Position numbers and translations under genes: made by a program. Of a stretch of 64,000 nt of DNA, positions 1 through 64,000 are shown one piece after another. The stretch spans positions 15,314 through 79,313 of the forward strand of contig JAQVJU010000001.1 in assembly GCA_028694995.1 (NCBI GenBank). The letters run 5' to 3'. The notes beneath the pieces were generated by a model. The model saw nothing but the letters and a program-made list of their open reading frames with translations, had not been told where the DNA came from and did no database searches. Position 1 is the first letter of the stretch; every line of letters begins with the position of its first letter. The DNA comes from Minisyncoccota bacterium. GTDB taxonomy: Bacteria; Patescibacteriota; Minisyncoccia; UBA6257.

Positions 1-6
1 CTATTA

Positions 7-83
7 GGGCAGTTAGCTCAGCTGGTTAGAGCGCATGACTTACATTCATGAGGTCATAGGTTCGAATCCTATACTGCCCACCA
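7..83 (+). tRNA. tRNA-Val (anticodon UAC), CCA encoded
   Basis: Cloverleaf read directly: acceptor GGGCAGT/ACTGCCC, anticodon stem CATGA/TCATG with loop CTTACAT, T-loop TTCGAAT, 3' ACCA. Confidence 0.9.
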
Positions 84-155
84 GTATTAAACTATGGCAA
101 AAATTAACAAAACGCCAAATGTTTCAATTGAAGATTTATAAAATAACATGAATTT

Positions 156-572
156 ATGTTAAATAGCGTGCCATTAGTAATTTTAATTATTTCTTTAAGC
201 ATAGCCACACTTGTAATAACTCCACTAATTGCTTCTTTAATTTTGCAATTACTTTCAAGGCTTTTAAAATTTCCAAAAACTGATTTTAAAACAGCACTTT
301 ATTGTAATTTAATTATTCTTGGGATTTTTGTAGCTTGTATTTCCACTATGGATATCTTATTTTTGGATCAAATTGAAAAATTATCATCTCTATTTCTTTT
401 AGTATCATCCCTAATTGCTCTTATCACTGGTAGTTTTGTTATCCATAAATTTTATAATTCATCGGTATTAAAATCATTTTTTGCTCTCCTCTTAACAGGT
501 GTAATTTTGTTTATTGCTTTTACTCTTGTTATAATTATGACAAGTGTGACTATAGCTCTTATAAAACATTAA
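156..572 (+). CDS. hypothetical polytopic membrane protein (138 aa)
   Basis: Intact ORF; translation is almost entirely hydrophobic helices; no recognisable family. Confidence 0.4.
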   Translation: MLNSVPLVILIISLSIATLVITPLIASLILQLLSRLLKFPKTDFKTALYCNLIILGIFVACISTMDILFLDQIEKLSSLFLLVSSLIALITGSFVIHKFYNSSVLKSFFALLLTGVILFIAFTLVIIMTSVTIALIKH

Positions 573-606
573 AAAGTCGAAAAAATAATTATTAAATTTT
601 AAAATT

Positions 607-1077
607 ATGGAAAACGAACAAGTCAAACAAAAATTCCCAATCGGTATGATATTAATTTTAATTCTTATTGGTTGGGGTGCGATAAATGTGTTACTAGGTG
701 TACGAAAGAACCCAATGTCTCAATTTGGGCCAGTATTACTTACTGGAGCAAGTGCAATAGTTGTTAATTTAATTATTGCAGCAATATTGGGAATAATATT
801 TTATGGAATAATAAAAAGGTTCAAGTGGGCGAGAAAGCTGGCGATTGGTTGGTATATTTTTTCAATGATATTATCGCTAATTAATTTACTATTCTTTTTG
901 GCTAACAAAACTATGTATAATAGTTATTATCAAAAAGTTTTATCGCCTGAAGCATATTCCCTGATGACTCCTGCCATAATAACTGGAACTCTTATATCAA
1001 TAATAGTTTTCGGTTGGATTATTGGACTTATAATAATAATCTATCTTACAAAGAAAAAAGATTTCTTTGTTAACTAA
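607..1077 (+). CDS. hypothetical membrane protein (156 aa)
   Basis: Intact ORF with ~4 hydrophobic helices; no recognisable motif. Confidence 0.4.
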   Translation: MENEQVKQKFPIGMILILILIGWGAINVLLGVRKNPMSQFGPVLLTGASAIVVNLIIAAILGIIFYGIIKRFKWARKLAIGWYIFSMILSLINLLFFLANKTMYNSYYQKVLSPEAYSLMTPAIITGTLISIIVFGWIIGLIIIIYLTKKKDFFVN

Positions 1078-1305
1078 ATTTTTTCCGAAAATAATTTATT
1101 ACAAAAGAATAAAATCCTATAGATTTCATGGTGATTGGTTTTAGGCTACGTACCATCAGTTCTGCTCAAAAAAATTCTGATTTTACCAAACAAACACACT
1201 AATAATTGATTTTATTTCAATAATAAGATAGAATAGACAGCACAAACCTTTATAATAAAATAAAAGATTAAATAAAAGTTATCTAAACTTTTTATTTAAC
1301 ATTAA

Positions 1306-1613
1306 GCCGAGGTAGCTCAGTGGTAGAGCGTTTGCCTAAATCTTTGGGCCAATTCATAGTAATATGAATTGCAAACTGGGTGAAATCGGAAAAACCCAAG
1401 TATAATTTTGGGCAATTCCGAGCCAAGCCTATTTAAATTAAATTTAAACAGGAAGGTGTAGAGACTATCTTTTTTAAGAGTAGGGGCAAATAAATATTTG
1501 CTTCAAAGCGCCCAGCCCCTATAAATAGGGTGATGATATAGTCCAAACTCTAAAGTAATTTAGAGAATGTTCGGAAGAGCAAAGCGTCCGGTGTTCGATT
1601 CACCGCCTCGGCA
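1306..1613 (+). tRNA. tRNA-Phe (anticodon GAA) interrupted by a group I intron; exon 1 1306-1337, exon 2 1574-1613, no CCA encoded
   Basis: 5' half GCCGAGG-TA-GCTCAGTGGTAGAGC-G-TTTGC-CT and 3' half GAAGA-GCAAA-GCGTC-CGGTG-TTCGATT-CACCG-CCTCGGC-A form a complete cloverleaf only when joined; D-arm and variable loop resemble canonical bacterial tRNA-Phe. Confidence 0.7.
1338..1573 (+). ncRNA. group I self-splicing intron (236 nt) inserted between U33 and G34 of tRNA-Phe
   Basis: P1: exon GCCU pairs with intron GGGC, with the U.G wobble at the splice site. P10: intron UCUUU just 5' of the guide pairs with 3' exon GAAGA. P2 hairpin CAATTCATA/TATGAATTG. P7 strands GACUAU / AUAGUC lie within the conserved S-like element GAUAUAGUCC. 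Terminal G at 1573. Confidence 0.7.
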
Positions 1614-1653
1614 CTTTAAAAAACCTTAATAGTGTTTTTTAAGTTTTAATCAT

Positions 1654-2454
1654 ATGACTTTACTGAAAAAAAATAACTCAATTTCATTACCTCTTACTGG
1701 TTCTCTTTTAGAAGGGGTAATTTTAGGAAAAAAAGAAAAATCTTTAATAATAGATCTCTCTCCTTATGGCACTGGCATTATTCAAGGACCAGAATTCCTT
1801 GAATCCAGAGATTATATCAAAAGCCTTTCTTCTGGAGATAAGGTTTTTGTTAAAATCCTTGATTGGAATAATGAAGAAGGTTTTATTGAATTGTCTTTAG
1901 AAAACCTTGAACGAAAGAAATCCTGGGAAACTATAAAAGATTTAAAGAATAAAAATGAAAGTTTTCCTTTTGTAATTCTTGAAGCTAATACTGGAGGCTT
2001 GATGGGAAAAACAGAAAACATTAAAGGGTTTTTACCTGCCTCTCAATTATCAGCTGAACATTATCCTAAGGCTGAAGAAGGAAAAAAATCCGAAATCTTA
2101 GAAAAACTAAAAGCCCTTATTGGTAAAGAAATCCAAGTAAAGGTTTTAGATTTTGACCAGGCAACAAATAAATTAATTCTTTCAGAAAAGCTAGTTGAAA
2201 AAGACAGATTGAAAGATATTATCAAAAACTATCAAGTAGAAGATAAGGTTAAAGTTAAAATTACAAAGATTGTTGATTTTGGTGCTTTTGTAAAATTAGA
2301 AGATTCAGGAATTGACGGTTTGATTCATCTCTCAGAGATTTCAGATCCAACCCCAGAAGACATTAATAAAGTTTTAAAAGAAGGAGAAGTTAAAGAAGCA
2401 AGAATAATCTCTATTGAAAACAATAAAATCTCTTTGTCTTTAAAAAATCTCTAA
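1654..2454 (+). CDS. S1 RNA-binding domain protein (short ribosomal protein S1-like, 266 aa)
   Basis: Repeated S1-like OB-fold segments (e.g. GEVKEARIISIENNKISLSLK); follows the tRNA-Phe gene. Confidence 0.5.
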   Translation: MTLLKKNNSISLPLTGSLLEGVILGKKEKSLIIDLSPYGTGIIQGPEFLESRDYIKSLSSGDKVFVKILDWNNEEGFIELSLENLERKKSWETIKDLKNKNESFPFVILEANTGGLMGKTENIKGFLPASQLSAEHYPKAEEGKKSEILEKLKALIGKEIQVKVLDFDQATNKLILSEKLVEKDRLKDIIKNYQVEDKVKVKITKIVDFGAFVKLEDSGIDGLIHLSEISDPTPEDINKVLKEGEVKEARIISIENNKISLSLKNL

Positions 2455-2471
2455 GTTTCAAATTAGTAAGT

Positions 2472-2500
2472 AAAATCCCAGCTTATTCAGCTGGGATTTT
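2472..2500. terminator. bidirectional rho-independent terminator between the S1-like gene and hup
   Basis: Perfect 9-bp stem ATCCCAGCT/AGCTGGGAT with loop TATTC, flanked by A-run and T-run. Confidence 0.6.
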
Positions 2501-2523
2501 AAAATTAAAAGAATAATCCTGTA

Positions 2524-2796
2524 TTATCTTACCGCGTCTTTTAATCCTTTTCCGGCTTTAAATTTAGGAACAGTCATCGCTGGAATTTGGATTTTTTCAC
2601 CGGTTTTAGGATTAACTCCTTGACGAGCTGCTCTTTTTCTAGCAGAAAAAGTGCCAAAACCAGTAACGGTAACAGTATCGCCTGAAACCAAGGCTTTGGT
2701 AATAGTATCTAAGATAGCCTCTAAAGCTTCAGCCGCGTCTTTTTTAGAACAACCTATTTTATTAACAATAGCTTCAATTAATCCTTCTTTTGTCAT
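2524..2796 (-). CDS. hup: DNA-binding protein HU
   Basis: 90 aa; MTKEGLIEAIV...GFGTFSARKRAARQGVNPKTGEKIQIPA arm motif typical of the HU/IHF family. Confidence 0.9.
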   Translation of the reverse strand: MTKEGLIEAIVNKIGCSKKDAAEALEAILDTITKALVSGDTVTVTGFGTFSARKRAARQGVNPKTGEKIQIPAMTVPKFKAGKGLKDAVR

Positions 2797-2819
2797 AATA
2801 TTTATTTTTTACAAATGTT

Positions 2820-2847
2820 CCTTTTAAATGAAAGTCATTTAAAAGGG
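2820..2847. terminator. 12-bp perfect hairpin downstream of rny (possible terminator)
   Basis: CCTTTTAAATGA-AAG-TCATTTAAAAGG; no clean U-tract. Confidence 0.35.
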
Positions 2848-2929
2848 GGTCGACCTTTTAAGCTAATATTTGACTCTCTTTATTATATCAAAAGAGTTAA
2901 GTAAAGTAAAACCTTTTAGTAAAGGGCTC

Positions 2930-4465
2930 TTATCTCGCTACCTCCACTACCCTGGTTTCCCTAATTACTGTAACTTTTATTTCTCCTGGGAATTTTAAGG
3001 TTTCTTCTAAGCGATTAGCAATTTCCTTAGCCAATTTAATAGCTCCTAAATCATCTATTTTTTCTGGCTGAACAAAAATCCTAACTTCCCTGCCAGCAGA
3101 AATAGCATATACTTTTTCCACTCCTTCATAAGAAGAGGCAATTTCTTCTAAATTAGCTAATCTTTTAAGATAAGCCTCAATTGAGTCTTTTCTAGCTCCA
3201 GGCCTTGAAGCTGAAATTGCATCAGCTGCATTTACAATTGCTGCCTCAATGGTTTCTATGGGATAAGTATCATGATGAGATTGCATTGCTTTAACAATTT
3301 CTTCTGGCATATTATATTTTATCAATATTCTCCTGCCTAATTCTAAATGAGTGCCTTCTATTTCTTGATCCACTGCTTTACCAATATCATGAAGCAAACC
3401 AGCTTTTTTACATATTTCTATATCAGCCCCTAATTCTGAAGCTAAAGCTGCGGCTAATAAAGAAACTTCTATTGAATGAGTAAGAGCATTTTGCCCATAA
3501 CTTGTCCTAAAATTTAATCTCCCTACCAGATAAACTAATTCTTGAGGTAAATCTAAAATACCAACTTCATAAAGCGCATCTTCGCCAGCTTTTTTTATTC
3601 TCTCCCTAACTTCTGTTTGAGCTTCAGCTATCTTTTCTTCAATCTTTGCTGGTTGAATGCGTCCATCTTGAATTAATTTTTCCAAAGCAACCTTAGCTAT
3701 CTCTCTTCTTGCTGAATCAAAACTTGAAAGCACTATGGTGCTTGGAGAATCATCCATTATTAATTCTACTCCAGATAATTTTTCAAAATGACGAATATTC
3801 CTCCCTTCACGACCAATTATCTTTCCTTTAATATCTTCTGAAGATAAATTAATAACACTTGTTGTTACTTCACCAACATTTGAACGACTGTATTTCTGAA
3901 TTGCTCCAATCATTATTTCTTTTGCTTTTTTTTCTATTTCCTCTTGTCTAGAAATCTCTAATTTTTTAAGAGCTTTTAAAACTTCTTCACTGTTTTCCTT
4001 TTCTATTTTTTTCATCAATTCTTCCTTTGCTTCTTTCTGAGTTAATTTTGCAATTTTCTCTAATAAATCTAATTCATTTTTCTGTATTTTTTCTAATTCT
4101 GTTTTCAATAACTGAATTTTCTCATATATCTGTTTATTCTCTTCTTCTTTTTCACTAAGCTCAATATGTCTTTTATCTAATAATTCTTCTCTTTGTAATA
4201 ACCTAGATTCAGTTTTATCTAATAAAGTTTTTCTTGCTTTTTTCTCTTTTTCTGCTTCTTCTAAAACCTGGGTTGCTTTTTCCCTGGCTTCCAGAACAAT
4301 ACTTTTTGCCTCTTCACGAACTTTTTCTATTCGTGTTTTTAATTTTGATTCAATTGATTCAGATGATTTTTGAGCGATTTTCTGACGAATAATATAGCCT
4401 AGAAAACCTCCAATACCTAAGGATACAATGCCAATAAAGACATTAAAAACATTAAAATTAAACAT
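2930..4465 (-). CDS. rny: ribonuclease Y
   Basis: N-terminal TM, long coiled coil, KH motif GKIIGREGRNIRHFE, HD domain LLHDIGKA. Confidence 0.9.
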   Translation of the reverse strand: MFNFNVFNVFIGIVSLGIGGFLGYIIRQKIAQKSSESIESKLKTRIEKVREEAKSIVLEAREKATQVLEEAEKEKKARKTLLDKTESRLLQREELLDKRHIELSEKEEENKQIYEKIQLLKTELEKIQKNELDLLEKIAKLTQKEAKEELMKKIEKENSEEVLKALKKLEISRQEEIEKKAKEIMIGAIQKYSRSNVGEVTTSVINLSSEDIKGKIIGREGRNIRHFEKLSGVELIMDDSPSTIVLSSFDSARREIAKVALEKLIQDGRIQPAKIEEKIAEAQTEVRERIKKAGEDALYEVGILDLPQELVYLVGRLNFRTSYGQNALTHSIEVSLLAAALASELGADIEICKKAGLLHDIGKAVDQEIEGTHLELGRRILIKYNMPEEIVKAMQSHHDTYPIETIEAAIVNAADAISASRPGARKDSIEAYLKRLANLEEIASSYEGVEKVYAISAGREVRIFVQPEKIDDLGAIKLAKEIANRLEETLKFPGEIKVTVIRETRVVEVAR

Positions 4466-4811
4466 AAGCCATTATTTAAGTTAAGGCCTATTATTCTCTA
4501 TTTTCTTGTTTAATAAATCAATAAATTCCTTTCTCTATCAATTGGCTATTCTTTCATTACTCAGCAATAAAAAACTCCTAAAGCTTGTTTTATTGCTTAA
4601 ACTAAAGAATTGAAAGATAAATAACCAATTAAGAAAGAAAAAGATTAACCTTAGCATTATTTTACAAGAATTATTCTATTAGAGAATTAATAGCGCCAAT
4701 TTAGACTAAAATTCTTTACGAAACATTAAGCCTTGATTTCTGTTATTAGATAAGTGCGGCTTAATTATAATCATTATAGCCAAGAAAATATCTTTTGTCA
4801 AAAATTAGAAA

Positions 4812-6446
4812 ATGAGATATACTAATAGTAATAATTTTAAATTTATGCCTCGTCTTTGTTCAAAAATTTGTTTAATAATTTTAGATGGTTGGGGAATAGG
4901 AGAAAAAAATTTCACTAATGCCATCTATCGAGCTGGCACCCCTAATTTAGATGAAATAAAAAAATACTATCCAATGCTTTCTCTTCAAGCATCTGGCATA
5001 GCTGTTGGCTTGCCATTTAATCGGGCTGGTAATAGCGAAGTAGGCCATCTAACATTAGGCAGCGGTCAAATAATATATCAATATTCTGTTCGAATATCCC
5101 AAAGTATAGAAAACGGATCTTTTTTTCAAAACCCTGCTCTTTTAGAGATAGCCAATCATGTAAAAGAAAATGACAGTACTCTTCATTTAGCTGGGTTATT
5201 AAGTGAAAATATTGTTCATAGTGCATACAACCATTTATTAGCTCTTTTAGATTTAGCTAATTCTTTAAAGATATCTAAGGTTAATCTCCATCTTTTTACT
5301 GATGGCAGAGATTCTCCTCCAAAAAGAGCCTTAGATTTAGTAGCTCAATTAATGAAAGATATGAAAAAAAAGAATGTGGGTAGAATTGCCAGTATTGCTG
5401 GTCGTTTTTACGCTATGGATAGAGATCAAAATTTTAGCCGTATTGCTAAAAGCTATAATATTTTAACTGAGGGCAAAGGCAAGATAATAAAAGATCCACT
5501 TGTTTATCTTAAAGAAAGTTATCAGGAAGGAATTACTGATGAATTTATTGTTCCAGCTATTATTGAAGAAAATCAAGATTCCAATTCTTTAGGATATATA
5601 AAAGAAAACGATGGCATAATATTTTTCAATTTTCGAGAAGAAAGAATGAGGCAATTAGTTGAAGCTCTTACTATGCCTGAATTTAAAGAATTTCCTGTTA
5701 AAAATATCCCTGGATTAAAAATTGCTACCTTTACTGAATACAAAAAAGAATTTCCAGTAAAAGTTGCTTTTCCACCTCAAAAAGTCACTGTTTGTTTATC
5801 ACAAATTCTTTCACAATATGGCAAAAGACAATTCCATTTAGCAGAAACAGAAAAATACGCTCATGTTACCTATTTTTTCAATTGCCTTAAAGAAAAACCC
5901 TTTCCTGGAGAATATTGGGTAATTATTCCTTCTATAAAAACATTGCGTTTAGAAGATTATCCCGCTTTGAAATCACTGGAAATCAGCACTCGCCTTATTC
6001 AAGCTTTTGAAGAAAATATTTATGAATTCATTTTAGTTAATTATGCTAGTCCTGATTTAATTGGCCATACAGGTAATATCAAATCAGGAATAGAATGCGC
6101 TAAAATTATTGACCAGGAAGTGGGGAAAATAATTAAAAAAAGCCTAGACCTTCAATACACTACAATCATTACTGCAGACCATGGAAATCTAGAGAGAATG
6201 ATGAATCCTATTACCGGTGAAATAGAAACAGAACATGATACAAGCTTAGTTCCTTTTTATCTTATTGATTCTCGTTGGAAGCTTTCTGCACCACGAACAG
6301 AAAAAGAAATAGCAGAAATTGAAAGATGGGCTGGAGGCATGCTTGCTGATGTTGCTCCCACTATCTTAGAGCTGTTTGGCTTACCTATTCCTTCAGAAAT
6401 GACTGGCCAAAGTCTATTACCTTTATTAAATATTAAAAAAAGTTAA
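4812..6446 (+). CDS. gpmI: 2,3-bisphosphoglycerate-independent phosphoglycerate mutase (alternative start at 4845, MPRLCSKICLIILDGWG)
   Basis: Motifs ILDGWG, GNSEVGHLTLGSG, TADHGN. Confidence 0.85.
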   Translation: MRYTNSNNFKFMPRLCSKICLIILDGWGIGEKNFTNAIYRAGTPNLDEIKKYYPMLSLQASGIAVGLPFNRAGNSEVGHLTLGSGQIIYQYSVRISQSIENGSFFQNPALLEIANHVKENDSTLHLAGLLSENIVHSAYNHLLALLDLANSLKISKVNLHLFTDGRDSPPKRALDLVAQLMKDMKKKNVGRIASIAGRFYAMDRDQNFSRIAKSYNILTEGKGKIIKDPLVYLKESYQEGITDEFIVPAIIEENQDSNSLGYIKENDGIIFFNFREERMRQLVEALTMPEFKEFPVKNIPGLKIATFTEYKKEFPVKVAFPPQKVTVCLSQILSQYGKRQFHLAETEKYAHVTYFFNCLKEKPFPGEYWVIIPSIKTLRLEDYPALKSLEISTRLIQAFEENIYEFILVNYASPDLIGHTGNIKSGIECAKIIDQEVGKIIKKSLDLQYTTIITADHGNLERMMNPITGEIETEHDTSLVPFYLIDSRWKLSAPRTEKEIAEIERWAGGMLADVAPTILELFGLPIPSEMTGQSLLPLLNIKKS

Positions 6447-6495
6447 TTTTTGACTTTTAAAAATTATTACTGTATACTTTAAAAGTTCTCTTTAA

Positions 6496-6852
6496 ATGAA
6501 TTTTTTTAGAAAAATCTTCTTTGGCATAATCTTCAATTCTTTAGCGATTTTATTATGCCAAGCTCTTTTCAATAATTTACTGAATGATTTCTATTTTCAG
6601 GGAGATTTTTCTCAGTTATTAATATTAGCTTTAGTTATCACGTTAGTTAATTTTTTCATCAAGCCTATCTTAAGACTTATTTTCCTGCCTTTTATTTGGA
6701 TAACGCTTGGACTTTTTTCTTTTGTTATTAATATCATTATCTTAAAGCTAGTCACCTGTTTTACTGCTTCACTTCTAATTCAATTACCTTTAACTTGGTT
6801 TGCTGCTTCAATGATTCTTAGTATCTTTAATTCTTTAATTCATAAATTATGA
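6496..6852 (+). CDS. hypothetical small membrane protein (118 aa), translationally coupled to secG (ATGA overlap)
   Basis: Hydrophobic ORF; its stop overlaps the next start codon. Confidence 0.4.
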   Translation: MNFFRKIFFGIIFNSLAILLCQALFNNLLNDFYFQGDFSQLLILALVITLVNFFIKPILRLIFLPFIWITLGLFSFVINIIILKLVTCFTASLLIQLPLTWFAASMILSIFNSLIHKL

Positions 6853-7067
6853 GTCAATCTTTTTTAACCATTCTTCAAATCATTGTTGGTGTTTTATTAA
6901 TTACCTTGGTTCTTCTCCAGCAAAGAGGTAGTGGTATGGGCGCTTTAGGTGGTTTGACTTCTCAGTTTTATGGCACTCGGAGAGGATTAGAAAAAACCAT
7001 TTTCATCTCAACGATTGTTTTAGGCGCTTTATTCATTCTTTTAGCAATTGTTTCTTTTCTGATTTAA
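6849..7067 (+). CDS. secG: preprotein translocase subunit SecG
   Basis: 72 aa with two TM helices; LLQQRGSGMGALGGLTSQFYG matches the SecG signature (LLQ...G.G...FG). Confidence 0.7.
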   Translation: MSQSFLTILQIIVGVLLITLVLLQQRGSGMGALGGLTSQFYGTRRGLEKTIFISTIVLGALFILLAIVSFLI

Positions 7068-7079
7068 TTCCTTTTTTAA

Positions 7080-8744
7080 ATGAAAAATCTTTTAAAGTCT
7101 TTCTTTAAAAAATGGTTTCTTTTAACATTAAAAGAAAGATTATTCTGTTTTTTGTTTTTAATAATACTCCTTATTGGAATTGTTGTTTTTTTTAGTAACT
7201 TACTTACTCAAATCACTGTTTTAGAGCCAAAAGAAGGAGGCAAGCTTCTTTTTGGAGCCATTGGAATTCCTTCTTATATAAATCCTGTTCTCTCTCAATC
7301 TAATGATTGTGAGCGAGATATTAGTGAATTAATTTATAGCAGTCTTTTTAGTATAGATGGCCAAGGATCTTTAGAGCCAGCATTAGCAGAAAAAGTTGAA
7401 ATTAACGAAGATGGAACTAGTTATACAATTTTCTTAAAAGATAATATCCTCTGGCATGATGGCGTTGAGTTTACAGCTGATGATGTAGTCTTTACCATTG
7501 AAACAATTCAAAATCCAAAAATAAAAAGCCCTTTGAGATTAAGTTGGGAAGGAGTGGTGGTAGAAAAACTCGGAGATAATATTATTCGTTTTAATCTTAA
7601 GAACACTTACCAACCTTTTCTTCAAAATCTCACTTTAAAAATAATTCCCAAGCATGTTTGGGAAGATATTGAACCTAGTTTTTTTAACACTGCAAAATAT
7701 AATCTCACCCCTATAGGAACTGGTCCTTATCTCTTTGATAATATAGAGAAAACCGAAAAAGGAAAGATTGTTAATTATTCCTTAGTGGCCAATGATAAAT
7801 ATTTTAAAAACAAACCCTATATTTCAAAGATAGTTTTCAAATTTTATGATAATTATGATTCAATGAAAAATGGTTTGTTGAAAAAAGAAATTGATGGGTT
7901 CTTCCCTCTCTTAATTGAAGATTTTGATTTTTTTGTTAATAAAAAAAATATTAAAATTAATTCTTTAATTTTAGCCCGATATTATGCTGTCTTTCTTGAT
8001 TTTAATAACCCTCTTTTTAAAAATGAAGATATCCGCCAAGCCTTAGATTTAGCAATTTCTAGAGAAGAACTAACCAAAGAAATATTACAAGAACAAGCTA
8101 TTGCTTTAGGCGGACCAATAACTCCTGGTTTCTTAGGCCCTGAAGCTGAACAAGAATTTAATAAAATACCAGAACATTCTTTAGAAACAGCTAAAAAACT
8201 AATTAATTCTTCAGGGTTAGCAAAAGAAGAACCAATTAGCTTTACTCTTTCTTTACCTCATAATACAGAATTAATTAAAGTAGCTAATTACCTTGTTAAT
8301 AGTTGGGAAAAGATAGGCCTTTCTGTAGAATTACAAATATTACCTTTAGCGACTTTGGAAAAAGAAGTTATTCAACCTCGCTCTTATGAAGCTTTTCTTT
8401 TTGGAGAAATAGTTGGTCAAAATCCTGACTTATACTCATTCTGGCATTCATCTCAAATTACTGATCCTGGACTTAATCTTTCTATGTTTCAAAACAAAGA
8501 ATTAGATAAGTTTTTAGAAATAGCCAGACAAACCTTTAATGAAAAAAAACGTCTTGAAAACTTAAACAATATCCAAACGCTTCTCGCTGAAGAAAAACCA
8601 GCAATTTTCTTATACAATCCATTTTATCTTTATCTCTTACCTCAATCTGTAAAAGGCAATCATATTGAATATGCTAATCTGCCTTCAGAAAAATTCACTG
8701 ATATAGAAAATTGGTACTTATACTCTAAAAGGGTTTTAAAGTAG
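7080..8744 (+). CDS. ABC transporter substrate-binding protein, family 5 (peptide/nickel type), N-terminal membrane anchor
   Basis: 554 aa; N-terminal TM then an SBP_bac_5-like region (ILWHDGVEFTADDVVFT...). Confidence 0.6.
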   Translation: MKNLLKSFFKKWFLLTLKERLFCFLFLIILLIGIVVFFSNLLTQITVLEPKEGGKLLFGAIGIPSYINPVLSQSNDCERDISELIYSSLFSIDGQGSLEPALAEKVEINEDGTSYTIFLKDNILWHDGVEFTADDVVFTIETIQNPKIKSPLRLSWEGVVVEKLGDNIIRFNLKNTYQPFLQNLTLKIIPKHVWEDIEPSFFNTAKYNLTPIGTGPYLFDNIEKTEKGKIVNYSLVANDKYFKNKPYISKIVFKFYDNYDSMKNGLLKKEIDGFFPLLIEDFDFFVNKKNIKINSLILARYYAVFLDFNNPLFKNEDIRQALDLAISREELTKEILQEQAIALGGPITPGFLGPEAEQEFNKIPEHSLETAKKLINSSGLAKEEPISFTLSLPHNTELIKVANYLVNSWEKIGLSVELQILPLATLEKEVIQPRSYEAFLFGEIVGQNPDLYSFWHSSQITDPGLNLSMFQNKELDKFLEIARQTFNEKKRLENLNNIQTLLAEEKPAIFLYNPFYLYLLPQSVKGNHIEYANLPSEKFTDIENWYLYSKRVLK

Positions 8745-8759
8745 TTTTCTATTAAAACC

Positions 8760-8843
8760 GCCTTGATGGCGAAATTGGTATACGCGCTAGCTTCAGGTGC
8801 TAGTTCCCGCAAGGGATTGGGAGTTCGAATCTCCCTCAAGGCA
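8760..8843 (+). tRNA. tRNA-Leu (anticodon CAG), type II, no CCA encoded
   Basis: Acceptor GCCTTGA/TCAAGGC, 3-bp D-stem, anticodon stem CTAGC/GCTAG with loop TTCAGGT, long variable arm, T-loop TTCGAAT. Confidence 0.85.
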
Positions 8844-8883
8844 CTAAACAATTTTTAAAATAGTAAAATTAAATAATAAAAAG

Positions 8884-10602
8884 ATGTCTACAATTAAAAA
8901 ACATCAAAAATTTTCTCATAGAAAAACCAAACAACCAATTGATCCTTTAAGGATTATTCCTTTAGGTGGTTTGGAAGAAATTGGCCGTAATATGGTCTTG
9001 TTTGAATACCAAAACCAAGTTTTGATTATTGATATGGGATTGCAATTCCCTGATGAAGATATGCCCGGGATTGATTTTATTATTCCTAATATAGAATACT
9101 TAACCAAACATCCAGAGAAAAAAATACTAGGAATTGTTATCACTCATGCCCATTATGACCATATTGGCGCCATTCCCTATCTGATTGACAAGATAAATTA
9201 CCCCCCAATCTTTACTGCTCCTTTAAGTAAAGGCATCATTTTAAAGAGACAGGAAGACTTTTCTAATTTAAAAAAACTTAATATTCAAGAAATATATCCA
9301 GGCAAGAAATTCATCTTGGGTCCATTTAAGATTACTCCTTTTCATTTAAACCATAATATTCCTGATACTCTTGGATTGGCAATAGACAGTCCTGCTGGTT
9401 TGATTATGTTTGCCACAGACTTTAAATTTGACCTTCAACCCATAGCAGACAAACCTGCTGACCTTTCACGAATTATTGACCTGGCTTCAAAGGGAACCAC
9501 TCTTTTAATGGCTGATTCAACCGGAGCTGAAAACCCTGGTCATTCTATCTCTGAGAAAACAATTATGGATAATATGGATCCTGTTTTTAGAGATGCTCAA
9601 GGCAGGATTATTTTATCAACCTTTTCTTCATTAATCAGCCGCGTCCAACAAGCAATCTGGCTTTCAGAAAAATACAATCGAAAAGTTGTCATTGAAGGAT
9701 TTTCCATGAAAACTAATGTTGCTATTGCGGAAAAATTAAAATATCTATCAATTAAAAAAGGCACTATTGTTGACTGGAAAACAGCAAGCCGATTAGAACC
9801 AAATAAGCTCACTGTTCTCTGCACTGGTGCCCAAGGAGAATCAGAGGCAGTTTTAATGCGAATTGTTAACCGACAACATAAATATCTTAGAATCCAGAAA
9901 AAAGATGTTGTTATCTTTTCTTCTTCTGTAGTCCCTGGTAATGAACTGGCTGTTCAAAACTTAAAAGATAATTTAGCTAAACAAGGCGCTAAAATCTATC
10001 ATTATAAAATGCTTGATATTCACGCCTCTGGCCATGGCTATCAAGAAGATTTAAAAACCATGATTAACTTAGTCAAACCTAAATTCTTCATTCCTATTCA
10101 TGGTCATTATTCAATGTTAAAAGCCCATGCAGAATTAGCTGAATCAGTCGGCATTGCTCCTAATAATGTGGTGTTGGCTATTAACGGCCAAGTAATTGAA
10201 TTGACAAAAAACAAAATAACAGCAACCCAAAAGTTTGTTCCTGCCAATTATATTATGGTTGACGGCTTAGGGGTTGGTGATGTTAAAGAAGTGGTTCTCA
10301 GGGCCAGACAAACTTTAGCCACTGATGGTATCTTTATTATTGTTGCTTTAGTAGATAGAAAAACAGGATTACTTCTAAATGATCCTCAGATTACTTCCCA
10401 AGGATTTGTCTATATGAAAGAATCAAAAGATTTAATTAATCAAACTAAAAAACTAGTCAGAGAAATTGTTAGTTCTTCTACTAGCGGCCATACATTTAAT
10501 GAAGAATATATTCGTAATAATTTAAGAAATAAAATAGGCCTGTTCCTGTTTAAGAAAACAGAAAGAAGGCCTATGGTTCTACCTATTGTAATTGAAGTTT
10601 AA
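8884..10602 (+). CDS. rnj: ribonuclease J
   Basis: N-terminus IIPLGGLEEIGRNM, metallo-beta-lactamase motif ITHAHYDHIGAIPYL, beta-CASP and C-terminal domains. Confidence 0.9.
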   Translation: MSTIKKHQKFSHRKTKQPIDPLRIIPLGGLEEIGRNMVLFEYQNQVLIIDMGLQFPDEDMPGIDFIIPNIEYLTKHPEKKILGIVITHAHYDHIGAIPYLIDKINYPPIFTAPLSKGIILKRQEDFSNLKKLNIQEIYPGKKFILGPFKITPFHLNHNIPDTLGLAIDSPAGLIMFATDFKFDLQPIADKPADLSRIIDLASKGTTLLMADSTGAENPGHSISEKTIMDNMDPVFRDAQGRIILSTFSSLISRVQQAIWLSEKYNRKVVIEGFSMKTNVAIAEKLKYLSIKKGTIVDWKTASRLEPNKLTVLCTGAQGESEAVLMRIVNRQHKYLRIQKKDVVIFSSSVVPGNELAVQNLKDNLAKQGAKIYHYKMLDIHASGHGYQEDLKTMINLVKPKFFIPIHGHYSMLKAHAELAESVGIAPNNVVLAINGQVIELTKNKITATQKFVPANYIMVDGLGVGDVKEVVLRARQTLATDGIFIIVALVDRKTGLLLNDPQITSQGFVYMKESKDLINQTKKLVREIVSSSTSGHTFNEEYIRNNLRNKIGLFLFKKTERRPMVLPIVIEV

Positions 10603-11422
10603 ACAATTCAACTGTGTTTTGAAAAGTAACTCTCTCAACTTCTTCTTGGGAGAGTTTTTTTATCTGAGCAATTTTCTTAGCCACTTCCCTAACATAAATA
10701 GGCTCATTTCTCTGACCACGATAAGGAATTGGCGCTACATATGGAGCATCAGTTTCAATTAATATTTTTTTCAAAAGTATTGCCTCTATTACCCTGTCCA
10801 TTTCTGAAGAATAAGTAATAACTCCTGACAATCCAATCAAAAACCCTTTATCAATAATCATTTTTGCCTGACTTAAATTCCCAGTAAAGAAATGAAATAC
10901 TCCTTGCCCTTTATATTCTTCAGCTTCTAAAATGGATAAAGCTTGTTCATATAGATTACGAACATGTAAACTTAAAGGTAATTGATATTTTTTAGCTATC
11001 TGAATTTGTTTTTTAAATTCTTTTTTTTGCGCTTCTTGATATTTCTCTTGATCTTTTTTTGAAAAATCTTTCAAGTAAGAATAATCTAAACCACATTCTC
11101 CAATTGCCACTACCTTAGGCTCTTGTAAAAGAATTTCAAAATTCCCATCAAAAACTTCTGGATTTTTAAATTCTGAATTAAAATTAATTGTATTTAATTC
11201 ATTCTTATCTACTTTCATTGGACCAGTATGGCTTGGATGCAAACCTACTGTAGCCCAGCAATTTTCATATTGTTTAGCAATAGCTACTGCTTTCTTAGAA
11301 GTTTCCAAACAAGTTCCAATATTAATTACAAAAACATTCTCTTGTTTGTTTTTTTGTATTATTTGCTCTAAATCTTTATCAAAAGCAGCTAAATTCAAAT
11401 GGGTATGTGAATCAAATATCAT
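10583..11422 (-). CDS. TatD-family metal-dependent hydrolase (DNase)
   Basis: N-terminal MIFDSHTHL and TIM-barrel TatD motifs (GECGLDY, ETDAPY). Confidence 0.85.
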   Translation of the reverse strand: MIFDSHTHLNLAAFDKDLEQIIQKNKQENVFVINIGTCLETSKKAVAIAKQYENCWATVGLHPSHTGPMKVDKNELNTINFNSEFKNPEVFDGNFEILLQEPKVVAIGECGLDYSYLKDFSKKDQEKYQEAQKKEFKKQIQIAKKYQLPLSLHVRNLYEQALSILEAEEYKGQGVFHFFTGNLSQAKMIIDKGFLIGLSGVITYSSEMDRVIEAILLKKILIETDAPYVAPIPYRGQRNEPIYVREVAKKIAQIKKLSQEEVERVTFQNTVELFKLQLQ

Positions 11423-11426
11423 AATA

Positions 11427-12467
11427 TTACAGAAGTTGTTTCTGAGGAATAAAAGAAGCTAAACGACCACTCTGAATATCTCTTAACAAATCAACTATAG
11501 CTGCGGCTAAGGGAATAGCAATAATAATTCCTGCAATTCCTGCTGTTTTACCTCCTATTAATAAAGCAATGATAATAACCAAAGGATTTAATTTCATTGT
11601 CTTGGCTCTTAATAAAGGAGCAATAAAACTTTCTATAGCTTGAATAACCATAAAGATAACTAAAACAGCAATACCTAGGAAAAAGCTTTGATTAAATCCA
11701 ATTAAGGTTGCTATCAACCCAATAATGATTGGACCGATATAGGGAATAAAATCAAATAAAGCAGTTAAGATGGCTAATAACTCAGCCTGAGGTATGCCTA
11801 AAATCTTAAAACTGATAAAAACTAAACTACCAACAAAACAACTTAAGATTAGTTGGGTAAAAAACCAATTACAAACTTTTCCTCGTGTTTTTCTCCAAAG
11901 CTCTATAACATAATTCTCATAAATCTTTGGGAAAATTAAAGAAATTGTTTTTTCTATTCCTTGTTTTTCTGTATTAATGAAAAAAGAAAACAATAAAACA
12001 GAAAAAGCAGTAAAAGCTCCACCAAGAATCTTGCTTAACAAACCAATAGATTGATTAAAAAATTCAAATAAATGACCTTGGGAAATACCTGTTAAACTTA
12101 ACCAGTTTTCTACAGAAGATTCTGGTAATTGCCATTCTTGCCATAATCGAAACAAAGATTCTTTATTTATCTCAGCAGGAATAAGGTTTATAAAATCAAG
12201 CATTGATTGGTTTAAGATAGGAATTAACCAAAAAGCCATTAGGCTTAAACTACCTAATAAAATTAAATACACCACTGAGGTTGCTAACCAACGATTTTTC
12301 CATTTTGTTTCTAAGTAATCAATGGGCTTTTCAAATAAAGAAGCTAAAATAAAGCTTAATAAGGCAATAAAAATAATTTGCCTAAAATACCAGGCAGCAA
12401 TAAAACCTATCAAGATGATATAAAATCTTAAAAAACTTTGCCAAGAAATATCTAGTTTTTGATTCAT
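11427..12467 (-). CDS. AI-2E family transporter-like permease
   Basis: 346 aa, ~8 TM helices, YhhT/AI-2E-like (PF01594) topology and C-terminal motif region. Confidence 0.5.
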   Translation of the reverse strand: MNQKLDISWQSFLRFYIILIGFIAAWYFRQIIFIALLSFILASLFEKPIDYLETKWKNRWLATSVVYLILLGSLSLMAFWLIPILNQSMLDFINLIPAEINKESLFRLWQEWQLPESSVENWLSLTGISQGHLFEFFNQSIGLLSKILGGAFTAFSVLLFSFFINTEKQGIEKTISLIFPKIYENYVIELWRKTRGKVCNWFFTQLILSCFVGSLVFISFKILGIPQAELLAILTALFDFIPYIGPIIIGLIATLIGFNQSFFLGIAVLVIFMVIQAIESFIAPLLRAKTMKLNPLVIIIALLIGGKTAGIAGIIIAIPLAAAIVDLLRDIQSGRLASFIPQKQLL

Positions 12468-12468
12468 T

Positions 12469-13740
12469 TTAAATATAAAGTAATTTTTCTAGTTTTTCCT
12501 TATTCTTATGAGGACCAATTAAAGCTAAGTTTAAAAACTCAGGTTTTAATAAATCTTGAGCTACTTTTTGAATATCAGAAATAGTTATTTCTTTAATTTT
12601 TTTTAGATATTGCTCAGGTGTTTCTATTTCTTTTCTTAATAATTCATCAAAAGCAAATCCTTCTGCTAAATTATGAATATTTTCTAAACCTAGAGCCACT
12701 TTACCATTAATATAATTTTTAGCCTTTTTTAACTCTTTATTACCTATTTTTTTTGTTTTTAATTTACCCCATTCTTTTAAAATGACTCTGATTACTTCTT
12801 CTAAGCGTTTATTATCTATGCCTGCCCTAACAACCCAAAAACCATGACTTGAATGGGTGACCATTAAACTACTGACATAATAAGCTACTCCTAATTTATC
12901 TCTAATAGCTTGAAAAAGCATTCCAGACATCCCTCCATCTAAAATAGTATCTAACATTTTTAAAGCATACCTTCCCTTATCAAAAAAGTTTATGCCCCTT
13001 ACCCCTAAGGCTAAATGAGTTTGATCTGTTTTTCTATTTTCTATAAAAACTTGGGGTTTGTTTTGTTTTTCTTTAACCTTTTCCTTTGCTATTCCTTGGC
13101 CTGACTTTATATTATGAAAATATTTTTTTACTTTTTTAATAATTTCTTTTTCAGAAAAATTACCACTGATAACAACAATTGTTGATTCTGCCCTATACTG
13201 AGATTCCTTGTATTTAATAAAATCTTTTTTTTGAAAGTTTATAATATTTTCCTTTGGGCCTAAGATAGAACGACCTATGGGTTGGTTACCATATAATAAT
13301 CTTCTCCAATGATCCCAAACATATCTTCTGGGTTCATCTTTATACATATTAATTTCTTCAATAATAACTCCTTTTTCTTTTTTTATTTCTTGAGATGGAA
13401 ATTGAGAATTTAAAAAAATATCTGAAACTACATCTAGGGCTATGTCTTTATTTTGCTTTGCTACCTTAGCGTAATAACCTGTGTACTCAAAACTAGTAAA
13501 GGCATTGTAAGAGCCACCAACAGAATCTAATTCTTTAGTAATGGCAAAGTTAGAAGGACGTTTTTTAGTACCTTTAAAGCACATATGCTCTAAGAAATGA
13601 GAAATACCATTATTCTCTTTACTTTCAAAATCACTGCCTGTATTTACTAAAACCATGGCTTGAAAAGAAAGTGCCTCTTTAGAAGGAACTGTAAGTACTT
13701 TTAATCCATTATTAAGTTTTATTAATTTAAACTTATGCAT
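12469..13740 (-). CDS. M16 family zinc peptidase (insulinase-like)
   Basis: Inverted zinc-binding motif HFLEHMCFKGT (HxxEH). Confidence 0.85.
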   Translation of the reverse strand: MHKFKLIKLNNGLKVLTVPSKEALSFQAMVLVNTGSDFESKENNGISHFLEHMCFKGTKKRPSNFAITKELDSVGGSYNAFTSFEYTGYYAKVAKQNKDIALDVVSDIFLNSQFPSQEIKKEKGVIIEEINMYKDEPRRYVWDHWRRLLYGNQPIGRSILGPKENIINFQKKDFIKYKESQYRAESTIVVISGNFSEKEIIKKVKKYFHNIKSGQGIAKEKVKEKQNKPQVFIENRKTDQTHLALGVRGINFFDKGRYALKMLDTILDGGMSGMLFQAIRDKLGVAYYVSSLMVTHSSHGFWVVRAGIDNKRLEEVIRVILKEWGKLKTKKIGNKELKKAKNYINGKVALGLENIHNLAEGFAFDELLRKEIETPEQYLKKIKEITISDIQKVAQDLLKPEFLNLALIGPHKNKEKLEKLLYI

Positions 13741-15106
13741 TATTTAATTTTTCTTTTATATATTGAACAATATCTGAACATTTAATCCTTTCTTGTTTCA
13801 TTGTATCTCGGTCACGAATAGTAACTGTATCATCTTCTAGGGTTTGATAATCAATGGTAATACACCAAGGCGTGCCAATTTCATCTTGACGGCGATATCT
13901 TTTCCCAATATTGCCAATATCGTCCCAGAGAGTCATAAATTCTGGTTTTAAAACATTAAAAACACTCTTTGCTTTTTTAGTTAATTCAGGTTTATTAGCT
14001 ACTAAAGGAAAAACTGCTGCCTTGTATGGCGCTAATGTTGGTTTCATTTTCAAAAACACTCTCTTGTCTTTATTGACCATTTCTTCTCTATAACTTTCTG
14101 CTAAAACAGAGAGAAAAGTTCTTTGTAAACCACCAGAACATTCAATAATGTATGGAACATATCTTTTTTTTGTTTGGGGGTCAAAATAATCAAGAGTTTT
14201 GCCAGAAAACTTACCATGTTGGGTTAAATCATAATCAGAACGATGGTGCACTCCTTCTAATTCTTCAAAATCATTAAAGAATTTGTATTCAATATCCCAA
14301 GCATCTTTTGCATAAAAAATCCTTTCTTCTGGAGTATGTTGTCTCCAGCGCAACCTTTCTTTACTTAAACCAATATCTTCCAAATACCAATTTAATCTAA
14401 TTTTTTTCCATTCTTCATATACTTTATCTGCATTTTCTGGAGCACAGAAATATTGGATATCCATTTGTTCAAATTCTCGAACCTTAAACAAGAATTTCCC
14501 TAAAGTAATTTCATTACGGAAAGCCTTACCTATTTGCCCTATACCAAAAGGAATTTGTGCAGCCATTGTATCTCTAACTGGTAGATAATCAAGATAAATA
14601 TTTTGACAAGATTCTCCTTTAAGGTATACCTTCATTTTTTCTCCAGCCACTGCCCCAACCTCAGTGGCCATTAAAAGATTGAATTCTTTTACTGTTGGTA
14701 TTAATTCTCCTTTACAATCAGGACAAGTTAAACTACCTTGTTCTAAAATCTTCCATTCTCCTGTTTGATTATCTTTTTCTAATATCCAGCCTTCAAGATG
14801 ATCAGCCCGAAATCTTTTTTTACAAACCGGGCATTGGATTAAAGGATCAGTAAAAGCAACTGTATGACCACTAGCCTCCCATGCCTTTGGATGCATCAGA
14901 ATAGACCCATCAATTAAATAAATATCATCTCTTTCCTGAACCATTTTTTTAATCCAAAGGTCACGAATATTTTTAGCTAAAAGCGAGCCCAGAGGACCAA
15001 AATCATAAACATTAGCTAGGCCACCATAAATCTCAGAAGAGAGATAAACAAAACCTCTTCTTTTGCATAAAGAAATGATTTTTTCCATTAAATCACTTTG
15101 ATTCAT
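13733..15106 (-). CDS. glyQS: glycine--tRNA ligase (dimeric alpha2 type)
   Basis: N-terminus ...RRGFVYLSSEIYGGLANVYDFGPLGS; class II motifs. Confidence 0.9.
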   Translation of the reverse strand: MNQSDLMEKIISLCKRRGFVYLSSEIYGGLANVYDFGPLGSLLAKNIRDLWIKKMVQERDDIYLIDGSILMHPKAWEASGHTVAFTDPLIQCPVCKKRFRADHLEGWILEKDNQTGEWKILEQGSLTCPDCKGELIPTVKEFNLLMATEVGAVAGEKMKVYLKGESCQNIYLDYLPVRDTMAAQIPFGIGQIGKAFRNEITLGKFLFKVREFEQMDIQYFCAPENADKVYEEWKKIRLNWYLEDIGLSKERLRWRQHTPEERIFYAKDAWDIEYKFFNDFEELEGVHHRSDYDLTQHGKFSGKTLDYFDPQTKKRYVPYIIECSGGLQRTFLSVLAESYREEMVNKDKRVFLKMKPTLAPYKAAVFPLVANKPELTKKAKSVFNVLKPEFMTLWDDIGNIGKRYRRQDEIGTPWCITIDYQTLEDDTVTIRDRDTMKQERIKCSDIVQYIKEKLNNA

Positions 15107-15133
15107 TTTATTTATTCTTTATTATTATTTTCT

Positions 15134-16867
15134 CTACAATCCAACAATGCCTTCATTTGGCAATACGGTTTTATCAGTTAATTCAATAGATTTAACTGCC
15201 GGATAATTTAAATTAATATTCTTTCCAGTAAAAGCATCTGTGGCTGTAAAGGTAGTTCTTTCTATCAAATCTATTGCCTGATTAATATGCGCTGTTGAAG
15301 GAGTAACTTTTATTTGGAAGATAAGTTCTTGAGCTTTAGTAATAATTCCTGAACCAGCTGGAATAATATCAATTTGCCAAGAAAACTCACGGGTTAAAGG
15401 ATCATATGTTGGACGATTAGAGCCATAATTACCACTAATTTGACTGGTAAATTCTACCCAGAGAGGTAAGGTGGTGCGGATTTTTACATCTCTTAAAGAA
15501 TTAAAACTATTTAACACCTTCCAGTGAATAGTAAAATCAGTAGCATTATTAGCTCTTAAAGGCAAACTACCAGTATTTGCTATCTGCGAAGGAGCATCAC
15601 GAAAATAACTTTCAATCACTAAATTACCACCACTATTAATTTTAATCGTATTCAAAGTTGCTGCCCGAGGCAATTCACTCACTTCTAGTTGTTCTGGTAC
15701 ATTAGAGCTTTTAATCAGTGTTTGTATTTCTAATATTACATTCTTTTGAACCGCGCTTGTCATTGGCCAATCTTCTTTTAACTTTATTGAAAATTCTAAA
15801 GTTCCTTTTTCTCCTGGATTAAGAGAATAAAGCGGCGCCACTTTTGCCCCAGACCAAACCAATGTATTAGTTTTTGATAAAAATGTTGCTTTTGGAGCCT
15901 TTAAAGTTGATAAATCAAAAGCTTCACCTTTTAACACTACTTCAACATCTAAATTCCTTAAAGTAGCAGAATAATTGTTTTGATAATCTATGACAACCTC
16001 TAAGGTTTCTCCTAAGTCAGCATTGTAATTAATTTGACTATTAACTAAAGAAGAAATAGCTAAGGGATTTTTAATTACTGTTAGAAAACTTTCAGCTTTG
16101 CTTAAAGGAAGAAAAACCCCATCCTTTACCATGCCTAGGTTTAAAATGATTCTTTTTGTTTCTCCAGCTTGTCCAGTCATAAATCCTTTGACAAGAACCT
16201 TGCCTTGACTGGCTGGGTATAATTCCCCTAATGTCCATCGATTATCTCCTGTGGCAGAAATTTCAGGAACAGATTCTTGAAAGATAAAACCTGTGGGCCA
16301 CTCCACTCGTACTTCAACATTGTCAAAGGTATAACCAGAAAGATTTTCCCAATTAATTTCTAAAGGAAAAACTTGTTCAGCAAAAACCTGGCTCAAGGTA
16401 ACAGCTTCTAATCTAAAAGAAGAACCAGAAATTAAAACAGATTTAACAGCTTTCTTTTCAAAAACAGAGCTAATTCCTTTTGAGCGATAAGCGAGAACTG
16501 CTTCAATTTTTTTTAATGTTTTTGATTCTCCAGTAATTAACAAACTAACTTCTTTTTTACCCATTGATAATGAATCTATTTCTTCTAGCTTTAAAGTGAG
16601 AACTTTTTCTTTAGGATTATCAACAGCAAATACCCCTTCAGGCAATTTTATCTTTATCTCTGCTTCTTCAAGCTTTACTCGGGATTTATTCTCAACTGTT
16701 AAAGAAAACTCCTTTACTTCACCAGATTTAGCTTCATCAGTTCCAGAAAAAACAAAATCTACTCCTCCTCTATTAAAAAATCCCCAAGTTAAATAACCAA
16801 TGATTAATATTAAAATTGTAATGACTACACCTCCCCAAAAAGTTTTAAAAAATGCTTTAATCTCCAT
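15134..16867 (-). CDS. hypothetical membrane-anchored extracellular protein (577 aa)
   Basis: N-terminal TM helix followed by a long beta-rich region; no known motif. Confidence 0.4.
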   Translation of the reverse strand: MEIKAFFKTFWGGVVITILILIIGYLTWGFFNRGGVDFVFSGTDEAKSGEVKEFSLTVENKSRVKLEEAEIKIKLPEGVFAVDNPKEKVLTLKLEEIDSLSMGKKEVSLLITGESKTLKKIEAVLAYRSKGISSVFEKKAVKSVLISGSSFRLEAVTLSQVFAEQVFPLEINWENLSGYTFDNVEVRVEWPTGFIFQESVPEISATGDNRWTLGELYPASQGKVLVKGFMTGQAGETKRIILNLGMVKDGVFLPLSKAESFLTVIKNPLAISSLVNSQINYNADLGETLEVVIDYQNNYSATLRNLDVEVVLKGEAFDLSTLKAPKATFLSKTNTLVWSGAKVAPLYSLNPGEKGTLEFSIKLKEDWPMTSAVQKNVILEIQTLIKSSNVPEQLEVSELPRAATLNTIKINSGGNLVIESYFRDAPSQIANTGSLPLRANNATDFTIHWKVLNSFNSLRDVKIRTTLPLWVEFTSQISGNYGSNRPTYDPLTREFSWQIDIIPAGSGIITKAQELIFQIKVTPSTAHINQAIDLIERTTFTATDAFTGKNINLNYPAVKSIELTDKTVLPNEGIVGL

Positions 16868-16887
16868 AGGTTTAAAATATTTAAAGA

Positions 16888-17616
16888 TTATGAACTCATT
16901 ATATCTGATTTTATAGCTAAAGTAAATTCATCTAAAAACCGCTTGAGATATTTTTTTTCTTTTAAAACCTCATTAACTTGAGAACGACGCAAGAATTGTT
17001 GTAAAGAAGAATTAAATAACAAATTCAAAATTCTTTTTTGTTGAGTATTTATTGGCCAATCTTGCTCTTGGTGATGTTGAGGACAGACAATGCCTTTTTT
17101 TTGAAAACTAAAAAACCTATTATTAATTGTTTTTCCACATTCAACACAACCTTCTAAAAATGGAAACAAGCCTAAAATTTCTAAAAACTTAGCATTAAAA
17201 TAAAGCCAAAGAAAATCAGCAATTTCAGGAAATTTATCAAAATTCTCTTCTAGAAAATAAAAAGAATCATAAAGAAGTTTCCAAATTTCTGGCTCAATTT
17301 GATTTTCAATTGTAAGCTTATCTACTAAATCTACAATCAAGAAAGAAACTAATAAAGGTTTTTTCTTTTTTTTAATTACGGGAAAAGAAAATTTCTCCAA
17401 GGCGCTAACTAAACGGGGATTTTGAGACATTGTAAATTGTATCTCCACTAATGAAGGCACTTCTAAATGACCAGGTAATTTTGCGTTTATTTTTCTAGCC
17501 CCTGGAGTCAGTAAATTTATTTTACCAAATTTCTGAGTATAAAAAGTATAATTCCGATCATGCTCTCTTACTGGTTCTTGTTTTAAAACAAAAGCTAAAG
17601 TTGTATAGTATTCCAT
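16888..17616 (-). CDS. recO: DNA repair protein RecO
   Basis: 242 aa; N-terminal OB-fold pattern (AFVLKQEPVREHDRNYTFYTQKFGKINLLTPGARK) and CVECGK zinc motif. Confidence 0.6.
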   Translation of the reverse strand: MEYYTTLAFVLKQEPVREHDRNYTFYTQKFGKINLLTPGARKINAKLPGHLEVPSLVEIQFTMSQNPRLVSALEKFSFPVIKKKKKPLLVSFLIVDLVDKLTIENQIEPEIWKLLYDSFYFLEENFDKFPEIADFLWLYFNAKFLEILGLFPFLEGCVECGKTINNRFFSFQKKGIVCPQHHQEQDWPINTQQKRILNLLFNSSLQQFLRRSQVNEVLKEKKYLKRFLDEFTLAIKSDIMSS

Positions 17617-17709
17617 AATATTAAAATTGAGTTTTTATCCTTCAGATAGTATACAAAATAAAGGGCTTTGCCTTCAAGAGAGAATTTAGATATAATAATT
17701 AAAGTCCAA

Positions 17710-17781
17710 CCCCCTGTAGTTTAATGGATAGAATGCGGGATTGCGGATCCCGTGATCGAGGTTCGACTCCTCGCAGGGGGA
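17710..17781 (+). tRNA. tRNA-Arg (anticodon GCG), no CCA encoded
   Basis: Acceptor CCCCCTG/CAGGGGG, D-loop AATGGATAGAAT is Arg-like, anticodon stem CGGGA/TCCCG with loop TTGCGGA, T-loop TTCGACT. Confidence 0.7.
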
Positions 17782-17784
17782 CTT

Positions 17785-19953
17785 ATGAATTCTGTTATCA
17801 AGCTCTCTGATTCAGTTTCTAAAATACGCGGTATCGGACCGCGTTATTTAAAATATCTAGAAAAATTAGGTATTAAAACTATCAAAGATTTACTTTGGTA
17901 TTTTCCTTTTCGTTATGAAGATTTTGCTAAGATTAAAAAGATTAATGAATTAGAGCCAGATATTAAAACCTCTGTAAGAGGAATTGTAAAAAAAATGGAT
18001 ATTAGGCGCAGTTTCCGAAAAAAAATGTTTATCTTAGAGGCTTTAATAGAAGATGAAACAGGAGAAATTACTGCTATTTGGTTTAATCAACCTTATTTAA
18101 AAAAGAATATTCCTATTGGCTCTATTGTTTCCTTATCAGGAAAAATAACTCAAAAAGGAAAAAAATTCATTATCTCCAGTCCAGCTTATGAAGTAATTTC
18201 CTTTTCAGCAACAAATAAAAATCTTCCTAAAGAAACCTTGCATACAGGACGCTTAGTTCCTGTTTATTCAGAAACTCAAGGATTAAGTTCCCGGGCATTG
18301 CGTTATTTTATAAAACCATTATTAAAAACAACTATTAATCTCAAAGAACCAATACCAGATTTCCTAATGGAAAAATACAAATTAATGAATTTATCACAAG
18401 CTCTCCAACAGATTCATTTTCCTTCTTCTTTATTTTTAGCTCAAAAAGCCAAAGAAAGATTTATCTTTGAATCACTTTTGCTTTCTCAAATTTTTCTTTT
18501 AAAAAATAAAAAAAGAAATTCTCTTATAAAAGCTCCTCAAATTAACTTAAATGTTCCCTTACTTCAAAAGTTTGTAAAATCTCTGCCTTTTACCCTAACT
18601 GATTGTCAAAAAAAAGCTATCTGGGAAATAGCTAAAAACTTAAACCAAAGCCCAATGAACCGTCTTTTAGAAGGAGAGGTTGGTTCAGGAAAAACTATAG
18701 TTGCTATGAGCGCAGCTTTATTAGCTATAAAGTCAAATTATCAGGTAGCTTTAATGGCCCCAACTGAAATTTTGGCCCAACAACACTACGATAAATTTAA
18801 AAGTTTCCTATCTCCTTTTAATTTAAAAATTGCTTTACTCACTTCTTCAAAAGCTAAAATTTATGACAATGAATTAGAAGGTGATATTTCAAAAAAAGCC
18901 CTTTATAAAACAATTTCTTCTCCTCTTATAGATATTCCTATTATTACTATTGGCACTCATGCTTTAATTCAAAAAAATGTTCGTTTTAGTCGCTTGGGTC
19001 TAATAATTGTTGATGAACAACATCGTTTTGGGGTTGAACAAAGAAAAAAACTCATTTCAAAAAATGATAATCAAAAAGAAATCCCTCATCTCTTATCAAT
19101 GACCGCCACTCCAATCCCTCGCACCTTAGCCTTGGCTTTTTACGGGGATTTAGATCTTTCTGTTTTAGATGAATTACCAAAAGAAAGAAAAAAAATCATC
19201 ACTGAAATCATCACTGAAAAAAACAAAAACAAAGTTTATGAATTTATTCGTCAGGAAATAAAAAAAGGGCGCCAGGCCTTTGTTATCTGTCCTCGAATTG
19301 AAGAAACTGAAAATTCAGATGTAAAAGCAAAAGATCTTCTTGATTTATCTGTAAAACTAAATTATGAGGTTAAGGCCGTTAAAAAAGAACATCAAAAATT
19401 AAGCCAGGATATTTTCCCTGATTTAAAAATTGGAATGCTTCATGGGAAAATGCTACCAAAAGAAAAAGAAAAGATTATGCAAGATTTTATTAAAAACAAG
19501 ACTAATATCCTAGTTTCTACTTCTGTTATTGAGGTGGGTATAGATATTCCCAATGCTTCAATTATGATTATTGAAGGCGCTGAGCATTTTGGCTTAGCTC
19601 AACTTCATCAATTCAGAGGACGCATTGGCAGATCTGTTCATCAATCCTATTGTTTTATTTTCACAGAAGCTCCTTATCAACAAACTGCCAAACGTTTAAA
19701 GATTTTAGAAAAATGTCATGATGGATTTCGCTTAGCAGAAATAGATTTATCCCTAAGAGGTCCGGGTGAATTCTTAGGCACCAAACAATCAGGTATTCCA
19801 GATTTAGTTATGAGCTCTCTTCTTAATAAAGAATTTATAGAAAAAGTCCACCAAGAAGCAAAAGAAATTTTAAAACAAGATTTTTCATTAAAAAAATGGC
19901 CTTTGTTATTGGCCAATTTTCAAGATTTTTCCAAAAATACTCTTCAACAATAA
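17785..19953 (+). CDS. recG: ATP-dependent DNA helicase RecG (ORF-track start 17752 trimmed, since it overlaps the tRNA)
   Basis: Wedge domain, Walker A GEVGSGKT, DEQH box, helicase C motifs. Confidence 0.9.
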   Translation: MNSVIKLSDSVSKIRGIGPRYLKYLEKLGIKTIKDLLWYFPFRYEDFAKIKKINELEPDIKTSVRGIVKKMDIRRSFRKKMFILEALIEDETGEITAIWFNQPYLKKNIPIGSIVSLSGKITQKGKKFIISSPAYEVISFSATNKNLPKETLHTGRLVPVYSETQGLSSRALRYFIKPLLKTTINLKEPIPDFLMEKYKLMNLSQALQQIHFPSSLFLAQKAKERFIFESLLLSQIFLLKNKKRNSLIKAPQINLNVPLLQKFVKSLPFTLTDCQKKAIWEIAKNLNQSPMNRLLEGEVGSGKTIVAMSAALLAIKSNYQVALMAPTEILAQQHYDKFKSFLSPFNLKIALLTSSKAKIYDNELEGDISKKALYKTISSPLIDIPIITIGTHALIQKNVRFSRLGLIIVDEQHRFGVEQRKKLISKNDNQKEIPHLLSMTATPIPRTLALAFYGDLDLSVLDELPKERKKIITEIITEKNKNKVYEFIRQEIKKGRQAFVICPRIEETENSDVKAKDLLDLSVKLNYEVKAVKKEHQKLSQDIFPDLKIGMLHGKMLPKEKEKIMQDFIKNKTNILVSTSVIEVGIDIPNASIMIIEGAEHFGLAQLHQFRGRIGRSVHQSYCFIFTEAPYQQTAKRLKILEKCHDGFRLAEIDLSLRGPGEFLGTKQSGIPDLVMSSLLNKEFIEKVHQEAKEILKQDFSLKKWPLLLANFQDFSKNTLQQ

Positions 19954-19954
19954 A

Positions 19955-20965
19955 TTAGCATTCTAATTCTGCAGTTAATTCTTCTTTTTTCCCTTGACGC
20001 CAATAGGAAATTTTTACCTTATCCCCAGCTTTAGAATTAACAAATGATTGAGCTAGGTTAAATTTTTTATCTACCTTTTTCCCATTGATTTCTAATATAA
20101 TATCTCCTTCTTTTAATCCTATTTTTTCAGCCAAACCGCCTGAAATAATCCCTCCATAACCAGGAATGCTTTCATATACAATAAAGGCGCCATAATCAAA
20201 AGGTAAACAATGTAATTCTTTCATTTCTTCATCAACTAAGAAATATCTCACCCCTAGACTAGGACGACATATTTTTCCGTATTTTTTAATATCTTTCAAA
20301 ATATTCTTCGCTTCATTTATTGGAATAGCAAACCCTATATTCTCAACCCCTAAGATAACTGCTGCACAAATACCAATAACTTTTCCATTGAGGTCAATTA
20401 AAGGACCGCCTGAATTACCAGGATTGATAGCGGCATCTGTTTGAATTAATCCTGAAAATTCCTGAACCTTTTCCTCGCCTTCTGTTTTGATTTGCCGAGA
20501 CAATCCAGAAACAATCCCTCGGGAAACAGTATCTTGAAATTCTCCTAGGACATTACCAATAGCAATTACTGTTTGCCCTAAAAGTAATTTAGAAGAATCA
20601 CCTAATTTTAAATGAGGGAACTTCTTTTTTGGAGAATCTATCTTTAATATAGCAATATCAGTTATCTTATCTCGAGCTAATATCTTACAAGGATAAGTTT
20701 TATTCTGCCAAATAACTGTATAAGAAGCTTCTTCATCTTCTACAATATGACGATTAGTAAGAATGTATCCATCTGCTGTTATAAAAAAACCAGAACAGCC
20801 TCCAATATTTACCATTCCTTTTTCATCTTGAACTAATCCTTGGGTTAACTCAGCTCCCATTTCTTCTGTGACTTTTGAAAATTCCTTGGAAACTAAAACC
20901 GCAACGATTGAAGGCGTTGATTTCTTAACTACTTGGATAATTTTCTTTGATTCAGAAAAAAACAT
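19955..20965 (-). CDS. htrA: HtrA/DegP-family serine protease with PDZ domain (start trimmed to 20965 to clear the tRNA)
   Basis: Trypsin-like catalytic motifs TNRHIV, DIAILKI, GNSGGPL plus a C-terminal PDZ domain. Confidence 0.8.
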   Translation of the reverse strand: MFFSESKKIIQVVKKSTPSIVAVLVSKEFSKVTEEMGAELTQGLVQDEKGMVNIGGCSGFFITADGYILTNRHIVEDEEASYTVIWQNKTYPCKILARDKITDIAILKIDSPKKKFPHLKLGDSSKLLLGQTVIAIGNVLGEFQDTVSRGIVSGLSRQIKTEGEEKVQEFSGLIQTDAAINPGNSGGPLIDLNGKVIGICAAVILGVENIGFAIPINEAKNILKDIKKYGKICRPSLGVRYFLVDEEMKELHCLPFDYGAFIVYESIPGYGGIISGGLAEKIGLKEGDIILEINGKKVDKKFNLAQSFVNSKAGDKVKISYWRQGKKEELTAELEC

Positions 20966-20975
20966 TATTTTCCAG

Positions 20976-21058
20976 TGCGCGGGAGAGGAGTCGAACCTCC
21001 ACGTCCTTACGGACACATCCACCTCAAGGATGCGTGTCTGCCATTTCACCACCCGCGC
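20976..21058 (-). tRNA. tRNA-Leu (anticodon GAG), type II, no CCA encoded
   Basis: Reverse complement GCGCGGG-TG-GTG..CAC-G-CATCC-TTGAGGT-GGATG- long variable arm -GGAGG-TTCGACT-CCTCT-CCCGCGC-A. Confidence 0.85.
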
Positions 21059-21067
21059 TTGAAAAAC

Positions 21068-21424
21068 TTACTTAGCTCTTTCTTTAAGTTTAGCACGAAT
21101 TTCTTTTTGAGATTTATCTCTAAGAAAATACATCTTAGCTCTGCGTACTCGGGCCGCGCTTATTAATTCAACTTTTTTAATATGAGGTGAAGCAATTGGA
21201 ATAACCCATTCCACTCCTACCTCACTAGCTGTTCTCCTAATAGTAATAGTGGCTCCAGCTTCTTTACCATGTTTGCGAGCAATAACCAAACCCTCTATTT
21301 GTTGGGTTTTTTCTTTATCACTATCTTTTGTTTTTTTTGATTTTGCTTTATCTAAACTTGGAACTTTTTGGAAAATCCTTACTGTCATTCCAGGTTTTAC
21401 TTCTTCTATCTTTATATTTGTCAT
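21068..21424 (-). CDS. rplS: 50S ribosomal protein L19
   Basis: 118 aa; ...ISAARVRRAKMYFLRDK... Confidence 0.85.
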   Translation of the reverse strand: MTNIKIEEVKPGMTVRIFQKVPSLDKAKSKKTKDSDKEKTQQIEGLVIARKHGKEAGATITIRRTASEVGVEWVIPIASPHIKKVELISAARVRRAKMYFLRDKSQKEIRAKLKERAK

Positions 21425-21484
21425 TTTAATAATTTAAAAGTATCTGTAATACCTTAGCATAAATAGGGGCCTTTAAGCAACTCT

Positions 21485-22441
21485 TTAAGAGGTTTTACTT
21501 AATTGATTTAAAAACTCTTTTAATTCCTGAGGCAAAGATGCTTTAATCACAAGTTTCTCTCCAGTAAGGGAAATGAAAGAAACTTCTTGAGCATGAAGAA
21601 AATGATAAGATAGATTTAAGTTATCAGATTTCTTAAATTTTCCATAAAGCTTATCACCAACAACAGGAAAACCAATACTTGCCAAATGAACCCTAATTTG
21701 ATGAGTTCTACCAGTTTCTGGAATGATTTCTAAAAGAGTAAACCCCTTGAATCTTTCTAAAACCTGATATTTGGTAAGTGCTGTCTTAGCTTTTGTCTCT
21801 TCTGTCTTTTTTACAATTATCTTTTGTTTTACAGTTGATTTTTTAGAACGAGTTAAAGGAAAATCTATCTCCCCTTTTGATTGCTTTAATTCACCCTTAA
21901 CTAAAGCAATGTATCTTTTCTTAACTTTTCTCTGTTTTAAAAGGTTTTTTAAATAAAAAAAAGAATTATTGTTTTTAGCAATAATTAAAACCCCAGAAGT
22001 GTCTTTATCTAAACGATGAACAATGCCAGGCCTTAACTTATCTTCACCTACTTGAGAGATAAAAGGATATTTGTCTATTAACCAACTAACTATGGAAGGA
22101 GAATTAAGATTATCCAGAGAAGCATGAGTTAAAACTCCTGCTGGTTTATCTATCACTAATAAATCATTGTTTTCATACAAGATTTTTGGTTCTAAGTTCA
22201 AGGACAATGGTTTTAAAACAGGTGTTTCTTTGCTTTTTTGAATAACAGAATCATCTAAATAAATTTCCTCTTCTCCTTTTAATAAAAGACTAGGTTTAAT
22301 TTTTTCTTTGTTTTTAATTTTAATTTTCCCTTGCTTAATTAAAAAAACAATTTTCTCTCTAGAAATATCTTTGATTACTTCTTTTAAGTATTTATCCAAG
22401 CGCACAGGCTTAGGAATTTGTTCTACAATGATTTTTCTCAT
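21485..22441 (-). CDS. RluA-family pseudouridine synthase with N-terminal S4 domain (RluD-like)
   Basis: S4 region RLDKYLKEV, catalytic motif HRLDKDTSGVLIIAKN. Confidence 0.8.
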   Translation of the reverse strand: MRKIIVEQIPKPVRLDKYLKEVIKDISREKIVFLIKQGKIKIKNKEKIKPSLLLKGEEEIYLDDSVIQKSKETPVLKPLSLNLEPKILYENNDLLVIDKPAGVLTHASLDNLNSPSIVSWLIDKYPFISQVGEDKLRPGIVHRLDKDTSGVLIIAKNNNSFFYLKNLLKQRKVKKRYIALVKGELKQSKGEIDFPLTRSKKSTVKQKIIVKKTEETKAKTALTKYQVLERFKGFTLLEIIPETGRTHQIRVHLASIGFPVVGDKLYGKFKKSDNLNLSYHFLHAQEVSFISLTGEKLVIKASLPQELKEFLNQLSKTS

Positions 22442-22504
22442 ACAAACCTGTTATTTAAATTAACGACAAACTATGTCGTTAATTTCCAATCCTTAATCTT
22501 AGAG

Positions 22505-22578
22505 TGGGCGGTAGAGGACTCGAACCCCTGACCTCATACACGTCAAGTACGCGCTCTAACCAACTGAGCTAACCGCCC
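22505..22578 (-). tRNA. tRNA-Val (anticodon GAC), no CCA encoded
   Basis: Reverse complement GGGCGGT-TA-GCTCAGTTGGTTAGAGC-G-CGTAC-TTGACGT-GTATG-...-TTCGAGT-...-ACCGCCC-A. Confidence 0.85.
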
Positions 22579-22579
22579 A

Positions 22580-22655
22580 TGGTGGGCGTAGATGGAATTG
22601 AACCATCGGCCTCCACTTTATAAGAGTGGCGCTCTAACCACTGAGCTATACGCCC
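22580..22655 (-). tRNA. tRNA-Ile (anticodon UAU), CCA encoded; 1 nt from tRNA-Val
   Basis: Reverse complement GGGCGTA-TA-GCTCAGTGGTTAGAGC-G-CCACT-CTTATAA-AGTGG-AGGCC-GATGG-TTCAATT-CCATC-TACGCCC-ACCA. Confidence 0.8.
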
Positions 22656-22660
22656 TTTTG

Positions 22661-24469
22661 CTATTTTATGAGCTCTTCAAATTCTTCCTTTTCTAAAGTT
22701 TCTTTTTTTATTAATTCTTGAGTCACTAATTCTAATTTATTAATATTTTTTTGCAATAATTTTTTAGTTTTTTGATAGCATTTATTTACAATATCAAAAA
22801 CTTCTTTATCTATTTTCGCTGCTGTTTCTTCTGAATAATTTTTTTCTGTAGCTATTTCCCGACCTAAAAAGATAAGTTCTTCTGTTTCATCAAAAGAAAT
22901 TGGGCCAAGCTTCTTACTCATTCCATATTTAGTCACTAAGCTCCTAGCAATGTCAGTTGCTTCTTTTAAATCATTAGCAGCGCCTGTAGAAACATCTTTA
23001 AATTTGATTTCTTCTGCCACATAACCTCCTAAAAGAGCGCAAAGATCATCTAAGAACTCTGAATGGGTTTTCATGTACTTTTCTTCTGTGGGCATTCTCA
23101 TTGTATAACCCGCCGCTCTGCCGCGCGCAATAATAGAAATCTTTCTGACTAAAGCAGTACCTGGAAGTAAGGCTGTGATTAAAGCATGCCCTGCTTCATG
23201 GTAAGCGGTAATTTCTTTTTCTTTTTTTGTCAAAAGACGACTTTTTCTTTCTGGACCTAAGATGACCTTTTCTATTGAATCTAATAATTCTTGCTGGCTA
23301 ATATTTTTTTTATTCCTTCGTGCTGCTAAAATTGCCGCTTCATTAACTAAGTTTGCTAAATCAGCACCAGAAAAACCAGGTGTTCTTTCAGCTATTTCCC
23401 TTAAATCTACAACAGGGTCTAATGTTTTACCTCGACTATGAATTTTCAATATTTCTTCCCGGTCATTAATGCTTGGCATATCTAAAATCACTCGCCTATC
23501 AAAACGACCTGGCCTTAATAAAGCTGGGTCTAAAACATCTGGTCTATTAGTTGCTGCAATAACAATTATCTTTGTATCTCTATCAAAACCATCCATTTCT
23601 ACTAAGATTTGGTTTAAAGTCTGTTCCCTTTCATCATGTCCACCACCCACTCCAGCGCCTCTGATTCTTCCAATAGCATCTATTTCATCAATGAACAAAA
23701 TAGAAGGAGCTGATTTTTTAGCTGTGGCAAATGTATCTCTAACACGACTGGCGCCAACCCCAACAAACATTTCCACGAATTCAGAGCCAGAAATATGGAA
23801 AAAAGGAACTCTGGCTTCACCAGCCACAGCCCTGGCTAATAAAGTTTTCCCTGAACCTGGCGGCCCCATTAAAAGAACTCCTCTAGGAATTTTAGCGCCT
23901 AAGTCATAAAACTTCTTAGGGGTTTTTAAAAACTCAACCACTTCTTTTAATTCTTCTTTTGCTTCTTTTAAGCCAGCCACATCTTTAAAGGTAATGCCAT
24001 CTTTACTTGGAGCAAATAACCTAATATTTGAACGGGAAAAAGAGAAAATTTGCATTGCCCCTTGATTAGCTCGACGAAAAGAATAAAACAAAAGAACACC
24101 TAAGATAATAACTGGTAATAAAATTGGCAAAATCACTGATAAGAAAAACGTCAAACTACTTTCTCCTTTAACTTCAATATTAAGAGCTGATATTTCTTCT
24201 GGTAAAAAACCAAAATTCTGAAGAGTTTCAGAAAAAGATACATTGGGCTCTCTTTCAGCAACAAAGGTTTTTTCTTCATTAAGAACAATTTCAAATTTAT
24301 TTGGATAAAGGACTACTTCCATTGGTTGCTCTTCTTTTAAAACCTGGATTGCTTCTGAAAGGCTGATTTTTTCTGGAGTAATAACAAGACCGCTCATTGC
24401 GGAAAAGATAAGCGAAAGACTTAAAAAGATAAGAAGAATGAAAACAAAAGATTTTGCTAATTTATTCAT
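22661..24469 (-). CDS. ftsH: ATP-dependent zinc metalloprotease FtsH
   Basis: Two N-terminal TM segments, AAA Walker [12 protein letters not shown] region, zinc motif HEAGHA. Confidence 0.9.
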
Positions 24470-24508
24470 AGCAATACCATCTTAACTTAAATTAAACTTA
24501 AAAGCAAT

Positions 24509-25726
24509 TTACGGATAAATTGGTTCTGTAGCGCCTCCTAAATGAGAAACTGCGCTATTAGTTGATTCTAAAGATGAGGTTAAAACAAGATACTGGTCAA
24601 AAAAAGCATAACTAATAGCTACTTCTTCACCAGAGTATGCGAAATAACGAATCTCAGCTCCAGCATTGGTTGTTTCCTGGAATTCTTTAGAGTCTCTTTT
24701 CGTAGGCACACTAATCAAAAACAAACTTTGGAGGTCTTTTAAAATACCTAGATTCTTTTCCCAAGATAAAAAGACTGATTTTACTTCTTCTTTATTTTCT
24801 ACACCAATATCAATAATCAAACCAAGCGAAGGATTGACTTCTCCATAATAAGTATAAATTAAGTATTTGCGAGCTAAGAGATAAGGATGTAATCTAGCTG
24901 GCAATTCAGGAACCAAGGAAAGAATAACCTCTTCATTTGTTAAGGGATCATTGTGAGTTTTAGGAATAAGAACTTTAAAAGTATTTGGTGAAGCTATCTC
25001 AGAAAGAGCGATCTCATGTATGGCTTCCTTTACTATATCACCAGAGATGCTTACATTTACAATGGATTTTTGAAAAGGACCACTAATTTGAGGATAAGGC
25101 GAATAAGCTATTGTTGTGGTTGTCGTTGTTGGCTCTTCTAATTCCACAGGTAAAACTTCTTTTTCTTTTCTTAACATGGGCCATAAGAAGAAATAGCCTA
25201 ATAAAATAGCACCAATAACTAAAATCCCAATTATTAATAAAGGAACTAGATTGCTTTTTTTAGGAGCTGAAACTGGACCTTCTGGCATTTCTTGAAATCC
25301 AGCGCCAGGTATATCTGGAGAAAAAGAAGGTGGTGCTATATCTGGCTCTATGCCTGGCATAGTGCCCCCTTCAGCTTTAATTCTTTCCAAATCTGATTCT
25401 GAGGTTCTAATAAAGACATTTGAAGGAGGTGGCGTAAACTTTGGTTCTGGCTCTTTAGCAAGGGATTCTTCTAAAGAGGCTGGCTGTTGTTGCCCTAAAG
25501 GCTCTGAAGGCATCTGACCAAATGGCTGTTCTGTGGCTGCAAATTGATTTGGTGTTTGTTGCTGAAATGAATCTGTTTGTCCTCCTGCTAAAGGTTCATA
25601 AGGTTGTTGAGGAAATTGACTTGCCCCTGAATCAGGACTTGTTTGTAAGTTAGGAATTCCTTCATCCTCTTTTTTAGGATAATTTTGAGGATAATTATTT
25701 TGATTAAGATTAAAATCTTCAGGCAT
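24509..25726 (-). CDS. hypothetical single-pass membrane protein with Pro/Gln-rich disordered N-terminal region (405 aa)
   Basis: Residues 1-160 are low-complexity P/Q/E/G-rich, then one TM (LVPLLIIGILVIGAILLGYFFLW), a TTTTTT linker and a ~200-aa C-terminal domain. Confidence 0.4.
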   Translation of the reverse strand: MPEDFNLNQNNYPQNYPKKEDEGIPNLQTSPDSGASQFPQQPYEPLAGGQTDSFQQQTPNQFAATEQPFGQMPSEPLGQQQPASLEESLAKEPEPKFTPPPSNVFIRTSESDLERIKAEGGTMPGIEPDIAPPSFSPDIPGAGFQEMPEGPVSAPKKSNLVPLLIIGILVIGAILLGYFFLWPMLRKEKEVLPVELEEPTTTTTTIAYSPYPQISGPFQKSIVNVSISGDIVKEAIHEIALSEIASPNTFKVLIPKTHNDPLTNEEVILSLVPELPARLHPYLLARKYLIYTYYGEVNPSLGLIIDIGVENKEEVKSVFLSWEKNLGILKDLQSLFLISVPTKRDSKEFQETTNAGAEIRYFAYSGEEVAISYAFFDQYLVLTSSLESTNSAVSHLGGATEPIYP

Positions 25727-25803
25727 GTTTTTAAATTATTTAAAATTTTATCAGTGAGTTTTCACCTATATTTATTATAATATTATGAAAAAGAAAGTCA
25801 ACC

Positions 25804-27939
25804 TTAATTGGGTCTTTTCTTTTTATTCTTATCTTCTTCTGAATAACGAATGTCTTTTAAAGAAAGAGATATTTTTCCATTAGGCTCAACCTTCTTTATT
25901 TTCAGATCTAGCTCTTCATCTTGATGAACTATATCCTCTACTTTATTAACATGCCAGGGCGCTAATTCAGAAATATGAAGCAATCCTTCTTTAGTGCCTC
26001 CTAAATCTATAATCGCCCCAAAGTCTTTAATTTGAATGACTTTGCCTTTTACTACTTCTCCAGCAGTAAATTCTTTAGTAACCTCTTTAATATCTTTAAT
26101 AGCTGCCTCAGCTTTTTGTTCATCAGGAGCTGTGACAAAAACTGTTCCATCATCTTCAATATCAATGGAAACATCATTGTCTTCAATTATTTTATTAATT
26201 ACCTTACCACCAGGCCCAATAAGACAACCAATTAATTCTTTTTTAATTTTTAAAGTAAATATTCTTGGGGCAAAAGGAGAAAGATTTTTTCTTGGCTCAG
26301 AAATCACTTGGTTCATTTTTTCCAAGATAAATTCCCTTGCTTTTTTAGCTTTATCTAAAATATCTGCAATAATATCCTCGGTTAATCCTTTTATCTTAAC
26401 ATCCATTTGTAAAGCAGTAATTCCATTTTTAGTACCAGCGGCTTTAAAATCCATATCCCCATAATGGTCTTCAGGACCTTGAATATCAGTCAAGATTTTA
26501 TACTTTCCTTTTTCATCTATCATCAATCCCATGGCAATACCAGAAACATGTTCTTTAATTGGAACACCACTAGCCATTAAAGCCAGAGAAGAAGCACAAG
26601 TGGCAGCCATTGAGGTTGAGCCATTAGAAGATAAAATCTCAGAAACTACCCTTACTGTATAAGGAAATTCTTCTTGTATAGGAATTATAGGAAAAAGAGC
26701 TCTTTCTCCTAAAGCGCCATGACCAATTTCTCTTCGCCCAGGGCCGCGCAAAGGACCAATCTCTCCAACTGAATATGAAGGAAAATTATAATGATGCAAA
26801 AATCTTTTTTCACCAGTTACTTCCATCCCTTGCATAAGCAAAACATCACCTGGAGAACCCAAGGTCACCACTGATAAGACATGAGTTTCACCTCTCATAA
26901 ATAAGGCTGAACCATGAGGTCGAGGTAAAATATCAATTGCCATTTCCAAAGGCCTAATTTCATCTAATTTTCTTAAATCAGGTCTTTTTTTATTTTCTAA
27001 AATATTCTGATGAATAATCTTATTTATCTGTTCATCAAAAATTGAATTTAAATCATTTAAAGATTCTAATGAAAAATCTTTAGCTTCTAAATGTTCAATT
27101 AATTCTGTTTTTAATAAATCAAGCTGAGTATTTCTTTCAGTTTTATCTTTAAGATAAAGAACAGTTTCTAATTTATTTTTTGCAAAACTTTCAATTTCTT
27201 TTTCTAATTCTAAATCCCATTCTTTTATCATTACCTCTTTCTTGGTCACTCCTACTTCATTTATAATCTTTTCTAATTGTTTATTTAAATTTGTGATTTC
27301 TTCCTGGGCTATCTTCATTGCCTGTTTGACAATATCTTCAGGCACTTCATCTGCCTCTGCTTCTAACATATTAATCAAATTATCTGGTCCAGATACAGTA
27401 ATATTAAAATCAGATTTTTCTCTTTCTTCATATTCGGCATTTATTATAAAGCCATTTTCTTTTGACCAACTTATTCTAGTAGCAGCTACTGGTCCTTGCC
27501 AGGGAATATTAGAAACACCCAGGGCCAAGGAAGCAGCAATGATACCCAAAATATCAGGATCATTTTTTTCATCAATAGAAAGACAAGTTACCACTACCTG
27601 TACCTCTCTTCTCATTTGTTGAGAAAAAAGGGGTCTAATAGTTCTATCTATTAAACGGCCATTTAAGATAGCTATTTCAGAAGGTCGTGATTCTCTTCTA
27701 ACAAAACGACTACCATAAATTTTACCCACTGCATAATATTTTTCTTCATAATCAACCATTAAAGGGAAAAAACCTAAATCTGCCTTATCTTCAGTTCCCA
27801 TTACTGCTGAAGCTAAAACAATAGTTTCACCCATTTTTACCATAACCGAACCATTGGCCTGTTCAACCAAATTAGAAAATTCAATATTTATTGTTTTATC
27901 TCCTGCTTTTACAGAAAACTGTTTTTTAATTATTGCCAT
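25804..27939 (-). CDS. pnp: polynucleotide phosphorylase
   Basis: Two RNase PH domains plus KH (LIGPGGKVINKI) and S1 (GEVVKGKVIQIKDFGAII) domains. Confidence 0.9.
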   Translation of the reverse strand: MAIIKKQFSVKAGDKTINIEFSNLVEQANGSVMVKMGETIVLASAVMGTEDKADLGFFPLMVDYEEKYYAVGKIYGSRFVRRESRPSEIAILNGRLIDRTIRPLFSQQMRREVQVVVTCLSIDEKNDPDILGIIAASLALGVSNIPWQGPVAATRISWSKENGFIINAEYEEREKSDFNITVSGPDNLINMLEAEADEVPEDIVKQAMKIAQEEITNLNKQLEKIINEVGVTKKEVMIKEWDLELEKEIESFAKNKLETVLYLKDKTERNTQLDLLKTELIEHLEAKDFSLESLNDLNSIFDEQINKIIHQNILENKKRPDLRKLDEIRPLEMAIDILPRPHGSALFMRGETHVLSVVTLGSPGDVLLMQGMEVTGEKRFLHHYNFPSYSVGEIGPLRGPGRREIGHGALGERALFPIIPIQEEFPYTVRVVSEILSSNGSTSMAATCASSLALMASGVPIKEHVSGIAMGLMIDEKGKYKILTDIQGPEDHYGDMDFKAAGTKNGITALQMDVKIKGLTEDIIADILDKAKKAREFILEKMNQVISEPRKNLSPFAPRIFTLKIKKELIGCLIGPGGKVINKIIEDNDVSIDIEDDGTVFVTAPDEQKAEAAIKDIKEVTKEFTAGEVVKGKVIQIKDFGAIIDLGGTKEGLLHISELAPWHVNKVEDIVHQDEELDLKIKKVEPNGKISLSLKDIRYSEEDKNKKKRPN

Positions 27940-27962
27940 ATATCTTGAAAATCTTTATTCAA

Positions 27963-28529
27963 TTATTTACTTTTTAATGTTGTTTTAATAATTTTTGGTA
28001 TTTTCTTATAAAAACCTTCTTTTTTAGAAGGGGCTAAAAGAAAATAATCTGATTTTGAATCTAAATCTAAATATTCATCAACAATTTCTTTTAAATGAAA
28101 TGAGGTTGTCTTACCAAAAGCCATAACCTCAACATACTTACCTAAGGCTCGTAAATATTCTACTAGAGGAATAAAATCACCATCACCAGTTATTAAAACA
28201 AAAGCATCCACATTAGAAGCCAATCTGACAGCATCAATGGCAAGGCCCACATCCCAATCTCCTTTTTTTGTCCCATCAGGATAAACCTGAAGATCTTTGA
28301 CTCTTACTTCTATACCTGATTTTTCTAAAGCATCAAAAAAAGAAGCCTCACCTGGCTCATCTGCTTTTGCCACATAGGCAATTGCTCTGATTAATTGACG
28401 ACCAGCTACAGCTTCTAAAAGAAGATTTTTAAAATTTACTCGCGCCCCATAAAGATTTTTTGCAGAATGATAAAGATTTTGCACATCAATCAAAACCACT
28501 ACTCGTTGATTTTTATTCCTAATTGTCAT
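27963..28529 (-). CDS. NYN/LabA-like domain protein (predicted RNase fold), located between rpsO and pnp
   Basis: VVVLIDVQNLY...GDWDVGLAIDAV...VLITGDGDFIPLV matches the NYN (PF01936) acidic-residue pattern. Confidence 0.65.
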   Translation of the reverse strand: MTIRNKNQRVVVLIDVQNLYHSAKNLYGARVNFKNLLLEAVAGRQLIRAIAYVAKADEPGEASFFDALEKSGIEVRVKDLQVYPDGTKKGDWDVGLAIDAVRLASNVDAFVLITGDGDFIPLVEYLRALGKYVEVMAFGKTTSFHLKEIVDEYLDLDSKSDYFLLAPSKKEGFYKKIPKIIKTTLKSK

Positions 28530-28566
28530 AAAAAATATTTTTAAAATTACTACTAAGCAGCATTTA

Positions 28567-28827
28567 TTATAGCTCTAACTTTTTTACAACTTTATTATAA
28601 CGACGAACTGAGGTTTTTTTTAAATAAGAAAGAAGCCTTCTTCTTTCAGAAATCATGCTTAAAAGACCTCTCCTTGAATGATAGTCTTTAGCATGTTCTT
28701 TTAAATGCTTGCTTAATAATTGTATTTTTTTTGTTAATAAAGCTATCTGCACTTCAGGAGAACCTGTATCTTTTTTATGAGTAGCAAATTCTTTAATAAC
28801 TTTTTCTTTTTGTTTTGTGTTTAGCAT
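28567..28827 (-). CDS. rpsO: 30S ribosomal protein S15
   Basis: 86 aa; ...DTGSPEVQIALLT..I..L..HLK.H.KD.HSRRGLL...RRRLL.YL. Confidence 0.9.
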   Translation of the reverse strand: MLNTKQKEKVIKEFATHKKDTGSPEVQIALLTKKIQLLSKHLKEHAKDYHSRRGLLSMISERRRLLSYLKKTSVRRYNKVVKKLEL

Positions 28828-28881
28828 ATCTCTGTATTTTTATATTATCACAATCCCTTAATAAAATCAATCTTGGACTTA

Positions 28882-28906
28882 AAAACCTCTCATTAAGAGG
28901 TTTTTT
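28882..28906. terminator. bidirectional rho-independent terminator between tRNA-Ser and rpsO
   Basis: AAAACCTCT-CATTA-AGAGGTTTT with T-tract 3' on both strands. Confidence 0.6.
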
Positions 28907-29083
28907 GCAATTTAATTCATCTTTTTTTATTTTTAAGCCCAATTAGAAAGAATTATATATCTATATCTAAATTTTAAATACATTTTTAAAATAACTTCCA
29001 GAACAATTTTTCTGAGTTTATTTTTTTATATTCTATGTTTTATTATTATAAAATAATAAATTTTAAATCTGATTAATGAAATG

Positions 29084-29171
29084 CGGAGGGTGTGGGATTC
29101 GAACCCACGGGTCGCTTTTAGACGACCACGGTTTAGCAAACCGCTGCTTTGGACCACTCAGCCAACCCTCC
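29084..29171 (-). tRNA. tRNA-Ser (anticodon GCU), type II, no CCA encoded
   Basis: Reverse complement GGAGGGT-TG-GCTGAGTGGTCCAAAGC-A-GCGGT-TTGCTAA-ACCGT- long variable arm -GTGGG-TTCGAAT-CCCAC-ACCCTCC-G. Confidence 0.85.
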
Positions 29172-29377
29172 TTAAGATATAATTTACATTAAGTTTATCT
29201 AAAAATAATTTAAAAAGCAACTTTTAAATTAAAAATAGGTTTTTAAAAATAAATTTATTATAAAAGTTGAAATTTGAACTTGGGTTTAAAAACTTGACAA
29301 ATAATTATAGTATGATAAAATAAAACCAGTTATCTCCCAAAAAGGGAGTTTTTTAATACGAAAAACTAATAGAAATC

Positions 29378-29911
29378 ATGAATAATAGTGATGAATCGTC
29401 TAAAATAGGCTTATTAGCTATTATCTTATTCTTTAGTCTAATAAGCTTCTGGCCAAGATTTTTAGTTGAAGGTTCTCCTTTTATGACTATTCAACAAAGC
29501 ATAAATGAACCAATCCAACAAGATCTTGAAACAAACAATCTTGCAAAAGAAGAAATTGATCCTTATTACATCTCTAATAATACTTTCTTCTCTCCAATTA
29601 ATACTCCGGTATTAATTCAAGTTAAAAAAGTATATGCTACAGCCTATTCTTCAACTCCAGACCAAACAGATGGTGATCCTTTTACCACTGCTTCTGGTGC
29701 TCATGTTTATGATGGGGTTTTAGCTGCTAATTTCTTATCTTTTAATACCAAGGTAAGAATTCCAGAAGTCTTTGGTGATAAGATATTCATTGTTGAAGAT
29801 AGAATGAATTCACGATTTGGAGATAATAGGATTGATATCTGGTTTCCAGATAGAACTTCAGCTCAAGAATTCGGAATCCAGGAAACTACAATTGAGATTT
29901 TAAATTATTAA
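29378..29911 (+). CDS. secreted 3D-domain protein (MltA/YoaR-like cell-wall binding domain)
   Basis: Signal/anchor helix, then YATAYSSTPDQTDGDPFTTASGAHVYDGVLAANFLSFNTKVRIPEVFGDKIFIVEDRMNSRFGDNRIDIWFPD (3D-domain Asp pattern). Confidence 0.6.
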   Translation: MNNSDESSKIGLLAIILFFSLISFWPRFLVEGSPFMTIQQSINEPIQQDLETNNLAKEEIDPYYISNNTFFSPINTPVLIQVKKVYATAYSSTPDQTDGDPFTTASGAHVYDGVLAANFLSFNTKVRIPEVFGDKIFIVEDRMNSRFGDNRIDIWFPDRTSAQEFGIQETTIEILNY

Positions 29912-29926
29912 TTAAATCAGGAAAAC

Positions 29927-29953
29927 AAAAACCCGGCTTTTGCCGGGTTTTTT
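29927..29953 (+). terminator. rho-independent terminator of the 3D-domain gene
   Basis: AAAACCCGGC-TTTT-GCCGGGTTTTTT. Confidence 0.8.
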
Positions 29954-30092
29954 AGTGCAATATCCTTGAATTAGTCCGAACGCATTTCGCCGCCTGCGAC
30001 GGTGAGAAAATCCCCCAACGAAAAATCTGAGGGGCAGCAAAGTCACACCGCTGACAATTTTAAGTTTTTCTTAGGCGACAAATTCTTAAAAA

Positions 30093-30689
30093 TTATTCTT
30101 TTGAAAGATACTTGCTTTTCAAAAAATTTGTAAAATCTGCCATCTCTCTTTGATAAAGAGCAAGTTTTTGTTTTTTTTCTTCAGGAGTCAAAATAACTGT
30201 CATTTCCGCTCCAAAACTTTGAATACGAAAACCACCAAAGATTCCCATTCTACTGAAAGTAAGCCTGGCGTCAAATGGAATTTCTCGTCCTTTGTAAAAT
30301 TCTTCCAAAAATCCCATCATCTTTCGTTGCTGTTTAAAGTTTGTAATTCTCCATTCTTGCTCCAACTGTTCTTTCTTGTTACCCTTTGCCTTACTCCATC
30401 CCTCTGGCTCAGGCGAATATATATCAACCCATGGATATAGCAAACCATGTTGTTCTTCTCCCTCCTTGGTTATATGGCCCTCACAAGAGGCGTCCGTGGT
30501 AAATTCATGAACCAAAAAAGCAGCGACAGTTTCTTTGATTTTCTCATCAACTCCCTTGTCAAGGCGATCAGCTGTATGCTCAACTTCTGCTAATTTTTGT
30601 TCCCACGCAATCTCTTTTTCAGATTTAACAAGCTCTCCCTGTCCTTGCTCAGGAGGTTCGGGATTAAAATTTGATCGTTCTAGATACAT
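30093..30689 (-). CDS. hypothetical acidic protein (198 aa), compositionally atypical (GC ~40%)
   Basis: Intact ORF with no TM and no recognisable motif; GC clearly above its surroundings. Confidence 0.45.
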   Translation of the reverse strand: MYLERSNFNPEPPEQGQGELVKSEKEIAWEQKLAEVEHTADRLDKGVDEKIKETVAAFLVHEFTTDASCEGHITKEGEEQHGLLYPWVDIYSPEPEGWSKAKGNKKEQLEQEWRITNFKQQRKMMGFLEEFYKGREIPFDARLTFSRMGIFGGFRIQSFGAEMTVILTPEEKKQKLALYQREMADFTNFLKSKYLSKE

Positions 30690-30749
30690 ATGATTAAAAA
30701 ATTTTCTTCCCTAAAAATTAAATATAGTTCGAGCCAATGTTTTTCTACG

Positions 30750-30836
30750 TGGTGCCCAGGGTGGGACTCGAACCCACAAGCTTATAAAAGCCAAGCATTT
30801 TAAGTGCTTTGCGTATACCGATTCCGCCACCTGGGC
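30750..30836 (-). tRNA. tRNA-Leu (anticodon UAA), type II, CCA encoded
   Basis: Reverse complement GCCCAGG-TG-GCG..CGC-A-AAGCA-CTTAAAA-TGCTT- long variable arm -GTGGG-TTCGAGT-CCCAC-CCTGGGC-ACCA. Confidence 0.85.
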
Positions 30837-30902
30837 TTTTTATATCTTAATAATTAAGATAAAGGATATGTAAATTTTCTAAGATTATATATTTTCTTCT
30901 TG

Positions 30903-30974
30903 AGGCGCGGGAGGGAATCGAACCCTCGCATCGAGGTTTTGCAGACCCCAGCGTTTCCACTTCGCCACCGCGCC
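30903..30974 (-). tRNA. tRNA-Cys (anticodon GCA), U73 discriminator, no CCA encoded
   Basis: Reverse complement GGCGCGG-TG-GCGAAGTGGAAACGC-T-GGGGT-CTGCAAA-ACCTC-GATG-CGAGGG-TTCGATT-CCCTC-CCGCGCC-T. Confidence 0.85.
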
Positions 30975-30988
30975 ACAAGTTTATCTTA

Positions 30989-32467
30989 TTAAATTTTTCT
31001 AAAAAATACAAGCCGATCTCCTTGCTCTATGGTTTTTGAACAGGAAACTAAAAGTCCACATTCTTCTCCTCTTTTAACTTCTGAAACTTCAATTCGATTT
31101 TTTTGTAAATTTAAGATTCTTCCTTGAGCTATTGTTTCTTCATTACGCACTAAATAAAAAGTATTTTTACCTTGAGCCTTGCCCTCAATTATCTTACCAC
31201 CAATTAATTGATTACCTTTAATGGGATTAAAAATAGCTAAAACTTCTAATTTGCCAAGGATTTCTTCTGTAGGTTTTTCTATAAATTTATGTTTTATCAA
31301 TTCTTCTGCTTTATCTTTGATTTCATAGATAATATCACCTTCAATTAAGTACAAATTATCTCTTGTTAATAATAAATTACTAATCTCAGGTTTTCTTTTA
31401 ACTCGAAAACCAATAATTAAAGCATCTTTAGAAGGAGTCAATTTAAAATCATTTTCAGATATATCACCAACTTCATTTTTAAAAAGCAAGAAAAGCCATT
31501 TATTATCTATACCAATTTGTTTTATAATTTCCTCTAAGGCTTCACCTGAGCCAACCGTATCACTTTTTATAATCAAAGGAATTTCAATTTCAGAATCTTT
31601 ATTGCCTAATTCTTTAATAATTTGACTAGATGTTTTAATAGGCTCTAATACTTCTATCTCTGTTTTTCCTGCATAGAAAGTTTCACCAACTGGGGCTAAT
31701 CCTTCAAGCCCAACCACTCTTACTGGCGCAGAAAAGGTTGCTTTTATTATAGGTTTTCCTTTAAAGTTTTCCAATATTTTTACTTTGCCTGAAATATTTC
31801 CCACTATAATTTCATCTTTTAAATGAAGAGTGCCATCAGTAATAATCAAACTAGCAGTATTGCCTCTAAAGCGGTCTAAACGAGATTCTATTACAATACC
31901 TGAGGCTGCATTATTAGGATTGGCTTTTAGTTCTTGCATTTCTGATAAAAGAATCACTAATTCTAAAAGCTCATCAACCCCTTCTCCAGTTTTTGAAGAA
32001 ACCCCAACACAAGGCACATCTCCACCACGCCCTTCTAGTAAAACACCTAATTCACTTAATTCATTTTTAACTTTTTCTAAATTAGCTGTTGGTTTGTCTA
32101 TTTTAGTCAAAGCAATAATAAAAGGAATTTCTGCATTTTTAATAATATCAAAAGATTCTTTTGTTTGTAATTTAATACCTTCTTCTGCAGCAACAACTAA
32201 AATCGCAATATCAGCAACTTTAGCTCCACGAGAACGAATCTTAAAAAAAGCTTCATGTCCTGGAGTGTCAATAAAGGTAATCTTATGTTTATCAACCTCT
32301 ATCTCATAAGCTCCTATGTGCTGAGTAATCCCTCCTGTTTCTTCATCAACAATCTTTGTCTTTTTAATATAATCTAAAAGACTAGTTTTTCCATGATCAA
32401 CATGACCTAAAACTACAATAACTGGAGGACGGGAAATTAAGCCTGGTTGTATGCCTTTGTTTTTCAT
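30989..32467 (-). CDS. infB: translation initiation factor IF-2, short form (493 aa; ORF-track start trimmed to clear the tRNA-Ser gene)
   Basis: G domain VIVVLGHVDHGKTSLLDYI, DTPGHEAF, TKIDK; C-terminal IF-2 beta-barrel domains. The long N-terminal region of canonical IF-2 is absent. Confidence 0.85.
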   Translation of the reverse strand: MKNKGIQPGLISRPPVIVVLGHVDHGKTSLLDYIKKTKIVDEETGGITQHIGAYEIEVDKHKITFIDTPGHEAFFKIRSRGAKVADIAILVVAAEEGIKLQTKESFDIIKNAEIPFIIALTKIDKPTANLEKVKNELSELGVLLEGRGGDVPCVGVSSKTGEGVDELLELVILLSEMQELKANPNNAASGIVIESRLDRFRGNTASLIITDGTLHLKDEIIVGNISGKVKILENFKGKPIIKATFSAPVRVVGLEGLAPVGETFYAGKTEIEVLEPIKTSSQIIKELGNKDSEIEIPLIIKSDTVGSGEALEEIIKQIGIDNKWLFLLFKNEVGDISENDFKLTPSKDALIIGFRVKRKPEISNLLLTRDNLYLIEGDIIYEIKDKAEELIKHKFIEKPTEEILGKLEVLAIFNPIKGNQLIGGKIIEGKAQGKNTFYLVRNEETIAQGRILNLQKNRIEVSEVKRGEECGLLVSCSKTIEQGDRLVFFRKI

Positions 32468-32482
32468 AATAAATAAAATGAG

Positions 32483-32564
32483 CGGAGGAGACAGGACTCG
32501 AACCTGCAAGCCCTTACGGGCACCAGTTTTCAAGACTGGCGCATTACCATTCTGCCACTCCTCC
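32483..32564 (-). tRNA. tRNA-Ser (anticodon UGA), type II, no CCA encoded
   Basis: Reverse complement GGAGGAG-TG-GCAGAATGGTAATGC-G-CCAGT-CTTGAAA-ACTGG- long variable arm -GCAGG-TTCGAGT-CCTGT-CTCCTCC-G. Confidence 0.8.
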
Positions 32565-32574
32565 AAAATGGTCG

Positions 32575-32645
32575 TGCCCCTACCAGGATTCGAACCTGGA
32601 TTAATGGCTTAAGAGGCCACTACTCTACCGTTGAGTTATAGGGGC
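32575..32645 (-). tRNA. tRNA-Lys (anticodon CUU), no CCA encoded
   Basis: Reverse complement GCCCCTA-TA-ACTCAACGGTAGAGT-A-GTGGC-CTCTTAA-GCCAT-TAAT-CCAGG-TTCGAAT-CCTGG-TAGGGGC-A. Confidence 0.8.
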
Positions 32646-32969
32646 ATCAGTATTTTATTCTTAAAATAGTTTAAGTGCACTTTGTCGCCTACAACAATAA
32701 CAATCAGATTCTAAGAACTTAAGTAACTACTCCGTAAACTTAAATAATTTTAAGTTTTTCTGTAAACTAATCGTAACTCATTACAATAAATTTTTCAAGA
32801 AAAATGAGATTAACAAATTTACTGCCTTGTAATAAATGCCTTAGCTCTTTTGTCACAAGAAAAGCCCTCTTTGGAATTTTCGTTATTAATGAATCCCTTA
32901 GAGGGCATGAGTACAAACAAGAGTACAAAATAGAAAAGTATTATCATAGGCAGGAAAGCCCCTCCTCTC

Positions 32970-33665
32970 TCATCTGTATAGGATATCGGTACCGATCACG
33001 ACAAGGTTCTTCTTAGAATGACCAAGCTTGATGGGTTCATGTCTCCTAACGACAACTTTGTGCATGTCATCAGTAAGTGTAAGCAATACTAATTCTCTGT
33101 TCCAGCACCGACTGGTTTTCGGTTTTTGAGGAAAACTCTCTTCTGTCTCGTTTTGCCATCCCCAAATGCTCCCGTCTTTTTCAATCCCGTACCCAGCCTG
33201 ATAGTCACCGTCAGAGTTCTCTTCTATCCAAATCCACCAGCTCCAGAGGCTTTCATCTTTTTCAATACTGAACTCAAGACTATATTTACCAATATAATAC
33301 GATGTCTTCGAGAACAAAGCCTCGGGCTTCTGTCCGTTGGCCGGATAGAAATTAATATAATAGAACTTTTTATCTCCATCCTTTTTCTCCATCACAACAA
33401 CTTTTGCGGGCTGCCAGACGGCTTTAATTAAAGTATTTTTGGCTTTGTAGATATCTTCCCAGGAATCCTCTGGATTAATTGCTTTTGCCGCTTGGAGCGT
33501 AGTAAGCCGATAATCTGAGATGAAGAAATTATGCCCAACTCTAACTCCACCACCTGTGGACTGAATTACAAACCGCACAAAGTCCTTGTCATCAACTAAA
33601 AAGTTGTTAACGTTAATCTCTATTCGTACATTCGCCACTACCTGAATCAACATCTGATTTTCCAT
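32970..33665 (-). CDS. hypothetical Trp-rich acidic protein (231 aa), compositionally atypical (GC ~45%), strong SD AAGGAGG
   Basis: Intact ORF preceded by AAAGGAGGGGTATCATG on the minus strand; internal degenerate repeat EKDESLWSWWIWIEENSDGDY / EKDGSIWGWQNETEES; no known family. Confidence 0.45.
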   Translation of the reverse strand: MENQMLIQVVANVRIEINVNNFLVDDKDFVRFVIQSTGGGVRVGHNFFISDYRLTTLQAAKAINPEDSWEDIYKAKNTLIKAVWQPAKVVVMEKKDGDKKFYYINFYPANGQKPEALFSKTSYYIGKYSLEFSIEKDESLWSWWIWIEENSDGDYQAGYGIEKDGSIWGWQNETEESFPQKPKTSRCWNRELVLLTLTDDMHKVVVRRHEPIKLGHSKKNLVVIGTDILYR

Positions 33666-34067
33666 GATACCCCTCCTTTTTTACCCATAGGATTGAATTT
33701 GTCTTTACAGACATCCATGGGCAGGAATCGTCGCGACCATGCAATAATTACCACTCACCGTGAGTAGTATACTGAATACCAAAAATTTGATATCCAAAAC
33801 ACTACTCACTTAAGTGGTAAAGAAGAAGTGACTTTCCTTTTTCATTTTTTTAATGTGCTAATTGTATTTGAAATAAGATTCTTGAAACTTTCCTTAAAAA
33901 CCTATCTCTCTTATTTTAACGCTACTTTCTAACGTTATTAGTATTGAAGATATTGTAAGATTTGTCATGATGTTGAGAAATATCTGTTAAAAAGTAACTT
34001 TTTGATAAAAACAGAAATTATTGTTGTTAATTTTTAATTAGGTAAAGCAAAAACTGAAATTTAATAC

Positions 34068-34144
34068 TGGTGCCCTCGGCAGGAGTCGAACCTGCAATCT
34101 TCTGTTCCGAAGACAGAAATGTTATCCAGTTACACCACGAGGGC
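34068..34144 (-). tRNA. tRNA-Arg (anticodon UCG), CCA encoded
   Basis: Reverse complement GCCCTCG-TG-GTGTAACTGGATAACAT-T-TCTGT-CTTCGGA-ACAGA-AGATT-GCAGG-TTCGACT-CCTGC-CGAGGGC-ACCA. Confidence 0.85.
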
Positions 34145-34223
34145 TCATTGAAAAATAGAGTGTTTTACTCTATGATTAAAGAAGAATCTTTGGTTTTTTA
34201 ATTATAATGAAAAATCCGTAATT

Positions 34224-35723
34224 ATGCAAATCCCTAAAGAAATTTTAAACATCTTAGAAAAGCTTACCAAAGCTAATTTTGAAGCTTATATTGTTGGCGG
34301 TTGTGTCAGAGACCTGCTTATTCATCCTGCTCAAAACCCTAAAGATTGGGATATTGCCACTAATGCCCTACCTGAACAAATCCAAGCAATCTTCCCTGAT
34401 AGTCTATATGAGAATAATTTTGGCACCATAGCAGTAAAAACAAGATCAAAAGATCCAACTTTAAAGATAATAGAAATTACCACTTTCCGAAAAGAAGGAA
34501 AATACACTGATAAAAGACATCCAGATAAGATTCAATTTGCAAAAACAATAGAAGAAGATCTTTGTCGTCGTGATTTTACTATTAATACCATAGCTCTAAA
34601 AATTGAAACTTTTAAAAGCCAAAAACCAAAGTTTCAAATTATAGACCTGTATAATGGACAAAAAGATTTAAAAAACAAGATTATCCGAACAGTTGGTGAT
34701 CCAACAAATCGTTTTCAAGAAGATGGGTTAAGGTTAATGCGAGCTATTCGTTTAGCTTGCGAATTGAATTTTGAAATTGAACCTGAAACTCAAAAAGCTA
34801 TCAAAGCAAATTCTTCACTTTTGTCTTTTATCTCCAAGGAAAGAATCCGGGATGAATTTATTAAAATTATTAACACTCGACAAGCTGCTCAAGGAGTCTT
34901 GTTATTAAAAGAAACTAACTTATTAAAAGAAATCATCCCGGAAATAGAAGAATCAATAGGCGTTACCCAAAACAAACATCATATTTATACTGTTTGGGAG
35001 CATTTATGGCGCTCTTTAGATTATGCCGCTAAAAAAAATTTCAGTTTAGAAGTAAGATTAGCTAGTTTATTCCATGACATTGGTAAGCCTCAGGTTAAAC
35101 AGGGCGAGGGAATAGATTCTACTTTTTATAACCATGAATGGGTAGGAACTAAAATCTCAGCTAAAATTTTTAATCGGTTAAAATTCCCAAAATCCATTTC
35201 AGAAAAAACCCTTAAGTTAATCCGTTATCATCAATTTGTTTATGACCCAGAAATTACTACTGATGCTGCAATCCGAAGATTATTAGTCAAGGTTGGGAAA
35301 GAAAACATCCAAGAATTAGCCCAGGTAAGAGAAGCGGATCGTATTGGTTCTGGGTGCCCTAAAGCCTTGCCTTTTCGTTTACGCCATTTTCTTTTTCGTG
35401 TAGAAAAAGTTTTACAAGAACTAGAAGGAAACCAACCTTCTTTAAAAATTTTAAAGATAAATGGCAATGATCTTATCAAAAATCTAAAACTACAACCAGG
35501 ACCAAAGATTGGAGCTATTTTAAGCATTCTCTTAGAAGAAATTTTAGATAACCCTGAGAAAAATAATAAGAAAGATTTAGAAAAACTTGCTAAAGAATTA
35601 ATTGAATTACCAGAAAAAGAATTAATTAAAAAAAGAAAAATTGCTGAAAAAAAATATCAAAATCTCTTAGAAGAAGAGGAGATAAAAATTAAGAAAAAAT
35701 ACTATGTAGATAACGGGGCGTAG
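34224..35723 (+). CDS. cca: CCA-adding tRNA nucleotidyltransferase with HD domain
   Basis: Pol-beta-like head (FEAYIVGGCVRDLLI...DWDIAT), tRNA-NT domain, C-terminal HD (HHIYTVWEH...LFHDIGKP). Confidence 0.8.
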   Translation: MQIPKEILNILEKLTKANFEAYIVGGCVRDLLIHPAQNPKDWDIATNALPEQIQAIFPDSLYENNFGTIAVKTRSKDPTLKIIEITTFRKEGKYTDKRHPDKIQFAKTIEEDLCRRDFTINTIALKIETFKSQKPKFQIIDLYNGQKDLKNKIIRTVGDPTNRFQEDGLRLMRAIRLACELNFEIEPETQKAIKANSSLLSFISKERIRDEFIKIINTRQAAQGVLLLKETNLLKEIIPEIEESIGVTQNKHHIYTVWEHLWRSLDYAAKKNFSLEVRLASLFHDIGKPQVKQGEGIDSTFYNHEWVGTKISAKIFNRLKFPKSISEKTLKLIRYHQFVYDPEITTDAAIRRLLVKVGKENIQELAQVREADRIGSGCPKALPFRLRHFLFRVEKVLQELEGNQPSLKILKINGNDLIKNLKLQPGPKIGAILSILLEEILDNPEKNNKKDLEKLAKELIELPEKELIKKRKIAEKKYQNLLEEEEIKIKKKYYVDNGA

Positions 35724-35786
35724 TGTAGAGGCTAACACGCAGCGTTCGGGACGCTGAGATCGTGGGTTCAAATCCCGCCGCCCCGA
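35714..35786 (+). tRNA. tRNA-Pro (anticodon CGG), no CCA encoded; overlaps the cca stop codon
   Basis: CGGGGCG-TA-GTGTAGAGGCTAACAC-G-CAGCG-TTCGGGA-CGCTG-AGATC-GTGGG-TTCAAAT-CCCGC-CGCCCCG-A. Confidence 0.8.
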
Positions 35787-35798
35787 CTTAATAATATT

Positions 35799-36572
35799 AT
35801 GAATTTATTTCAAACTATTGTTCTAAGTATTGTCCAAGGAATAACAGAGTTCTTGCCTGTTTCTAGTTCTGGCCATTTAGCTGTTCTTCAAACTATTTGG
35901 CAATTACCAGAATCTTCTATTGCCTTTGATACCTTACTTCATTTTGGCACTTTGGGTGCTATCTTAGCAATATTCTACAAAGACATTAAAGCAATTATTG
36001 AAAATAAAAACTGGAAAATAATTAAACTACTTATCATTGGCACTTTACCAGCAGCAATTTTTGGTTTGCTTTTTAAATCATTTATTGAAACTAAATTTAG
36101 CTCTTTAAAGTTTATTGGCTTTGCTTTTTTAATAACTGCCCTGTTTCTTTTCCTAACTAGATTTGCAACAAGATTCTCTGAGAAAAACCAACAAAATCAA
36201 ATTGATATAGAAAGCATTTCTTTTCTAGATGCTTTGATAATAGGCATAGCTCAAGCAATAGCGCTATTTCCTGGCATTTCCCGATCTGGAATGACAATTA
36301 CTGCTGGTTTATTTAGAAAATTAGAACCAAAAACCGCTTATGAATTTTCTTTTCTTTTAGCAATTCCTGCTATCTTAGGCGCTTTTGTTTTACAAATGCC
36401 AAACTTAATCCAACAAGCACAAAATAATTACCTTCTTTATGCCTTAGGAACTTTAATTGCTTTTATTATTGGTATTATCAGCTTAAAAGTTTTATCCAAG
36501 ATACTACAAAAAGGAAAATTCTTTTGGTTTTCTTTTTATTTATTAATCCTTGGCATTTTAATTTTAATTTAA
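35799..36572 (+). CDS. uppP: undecaprenyl-diphosphate phosphatase (BacA/UppP)
   Basis: N-terminus IVQGITEFLPVSSSGHL, 8 TM helices, PGISRSG motif. Confidence 0.9.
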   Translation: MNLFQTIVLSIVQGITEFLPVSSSGHLAVLQTIWQLPESSIAFDTLLHFGTLGAILAIFYKDIKAIIENKNWKIIKLLIIGTLPAAIFGLLFKSFIETKFSSLKFIGFAFLITALFLFLTRFATRFSEKNQQNQIDIESISFLDALIIGIAQAIALFPGISRSGMTITAGLFRKLEPKTAYEFSFLLAIPAILGAFVLQMPNLIQQAQNNYLLYALGTLIAFIIGIISLKVLSKILQKGKFFWFSFYLLILGILILI

Positions 36573-36587
36573 ATAATTTTTATAAAA

Positions 36588-38324
36588 ATGCTCAAATCAG
36601 AAATCAAAAAATATATTCATCAATCTTTTAAAAAAGTAGCTAAAAAAAATAATTGGCCTCTGTTATCTATTAATGATATCCCTTTAGAAACTCCTGCTAT
36701 TGAACAATTTGGAGATTATAGCACCACCATTGCTTTTTTAATCAGTAAAAATGTTAAGAAATCTCCTTTAGAAATAGCTGAGATTTTAGTAAAAGAAATG
36801 AACCTACAATTACCCAATAAGATATTAAAGGTTGAGATAGCTAAAAATGGTTTTATTAATTTTTATCTTAATCCAATATTTATCCAAAAACAATTAGAGA
36901 AGATTTTAAAAAATAAAGAAACCTTTGGTTTTTCAAAAAAAGGAAAAAAAGAAAAAATTGTCATTGATTATTCATCACCTAATATTGCCAAGCCAATGCA
37001 TATTGGCCATTTACGCTCAACCATTATCGGAGAGGCCTTGGCTAATCTCTATGAATGCTTGGGTTATCAAGTAATTCGTTGGAATTACCTTGGTGATTGG
37101 GGAACTCAATTTGGAAAATTAATTGCTGCATATAAACTCTGGGGCAATAAAAAAGAAATAGAAAAAGCACCTATTGCTACCCTTCTTCATTTATATAGAA
37201 AATTCCATCAAGAATTAAAAAATAATCCAGAATTAGAAAAATTCGGCCAACAAGAATTTAAAAAACTAGAACAAGGTAATAAAGAAAACAGAAAATTGTG
37301 GCTTTGGTTTAAAAAAGAATCTTTAAAAGAATTTGAAAAAATCTATCATCTTTTAAATATTAAATTTGATCTTTTTGTCAGTGAAAGTTTTTTTGAAAAA
37401 GATCTTCTCCCTTTAATAAATTCTTTACATAAAAAAGGATTAACTCAAGAAAGCCAAGGGGCCATAATTATTCCTTTAGAAAAATATGGCCTACCTCCAG
37501 CCCTGATTCAAAAATCAGATGAAGCTTCTTTGTATCTTACCCGTGATTTGGCTTTAATTTCCTATCGTTTTAAAAAATACCAACCAATAAAAATTCTTTA
37601 TGTTGTTGGCAATGAACAAGACATACACTTTAAACAAGTTTTTACCTTAGCAAAAATACTTTTTCCAAAACAAAAAACCGAATTAGCGCATGTAAAATTT
37701 GGTTTAGTTTTATCAACAGAAAAGAAAAAATTCTCCACTAGAGAAGGTGAGTTAATTTCCTTAGACCAAGTAATTAATGAAGCGATTGAAAAATCCTTGG
37801 AGATAATTAAAAAGAAAAACACTGACTGGCCATTAAAAAAACAAGAGAAATTAGCTCAAGCTATTGCCCTTGGCGCCTTAAAGTTCAATGACTTAAAATC
37901 ATTCCGTACCCTTGATGTTGTTTTTGACTGGGATAAAATGCTTGATTTTTCTGGAAATACCAGTGTTTATCTTCAATATACTTATGCTCGGATAAATAAA
38001 ATTCTTACTAAAGCCAAAAAAACCAAAAATATTAAACCAAACTATTTGTCATTAAATCACCCTTTGGAAATTCAACTCATTAAAAAATTATCTGAATTTC
38101 CAGAAATAATAGAATTAAGCGCTGAAAAATATGCGCCAAATTACTTAGCCACTTATTTATTATCTCTTGCTGATTTATCTAATCAATACTATGAATCAGT
38201 CCCGGTGCTTAAAGAAGAAAATAAAGATCGCCTTCAAGCTCAATTAAATCTTTTACAAACCATTACCCAAATCTTAAAAAACGGTTTACAAATATTAGGG
38301 ATTCAAGTTTTAAAAGAAATTTAG
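36588..38324 (+). CDS. argS: arginine--tRNA ligase
   Basis: SSPNIAKPMHIGHLRST (HIGH), anticodon-binding DALR C-terminal domain. Confidence 0.9.
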   Translation: MLKSEIKKYIHQSFKKVAKKNNWPLLSINDIPLETPAIEQFGDYSTTIAFLISKNVKKSPLEIAEILVKEMNLQLPNKILKVEIAKNGFINFYLNPIFIQKQLEKILKNKETFGFSKKGKKEKIVIDYSSPNIAKPMHIGHLRSTIIGEALANLYECLGYQVIRWNYLGDWGTQFGKLIAAYKLWGNKKEIEKAPIATLLHLYRKFHQELKNNPELEKFGQQEFKKLEQGNKENRKLWLWFKKESLKEFEKIYHLLNIKFDLFVSESFFEKDLLPLINSLHKKGLTQESQGAIIIPLEKYGLPPALIQKSDEASLYLTRDLALISYRFKKYQPIKILYVVGNEQDIHFKQVFTLAKILFPKQKTELAHVKFGLVLSTEKKKFSTREGELISLDQVINEAIEKSLEIIKKKNTDWPLKKQEKLAQAIALGALKFNDLKSFRTLDVVFDWDKMLDFSGNTSVYLQYTYARINKILTKAKKTKNIKPNYLSLNHPLEIQLIKKLSEFPEIIELSAEKYAPNYLATYLLSLADLSNQYYESVPVLKEENKDRLQAQLNLLQTITQILKNGLQILGIQVLKEI

Positions 38325-38340
38325 AATTAAAATAAAAGAC

Positions 38341-38368
38341 TTGACAAATATTTTCTGTTTGCTATACT
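38341..38368 (+). promoter_or_regulatory. sigma70-like promoter copy 1 (TTGACA-16-TATACT) within repeated AGACTTGACAAAT box
   Basis: Read directly from the sequence. Confidence 0.45.
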
Positions 38369-38372
38369 AAGG

Positions 38373-38421
38373 ATGCTGTCATTTAGAGAAGCTTGCTTCA
38401 ATAAGTGGCAGCATTTTTTTA
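38373..38421 (+). terminator. very strong intrinsic terminator (about 20-bp near-perfect hairpin + T7) downstream of argS
   Basis: ATGCTGTCATTTAGAGAAGC-TT-GCTTCAATAAGTGGCAGCAT followed by TTTTTTT. Confidence 0.6.
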
Positions 38422-38453
38422 TTAAACCCTTAATATAAGATTATTAAGTAGAC

Positions 38454-38482
38454 TTGACAAATTATAAATTTATAGTTATAAT
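38454..38482 (+). promoter_or_regulatory. sigma70-like promoter copy 2 (TTGACA-17-TATAAT) for the lipoprotein gene
   Basis: Consensus -35 and -10 with 17-nt spacer; same AGACTTGACAAAT box as copy 1. Confidence 0.5.
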
Positions 38483-38547
38483 TTGTTTAGCATTTTGACA
38501 ATTTTAAATATTAAATAAAAAATTAGAAAGAAAGGAATTGAGCTGAA

Positions 38548-38892
38548 ATGAAAAATAAAGCTGTCTTGTTAATAATTATTTTTATTAGCTTGGTTTGTTT
38601 AAATGGGTGCTACTGTTGTGGTCCCTGTATTACCTGTCCGTCACCTACCCCTAAATGTAGTTTGACTGTTATTGCCACGTATACCAGTAATGTATACGGA
38701 TATGTATACATTAATAATCAAAATACTGGCAAATATATCGATTTCGAATACTCCCCGAGTATTCGATTCGAAAATCTGCCATGCAACCAGATGGTTAAAG
38801 TATACGTAGTAGATAGCGGCCCATGCTTTTCGCATGTGCAGCATATCTACTTAAATCCTGGTGGTAATACTTTGTATTTTACATATTGGTAG
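38548..38892 (+). CDS. small Cys-rich secreted lipoprotein (114 aa), GC-elevated codons
   Basis: Signal peptide with lipobox LNG-C; mature part has CYCCGPCITCPSPTPKC and three further Cys. Confidence 0.5.
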   Translation: MKNKAVLLIIIFISLVCLNGCYCCGPCITCPSPTPKCSLTVIATYTSNVYGYVYINNQNTGKYIDFEYSPSIRFENLPCNQMVKVYVVDSGPCFSHVQHIYLNPGGNTLYFTYW

Positions 38893-38899
38893 CAACTTA

Positions 38900-38928
38900 A
38901 GCCCGTTCAATAAATGAACGGGTTTTTC
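38900..38928 (+). terminator. rho-independent terminator of the lipoprotein gene
   Basis: GCCCGTTCA-ATAAA-TGAACGGG-TTTTTC. Confidence 0.8.
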
Positions 38929-39071
38929 ATTTAAATACTTATTATCTTACTATTGTCAATATTGGTAAAATATGGTATAATTTAAAATAGAAGAATCAAG
39001 GAATTAATCTTTCTTTGAATTAATCAATTTATTCTATATAATTAAAAAGAGTAAAATATCAATTTAAAAAA

Positions 39072-40139
39072 ATGTTAAAAAGAATAAAAAATTGGTTTTG
39101 GCCTACAAAAGAGAATAATTTTCATCCTGGTATTTTAAGTGATCGGGCTATTTCCATATTTATTCTTTTGTTTTTATTAGTCAAGGTTATCTTTAGTTTT
39201 AATCTTATTTTAGTAAAACAATCCTCTCTTTTTGCTGATGTAAGCGCTCAGGAGATTTTTCAATTAACTAATGATATTAGAAAACAAAGTGGTTTAACAC
39301 CAGTTTTAGAAAATTCTTTATTAAATCAAGCTGCGAGATATAAAGCTGAAGATATGTTGCAACATTCTTATTTTAGTCATTTCAGCCCTGCGGGAATTTC
39401 CCCTTGGTTTTGGATAGAAAAAGCTGGATATGATTATTATTATGCCGGAGAGAATTTAGCAATGAATTTTTTAGATAGCGAAGAAGTTGTTAAAGGCTGG
39501 TTTAATTCTCCTCGTCATCGAGATAATCTCTTAAATAAAAACTATCAGGAAATGGGTATTGCTGTTATCTCTGGTGATTTTAATAAAGAAGGAATTAATA
39601 GAATCTTAGTGGTTCAATTATTTGGCGCTAAAAAACACCAACCTTCAACACCAATAGCTTTAGCACAAGAACCAGAAACAACCCCAGAAAAAGAAACTGT
39701 CATTCCCTCAGAACAACATATAGAAGAATCTTTTGAGCAAACCCCTAGTGAAGTTTTATCTGAACAGGAACAACCAACTACTGAACCAACTGAGATTGCA
39801 TCAAGTAAGCCAACCATTCCTATAGAAACTACTCAAGAAGAAAGTCTTGTTCAACCTGAGCCAGAAATACCAGTGGCAACAGTATTATTAGAACAACAAA
39901 ACATTTTAAATAAAATAAACAACAATACTAGAAACCAAGTAGATATTATTAATAAAATTATCGCTGTTTTCATAATCTCTTTTGGTTTAATAATACTGTT
40001 TGGTATTGTTTTACAAAGACAATCTATTGATATTGGTATTTCTGAATTAGTTCTTAGAAGCTTTATTGTTATTATTTTAGGAATTTCATTTTTCACTTTT
40101 CAATTAGAAAGCATTATTGGAAACTTAATGATTTATTAA
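39072..40139 (+). CDS. CAP/SCP (PR-1-like, YkwD-type) domain protein with acidic linker and C-terminal TM helices
   Basis: NQAARYKAEDMLQHSYFSHFSP...GENLAMNF...VKGWFNSPRHRDNLLNKNYQEMGIAV matches the CAP domain pattern. Confidence 0.6.
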   Translation: MLKRIKNWFWPTKENNFHPGILSDRAISIFILLFLLVKVIFSFNLILVKQSSLFADVSAQEIFQLTNDIRKQSGLTPVLENSLLNQAARYKAEDMLQHSYFSHFSPAGISPWFWIEKAGYDYYYAGENLAMNFLDSEEVVKGWFNSPRHRDNLLNKNYQEMGIAVISGDFNKEGINRILVVQLFGAKKHQPSTPIALAQEPETTPEKETVIPSEQHIEESFEQTPSEVLSEQEQPTTEPTEIASSKPTIPIETTQEESLVQPEPEIPVATVLLEQQNILNKINNNTRNQVDIINKIIAVFIISFGLIILFGIVLQRQSIDIGISELVLRSFIVIILGISFFTFQLESIIGNLMIY

Positions 40140-40141
40140 AG

Positions 40142-40858
40142 ATGACTACTGATGTAAAAATTTCATTGTTTGCTTTTTTATTTCTCTTTTTGGGTCTTTT
40201 TTTTATATTCAATGGCAGCGCTTTTCCTACCTGGTTTAATTACAAATTTCAAGAAATAACCCATCTTTTCCAAAGCGAATTATTCCGTTCTCCAAAATTC
40301 CTGACTAAAATCCCTGTAGTTGAAAAAGATGGATTAAATTCTAATGTTCTTTTTCCTTTTTTTTCTCCAACTGAAACAGGAAATGTAGTTTTACCGCCTA
40401 TTCCTGAAGAGGCAAATGAAACAAATATTATTGAATTACCAAAATTCAATATTAAAGCCCCAATCATTACTGTAAAAACTCCTGATTTGGATTTAATTTA
40501 CAAAGAGCTTAAAAAAGGAGTGGTGCTTTATCCAGGATCAACTAATCCTAAACAAGGTTATTCTATTATTATCGGTCATAGCTCCCAATATCCATGGGAA
40601 AAAGGTAATTATAAATCAGTTTTTTCTTTATTAAATGAATTGGATATTGGTGACCAAATCTATATTTTTTGGGAGCAACAACCTTTAGTTTTTGAATTTG
40701 CAGATAAGAAAATTTTTATCCCCTGGCCTAAAGGCTCAGAGACCACAGAAACAATCTTTCCCCCAAGCAATGAGGAAACAATTCTTATTCTTCAAAGTTG
40801 CTGGCCGGTGGGTGTAGCCTCAAAGCGAGTTGCGGTAAAGCTGGTTCTTGTGAAATAA
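40142..40858 (+). CDS. sortase-family transpeptidase (putative)
   Basis: N-terminal TM; His (IIGHSSQ), Cys in LILQSCWPVG (TLxTC-like) and downstream Arg (SKRVAVK) with the spacing of the sortase catalytic triad. Confidence 0.5.
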   Translation: MTTDVKISLFAFLFLFLGLFFIFNGSAFPTWFNYKFQEITHLFQSELFRSPKFLTKIPVVEKDGLNSNVLFPFFSPTETGNVVLPPIPEEANETNIIELPKFNIKAPIITVKTPDLDLIYKELKKGVVLYPGSTNPKQGYSIIIGHSSQYPWEKGNYKSVFSLLNELDIGDQIYIFWEQQPLVFEFADKKIFIPWPKGSETTETIFPPSNEETILILQSCWPVGVASKRVAVKLVLVK

Positions 40859-40887
40859 TTCTTTATCTGTTATTATGATTAAGCTTT

Positions 40888-40962
40888 GGCGCTATCGTCT
40901 AGTCTGGTCTAGGACACGGGGCCTTCAATCCCGGAACATGGGTTCGAATCCCATTAGCGCCA
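40888..40962 (+). tRNA. tRNA-Glu (anticodon UUC; unusual C at position 33), no full CCA encoded
   Basis: GGCGCTA-TC-GTC-TAGTCTGGTCTAG-GAC-A-CGGGG-CCTTCAA-TCCCG-GAAC-ATGGG-TTCGAAT-CCCAT-TAGCGCC-A; overall architecture like bacterial tRNA-Glu. Confidence 0.65.
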
Positions 40963-40986
40963 CCTCTTATTGCCAATCATTTTATT

Positions 40987-42090
40987 ATGATAATTTTGGG
41001 AATTGAAACTTCTTGTGATGAAACGGCTATTGGTATTTTAGAAGCTAAAAAAACCAAGGCCGGTTTTTTTATTAAACCCTTAAGCAATGTTGTTTCCAGC
41101 CAAATTAAAATCCATAAAAAATATGGAGGCGTTGTCCCAATGCTAGCTAGTAGAGAACATACAAAAAACATTCCTTTTGTTTTAAAAAAATCTTTACGAC
41201 AAACCTTTGGTTCTGAAAAAGAATTCTCTAAAATTGATCTTATTGCAGTGACTAAAGGGCCAGGTTTAATTCTTTCTTTATTAATTGGTGTTAATTTTGC
41301 TAAAACATTAGCTTGGGCTTGGGAAAAACCAATTATGGGTGTTAATCACTTAGAAGGACATTTATTTAGTTTTTTATTACCAGAAAAGAATAAAAGTCAT
41401 AAGCTTTCAATTAATGATTATGAGAAAATATTCCCTGCTATTTGTCTTTTAGTTTCTGGTGGCCATACCCAATTAATCCATATTAAAAAATTCGGTGATT
41501 ATAAAATTATTGGTGAAACCCGAGATGATGCTGCTGGTGAATGTTTTGATAAAGGAGCTCGTATCTTGGATTTAGAATATCCTGGCGGACCAAATATAGC
41601 TAAAATAGCAGAGCAAGTTAAAACAATTCAAAAAATATCAAAACTACAAGATATTTCTTTGCCTAGACCAATGATACATACTAAAGATTATGATTTTTCT
41701 TTTTCTGGATTAAAAACCGCCCTTCTTTATTTAACTCAAGAGATTAATTTTTCAAATAAAAAAAAGAAATTAACCCCAATGCTTGCTTTTGAGCTTCAAG
41801 AAGCTATTACTGATGTTTTGGTAGAAAAAACTCTTAAAGCTGCTCAAGAATTTAAAACAAAATCCATTATTTTAGCTGGAGGAGTTTCAGCTAATTTAAG
41901 ATTGAGACAAAAATTTGAAAATAGATTAAAAGAGAGAGATTTGAACATTAAACTCTTAACCCCTTTATTGGAATACACTACTGATAATGCTATAATGATA
42001 GCGCTTGCTGGCTTTTTCCAATATGTTTACAACCCAAGGAAAATTTGGGATTGGAAAAAACTTGAAGCAATGGCTAATTTAAGATTATAG
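40987..42090 (+). CDS. tsaD: tRNA N6-adenosine threonylcarbamoyltransferase TsaD (Kae1/Gcp)
   Basis: MIILGIETSCDETAIGIL, HLEGH metal-binding motif. Confidence 0.9.
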   Translation: MIILGIETSCDETAIGILEAKKTKAGFFIKPLSNVVSSQIKIHKKYGGVVPMLASREHTKNIPFVLKKSLRQTFGSEKEFSKIDLIAVTKGPGLILSLLIGVNFAKTLAWAWEKPIMGVNHLEGHLFSFLLPEKNKSHKLSINDYEKIFPAICLLVSGGHTQLIHIKKFGDYKIIGETRDDAAGECFDKGARILDLEYPGGPNIAKIAEQVKTIQKISKLQDISLPRPMIHTKDYDFSFSGLKTALLYLTQEINFSNKKKKLTPMLAFELQEAITDVLVEKTLKAAQEFKTKSIILAGGVSANLRLRQKFENRLKERDLNIKLLTPLLEYTTDNAIMIALAGFFQYVYNPRKIWDWKKLEAMANLRL

Positions 42091-42118
42091 GTTAATTTAT
42101 AAAAACAATTCTGAAACC

Positions 42119-44287
42119 GTGGATAAGGTTTACGAACATCAAAAAACAGAAAAAAATATCTATCAGCTTTGGGAAAAATCAGGCTTTTTTAATCCTGATA
42201 AATTACCTTTTGATAAAAAAAGCAAACCTTTTTGTATTATCATGCCTCCACCAAACGCTAATGCGCCATTACATATTGGCCATGGTGTTTTTGTTACTTT
42301 GCAAGATTTAATGATTCGTTTTCAAAGAATGAGGGGCAGAAGAACTCTTTGGCTTCCAGGCACTGATCATGCTGGATTTGAAACCCAAGTAGTTTTTGAA
42401 AAAGAATTAGAAAAACAAGGAAAATCTGGTTTAGAAATGAATCGAGATGAGTTTTATAAATCAGTCTGGCAATACACACAAAAAAACAAAAAAATTGTCA
42501 GAGATCAATTAAAACTCTTAGGCGCTTCTTGTGATTGGTCTCGAGAAAAATTCACTCTTGATAAGGATATTCAAAAAACTGTTTATCAAACCTTAGAAAA
42601 ATTATGGAAAGACGGATTATTGTATCGAGGCAAAAGAATTGTCAACTATTGCCCTAAGCATAAAACTGCTTTTTCTGAATTAGAAGTTAAATATCAAGAA
42701 CAAAAAGATTTTCTCTATTTTGTAAGATACAGGTTAAAAGAAGAAAAAAACAAATGGATTACTGTGGCTACTACCAGACCAGAAACTATTCCTGGAGACA
42801 CGGCTATAGCCGTTAATCCTAAGGATAATAGATATAAAAAATTAATTAATAAAATTGTTATTGAACCAATCACCAAAAGAGAAATTCCTATAATTGCTGA
42901 TAAAGATGTTGAAATTGATTTTGGTACTGGGGCTTTAAAAATTACTCCAGCTCATGATTCTTTAGATTTTGAAATAGGGCAAAGGCATCATTTAGAAACA
43001 AGAGGAACTTTGGATTTTAACGGCTATTTTAATGAATTAGCCGGGCCTTTAGCTGGGCTCAATGTTTCTCAAGCCAGAGAAAAATCAATAACAATTTTAC
43101 AAGCCAATGGCTCTTTAGTTAAAAAAGAAGAATATGTTCATCAAGTAGGGCATTGTTATAAATGTAATTCCAGAATAGAGCCAATGATTATGGACCAATG
43201 GTTTATAGCAATGACCAAACTCTTACCAAAGAAAAATAAGTCTTTAAAAGATTTAGCTATTAATGCTGTAAAAAAGGGAGAGATAAAGATAATCCCTTCT
43301 CGTTTTGAAAAGGTATTTTTCCACTGGATGAATAATATCAAAGACTGGAATATTTCCCGTCAAATTCGTTGGGGAATTCCTATCCCTGCTTATCATTGTG
43401 AAGATTGTAAAGAATCTTTTATACAAATAGATAAAATCCCTAAAAAATGCCTTTATTGCCAAAGCAAGAATATTAAAAAAGACACTGATGTCTTAGATAC
43501 CTGGTTTTCTTCAGGTCAATGGCCTTATGCTACTCTTTTTGACAAACAAGGATTAAAATCTAAAGATTTTAAAACCTTTTATCCCACTGACATAATGGAA
43601 ACTGGTTGGGATATTCTATTTTTCTGGGTTGCTAGGATGATTATCCTAGGTATTTATTATACTGGGAAAATTCCATTTAAATATGTTTATCTTCATGGTT
43701 TGGTCAGAGATAAAGATAGACAAAAAATGTCTAAATCAAAAGGTAATGTTATTGATCCCTTAGCTGTAATTGATGTTTATGGAGCTGATGCTTTAAGAAT
43801 GGCTTTAATTATTGGCAATACAGCAGGCAATGATATTGTTATTTCAGAAGAAAAAATCAAAGGTTATCGTAATTTTGCTAATAAAATATGGAATGCCTCT
43901 CGTTTTGTTATTAGTAATTTAAATGATTATGATGGCAAAAAACCAATATTAAATACAAAGGATAAAAAGATATTAATTGCCTTTGAGAAAACAAAACAAA
44001 AGATAACAAAAAACTTAGAAAACTTTAAATTCTCTTTAGCTGGAGAAGCTCTTTATCATTATTTTTGGCATACTTTTGCTGACAAAATAATTGAGGAAAT
44101 GAAAAATAGGATTAAAGAAAATCAAGATAAAAAACAAGCTCAATATATCCTTGATATAATCCTAAAAGATTGCTTAAAAATGTTACATCCATTCATGCCA
44201 TTTGCTACTGAAGCTATTTGGCAAAAACTACCTCATTATAAAAACAAAAAAGATAATCTTTTAATAATTACTCAATGGCCTCAATAA
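42119..44287 (+). CDS. valS: valine--tRNA ligase, short form (722 aa, GTG start, lacks C-terminal coiled coil)
   Basis: PPPNANAPLHIGHG (HIGH), KMSKSKGNVIDP (KMSKS), DWNISRQIRWGIPIP editing/CP1 motif, N-terminal YEHQKTEKNIYQLWEKSGFF. Confidence 0.65.
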   Translation: MDKVYEHQKTEKNIYQLWEKSGFFNPDKLPFDKKSKPFCIIMPPPNANAPLHIGHGVFVTLQDLMIRFQRMRGRRTLWLPGTDHAGFETQVVFEKELEKQGKSGLEMNRDEFYKSVWQYTQKNKKIVRDQLKLLGASCDWSREKFTLDKDIQKTVYQTLEKLWKDGLLYRGKRIVNYCPKHKTAFSELEVKYQEQKDFLYFVRYRLKEEKNKWITVATTRPETIPGDTAIAVNPKDNRYKKLINKIVIEPITKREIPIIADKDVEIDFGTGALKITPAHDSLDFEIGQRHHLETRGTLDFNGYFNELAGPLAGLNVSQAREKSITILQANGSLVKKEEYVHQVGHCYKCNSRIEPMIMDQWFIAMTKLLPKKNKSLKDLAINAVKKGEIKIIPSRFEKVFFHWMNNIKDWNISRQIRWGIPIPAYHCEDCKESFIQIDKIPKKCLYCQSKNIKKDTDVLDTWFSSGQWPYATLFDKQGLKSKDFKTFYPTDIMETGWDILFFWVARMIILGIYYTGKIPFKYVYLHGLVRDKDRQKMSKSKGNVIDPLAVIDVYGADALRMALIIGNTAGNDIVISEEKIKGYRNFANKIWNASRFVISNLNDYDGKKPILNTKDKKILIAFEKTKQKITKNLENFKFSLAGEALYHYFWHTFADKIIEEMKNRIKENQDKKQAQYILDIILKDCLKMLHPFMPFATEAIWQKLPHYKNKKDNLLIITQWPQ

Positions 44288-45015
44288 TTTTGACTTTTAT
44301 TTTAGCAATCTTTATTGGGCTCTTGCCTATTATCCTCTGGTTAATATTTTTTCTATGGCAAGACATTAATAAACCAGAGCCTTTAAAATGGATTTTGATT
44401 CTGTTTTTATTAGGAGCTATCATTACTCCCTTTATTGGAATTATTGAAAATTATTTGCTAAAACTATTTAAAATAAACACTTTAGGTTCTTTATCTTTTG
44501 CTACTGCTATTCTTGTTTGCTTAATCATTGCAATAATAGAAGAATTGGCAAAGTTTTTTACTACAGCAATAGCTTTGAAAAAAAATAAACATTTTGATGA
44601 AGCAATCGACGCGATGATCTATTTAATTGTTTTAGCTTTAGGGTTTGGAGCAGTAGAGAATACATTAGTTGCTTTTCAAGAAATAATGCTTGGAGCAAGT
44701 TTTTTACCAACGCTTCAGTTAATAAGTTTGCGTTTTGTTGGTGCTAATCTACTCCATGCTATAAGCTCAGGAATTATTGGTTTTTTCTGGGCTTTAAGCT
44801 TAATAACTGATAGGAAAAAATATTTAAATATAGGATTATTCTTAGGTATTTTATTGCATTGGCTCTTTAATATTGCTATTATAAAACTAGGCGGCAATGC
44901 TGTTTTTGTAATCAGTCTTGTTTTATTCTTTACTAGTATTTTCCTTCTTTGGGCATTTGATATCCTAAAACAAATTCAAAAACCCATTAATTCAAAAAAT
45001 AAATTAATAATTTAA
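44275..45015 (+). CDS. PrsW-family intramembrane metalloprotease (putative)
   Basis: EELAKF (EExxK), FGAVENTLV (FxxxE), HAISSG / HWLFN motifs on a polytopic membrane protein. Confidence 0.55.
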   Translation: MASIILTFILAIFIGLLPIILWLIFFLWQDINKPEPLKWILILFLLGAIITPFIGIIENYLLKLFKINTLGSLSFATAILVCLIIAIIEELAKFFTTAIALKKNKHFDEAIDAMIYLIVLALGFGAVENTLVAFQEIMLGASFLPTLQLISLRFVGANLLHAISSGIIGFFWALSLITDRKKYLNIGLFLGILLHWLFNIAIIKLGGNAVFVISLVLFFTSIFLLWAFDILKQIQKPINSKNKLII

Positions 45016-45019
45016 TACT

Positions 45020-45415
45020 ATGGCAGAAAAAACCATTTCAAAGAAAATTAACAAAGAAGAAAATGTTTGGCCAGCTTCAGAAGAAGAAGGCGAATTAGCA
45101 ATTGATCTTTGTGAAACCAAAGACGAGCTCATTCTTCAAGCAGCTATTGGCGGTGTGAATATAAATGAAATAGATATTTCTATTACCAATGACATGATTA
45201 CCATCAGGGGAGAAAGAAATCGGGAGGGAAAAGATAAAATTGATAAATTTTATTACAGTGAGTGTTTTTGGGGTCCTTTTTCTCGTTCCTTAATCCTCCC
45301 TCAAGAAATAAACGCTGATAAAGCTAAGGCCTCTATCAAAAATGGTTTACTTAGCATCTATTTGCCAAAATTAATTAAAACCAAAAAGAAAACTTTAAAA
45401 ATAGAAGAGGAATAA
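45020..45415 (+). CDS. Hsp20/alpha-crystallin family small heat-shock protein
   Basis: 131 aa; ACD pattern ...AIDLCETKDELILQAAIGGVNINEIDISI..DMITIRGE...FSRSLILP...A.IKNGLLSIYLPK. Confidence 0.75.
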   Translation: MAEKTISKKINKEENVWPASEEEGELAIDLCETKDELILQAAIGGVNINEIDISITNDMITIRGERNREGKDKIDKFYYSECFWGPFSRSLILPQEINADKAKASIKNGLLSIYLPKLIKTKKKTLKIEEE

Positions 45416-45417
45416 AA

Positions 45418-45501
45418 GCCGCGGTGGCGGAACTGGCAGACGCAATAGGTTTAGGACCTATTAGGGTTTTCCCTGTGGGAGTTCAAATCTCCCCCGCGGC
45501 A
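45418..45501 (+). tRNA. tRNA-Leu (anticodon UAG), type II, no CCA encoded
   Basis: GCCGCGG-TG-GCG..CGC-A-ATAGG-TTTAGGA-CCTAT- long variable arm -GGGAG-TTCAAAT-CTCCC-CCGCGGC-A. Confidence 0.85.
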
Positions 45502-45513
45502 CCCTATTAATTA

Positions 45514-45539
45514 AAAACTCCGTTTTAAACGGAGTTTTT
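45514..45539. terminator. bidirectional rho-independent terminator
   Basis: AAAACTCCGTT-TTA-AACGGAGTTTT. Confidence 0.7.
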
Positions 45540-45568
45540 AATTTGTAATTTAATCTCTTTTTTACTTC

Positions 45569-45916
45569 TTAGAAACCTGTAATACTTACACCTAAGAAAT
45601 TAGCCACTAGGTAAATTAATACCTTAGCCAATAAAGCTATTCCTACTCCTATCAAAGCATAAACCAAAGAGTTTAATGCTTTTTTGGCTTTTTCTGCATC
45701 TCCAGCTGCTGTTATATATTGCCAACCTGCAAAAACTATCATAATCGCTGCTAGAAAAAGCACAATATTAAAAAACCAATTCAAAACTTTTGTTAATATT
45801 ACCCAGATATCAGTTAATCCTCCAGATGTTCCTGGGGGGATAGTTGCTGGCTGACCAAAACAAGGCAAAGCAATAAAAAAGCTTAAAAGTAAAACTGGGA
45901 CGATATATTTTTCCAT
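45569..45916 (-). CDS. small secreted helical-hairpin protein, paralog A (VirB2/TrbC-pilin-like architecture)
   Basis: Signal peptide (..ALPCFGQ), then two hydrophobic helices joined by a charged loop: IVFAGWQYITAAGDAEKAKKALNSLVYALIGVGIALLA. Confidence 0.5.
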   Translation of the reverse strand: MEKYIVPVLLLSFFIALPCFGQPATIPPGTSGGLTDIWVILTKVLNWFFNIVLFLAAIMIVFAGWQYITAAGDAEKAKKALNSLVYALIGVGIALLAKVLIYLVANFLGVSITGF

Positions 45917-46033
45917 TTTGTTTATTGAAATTAATTATATTCGACCTTTAAAAATTATAACAAATTTTAAGCAAATACTCAATAAAAATGATGCTAATTA
46001 ATAATACAATCATGTATTCTTAAGATAGTTTTT

Positions 46034-46417
46034 TTATTTACCTACTTCACTCATTTCGTTTATTGTATTGTTTCCTATTGTTAAATCAACTTCAAGAACA
46101 TTTTCAATTACTTTAGTTATTGCGCTTGCCATTAAAACTACACCAATTCCTACTAAAGCCCAAATTAAAGTCTTTTGAGCTGTTTCTATCTTTTGCTGAT
46201 TTCCAGCAGAAGTCATATATAAATAACCTGCATAAACAATGAGTATTGCACTTACTATTACAGCCAAACTCTTTAAGAAATTAATTATAGCTTCTATTAA
46301 ACTGGTAATGGTTGTAATTTCTTTAAAGGGATTTTTAAATGCAAAATCTTGCCCTAATGCTGGTAAAGCTATTAAGAAAATTGTTAATAGACTAATTATA
46401 AAAATAAGATTTTTCAT
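46034..46417 (-). CDS. small secreted helical-hairpin protein, paralog B
   Basis: Signal peptide (..ALPALGQ); core ILIVYAGYLYMTSAGNQQKIETAQKTLIWALVGIGVVLMA aligns with paralogs A and C. Confidence 0.5.
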   Translation of the reverse strand: MKNLIFIISLLTIFLIALPALGQDFAFKNPFKEITTITSLIEAIINFLKSLAVIVSAILIVYAGYLYMTSAGNQQKIETAQKTLIWALVGIGVVLMASAITKVIENVLEVDLTIGNNTINEMSEVGK

Positions 46418-46436
46418 TTTGTTAAGTTAATTAAGA

Positions 46437-47276
46437 TTAATGAATATACGAAGGGATACAATAAACAAAAGCCTTGCCTTGTGGCTGCTTTGTTGCTGTG
46501 TTTTCAAAAGTACAAGTCCAACCAGTTTTTGTACTCTCTGATTGCAAAATCTCAGTTGTAGAATCTAAGGCAAAACAAAAACCTTCTTTTAAATAATAAT
46601 AATTTGGTTCACAATAAGCTGTTCCAAAAGCCTGCTTGCAATCTGCTTCCATATAGTCATAACAATAGATTGACTCTTCTGCCCATTTACCATAGCTAGC
46701 TACATCCCAATATTTTTGCTCTATTTCAGTTTTCCTGCTTTGTATTTGTTCCTCAAGACTGGGGGTGGGAGGAAGATTGCTGTCAGAATTAGAGGAAGAA
46801 AAGCTTGGCGGTTGTGAAGATTGAGGAGGTTGTGGGGATTGTGGCTTCACCTCTTCGCATTCAATTTTCCACCAAGTGCCAGTATAATACTCTGGGTCAA
46901 GTTCTCCTGTGAAATTAATAAGAAACCAGAATATTGTATTAACAATTACCCAAGCAGCTAAAATAATTATTAGCCCCATGATAGCATTGTAAATTGTTTT
47001 TTGTCCTGTTCTGATATTCTCTTCTTTACCTGCTGAAAAAATCCAAAGAAACCCTCCATAAACTATTAAAATAACAATAATTAAGAAAGCTATTTCTATG
47101 GCAAAATACACTACATTTTGAGCTAATTGTAATAGATGACAGATATTACATTCTGGTTCTGAAGGCCCTCCACAAGGAACTAATCCAGCTGCCTGAACAA
47201 ACAAAGGAAAACAATAAAAACCAATCATTAAGAAAAAGATAATTAATTTCTGAGTTATTTTGTTTGTATTTTTCAT
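46437..47276 (-). CDS. paralog C: helical-hairpin module fused to a Pro/Gln/Ser linker and a Cys-rich C-terminal ectodomain (279 aa)
   Basis: Core ILIVYGGFLWIFSAGKEENIRTGQKTIYNAIMGLIIILAA; linker PQSPQPPQSSQPPSFSSSNSDS; C-terminal domain with about 8 Cys. Confidence 0.5.
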   Translation of the reverse strand: MKNTNKITQKLIIFFLMIGFYCFPLFVQAAGLVPCGGPSEPECNICHLLQLAQNVVYFAIEIAFLIIVILIVYGGFLWIFSAGKEENIRTGQKTIYNAIMGLIIILAAWVIVNTIFWFLINFTGELDPEYYTGTWWKIECEEVKPQSPQPPQSSQPPSFSSSNSDSNLPPTPSLEEQIQSRKTEIEQKYWDVASYGKWAEESIYCYDYMEADCKQAFGTAYCEPNYYYLKEGFCFALDSTTEILQSESTKTGWTCTFENTATKQPQGKAFVYCIPSYIH

Positions 47277-47313
47277 CTTTCTTTTATTTTAATCCTTTTT
47301 ATATTTAATTAAA

Positions 47314-48627
47314 TCATTGTCTTTGTTTCCAAAAAAGATTAATGTTGTCTCGTGCTATTCCAATAGCTCTTGCTGGTTCTTCACCTTTTAAAAGAACCCC
47401 GTTAATCATTTCTTGAAAAATCTTTTTTATATCTTGAAAATTGTATTGATACCAATTATAAGTTGTTAAAAGTTGCCTGATAAAAACTCCACTATCTAAA
47501 TCATTGAGAGATTCATTAATCAAGTCAAGCCGAGCCGGGGGGTTTTTAGTTTGATTAAAATAAGATTGAGCAATGTTCTTTTGATTAAAAAATTTCAAAA
47601 AATCCCAACTTGCTTTTTGATACTGAGAAGACTGGATCACTGCTAAAACCATTGTTTGTCCATAATTAATTCTTGAAGAAGAACCATCAATAAATTGAGA
47701 TAAAGCAGTAACTCCATAACTTAAATTAGGACTGTATCCCTCTATTATTTTTTTTGCTTGATTATATCCTATCATCATCACTGTTTCTCCTCGACTAAAA
47801 GCAATTATTGAATTATCCATATTATCATTCCAGGTATAATATCGAGAATAAGGGTTTGCAAATTGAGTATAAAAATTTATAGCTTCTTCTCCAGGGACTA
47901 TAGATTTATTCCCTCTTTCAACAGCTCTATCAAAAATTACCCTTTTTTCAGATAAATCAACCATTTCACTGCCATATTGCATCATTAGGGCTGAGAGAAT
48001 ATCTGTTTCCCATTCAATATTAGAAGCCAAACCTAAGGCAATTGCTGCTCTGCTAATGCGTCCTTGGGGATTCACTTGCCTTAGAGTAGGTATTAAGTCA
48101 AGAATCTCTTCCCAAGTGGTTGGCGGCAAAACTATATTATAATGCTTAAAAACATCCTGGTTATAATAAAGAACTAAAGTATCAGTATAAAGAGGTAAAC
48201 CTAATAAATGATTATCTTCAATTATTCCACTCAGAGATATTGGCGAATAATCCTGCTTTAAATCAAAAACATTAAAATATTTATCTGTATTTAAATCCAA
48301 AGGGTAGATTTTATCTTGATAAACAGGCAACCAATTATCTTGAAGCATTAAAATATCAGGCGCCTGATTATCTGCAAAAGCCCTTAAAAGATCTTCATGA
48401 TAAGTCTTTTCGTCTTTTAAGGTATAGTTAACAGTAATATGAGGATATGATTGATTGTAAGCTTGAGTTATGAGCTCAAAAGCCAAAGGATCATCTCTTA
48501 TTCCCCAAATTTCTAAAGTAATTGGTTTTGGGCGGACTTTTCTAAAAAAAATACCAGCAAAAGCAATCAAAAAAATAACAACAAAAGCGATTAAAACAAT
48601 TTTTTTTTGATGAGATGTTAAAGACAT
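47314..48627 (-). CDS. ABC transporter substrate-binding protein, family 1 (sugar type), membrane-anchored
   Basis: N-terminal TM, then an SBP_bac_1-like region starting ITLEIWGIRDDP...ITVNY. Confidence 0.5.
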   Translation of the reverse strand: MSLTSHQKKIVLIAFVVIFLIAFAGIFFRKVRPKPITLEIWGIRDDPLAFELITQAYNQSYPHITVNYTLKDEKTYHEDLLRAFADNQAPDILMLQDNWLPVYQDKIYPLDLNTDKYFNVFDLKQDYSPISLSGIIEDNHLLGLPLYTDTLVLYYNQDVFKHYNIVLPPTTWEEILDLIPTLRQVNPQGRISRAAIALGLASNIEWETDILSALMMQYGSEMVDLSEKRVIFDRAVERGNKSIVPGEEAINFYTQFANPYSRYYTWNDNMDNSIIAFSRGETVMMIGYNQAKKIIEGYSPNLSYGVTALSQFIDGSSSRINYGQTMVLAVIQSSQYQKASWDFLKFFNQKNIAQSYFNQTKNPPARLDLINESLNDLDSGVFIRQLLTTYNWYQYNFQDIKKIFQEMINGVLLKGEEPARAIGIARDNINLFWKQRQ

Positions 48628-48639
48628 GATTTTTATATT

Positions 48640-49185
48640 TTAGGCTCTGGCTTTGGGTAATTTTGCCAAAAACCCATAATGAGTAATGCCTAAAGATAAT
48701 TCTCTTTCTAATTGAAAACCTGATTTTTCAATTAGGTTTAATGCATCTTCTTTTGAAAAAGGCAATAATTGTTTTTGCGCTGGTAGTTTATCAGGATTCC
48801 ACTCTATAACTACAAGATAGCTTTCTGGTTTTAAAACTCTCTTAGCTTCTAAAAGAAACTTTTCTTTATTTTCTACTTGAAAAAGAACATTGGCTATTAA
48901 AACTAAATCACAAGAACCATTAGGTAAATTACTGCCTCTTTCCTCTTCTAAATTAGCCCATCGTGTTTCTATAATCGGCAAAAGGCCTTCTGTTTTTGCC
49001 CTGAATTCCAAAGCCTCTAAAGAAGGTTTCCAAATATCAAGAGAAATCACTTTTCCTGAAGGCCTGACAAGTTTAGCCATGGCCAAACTAAAATAACCTG
49101 AACCGCTGCCAAAATCAGCCACTACCATTCCTTCTTTTAAAGGTAAGGTTCTGATTATTTCTTCTGGATTAAAAAAAGTATTCAT
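48640..49185 (-). CDS. class I SAM-dependent methyltransferase
   Basis: Motif I VADFGSGSGYFSLAMA and an acidic residue after beta-2 (ISLDIW). Confidence 0.7.
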   Translation of the reverse strand: MNTFFNPEEIIRTLPLKEGMVVADFGSGSGYFSLAMAKLVRPSGKVISLDIWKPSLEALEFRAKTEGLLPIIETRWANLEEERGSNLPNGSCDLVLIANVLFQVENKEKFLLEAKRVLKPESYLVVIEWNPDKLPAQKQLLPFSKEDALNLIEKSGFQLERELSLGITHYGFLAKLPKARA

Positions 49186-49230
49186 TAAAATTAAATTCTT
49201 TGTTATTAATTTTAATTATACCAAATTATC

Positions 49231-51693
49231 TTACAATAAAGTAATACTGGCAATTTTATCTCCTGATTCTAGTTTCATAATCCTGACCCCTTGGGTAGAA
49301 CGTCCTAAAACAGGAATACTTTGAAGCGGAGCTTTAATCACCTGGCCTTTTTGTGAAACAGCCACTAAAAATTCTTCATCTAAAGCCAAACGAGACTTTA
49401 CTAAATTACCTGTTTTAGCTGTAATTTTGATGGTTTTAATTCCCCGACCGCCTCTTTTTTGTTTTCGATATTCTCCTAAATTAGTTTTTTTACCAAAACC
49501 ATTCTCACTAATAACAATGATCTGTTGTTTATTTTTTTGTTCTTTTAATTCAATAGGAATTAAACTCACCACCTTATCATCTAAGGAAATTTTCATACCA
49601 ATAACTCCACTGGCTGAACGTTTCATTGCTCTGGCTTCTTTTTCAGAAAATCTAATAGATTGTCCTTTTTGAGAAGTTAAAATTATTTCTCCGCCCTTAG
49701 AAATTAAAGCCGCGCCAATAAGCTTATCATCTTTTGCTAATTTTAAGGCAATAATCCCACTACGGCGAATATTCTGATATTCTTTTAATAAGCTTTTTTT
49801 TATCATTCCTTTCTCAGTAGCCATAAATAAATAATATGAGCTTTGACTTTTCATATCTGCTGGACAATTAAATAAGACAACCACCTGTTCTTGAGGACCT
49901 AGGCTAATATAATTTTGGATTGTTTTTCCCCTAGAAGTACGCGAGGCTTCAGCTATTTCTATAGCGCGCAAAGAGAATAATCTGCCCTGGTCAGTAAAAA
50001 ACAAGATTTGGTCTCTGGTATTACAAGACACTAAATGAGTGATAATATCTTCTTCATTTTTAGCTTCATAACCAATCACTCCTTTCCCACCTCTTTTTTG
50101 GCCTTTAAAAGAAGAAGGACTAATTCTTTTGATATAGCCGTTTTTAGAAAAAGAAATCAATGTTTCCTGAGAAGGAATTAATTCTTCATCTGCTATTGCT
50201 TCTGGCAGATGGGCTTGTATTTGAGTGCGTCTTTCGTCTCCGAATTTTTCCTTTAGTTCTTGCACTTCTTTTTTAATAATTTCTACTATTTTTTTTGGTT
50301 CCTTGAGAATAAGTAAATATTCTTTTATTAACTTATTTTTCTCAGCTAATTCTTCTTCAATTTTATTTCTTTCTAATTTTGCCAGACTTTGTAATTTCAT
50401 TTCTAAGATAGCTTCAGCCTGTAATTCGCTAAAATGATACTTGGCCATTAATTTCTTCTGAGCTTCTTCTTTATTCTCTGAAGATTTGATTAATTTTATT
50501 ATTTCATCAATATGACTTAAAGCTTTTGCCAAACCTTCTAAAATATGAGCTCTTTCTTTAGCTTTTTTTAAGAGATATTCAACTCGTCGACGGATAATGA
50601 TTTTACGATGATTAATGTATTCTTCCAAAATATCCTTAATTGAAAGAACTTGAGGTTGCAAACCGTTCTCTGTCAAAGCCAACATATTAAAATGGAAGTT
50701 TTTTTCCAAAGCAGTAAATTTGAATAATTGATGAAGAATGCTCTTAGGAATAGCATTGCTTTTTAATTCAATAACAATTCTTAATCCATCTTTATCTGAT
50801 TCATCTCTTAAGTCTTTTATGCCTTCTATTCTTTTTTCTTCTACCAAATTAGCTATCTGAGCAATTAATTCAGCTTTATTCACTAAGTAAGGAATTTCAT
50901 TAATAATAATTTTTCTTTCTTTTTCTTCTATTATCTCTGCTTTTGCCCGACAGACAATTGTGCCCTTGCCATTAGCATAAGCTTCTAAGATATTTTGTTT
51001 GCCAAAAATAATGCCACCAGTAGGAAAATCTGGTCCTTGAATAAATTGCATTAAATCTCCTACTGAAGCATTAGGTTTATCTAATAAATAAATAATGGCC
51101 TCAGTTATTTCTCTTAAATTATGAGGGGGGATATTTGTTGCCATGCCCACAGCAATGCCCATAACCCCGTTTAAAATCAATTGAGGTATTTTAGCAGGTA
51201 AATAATTAGGCTCTTGTCTCGTGCCATCATAATTAGGAGAAAAATCAACTGTTTCTTTATCTAAATCTTCTAAGATTTCTTCAGCTAATGGAGTTAATTT
51301 TGCTTCTGTGTAACGCATTGCTGCTGGCGGATCCCCATCAACAGAACCAAAATTCCCCTGACCCTTGATTAAAGGATAGCGTAAAGAAAAATCTTGAGCC
51401 ATTCTTACTAGGGCATCATAAACCGCAACATCACCATGGGGATGATATTTTCCTAAAACTTCTCCAACCACTGAAGCGGATTTTCTTGATTTTGCTCCTG
51501 AAGTCAAACCAATTTCTTTCATGGCAAAAAGAATTCTTCTCTGAACAGGTTTTAAACCATCTCTGGCATCAGGTAAGGCGCGAGAAATAATAATTGACAT
51601 CGCATAATCCAAATATGAATCTTTTAATTCTTCTCCAATATCTCTCATTTCAATTGTCTCTTGTTTTTTCTCTTTTTTTTCTTTTTTTGACAT
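49231..51693 (-). CDS. gyrA: DNA gyrase subunit A
   Basis: [21 protein letters not shown], catalytic Tyr region [11 protein letters not shown]-terminal beta-pinwheel repeats. Confidence 0.9.
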
Positions 51694-51702
51694 AGATTAA
51701 TT

Positions 51703-52341
51703 TTATTGCTTATTCAAAACAATTAACTTAGTTTCTTCTGGTAAGGTGTTTTTCCTAATAATCAATTTATCAACTGTTTCTGGTTTTTTACCTATTGCTT
51801 TTACAAATTTATCAAGAGGGTCAAGCTTAATTTTTAATTGAGGCAAGGCATAATGCATTGGAATAATTATCTTTGGTTCAATTTGATTGATAAAAGAAAT
51901 TGCTTCTTCATAGTTAATAGTATAATTTCCTCCAACAGGCACTAAAAGAATATCAGCCTCTCCAACCTTTTCTAAAGATTCTTCTCTTAATTGTGGTTCT
52001 CCTAAATCTCCTAAATGACAGATGGTAATCTCTTCTGATTTTATTAAAAAGATAGTATTTTCACCTCTGCTTTGCCCTCTTTTTTTATCATGAAAACTTT
52101 GTAATCCATCTATAAAAATACCTCCCATTTCCAATTCTCCTGGCCCTTCTAAAACAAAAGGCTCACCCATAATAACGCTTTTGTTATTATGGTCTTCATG
52201 TTGATGAGTAATCAAAAGAATATCTGCTTTAAAACGAGAAGGTTTTAAACCTGTTGCTTTTTCTGAATAAGGGTCAATCGCTATAATTTTCCCTTTAGTT
52301 TCTAAACGAAAAAAAGAATGTCCAAACCACTGAATAATCAT
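51703..52341 (-). CDS. MBL-fold metallo-hydrolase
   Basis: HQHEDHNN motif (HxHxDH). Confidence 0.7.
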   Translation of the reverse strand: MIIQWFGHSFFRLETKGKIIAIDPYSEKATGLKPSRFKADILLITHQHEDHNNKSVIMGEPFVLEGPGELEMGGIFIDGLQSFHDKKRGQSRGENTIFLIKSEEITICHLGDLGEPQLREESLEKVGEADILLVPVGGNYTINYEEAISFINQIEPKIIIPMHYALPQLKIKLDPLDKFVKAIGKKPETVDKLIIRKNTLPEETKLIVLNKQ

Positions 52342-52374
52342 ATATCTTATATTATCATTTTAAAATTATTATTT

Positions 52375-53163
52375 CTAATAAACTGATTTATTAAACACTC
52401 GTGTACTTAAGAAAGTAATCACAATATTAAACCCTAAAAGAATAAAAATACTCAAAGGCAAAGAATGTGAAGTAATTAATAATATTTCTTCCTTAGGCAA
52501 AGAATCAGCAAGAATCACCCAACGTAAAGCATCAATGCCATAATTTAAGGGATTATAAAAAGCTATTCTGGCCATCCATTCTGGCGCATTGCTCAAAGGG
52601 AAAAAAGCTCCAGAAAGAAAAGCCATTGGGGCAAAAATAAGCTGGGAGATAATGGAAAAATTCTCTATTTTCTTAAGACGAGAAACTAAAAAAATCCCTA
52701 AAGACGCCATGCCATAACTAATAAGAAAGATAACTAACATTGCTTTAATAAAAAGAAATTTACTAAAATCAAGGCCTAAATAGGGAATAATCAATAAAAT
52801 CAAAGCCCCTTGAATCAAAGCAGTTGTTGTTGCGCCTAAGATTTTTCCTAAGATAATAGTTGAGCGACTGATTGGCGATACTAAAATTTCTTTTAAAAAT
52901 CCAAATTCTCTATCCCAAACTATGGAGATTGTTGAAGAAACAGCCATAATACTAATACTTAAACCTAAGATACCAGGAAAAAAGAATTGAACAAAATCAT
53001 AATTTAAAGTGGAAACTGGAAACATGGTTTTTAATCCAGTGCCAAAAAAAATCAAGATAATTATTGGTAAAAATATGGAAGTAAAAAATTTAACCGCATT
53101 GCGTAAATAAATAAGAACCTCCCGATACCAGATTATATAAAGTGTTTTTAATTGTTTACCCAT
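52375..53163 (-). CDS. ABC-2 family exporter permease
   Basis: 262 aa, 6 TM, ABC-2 topology; overlaps the upstream ATPase gene. Confidence 0.7.
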   Translation of the reverse strand: MGKQLKTLYIIWYREVLIYLRNAVKFFTSIFLPIIILIFFGTGLKTMFPVSTLNYDFVQFFFPGILGLSISIMAVSSTISIVWDREFGFLKEILVSPISRSTIILGKILGATTTALIQGALILLIIPYLGLDFSKFLFIKAMLVIFLISYGMASLGIFLVSRLKKIENFSIISQLIFAPMAFLSGAFFPLSNAPEWMARIAFYNPLNYGIDALRWVILADSLPKEEILLITSHSLPLSIFILLGFNIVITFLSTRVFNKSVY

Positions 53164-54202
53164 TGTTTTTAAAAAATGAAAACAGAGAACAAAGAGTGAA
53201 AGGCTCTGACTCTTCTTCTATTTCTTTATTATCTCTGATTTTTCTACCAGTAATTTCCAAAAAAACATCTTCTAGAGTCGGCCTTCTTAATTCCATGGAA
53301 ATAATACGTGGACTAATTGCCTTTACTAAAACAGGCAGAAACTTATCACCATTTTCTACTTTAACCCTTAACTCTTTGCCAATCCATTTAATTGAATGAT
53401 TGGGAAACTTTGTTTGAATTTCTTTTTCTGCAATCTGATTATTCTCTGTTCTTAAGAAAATAATATCTTCTCCGATGGTTTTTTTTAAATTTTCTGGTGT
53501 GTCGAAAGCAACAATATCTCCCTGATCCAAAATAGCTATTCGGTCACAATTTTCAGCTTCGCTTAAATACTGAGTCGTTAAGAAAATGGTAATATTTTTC
53601 TTTTTTCTTAGGTTAAAAATGTAATCCCAAATTTTTCTTCTTGTCTGAGGATCTAAACCAATAGTTGGTTCATCTAGAAACAAAATCTGCGGCCAATGAA
53701 TTAAAGCCCTTACAAGCTCTAATCTTCTTTTCATACCACCAGAAAATGTTTCTACTCTAGCTTTCCTTCTATCCCAAAGCTCACAAAGTTTTAAAAGCTC
53801 TCTTCTGCGTTCAAGATATTCTTTCCTAGTTATGCCATAAAGCATTGCGTGAAGATACAAATTCTCTTCAGCTGTTAAATGATTATCTAAAATGGTTTCT
53901 TGGAAAACCAAACCAATAGAATTCCTAACTGCATTTGACTGATGAGTAATATGATAACCATTAACATAAGCCACGCCTGAACTTGGCTGTGAAAGAGTAC
54001 AAAGAATATTAATCGCTGTTGTTTTTCCAGCGCCATTAGGGCCTAAAAGACCAAAAACTTCCCCTTTTTTAACTGTAAAAGACACTCCATTAAGAGCCTT
54101 GATATGTTTGTATCTTTTTTTTAGGTTTTCTACCTGAATAACTTCTGAAATATTGTTTTGATTGTTTTCAATCTGCTCTTCTTTAGCCTTTAAGCTACTC
54201 AT
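53156..54202 (-). CDS. ABC transporter ATP-binding protein (ABC-2 exporter partner)
   Basis: Walker A GLLGPNGAGKTT, signature LSGGMKRRL, Walker B ILFLDEPT. Confidence 0.85.
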   Translation of the reverse strand: MSSLKAKEEQIENNQNNISEVIQVENLKKRYKHIKALNGVSFTVKKGEVFGLLGPNGAGKTTAINILCTLSQPSSGVAYVNGYHITHQSNAVRNSIGLVFQETILDNHLTAEENLYLHAMLYGITRKEYLERRRELLKLCELWDRRKARVETFSGGMKRRLELVRALIHWPQILFLDEPTIGLDPQTRRKIWDYIFNLRKKKNITIFLTTQYLSEAENCDRIAILDQGDIVAFDTPENLKKTIGEDIIFLRTENNQIAEKEIQTKFPNHSIKWIGKELRVKVENGDKFLPVLVKAISPRIISMELRRPTLEDVFLEITGRKIRDNKEIEEESEPFTLCSLFSFFKNNG

Positions 54203-54217
54203 ATAAAATCACTTTGT

Positions 54218-55228
54218 TTATTTTTTAATTAATCCCATTTTTTCTTTAACTTCCTGGATTGTCTGTTTTGCTATTTGAGAAGCGTATTTTCTGCCTTGTT
54301 CTAAAATTCTATTAACTAATGCTGGTCTTTTTTCATAAAATTTCCTTCTTTCTTGAATTGGTTTTAATTCTTCATATATTGCCTTAGCTAACTCTTCTTT
54401 TAATAACTTATACTGAATTCCTTGATTGCTAAGATAAAGTTTTTCATATTCTAATCTTTTTTTCTTTCCTTCAAATAATTCCACAAAAGTTAATAAAGCA
54501 AAAACCCCTCCTTTGTCAGGTATTTTTTTACCTTTGCCAATATCAGTTGGCACTTTAGTTAATTTATCTTTAATAACTTTTAAACTATCTACTAGGTTAA
54601 TATAGCTACCTTCTTTTGATTTTGACATCTTGCCTTGTCCAGTTAAAGAAGGGATATTGGCCAAAGGCATAAAATATGCCTTTGGTTCAGGAAAAGTCTG
54701 TCCAAAATGACGATTAAATGTTCTGGCTATTTCTCTAGTAACTTCTAGATGTGGTGACTGATCTTTACCCACAGGCACAAACTGAGTTTTGTAAAGTAAA
54801 ATATCAGCAGCCATTAAAACAGGATAATAAAAAAGCCCCATATTAATGTATTTTGGCTGTTCTTGTTTTTTTTCTTTATAGGTTGGCAATTGCTCCAAAC
54901 GAGAAACTGGATAAATAGTACTTAAGAGATAAGCTAATTCAGTATGCTCTGGCACTTGTGATTGAATCAAGAAATGGCATTTTTTAGGATCTAGGCCACA
55001 AGCTAAATAATCCAGAACTACTTTATCTATCTGTTCTTGAAATTTTTTGGGATTATAAGGAGAAGTAATCCCATGAAGGTCAACTATAGAATAAATACAA
55101 TCATAATCTTTTTTATTTTGCAGTTCCAAATATCCTTTTACTCCACCTAAATAATTACCCAAATGAAGAAATCCAGTTGGCCGAGTACCAGAGAAAACCC
55201 TAACTTTTGTTTTATTTTTTAAACTCAT
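54218..55228 (-). CDS. trpS: tryptophan--tRNA ligase (start trimmed to clear tRNA-Gly)
   Basis: FSGTRPTGFLHLGNYLG (HIGH-type) and GKMSKSK (KMSKS). Confidence 0.85.
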   Translation of the reverse strand: MSLKNKTKVRVFSGTRPTGFLHLGNYLGGVKGYLELQNKKDYDCIYSIVDLHGITSPYNPKKFQEQIDKVVLDYLACGLDPKKCHFLIQSQVPEHTELAYLLSTIYPVSRLEQLPTYKEKKQEQPKYINMGLFYYPVLMAADILLYKTQFVPVGKDQSPHLEVTREIARTFNRHFGQTFPEPKAYFMPLANIPSLTGQGKMSKSKEGSYINLVDSLKVIKDKLTKVPTDIGKGKKIPDKGGVFALLTFVELFEGKKKRLEYEKLYLSNQGIQYKLLKEELAKAIYEELKPIQERRKFYEKRPALVNRILEQGRKYASQIAKQTIQEVKEKMGLIKK

Positions 55229-55251
55229 TCTTTTGAAAATTAAGATAGTTG

Positions 55252-55325
55252 TGGAGCGGGTAACGGGATTCGAACCCGTGCCTGAACCTTGGAAGGGTTC
55301 CATACTACCACTATACTATACCCGC
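55252..55325 (-). tRNA. tRNA-Gly (anticodon UCC), CCA encoded
   Basis: Reverse complement GCGGGTA-TA-GTATAGTGGTAGTAT-G-GAACC-CTTCCAA-GGTTC-AGGC-ACGGG-TTCGAAT-CCCGT-TACCCGC-TCCA. Confidence 0.85.
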
Positions 55326-55606
55326 AAAAAAGAAGATCTTAAACAGATCTCTTTTTATATTTTAACTCTTTTTTATCTAAAAATCAATTTGATTATGCAA
55401 TCTCTCTTGGTCTTAATGAGTGAAAACAAGAAAGTCTTTATCTGTTTAATATTCATTGACATACATTAAAGTTTGTGATAACTTTTATTTGCTTTAATAT
55501 ATTAATCATTAAAACTTCTTGACATTTCTTTTGTTTTGTGATAATATTAGATTATAATATTTTTAACTTTAATACAATTTAATTTTAAAATAAATTGAAT
55601 AAAAAC

Positions 55607-57526
55607 ATGACAATAATTAATTCACAAAAAATGAAAAAAACTTTAATCTTTTCCCTTTTATTAAGCGGAATTTTATTATTTAATATAATGCCTTTTTTTG
55701 CTGAGGCAGCTATTTTAGTTACTGGCACTAGAGAAAGCCATGATGCTAGTTATGTCTCAGTAGCCGTAGTTGATAGACCTCCTCATTGCGCTGATTGCAC
55801 CACAACTACTACTCGACCGCCTCACTGCACCACTACTACCACTACTAGACCTCCGCATTGCACCACTACTACCACTACTAGTACTACCAGGCCTCCTTAT
55901 TGCCAAACTTATAACTGTAATATTAATACTTGGCAATGCGTTGAAGCTCCATGTGGCACAGGACAATATTCTTCATTAACTAGTTGCCAAGCTAATTGCA
56001 AAGCTCCAATCACTCGTTACTCTTGCAATACAAACACTTGGCAATGTGTTGTTAATCCTTATGGACCATATACTTCTTTAAGTTCTTGCCAAACTAATTG
56101 TATATCTCCAATCACTCGTTATTCTTGTAATACTAATACTTGGCAATGTGTTATTGATTCTGTTGGACCATACACTTCTTTATCTACATGTCAGGCTAAC
56201 TGTAAAGCCCCAATAACTCGTTATTCTTGTAATACAAATACTTGGCAATGCTATCAAGATACTTATGGGCCATATACTTCTTTAAATTCTTGTCAAAATG
56301 ATTGTAAAGCTCCAGTAACCCGATATTCTTGTAATACAAATACTTGGCAATGCTATCAAGATACTTATGGGCCATATACTTCTTTAAATTCTTGTCAAAA
56401 TGATTGCCAATCTTCTGTTATTTCTCTTAATGTTTCTTGTTATGCCTCACCTAGCTCAGCACAAACTTATCAAACTATCACTTTTTACAGTAATGTTTCT
56501 GGAGGAACAGGAAATTATTCCTATTCTTGGTCTGGTTCAGCTTCTGGCAATCAATCTTATTCTCAAAGAAGCTTTAGCAACCCAGGCTCTTATACAGCCT
56601 TTTTAACTGTTTATGATTCACAAGGCAGAAGCGCCAATACTTCTTGTAGCACCTATGTTAGCAGTGGCAGTAATCAATGCCCTAATCCTCCAACCATAAA
56701 TCTTTGGGCTGACAAATACAGTGTTCAACAAGGGGAAACAACTTATCTTCGCTGGACTTCTAGTAATGCCAATTATTGTGTTGCCTCAAATGGCTGGAGC
56801 AATAACAAATCAACAAGCGGCATTGAAACAATCAGTCCAATTAGCAATACAACATATACCTTAACTTGTTATGGATATGGTAATTGTGGTTCTATATCTC
56901 AATCAGTTACTATTTACACTGCAACAACTCAAACTGGTTTAAATCTTACAAAATTAGGACGCAATCTCTCTGGTGGCAGTAGAGTTTATTCAAAGGTCAT
57001 TCAAGTATTAGAAAATGACATTATTGAATTCCATCTTACAGTGAGTGCCGGCAATAATGTTGATTTATATAATGTGATTGTTAAAGATCCATTACCTTCA
57101 GTTCTTACTTATATGCCTGGGACTACAAAAATAGGAGGGGTTACTCAACCCGATACTATTACTACAACTGGTTTATCTCTTGGTACTATTTATCAAAACA
57201 CTAGCAAGGTCATTACTTTTCAAGCTAGAAGTGGTCCTTCTTCTGTGTATTTAAGTCATACTAATACTGCTGAAGCAACAGCTAATAATCAAAACAAAGT
57301 AACAGATAGCGCAACTGTCACCTATGGATTAGTTGCTGGAGCCGCTACAGTAAAAACAGGTGTTAATAATTCATTGTTAATATCTTTTACTCTGAGCTTA
57401 ATGATTGCTTTTGCCATCTGGTGTTATCTTCGATTTAATCCTAGTGGGCAATTAGCTTTAGCAACTATAGAAAGAAAAACCCGTGATTCTTATCTTGCCC
57501 TTGCTCGTTATCGTAATCGTAAATAA
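55607..57526 (+). CDS. large repeat-containing cell-surface protein (about 640 aa; likely true start 55631, MKKTLIFSLLL..AEAA signal peptide), C-terminal TM anchor
   Basis: Signal peptide; Thr-rich TTTTTRPPHC x3; about 5.5 tandem 34-aa Cys modules (ITRYSCNTNTWQCV..YGPYTSLSSCQ.NC.AP); beta-rich C-terminal region; hydrophobic C-terminus LLISFTLSLMIAFAIWCYL. Confidence 0.55.
   Translation: MTIINSQKMKKTLIFSLLLSGILLFNIMPFFAEAAILVTGTRESHDASYVSVAVVDRPPHCADCTTTTTRPPHCTTTTTTRPPHCTTTTTTSTTRPPYCQTYNCNINTWQCVEAPCGTGQYSSLTSCQANCKAPITRYSCNTNTWQCVVNPYGPYTSLSSCQTNCISPITRYSCNTNTWQCVIDSVGPYTSLSTCQANCKAPITRYSCNTNTWQCYQDTYGPYTSLNSCQNDCKAPVTRYSCNTNTWQCYQDTYGPYTSLNSCQNDCQSSVISLNVSCYASPSSAQTYQTITFYSNVSGGTGNYSYSWSGSASGNQSYSQRSFSNPGSYTAFLTVYDSQGRSANTSCSTYVSSGSNQCPNPPTINLWADKYSVQQGETTYLRWTSSNANYCVASNGWSNNKSTSGIETISPISNTTYTLTCYGYGNCGSISQSVTIYTATTQTGLNLTKLGRNLSGGSRVYSKVIQVLENDIIEFHLTVSAGNNVDLYNVIVKDPLPSVLTYMPGTTKIGGVTQPDTITTTGLSLGTIYQNTSKVITFQARSGPSSVYLSHTNTAEATANNQNKVTDSATVTYGLVAGAATVKTGVNNSLLISFTLSLMIAFAIWCYLRFNPSGQLALATIERKTRDSYLALARYRNRK
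55896..56410 (+). repeat. in-frame tandem 102-bp (34-codon) repeats; the last two copies are nearly identical (82 bp perfectly identical)
   Basis: ATTCTTGTAATACAAATACTTGGCAATGCTATCAAGATACTTATGGGCCATATACTTCTTTAAATTCTTGTCAAAATGATTG occurs at 56223 and again at 56325. Confidence 0.8.
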
Positions 57527-57547
57527 ACAAGAAAATCAGGAATAATT

Positions 57548-57575
57548 AAAACCACCCTTAAATGAGGGTGGTTTT
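57548..57575. terminator. rho-independent terminator of the surface-protein gene (abuts the tRNA-His 3' end)
   Basis: AAACCACCC-TTAAATGA-GGGTGGTTTT. Confidence 0.75.
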
Positions 57576-57576
57576 A

Positions 57577-57660
57577 ATTTACAAAGGGTGACCAGAGGGA
57601 TTTGAACCCTCGCTGGCAGTTCCACAGACTGCCGTGCTAACCAACTACACCATGGCCACC
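57577..57660 (-). tRNA. tRNA-His (anticodon GUG) with genomically encoded G-1, no CCA encoded
   Basis: Reverse complement G-GTGGCCA-TG-GTGTAGTTGGTTAGCAC-G-GCAGT-CTGTGGA-ACTGC-CAGC-GAGGG-TTCAAAT-CCCTC-TGGTCAC-C (G-1 pairs with C73). Confidence 0.85.
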
Positions 57661-57730
57661 ATTATCAGTTTTTAATTATAAGATAAAAAACCTTTTCTTT
57701 CAAGTAAAATTATGATAAACTAGGTAAGTT

Positions 57731-57804
57731 CTCCCTGTAGCTTAACTGGATAAAGCGCCTCCCTTCTAAGGAGGAAAGTGCAGGTTCGAGTCCTGCCAGG
57801 GAGA
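57731..57804 (+). tRNA. tRNA-Arg (anticodon UCU), no CCA encoded
   Basis: CTCCCTG-TA-GCTTAACTGGATAAAGC-G-CCTCC-CTTCTAA-GGAGG-AAAGT-GCAGG-TTCGAGT-CCTGC-CAGGGAG-A. Confidence 0.85.
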
Positions 57805-57811
57805 CTTAATA

Positions 57812-57885
57812 CGGGGGATAGTGTAATGGCAGCACGAGTCCTTTGGGAGGATTTAGTCCGGGTTCAAGTCCCGGTTCCCCGACCA
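57812..57885 (+). tRNA. tRNA-Pro (anticodon UGG), CCA encoded
   Basis: CGGGGGA-TA-GTGTAATGGCAGCAC-G-AGTCC-TTTGGGA-GGATT-TAGTC-CCGGG-TTCAAGT-CCCGG-TTCCCCG-ACCA. Confidence 0.85.
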
Positions 57886-57926
57886 GATTAAATCAAGAAA
57901 GTTTTCTACTTGCTTTGCAAGTATTT

Positions 57927-58112
57927 TTATTTTCCTAATTCCTTTATTGCATTCAGAGGACATATTTTTTTACACTCTCCGCATTTCTTGCATTTTTCTT
58001 GATCAATAAAAGATTTACCATCTTTTTCAATTTTAATTGCATTATAAGGACAAGCTTGAACACAAGCCCCACAACCAACACAAATTGACTTATCTACTTT
58101 AAAGCTTTTCAT
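57927..58112 (-). CDS. 2x[4Fe-4S] ferredoxin
   Basis: 61 aa; CVGCGACVQACP and CKKCGECKKICP cluster motifs. Confidence 0.8.
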   Translation of the reverse strand: MKSFKVDKSICVGCGACVQACPYNAIKIEKDGKSFIDQEKCKKCGECKKICPLNAIKELGK

Positions 58113-58161
58113 CTTTTTATTATAATCCTTAATAAATTTATTTACAAAAATTTTTAAATTT

Positions 58162-58188
58162 AAAACTGCGGATTTAGTCCGCAGTTTT
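58162..58188. terminator. bidirectional rho-independent terminator
   Basis: AAAACTGCGGA-TTTAG-TCCGCAGTTTT (11-bp stem including A/T runs). Confidence 0.7.
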
Positions 58189-58206
58189 ATTCTTAGTGTT
58201 TTATAA

Positions 58207-59154
58207 TTAAAAACACATTATCTCAATCATTTCTTTTTCAGGAGATTCTTCATACTCTTCTAATCCAGGAATTGGTTCATAATCTTCTATACCCTTAGCT
58301 GGTTTAGGAATAATATATTGAACTTCTCGGTTTTGAGGGATTTGATCAAAAGGCATTTCTATTACTTCAAGATTTGTTAACCATTCATCAAAACCTGTTC
58401 GCCAAGTAACTTTATTTGAATTTAAAGCTTTCTCATATTCTTGCCACCAGGTTAATCTAGTGCCTCCTAAATAAGAATGGGAAACTAAAATCATGTCAGA
58501 AGGTTTATTGTTAAGACAATAATTTATAACCTCACCAAATTTCTTAGCACCAGCTCCTCTGGCCCATAAACTATAATCACATAAAGAGCCTCTACCCATT
58601 TCTTCAAATGGCACATTAGAAACAGAAACAATTTTTACATTGTATCCTTCTGGTTTATAAACAACTGCTTTTTCTTCTGCTGTGCCTCGAGCCAGAATAT
58701 AGCCTATGCCTAAATCTTCTGCGGCCTTAACTGTATTTTCATCATAGGCAAAGTAACGAGAAGCAAATACTCTCATTGGCTTATTAGTAATACATTCAAC
58801 AGCCTCTTTTGCTTCTTTCATTAAAGCATGTTGTCTATCATATGAAACATCCCAAAAAGGTTCTTCTGCATAAAGACCAGAAATTTCATATCCTTTATCA
58901 GCTAATCTTTTAAAAACATCTGGAAATTCATTTAAGATGTTTTCTTGAGCCTGAATTAAGGCTGTAATGCCTTGTTCATCTAAAGTCTTTTCCCAATGAA
59001 GAATTCCTTCAATTCCTTCAAACTCAATGAGCATAATCAAGCCGTTTATTTTATCAGCTATTTTATCAGCTGGTTGTTGGAAAATATCTGTACCTGCTAA
59101 TATTAAAATTGCTAATAAAATTAAACCAAGAATTAAATATGTATTTTTACTCAT
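58207..59154 (-). CDS. hypothetical membrane-anchored extracellular protein (315 aa)
   Basis: N-terminal TM (LILGLILLAILILAG), then a soluble domain with no motif I can name. Confidence 0.4.
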   Translation of the reverse strand: MSKNTYLILGLILLAILILAGTDIFQQPADKIADKINGLIMLIEFEGIEGILHWEKTLDEQGITALIQAQENILNEFPDVFKRLADKGYEISGLYAEEPFWDVSYDRQHALMKEAKEAVECITNKPMRVFASRYFAYDENTVKAAEDLGIGYILARGTAEEKAVVYKPEGYNVKIVSVSNVPFEEMGRGSLCDYSLWARGAGAKKFGEVINYCLNNKPSDMILVSHSYLGGTRLTWWQEYEKALNSNKVTWRTGFDEWLTNLEVIEMPFDQIPQNREVQYIIPKPAKGIEDYEPIPGLEEYEESPEKEMIEIMCF

Positions 59155-59210
59155 ATTGTTAAATAGTTTTAATTTTATCCGACCTTTTATTTAGTTTTTA
59201 TTAAAAAACT

Positions 59211-60800
59211 TTAAGCAAACATTAGTAATTCAGGTTTAAAAATCATCAAAATTCCAATAAGGAGCATTAAAATTCCTCCAATTAAATAGGAAAGTCGCGT
59301 GTATTTATTTGTCAAACCAGTTACTTTTAAAGTTAACATGGCGCCTATAAAAACAATTAAATCATCGAGCATGAAAATAAAGATATACAATAACATGTAA
59401 GAATAATATTGCCAGTTAGTTAAATTGCTTAAAGCCAAAGTTTGGGTAAATACAACTGGAAAACCAATTGAACAAACTAATTCTATCAAATTAACCATGC
59501 CCGCTAAAAGAATAATACCTATCAAGGACAAGATTAAAGATTTCTTATGAACAATTGATTTTACTTTATCTAGAATAGATTTTTTTTGTTCAACATTGGT
59601 CGCCTTGCAAGCAGCATCTGGATTAATAAAATAATCTCTTAAATTGTAAATACCACTACTAATGGCTACTAATCCTATTAATAATCTAATCCAGAAAATA
59701 AACCCAAGGAAAAGAATTAAGTTCAGCCAAGCTGCCATAAAAAGAAAGTAGACAAAGGCTGAAGCAATAATAAAAGTAAAGCCCAAGATCCACATTTTCT
59801 TTCTATCCTTAATTTTAATCAGAAAACTGATTAAAAAAACTAACACCCACATTGCGCAAGGATTAAACCCATCAAGCCCGCCTAAAACAATAGATAGAAC
59901 TGGCAAAGAAAGATCTTTTGTTTTTACTTCACCTATTAAAGGGATTTTAATCTTATCTGGTAGTGGTTTTTCTTTGGTTGATTCTCCAAAATGAGTAAAA
60001 CGAGTGATAATACTTTCTACTAAATCAGGACATTCTTGTTCTATATAGCATTTTATTGATTCTTCTATCATCTTACCTGAAACTTCTTCATTGTGCCAAC
60101 CTATTATAATTTTTTCTCCAATTACCAATAAAGGTAAATCTGGATTCTGGATACCAAACTCCTCTATTATTTGTTTTAATATTTCAGCGTTTTTAGTCTG
60201 AGTAGTATTAAGATAAACAATATTAAGATTAGGGTATTTGTCTTTAGTTTCATCTAAATAATTTTTCTCTTGGGCACATAATGGACAACCATCAGTCCAA
60301 AAAAGATAAGCTTTGATTTCTTCTTGATTGACTAAAGTGGTTGTTGTGGTGCTTGTGGGTGGAGTTTGTTGTGTGGTCATAGTTGTTTGATCAGAAAAAA
60401 GCATGGCTTTAATTGAATCTGAACAAACATTATTCAAACAATTCAAAACCAACTCTTCTATCTGTTGGCCCGTGGTTTCATCTTGGTGATAACCAATCAA
60501 AGGTTCATCATTTATTATCATTATGGGCACACCAGGAATATCTATCTCTAGTTTTTCTCCTATCTCAATTAATAAATCACGATTTGCTTTGTTGTTATAA
60601 ATCTCAAAACTATAAACCTTAAGAGAAGGATATTTTGATTCCAAAGACTTTAAAAATAATTCCTCTTGAGCACAATGAGGACAGCCCTGACCCCAGAAGA
60701 AATAAAGATTAATTTCATCTTCCTGGGCAAAAGAATTTTTAGCAACGCAGCCAAAAATTATAACAAGACCAATTAAGCCTAATAAAAAATATTTTTTCAT
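59211..60800 (-). CDS. fusion protein: two thioredoxin-fold (CxxC) domains + CcdA/DsbD-like transmembrane disulfide-transfer domain
   Basis: Signal peptide; WGQGCPHCAQE and WTDGCPLCAQE active sites separated by a Thr-rich linker; C-terminal polytopic domain with GLDGFNPCAMWVL motif. Confidence 0.55.
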   Translation of the reverse strand: MKKYFLLGLIGLVIIFGCVAKNSFAQEDEINLYFFWGQGCPHCAQEELFLKSLESKYPSLKVYSFEIYNNKANRDLLIEIGEKLEIDIPGVPIMIINDEPLIGYHQDETTGQQIEELVLNCLNNVCSDSIKAMLFSDQTTMTTQQTPPTSTTTTTLVNQEEIKAYLFWTDGCPLCAQEKNYLDETKDKYPNLNIVYLNTTQTKNAEILKQIIEEFGIQNPDLPLLVIGEKIIIGWHNEEVSGKMIEESIKCYIEQECPDLVESIITRFTHFGESTKEKPLPDKIKIPLIGEVKTKDLSLPVLSIVLGGLDGFNPCAMWVLVFLISFLIKIKDRKKMWILGFTFIIASAFVYFLFMAAWLNLILFLGFIFWIRLLIGLVAISSGIYNLRDYFINPDAACKATNVEQKKSILDKVKSIVHKKSLILSLIGIILLAGMVNLIELVCSIGFPVVFTQTLALSNLTNWQYYSYMLLYIFIFMLDDLIVFIGAMLTLKVTGLTNKYTRLSYLIGGILMLLIGILMIFKPELLMFA

Positions 60801-60810
60801 TATCTTTAAA

Positions 60811-61734
60811 TTAATTATTCAATTCTTTGATATATGAATAGGCAGAAAGGGCAGCTGAGGCGCCTTGGCCAACAGCAACAACAATTTGCTTAAAAGGAAA
60901 ATCACAAACATCACCAGCAACAAAAATCCCTTTATGAGAAGTTTCCATGGTTTTTAAATTACTCATAATTTCCCTTTTTTCATTTAAATCAATGAATCCT
61001 TTTACAAACTCTGTATTTGGCATAACACCAATTTGAATAAAGCAACCAGCTGTTTCTATTTCATGAATTTTTTTTGTCTTTCGTTCCTGATAAACAATTT
61101 TTTTTAATTCTCCATCCCCTTCAAAACTTAAAACTTCTGCATTAGTGATTATTTGAATTCTTGATTGATTTTCTATTTCTTCTTTTAAGATCTCATCACA
61201 AGTTAAATGATCCAAGTATTCTAATAAATAAATTTCTGAAGCAAATTTTAAAAGGCTAATTGCTGCTTCAGCTCCAGTGTTTCCGCCGCCAATTACTGCT
61301 ACTTTTTTATTTTCAAAAGCCTTTTCATCGCAAGTAAGGCAATAAGAAATTCCTTTTCCTATAAACCTCTCTTCATTTTTAATGTTTAATCTTTTTAATT
61401 CTGCGCCTGTGGCAATAATTATTGCTAGACTATTATATTCTTTTTCTTTAGTCTTCAACTTAAAACCAACTTTCAATTTTTCTATCTTAATAACTTCTTC
61501 ATAATTCTGTATGGTTATTTCATTTTGAACCAAATGATTATGAAATAATTTTAATAAATCCCTACCATTGATTTTTGGAAAACCAGGATAGTTTTCTATT
61601 CTCCAAGACAAGCCAACTTGACCTAAAAACTCTTTAGTAATTAATAATGTTTTTAACTTTTTCCGGGAAGCATAAATACCCGCGGTAATTCCAGCTGGAC
61701 CACCACCTAGAATAATTAAATCATATTGTGCCAT
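60811..61734 (-). CDS. trxB: thioredoxin-disulfide reductase-like FAD/NAD(P) oxidoreductase
   Basis: FAD motif IILGGGPAGITAGIYA, redox-active CLTCDE, NAD motif VAVIGGGNTGAEAA. Confidence 0.7.
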   Translation of the reverse strand: MAQYDLIILGGGPAGITAGIYASRKKLKTLLITKEFLGQVGLSWRIENYPGFPKINGRDLLKLFHNHLVQNEITIQNYEEVIKIEKLKVGFKLKTKEKEYNSLAIIIATGAELKRLNIKNEERFIGKGISYCLTCDEKAFENKKVAVIGGGNTGAEAAISLLKFASEIYLLEYLDHLTCDEILKEEIENQSRIQIITNAEVLSFEGDGELKKIVYQERKTKKIHEIETAGCFIQIGVMPNTEFVKGFIDLNEKREIMSNLKTMETSHKGIFVAGDVCDFPFKQIVVAVGQGASAALSAYSYIKELNN

Positions 61735-61975
61735 ATTTTTTCAAAGCTTCATCAATTTTTTCTTTTTTCCAACCAATAATTATTTCATCATTTATTATTA
61801 AAACAGGAATATTTTTTTGTTTGGAAATTTCTTCCATTTCCTGTCTCTTTTCTGGTTGTTCATATAAGTCAATTTCTTCAAACCCAATTCCTTGATGTGA
61901 TAAATAATCTTTAACCACATAACAATAAGAACAATCTGGGGATGAATAAATTTTGATTTTTACTTTTTCTGTCAT
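61721..61975 (-). CDS. glutaredoxin/NrdH-like small redoxin
   Basis: 84 aa; IKIYSSPDCSYCYVVKDYL (CxxC) with Grx fold pattern. Confidence 0.7.
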   Translation of the reverse strand: MTEKVKIKIYSSPDCSYCYVVKDYLSHQGIGFEEIDLYEQPEKRQEMEEISKQKNIPVLIINDEIIIGWKKEKIDEALKKYGTI

Positions 61976-62088
61976 TTTTGATTCTTTAATTTTTACTATA
62001 ACAAATTATAACAAAGAAATTAAATAAGAAAAAGAATATTCAATTAATATCCTTTTTCTGATATACTTTTGAAAAGAAAATTTATAAG

Positions 62089-62159
62089 GGGCTGGTAGGT
62101 AAATGGCATACCACGGCATTCGCATTGCCGAATTCCGGGTTCGATTCCCGGTCAGTCCA
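62089..62159 (+). tRNA. tRNA-Ala (anticodon CGC) with G3.U70, no CCA encoded
   Basis: GGGCTGG-TA-GGTAAATGGCATACC-A-CGGCA-TTCGCAT-TGCCG-AATTC-CGGG-TTCGATT-CCCGG-TCAGTCC-A; G3 pairs with U70. Confidence 0.75.
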
Positions 62160-62191
62160 CTAACAAAATCTCTGTTTTTAAAACAGAGATT

Positions 62192-63286
62192 TTATTTTCT
62201 CTCTAGGTTCTTTTCACAATCAGGACATTTAAAGATTGAGCAAGGTGTGCCGCGCTGATGAGGAATTTTATACCCGCATTCTGGGCAAACACAATAACCG
62301 CCTGGCCCTAATCCAGTTGCCTCTTCTATCTTGTTTTTAAACCGACCGCGCCTTTGCCAGCCATAGCTGCGACCTATCATTGGCTTATAATACCCTGTTT
62401 CAAGTTCATGGCTCTGAATCTGAATCATCACATAAGTAAGATTTTTAATCTCTTCCATTAATTCTTTTCTTAATTTATCTGAAATTTCAGTTGCCTCTTG
62501 AACTTTTAAATTACTTGGTAAGTTTATCTCCAAACTAGCAGTTATAGCAGAGCCTTTCTTTTGAGTCTTTAAAGAATCAATTAGAATATTTTGTTTTGTA
62601 GCAATTTCATTTATTTTTGTTTCAATTTCTGGATCTGCTGAAACATCTAATAAAGAATCAGCTGCTTCTTTACCTAAAGAAAAAGATTCTTTAATAACAT
62701 AAATTCCAATTAAAAAAGCTAAGATTGAATCTGTGTAAATCCAATATTTTGTTAAAAACAATCCTATAAAAACCACTAAAGAAGCATAAACATCTATTCG
62801 AGAATGGACTCCATCAGACAATAGGGCGATTGAGTTTTCTTTCTTACCAAAATGAATTTTTAATCGAGCCATTATTTCATTAACTAAGGCAGAAATAATC
62901 ATAATACCAAAAGCTAAAACTGGAATCTTTATTATAGAGGGATTAACAAAACTCTGAACAGCTTCATAAATAATTCCAATCCCTGTGGCTAGAAGTATTA
63001 AGGTAATCACCATTCCAGCTAAGACCTCAAATTTATAATATCCATAAGGATGTTTTTGATCTTCTGGTTTCTTTGATATCTTAATACCAATAAATCCTAT
63101 GACTGAGGAAAAAATATCCATTAAAGAATGAATTCCTTCTGCCAAAACAGCTGTTGAACTAGAAAAGAGACCAATGCTAATTTTTGCACCAGCTAAAAAG
63201 ATATTAGATATTATAGAAACTAAAGCAATTTTTTCTTTCATTTTTTTACTTATTTTGACTATACGCCCATAACTGTCTTTTGTCAA
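62192..63286 (-). CDS. cation diffusion facilitator (CDF) family metal transporter with C-terminal Cys4 zinc-ribbon
   Basis: 6 TM CDF core (HSLMDIFSS, LSDGVHS metal-site motifs), cytoplasmic domain, then CVCPECG...CPDCEK. Confidence 0.75.
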   Translation of the reverse strand: MTKDSYGRIVKISKKMKEKIALVSIISNIFLAGAKISIGLFSSSTAVLAEGIHSLMDIFSSVIGFIGIKISKKPEDQKHPYGYYKFEVLAGMVITLILLATGIGIIYEAVQSFVNPSIIKIPVLAFGIMIISALVNEIMARLKIHFGKKENSIALLSDGVHSRIDVYASLVVFIGLFLTKYWIYTDSILAFLIGIYVIKESFSLGKEAADSLLDVSADPEIETKINEIATKQNILIDSLKTQKKGSAITASLEINLPSNLKVQEATEISDKLRKELMEEIKNLTYVMIQIQSHELETGYYKPMIGRSYGWQRRGRFKNKIEEATGLGPGGYCVCPECGYKIPHQRGTPCSIFKCPDCEKNLERK

Positions 63287-63390
63287 TTTTTAATTTAAAA
63301 TATAAAACCTGATCTCTAAGTCATAATTAAATATCTTTTATCTTTTATTGCAATAAAATAAAATTTAATAATAACTAAGATTAATTTTAT

Positions 63391-63645
63391 TTTTGGCTTA
63401 ACAAAGCTAAAACCTGCTTAAAAACCAGGTTTGCGCTTAAATAAGCCATTTCTTTGAAATTGTTTCACACTTTGTTTCACACAATGTTTCATGTGAAACA
63501 TTTTATCTCATAAATCAGGGTATTTTTCTATTTTTGGCTTAACAGAGCCAAAACCCGTCAAAATGCCGGGTTTGCGCTTAAATAAGCCATTTCTTTGAAA
63601 TTGTTTCACACTTTGTTTCACACAATGTTTCATGTGAAACATTTT
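63391..63645. repeat. two copies of a ~114-bp direct repeat (63391-63504 and 63532-63645) upstream of nusA
   Basis: Each copy: TTTTGGCTTAACA.AGC.AAAACC-hairpin-GCGCTTAAATAAGCCATTTCTTTGAAATTGTTTCACACTTTGTTTCACACAATGTTTCATGTGAAACATTTT; the hairpin arms differ by compensatory changes. Confidence 0.8.
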
Positions 63646-63929
63646 GCTTAAAATTGTAAAAAATACATGTTAATATATCTTAATAATATCTATATAATAT
63701 AAATTATTGTTTTTTATAAAAAAATGATTTTCTCTTTAAAAAACTAACTTAAGTTCTTTTGTATGATAAAACTCTATTTTAAAATTTTTCTCTGAATTGC
63801 AATCTTTGATTTTTTTAATAAAAACTATTAATGCTTAATTATAAAAGTTGACTTTTGAAAAAAAGAGAGTAGAATAAGTGTTAATGAAGAGATCGCGAAA
63901 AGCGGTCTTTCTTAATAAAAATTAAAAAA

Positions 63930-64000
63930 ATGATAGATTTAAAAACATTAAAACCATTAGTACGCCAAATAGCAGAAGAAAAAGGATTACCAGAACAAAG
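63930..64000 (+). CDS. nusA: transcription termination/antitermination factor NusA (5' partial; runs off the window)
   Basis: MIDLKTLKPLVRQIAEEKGLPEQ resembles the NusA N-terminus (..LL.AL..LEKEKGI..E). Confidence 0.45.
   Translation, partial: MIDLKTLKPLVRQIAEEKGLPEQ

Follow-up and report, generated by a model that had tools for sequence, protein, structure and literature searches.

A parS-type site cluster with half-sites and a conserved hairpin upstream of nusA in Parcubacteria, a putative origin-proximal centromere

The chromosomal parS consensus TGTTNCACGTGAAACA of ParABS systems (B. subtilis, Caulobacter and others) is common across phyla, from Firmicutes to Proteobacteria, and is bound by ParB/Spo0J (PMC7022226). 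Half-parS heptamers, GTTTCAC or GTTCCAC, are also bound by some ParBs, as shown for Pseudomonas aeruginosa and, for others, in ChIP data (PMC7022226, PMC5961200, PMC10419367). In P. aeruginosa these half-sites occur as hundreds of dispersed single heptamers. Another arrangement is that of the P1 plasmid, whose parS contains repeats of the box A heptamer ATTTCAC in direct and inverted orientation, together with box B and an IHF bend. DnaA boxes, the units of oriC arrays, follow the relaxed consensus TTWTNCACA, in which the T at position 2 is a stringent DnaA contact. In the Patescibacteria (CPR), which are uncultured and ultra-small, the replication origin and chromosome segregation are essentially undescribed, and our search of the literature on ParB and parS in this group found no paper.

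The element described here lies in a 64-kb stretch of DNA, referred to below as the window, whose NusA places the host in the Patescibacteria/Parcubacteria, among Paceibacteria-type MAGs. It sits between a divergent CDF-type transporter gene (62192–63241, minus strand; Pfam Cation_efflux and ZT_dimer, the ATG at 63241 being the most likely start) and nusA, which starts with the ATG at 63930 on the plus strand and whose product carries NusA_N, S1 and KH domains in the extended contig L002. A direct-repeat search of the window delineated two plus-strand units of 120 nt at 63385–63504 and 63526–63645 (direct-repeat family D1), which are 92% identical and start 141 nt apart. Each is made of a hairpin followed by a box module; unit 1 was matched by an nhmmer profile with E = 2e-27, while unit 2, also detected by both approaches, corresponds to the 'hairpin + module B' portion of related loci. 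The first-pass annotation had recognised the direct repeat as two 114-bp copies separated by 27 nt; the copies in fact extend 6 nt further on their 5′ side, which shortens the spacer to 21 nt (63505–63525). This spacer resembles the linker between module A and the hairpin in relatives (..AGGGT..TTTTGGC). The approximately ten differences between the copies all fall within the first ~45 nt of the unit, and the last 75 nt are identical. Since the element is identical in sequence in two further assemblies (ENA ERZ27247361 and JGI 3300014206), making three independent assemblies in total, the repeat is not an assembly artefact, a possibility that the first-pass annotation had raised for the compensatory pair. 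Two short-read contigs end inside the repeat.

On the 3′ side of the hairpin, each unit reads TGTTTCAC-ACTT-TGTTTCAC-ACAA-TGTTTCATGTGAAACA, with the boxes split by N4 spacers. An octamer search located the two direct TGTTTCAC boxes of unit 1 at 63461–63468 and, 12 bp further on, at 63473–63480, both on the plus strand, and the alignment of relatives supports both, the first being invariant there; the 16-mer TGTTTCATGTGAAACA follows at 63485–63500. The equivalent boxes of unit 2 are at 63602–63609 and 63614–63621 (plus strand) and its 16-mer is at 63626–63641. Both 16-mers agree with parS, TGTTTCACGTGAAACA, at 15 of 16 positions (consensus from PMC7022226), and they are the only sequences in the 64-kb window that match it with three mismatches or fewer, where 0.18 would be expected. 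Six of the seven exact TGTTTCAC octamers of the window lie inside the element (1.4 expected for the whole window). A chromosomal parS is a 16-bp inverted repeat matching TGTTNCACGTGAAACA, and this description holds with 15/16 positions here and with 16/16 in three relatives (module B of L006 and of L168, module A of L107). In sequence, TGTTTCAC is the half-site of parS.

Several earlier statements about the boxes can be refined accordingly. The suggestion of an array of protein-binding sites is borne out to the extent that the boxes are parS-type sequences, putatively bound by a protein. Of the three direct motifs noted per copy, two are exact TGTTTCAC boxes and the third is TGTTTCAT, the left half of the 16-mer, each unit also containing one inverted TGTTTCAC. 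The 'perfect palindrome' is not perfect: TGTTTCATGTGAAACA has 7-nt arms around a non-symmetric TG and is symmetric at 14 of 16 positions. The view that the motifs are not canonical DnaA boxes stands, TGTTTCACA having three mismatches to TTATCCACA. A replication- or partition-related site had been listed among several candidates; the 16-mer is a chromosomal parS with one mismatch, and this identity, which had been overlooked, allows one particular assignment in place of an unspecific set of candidates.

The locus shares with ParABS systems the 16-bp site and the clustering of several copies over a few hundred bp, and it appears to lie at a skew switch of origin type. It differs from them in that two head-to-tail half-sites, spaced by 12 bp, precede the full site and are more conserved than the palindrome, in that the palindrome is degenerate in some relatives, in the conserved hairpin between modules, and in that a cognate ParB was not found in the window or in 1.3 Mb of flanking DNA. 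The half-parS of P. aeruginosa offers the isolated GTTTCAC heptamer and a precedent for its occupancy by ParB (PMC5961200, PMC10419367), but its heptamers are scattered singly, whereas here a fixed tandem pair is joined to a full parS with conserved spacers. The overall layout is also reminiscent of plasmid P1 parS, with several TTTCAC-type heptamers in both orientations over ~80 bp and an intervening element between clusters. Unlike P1 parS, the present locus is chromosomal, has no identified equivalent of box B and carries a hairpin in place of the IHF site, and a scan of viral contigs found no phage or plasmid relatives of the element. Its matches were unrelated tandem repeats, and all true family members are chromosomal nusA loci; a phage or plasmid origin, or an iteron array, was thus rejected. 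The type of site is textbook; the fixed half-half-full array, the drifting palindrome and the interposed conserved hairpin are not, and the layout is undescribed.

In order to place the element in its family, homologous loci were collected from two species representatives (L005 and L006) and from a pattern scan of metagenomes (L092, L103, L107, L141, L144, L152, L168, L172, L179 and L196). The scan pattern, TGTTTCACNNNNTGTTTCACNNNNTGTT, was over-loose: about 11 of 120 were true relatives among the matches listed, and most of those listed were 12-mer satellites such as the ACTTTGTTTCAC arrays of marine contigs (L130, L136 and L156). A tighter pattern for the element family would be, for example, TTGTTTCACACNNTGTTTCACACANTGTT. 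The same architecture was found 5′ of nusA in at least ten Paceibacteria relatives (L005, L006/L152, L092, L103, L107, L141, L168, L172, L179 and L196) whose NusA is 68–81% identical to that of the window. All family loci but L144 follow a common plan, in which module A, the hairpin and module B come in this order between an upstream gene and nusA, often with a yraN/UPF0102 gene on the minus strand between module B and nusA. In the relatives the plan opens with a tRNA-Ala(CGC) gene or with a SufC-like gene in divergent orientation; seven of them have a co-directional tRNA as the immediate upstream neighbour, unlike the window, L006 and L196. The locus of L144 has a single box module without hairpin, and that of L107 consists of a plain perfect parS, the hairpin and a module. 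An nhmmer profile of the hairpin-plus-module unit matched the family locus only (E = 1e-25 to 1e-41), no further copies being detected elsewhere in the window or at other loci, and the element was therefore rejected as a dispersed repeat or generic terminator.

Parcubacteria that are less closely related (L017, L020, L023, L027, L051 and L084) have two to six canonical parS sites clustered no further than 10 kb from nusA. Chance predicts ~1e-3 perfect parS 16-mers for the 1.3 Mb of DNA flanking nusA in Parcubacteria, and given the perfect copies and clusters, the canonical parS word is, by sequence, clearly in use in this group.

Alignment of the units across relatives revealed a near-invariant stretch, ATTGTTTCACACTTTGTTTCACACAATGTTT, which consists of the two head-to-tail half-sites and their spacers, and showed that this pair is more conserved than the palindrome. 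Within the 16-mer, positions 6–8 are variable (CAT, ACC, CAC, GGT, GGC or TAC), and the right arm is changed in L005, L092, L144, L172 and module B of L141, to TGTTTACCGTGTCACA with four mismatches.

The hairpins precede the box modules at 63394–63448 and 63535–63589 on the plus strand. Each is 55 nt long and consists of three helices and two internal loops, and the two copies fold alike. In minimum-free-energy folding of hairpin 1, an outer helix TGGCTTA/TAAGCCA, a middle helix AAGC/GCTT and an inner helix AAACCTG/CAGGTTT enclose a 9-nt loop, and TTTCTTT follows; hairpin 2 has the same architecture with an inner stem AAACCCG/CGGGTTT and a loop that differs at five of its nine positions. The compensatory pair reported at the first pass is present in the inner stem, with AAACCTG (63410–63416)/CAGGTTT (63426–63432) becoming AAACCCG (63551–63557)/CGGGTTT (63567–63573) through the changes T63415 to C63556 and A63427 to G63568 in both arms. 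The proposal of structural selection that accompanied it also appears correct. Pairing is kept in both copies and covaries in part among relatives. Whole units fold with z-scores of -4.8 (copy 1) and -4.5 (copy 2) relative to dinucleotide shuffles. For covariation, twelve hairpins from about ten lineages were aligned and scored against the three helices of the window copy: pairing holds in 82% of cells, compared with 23–48% in slid registers, and double-sided changes occur at seven pairs in ten cells, the observed covariation being attained by 3 of 500 shuffles with only some ten lineages contributing. Overall the covariation is modest. The outer helix, TTTGGCTTAA/TTAAGCCAAA, never covaries and is conserved in sequence. 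On the plus strand, G-U cells outnumber A-C cells (17 vs 8), which leans weakly towards an RNA read off this strand.

Wherever it is present in the family, the hairpin is located between the two modules. A run of four to six T (T4–T6) lies 3′ of it in most relatives and is interrupted in the window (TTTCTTT). The hairpin is most stable in L006 and L196, with -35 kcal/mol and a T6 tail, where the upstream gene is divergent. The stable stem-loop and T-run on the plus strand, with a stem that varies in sequence while its pairing is kept, recall Rho-independent terminators and weakly suggest a terminator-like character. It departs from such terminators in its length of 55 nt, its three helices with two internal loops, the invariant sequence of its outer stem, the interrupted T-run of the window and its occurrence also at loci that lack a co-directional upstream gene. 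A consensus terminator scan did not call the hairpin in the window, L005 or L103, and in L006 called only a sub-hairpin of it. No consistent sigma-70 promoter was found before the hairpin across the genomes scanned (window and relatives). The cmscan comparison with Rfam that had been proposed at the first pass returned no family over the locus at E ≤ 10 other than noise (at most 20.6 bits against gathering thresholds of 55–80, E ≥ 2), and no match in four relatives at E ≤ 1; a known RNA family was rejected on these grounds.

The genomic context of the element appears to be of an origin type. GC skew is negative across the whole window, with the cumulative minimum at the window end, and gyrA lies 12 kb to the left of the element. 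ORF skew was regressed on two variables, the strand of the gene and its position to the left or right of the module, with 108 ORFs drawn from the window and from eight relatives. Gene strand had an effect of +0.081 ± 0.008, and module side an effect of +0.064 ± 0.009 independent of gene strand (+0.072 ± 0.012 for the relatives only), these loci being homologous and hence non-independent, with the right side covering at most 11 kb. Genes are oriented predominantly away from the module, with 45 minus and 21 plus on the left and 30 plus and 12 minus on the right. The switch of skew and gene orientation at the module seems to be the polarity expected of a replication origin. Two of the more distant relatives, L017 and L023, have canonical DnaA boxes (TTATCCACA and TTATACACA) at 100–200 bp from perfect parS, and the parS-at-origin arrangement therefore seems ancestral in Parcubacteria. 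In the window no DnaA box (a TTATNCACA 9-mer with at most one mismatch) was found within 1.5 kb of the element, and no canonical cluster of such boxes in the window or the family loci, the exceptions being a tandem TAATCCACT-CT-TTATCCACA just 5′ of module A in L196 and TTATCCCCA in L006. Neither the 64-kb window nor 1.3 Mb of DNA flanking nusA in Parcubacteria yielded a parB, parA or Spo0J-like gene in searches by tblastn, the GERR motif and Pfam. The only dnaA detected in the window and the nusA-flanking loci was a partial one in L039, whose product retains the canonical recognition helix GGRDHSTVIHA.

On balance, and with somewhat more confidence than doubt, we interpret the element as an origin-proximal chromosomal centromere, a parS-type cluster of putative ParB loading sites flanked by half-sites. 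This interpretation is based on the parS identity of the 16-mers, their clustering, the conservation at the same locus, the origin-type switch of skew and gene orientation, and the conservation of the hairpin. We infer that ParB is the binding protein, as we do the roles given here to half-sites and hairpin, and a ParB is assumed to exist in the lineage. The one near-consensus 16-bp parS of each unit would serve as the loading site for a ParB/Spo0J dimer which, by analogy with studied ParBs, would close as a CTP-dependent clamp and slide out. The two head-to-tail half-sites at 12-bp spacing may hold additional ParB beside the loading site. The weakest part of the proposal concerns the hairpin and T-run before each module, which would most likely act, through a plus-strand transcript, as a terminator-like insulator between binding modules.

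The behaviour of the palindrome sits less easily with this centromere. Its drift is odd for a site that needs symmetric binding by a dimer, and a ParB dimer, being symmetric, cannot read direct repeats in the manner of a palindrome; boxes repeated in one orientation every 12 bp are better suited to proteins that bind head to tail as monomers, DnaA among them. Because the half-site pair is conserved, the palindrome drifts and canonical DnaA-box clusters are absent, we keep alive a reading in which the TGTTTCACA boxes are the DnaA boxes of the lineage and the element is the core of oriC, where DnaA monomers on head-to-tail 9-mers would open the AT-rich tract. The boxes resemble oriC arrays in being asymmetric 9-mers that end in CACA, arranged head to tail about one helical turn apart and next to AT-rich DNA, and the apparent switch of skew and gene orientation falls at the element; the invariant part is the direct-repeat pair, as in DnaA arrays. 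We take TGTTTCACA to depart from TTWTNCACA at position 2 only, the near-canonical and canonical boxes of L196 and L006 (TAATCCACT, TTATCCACA and TTATCCCCA) lie just upstream in the same orientation, and GC content falls to 5–17% at 63641–63760, 3′ of module 2, within an intergenic region that is AT-rich as a whole. Position 2 is nonetheless the stringent one, and TGTTTCACA has a G there. The third site with its inverted arm makes a parS (15–16/16), within which two DnaA boxes would have to overlap head-to-head, the AT-rich DNA 3′ of module B is only ~40 nt long in yraN-bearing relatives, and no dnaA gene was found nearby. Furthermore, canonical TTATCCACA boxes occur in Parcubacteria relatives beside a separate perfect parS, and one Parcubacteria DnaA has a canonical domain IV helix; for these last two reasons the TGTTTCAC boxes are better read as ParB-type than as DnaA-type, and an oriC core appears unlikely. 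There is room for a further possible, if doubtful, reading, in which the conserved core is the half-site pair with the structured hairpin, rather than a palindromic ParB loading site, and the two would form a lineage-specific organiser of origin or centromere. ParB could nucleate on the direct half-sites with a relaxed need for the palindrome, as genomes of the L005 type suggest, or the locus would be a hybrid origin whose initiator, DnaA, uses parS-like boxes. Under both variants the hairpin would itself contribute to function, whether as RNA or as extruded DNA, and it may be linked to the adjoining yraN, a Holliday-junction-resolvase-like gene that accompanies parS in most Parcubacteria loci.

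The remaining readings dispense with segregation and initiation altogether. The boxes might be operators of another DNA-binding protein, for example a transcription factor for the divergent promoters of nusA and its neighbour between which the element lies, their likeness to parS being convergent. Box spacers that are conserved along with the boxes suggest a longer recognition sequence, and the failure to find ParB in the window or the 1.3 Mb of flanking DNA agrees with such a protein; convergence on a 16-bp consensus used bacteria-wide, and perfect in several relatives, is however very unlikely, the element stays while its upstream neighbour varies (tRNA, SufC-like or CDF), and it lies 285 nt from the nusA start, with yraN intervening in most relatives. 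Taken together we judge operators to be quite unlikely. A unit that acts as RNA, in the form of a structured transcript of ~60–120 nt, either a small RNA or a terminator stack 3′ of the tRNA, would explain why hairpin and box parts fold well (z = -4.5 to -5.5), why the hairpin covaries with a G-U bias on the plus strand, and why a T-run comes after the hairpin and, in several genomes, also after the box palindrome. The co-directional tRNA that immediately precedes the element in seven relatives and, in L103, a GTGAAA-16-AATAAT that ends ~7 nt before the hairpin agree with it as well. Yet the box sequences do not covary but stay invariant, the altered right arms of L092 and L172 show no compensation, L144 keeps one box module without a hairpin, and neither an Rfam family nor a consistent promoter was found, which makes such a transcript improbable as the function of the unit. 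For the pair of small RNAs listed as a candidate at the first pass, the Rfam and promoter searches gave neither support nor refutation. As for a recent neutral tandem duplication without function of its own, as had been considered at the first pass should relatives lack the unit, the identical last 75 nt of the copies and the single hairpin of relatives against two here speak for it. It is refuted as a full explanation because ten or more related genomes keep the hairpin-plus-box unit at this position, at a NusA identity (68–81%) where neutral intergenic DNA should be randomised; in addition, two box modules split by a hairpin are ancestral to the group, and the copies differ mainly in the loop, their stem differences being compensatory. 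Neutral duplication is thus very improbable, surviving only for the extra copy, which may be recent.

The two-unit state of the window, in which the putative centromere carries a hairpin before both modules, probably arose from the 'module A - hairpin - module B' state of relatives, when the hairpin-plus-module unit was duplicated or underwent gene conversion. In relatives a single hairpin separates modules A and B, and 27 nt that the window lacks stand between it and module B. The additional hairpin, the missing 27 nt, the 75 identical nt shared by the units and the CDF gene that replaces the adjoining tRNA point to a recent event of this kind in the lineage of the window, as judged from these sequence comparisons. 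Where the copies still differ, the change lies in the loop of the hairpin or is compensated within its stem.

For one clade of Parcubacteria, the locus marks the putative origin/centromere region by a conserved sequence, with potential uses in genome closure, in origin-anchored coverage estimates of growth rate from metagenomes and in the orientation of MAGs. Its half-half-full grammar, with a hairpin between modules, could inform the use of half-sites by ParB. Should ParB be absent from these organisms, a different protein would have taken over the parS word.

A few features of the surrounding intergenic DNA complete the description. The divergent CDF gene is preceded by a promoter-like TTGACA-17-TATAGT at 63258–63286 on the minus strand. 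The earlier statement that no ORF lies between the CDF gene and nusA needs qualification, as a 44-codon minus-strand ORF (63508–63642) overlaps unit 2 and is annotated as a gene in one assembly. Its frame stops after 25 codons in copy 1, and the ORF, which is not conserved either, was therefore rejected as coding. The tract from 63646 to 63847, between module 2 and the nusA promoter, is very AT-rich (GC 5–25% per 40 nt) and non-coding, without ORF; it could be considered a candidate for DNA unwinding only in the case of an oriC at this locus. A decayed yraN at 63650–63930 was considered and dropped, as tblastn gave only fragments with E ≥ 0.5. Finally, nusA itself is preceded on the plus strand (63848–63913) by a promoter-like TTGACT-16-TAGAAT at 63848–63875 and, at 63890–63913, by a leader hairpin GATCGC-GAAAA-GCGGTC with a T-run, and this leader is conserved in L005 and L006.

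Among Parcubacteria nusA loci, the presence of yraN/UPF0102 next to parS is a conserved adjacency. Ten loci have yraN, and in seven of them (L006, L017, L023, L051, L070, L077 and L084) the gene lies within 24-125 nt of a parS-like site, defined by a cut-off of two mismatches at most. Its product is a predicted Holliday-junction-resolvase-like nuclease. The gene is absent from the 64-kb window. Between yraN and nusA, the related locus L005 also carries two inverted copies of about 18 nt, GGTTGACCCCGTTAGAGAT and ATCTCTAACGGGGTTGAC, arranged around a GC-rich hairpin (L005:9780-9925); the window lacks this arrangement.

The search pattern used on metagenomes also brought in four contigs with long 12-nt satellite arrays built on the same word as the boxes of the element, such as ACTTTGTTTCAC in tens of copies (L130:785-930; L136:418-1090; L156:13354-13476; L120:601-700). 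These contigs probably derive from marine eukaryotes or other organisms and have no kinship with the Parcubacteria nusA-upstream locus.

Immediately 5' of the nusA start, the leader (window 63848-63913) comprises a promoter-like TTGACT-16-TAGAAT, a small hairpin GATCGC-N5-GCGGTC and then TTTCTT. The hairpin is conserved in two relatives (L005:9950-9985 and L006:9965-10000). With the TTTCTT that follows, it resembles a terminator or an attenuator in the leader, which may serve NusA autoregulation. Genes nusA and infB are usually paired in one operon. This operon is broken in the window, since infB (IF-2; 30989-32566) is located 31 kb away from nusA (63930) and on the opposite strand; the gene following nusA in this lineage is tig.

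Translation of the CDF transporter ORF and comparison with its Pfam coverage revealed an additional C-terminal tail of about 50 residues (62192-62340, minus strand), which falls outside the Cation_efflux and ZT_dimer matches. The tail contains two CxxC pairs (GYCVCPECGYKIPHQRGTPCSIFKCPDCEKNLERK) and forms a zinc-ribbon-like extension. A terminator scan located a 13-bp perfect hairpin, AAAATCTCTGTTT-TTA-AAACAGAGATTTT, at 62165-62193, bordered on both sides by A- and T-runs and separating the convergent tRNA-Ala(CGC) and CDF genes. It is likely to be a bidirectional terminator. As an example of how a plain terminator is built in this genome, it contrasts with the 55-nt hairpin of the duplicated element upstream of nusA.

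In two relatives, the tRNA-Ala(CGC) gene immediately upstream of the box module is interrupted (L005:8930-9135; L092:~890-1100, coordinates of those loci and not of the window) by an insertion of about 125 nt in the anticodon loop. The insertion holds a second, whole tRNA-Ala(CGC), bordered by the inverted repeat ACCCCCACACCA / TGGTGTGGGGG, and ARAGORN returned only this inner tRNA. The outer gene is intact and free of the insertion in L103, L141, L172 and L179. The inner tRNA may be nested or mobile; alternatively, the insertion may be an intron of an unusual kind. The window itself contains 20 tRNA genes, including a tRNA-Ile at 22580-22655 with the anticodon UAU instead of the usual, lysidine-modified CAU type.

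Lastly, a domain search identified two adjacent genes with T4SS_pilin/TrbC-VirB2 pilin domains (46034-47276, minus strand), which adjoin a solute-binding protein gene.
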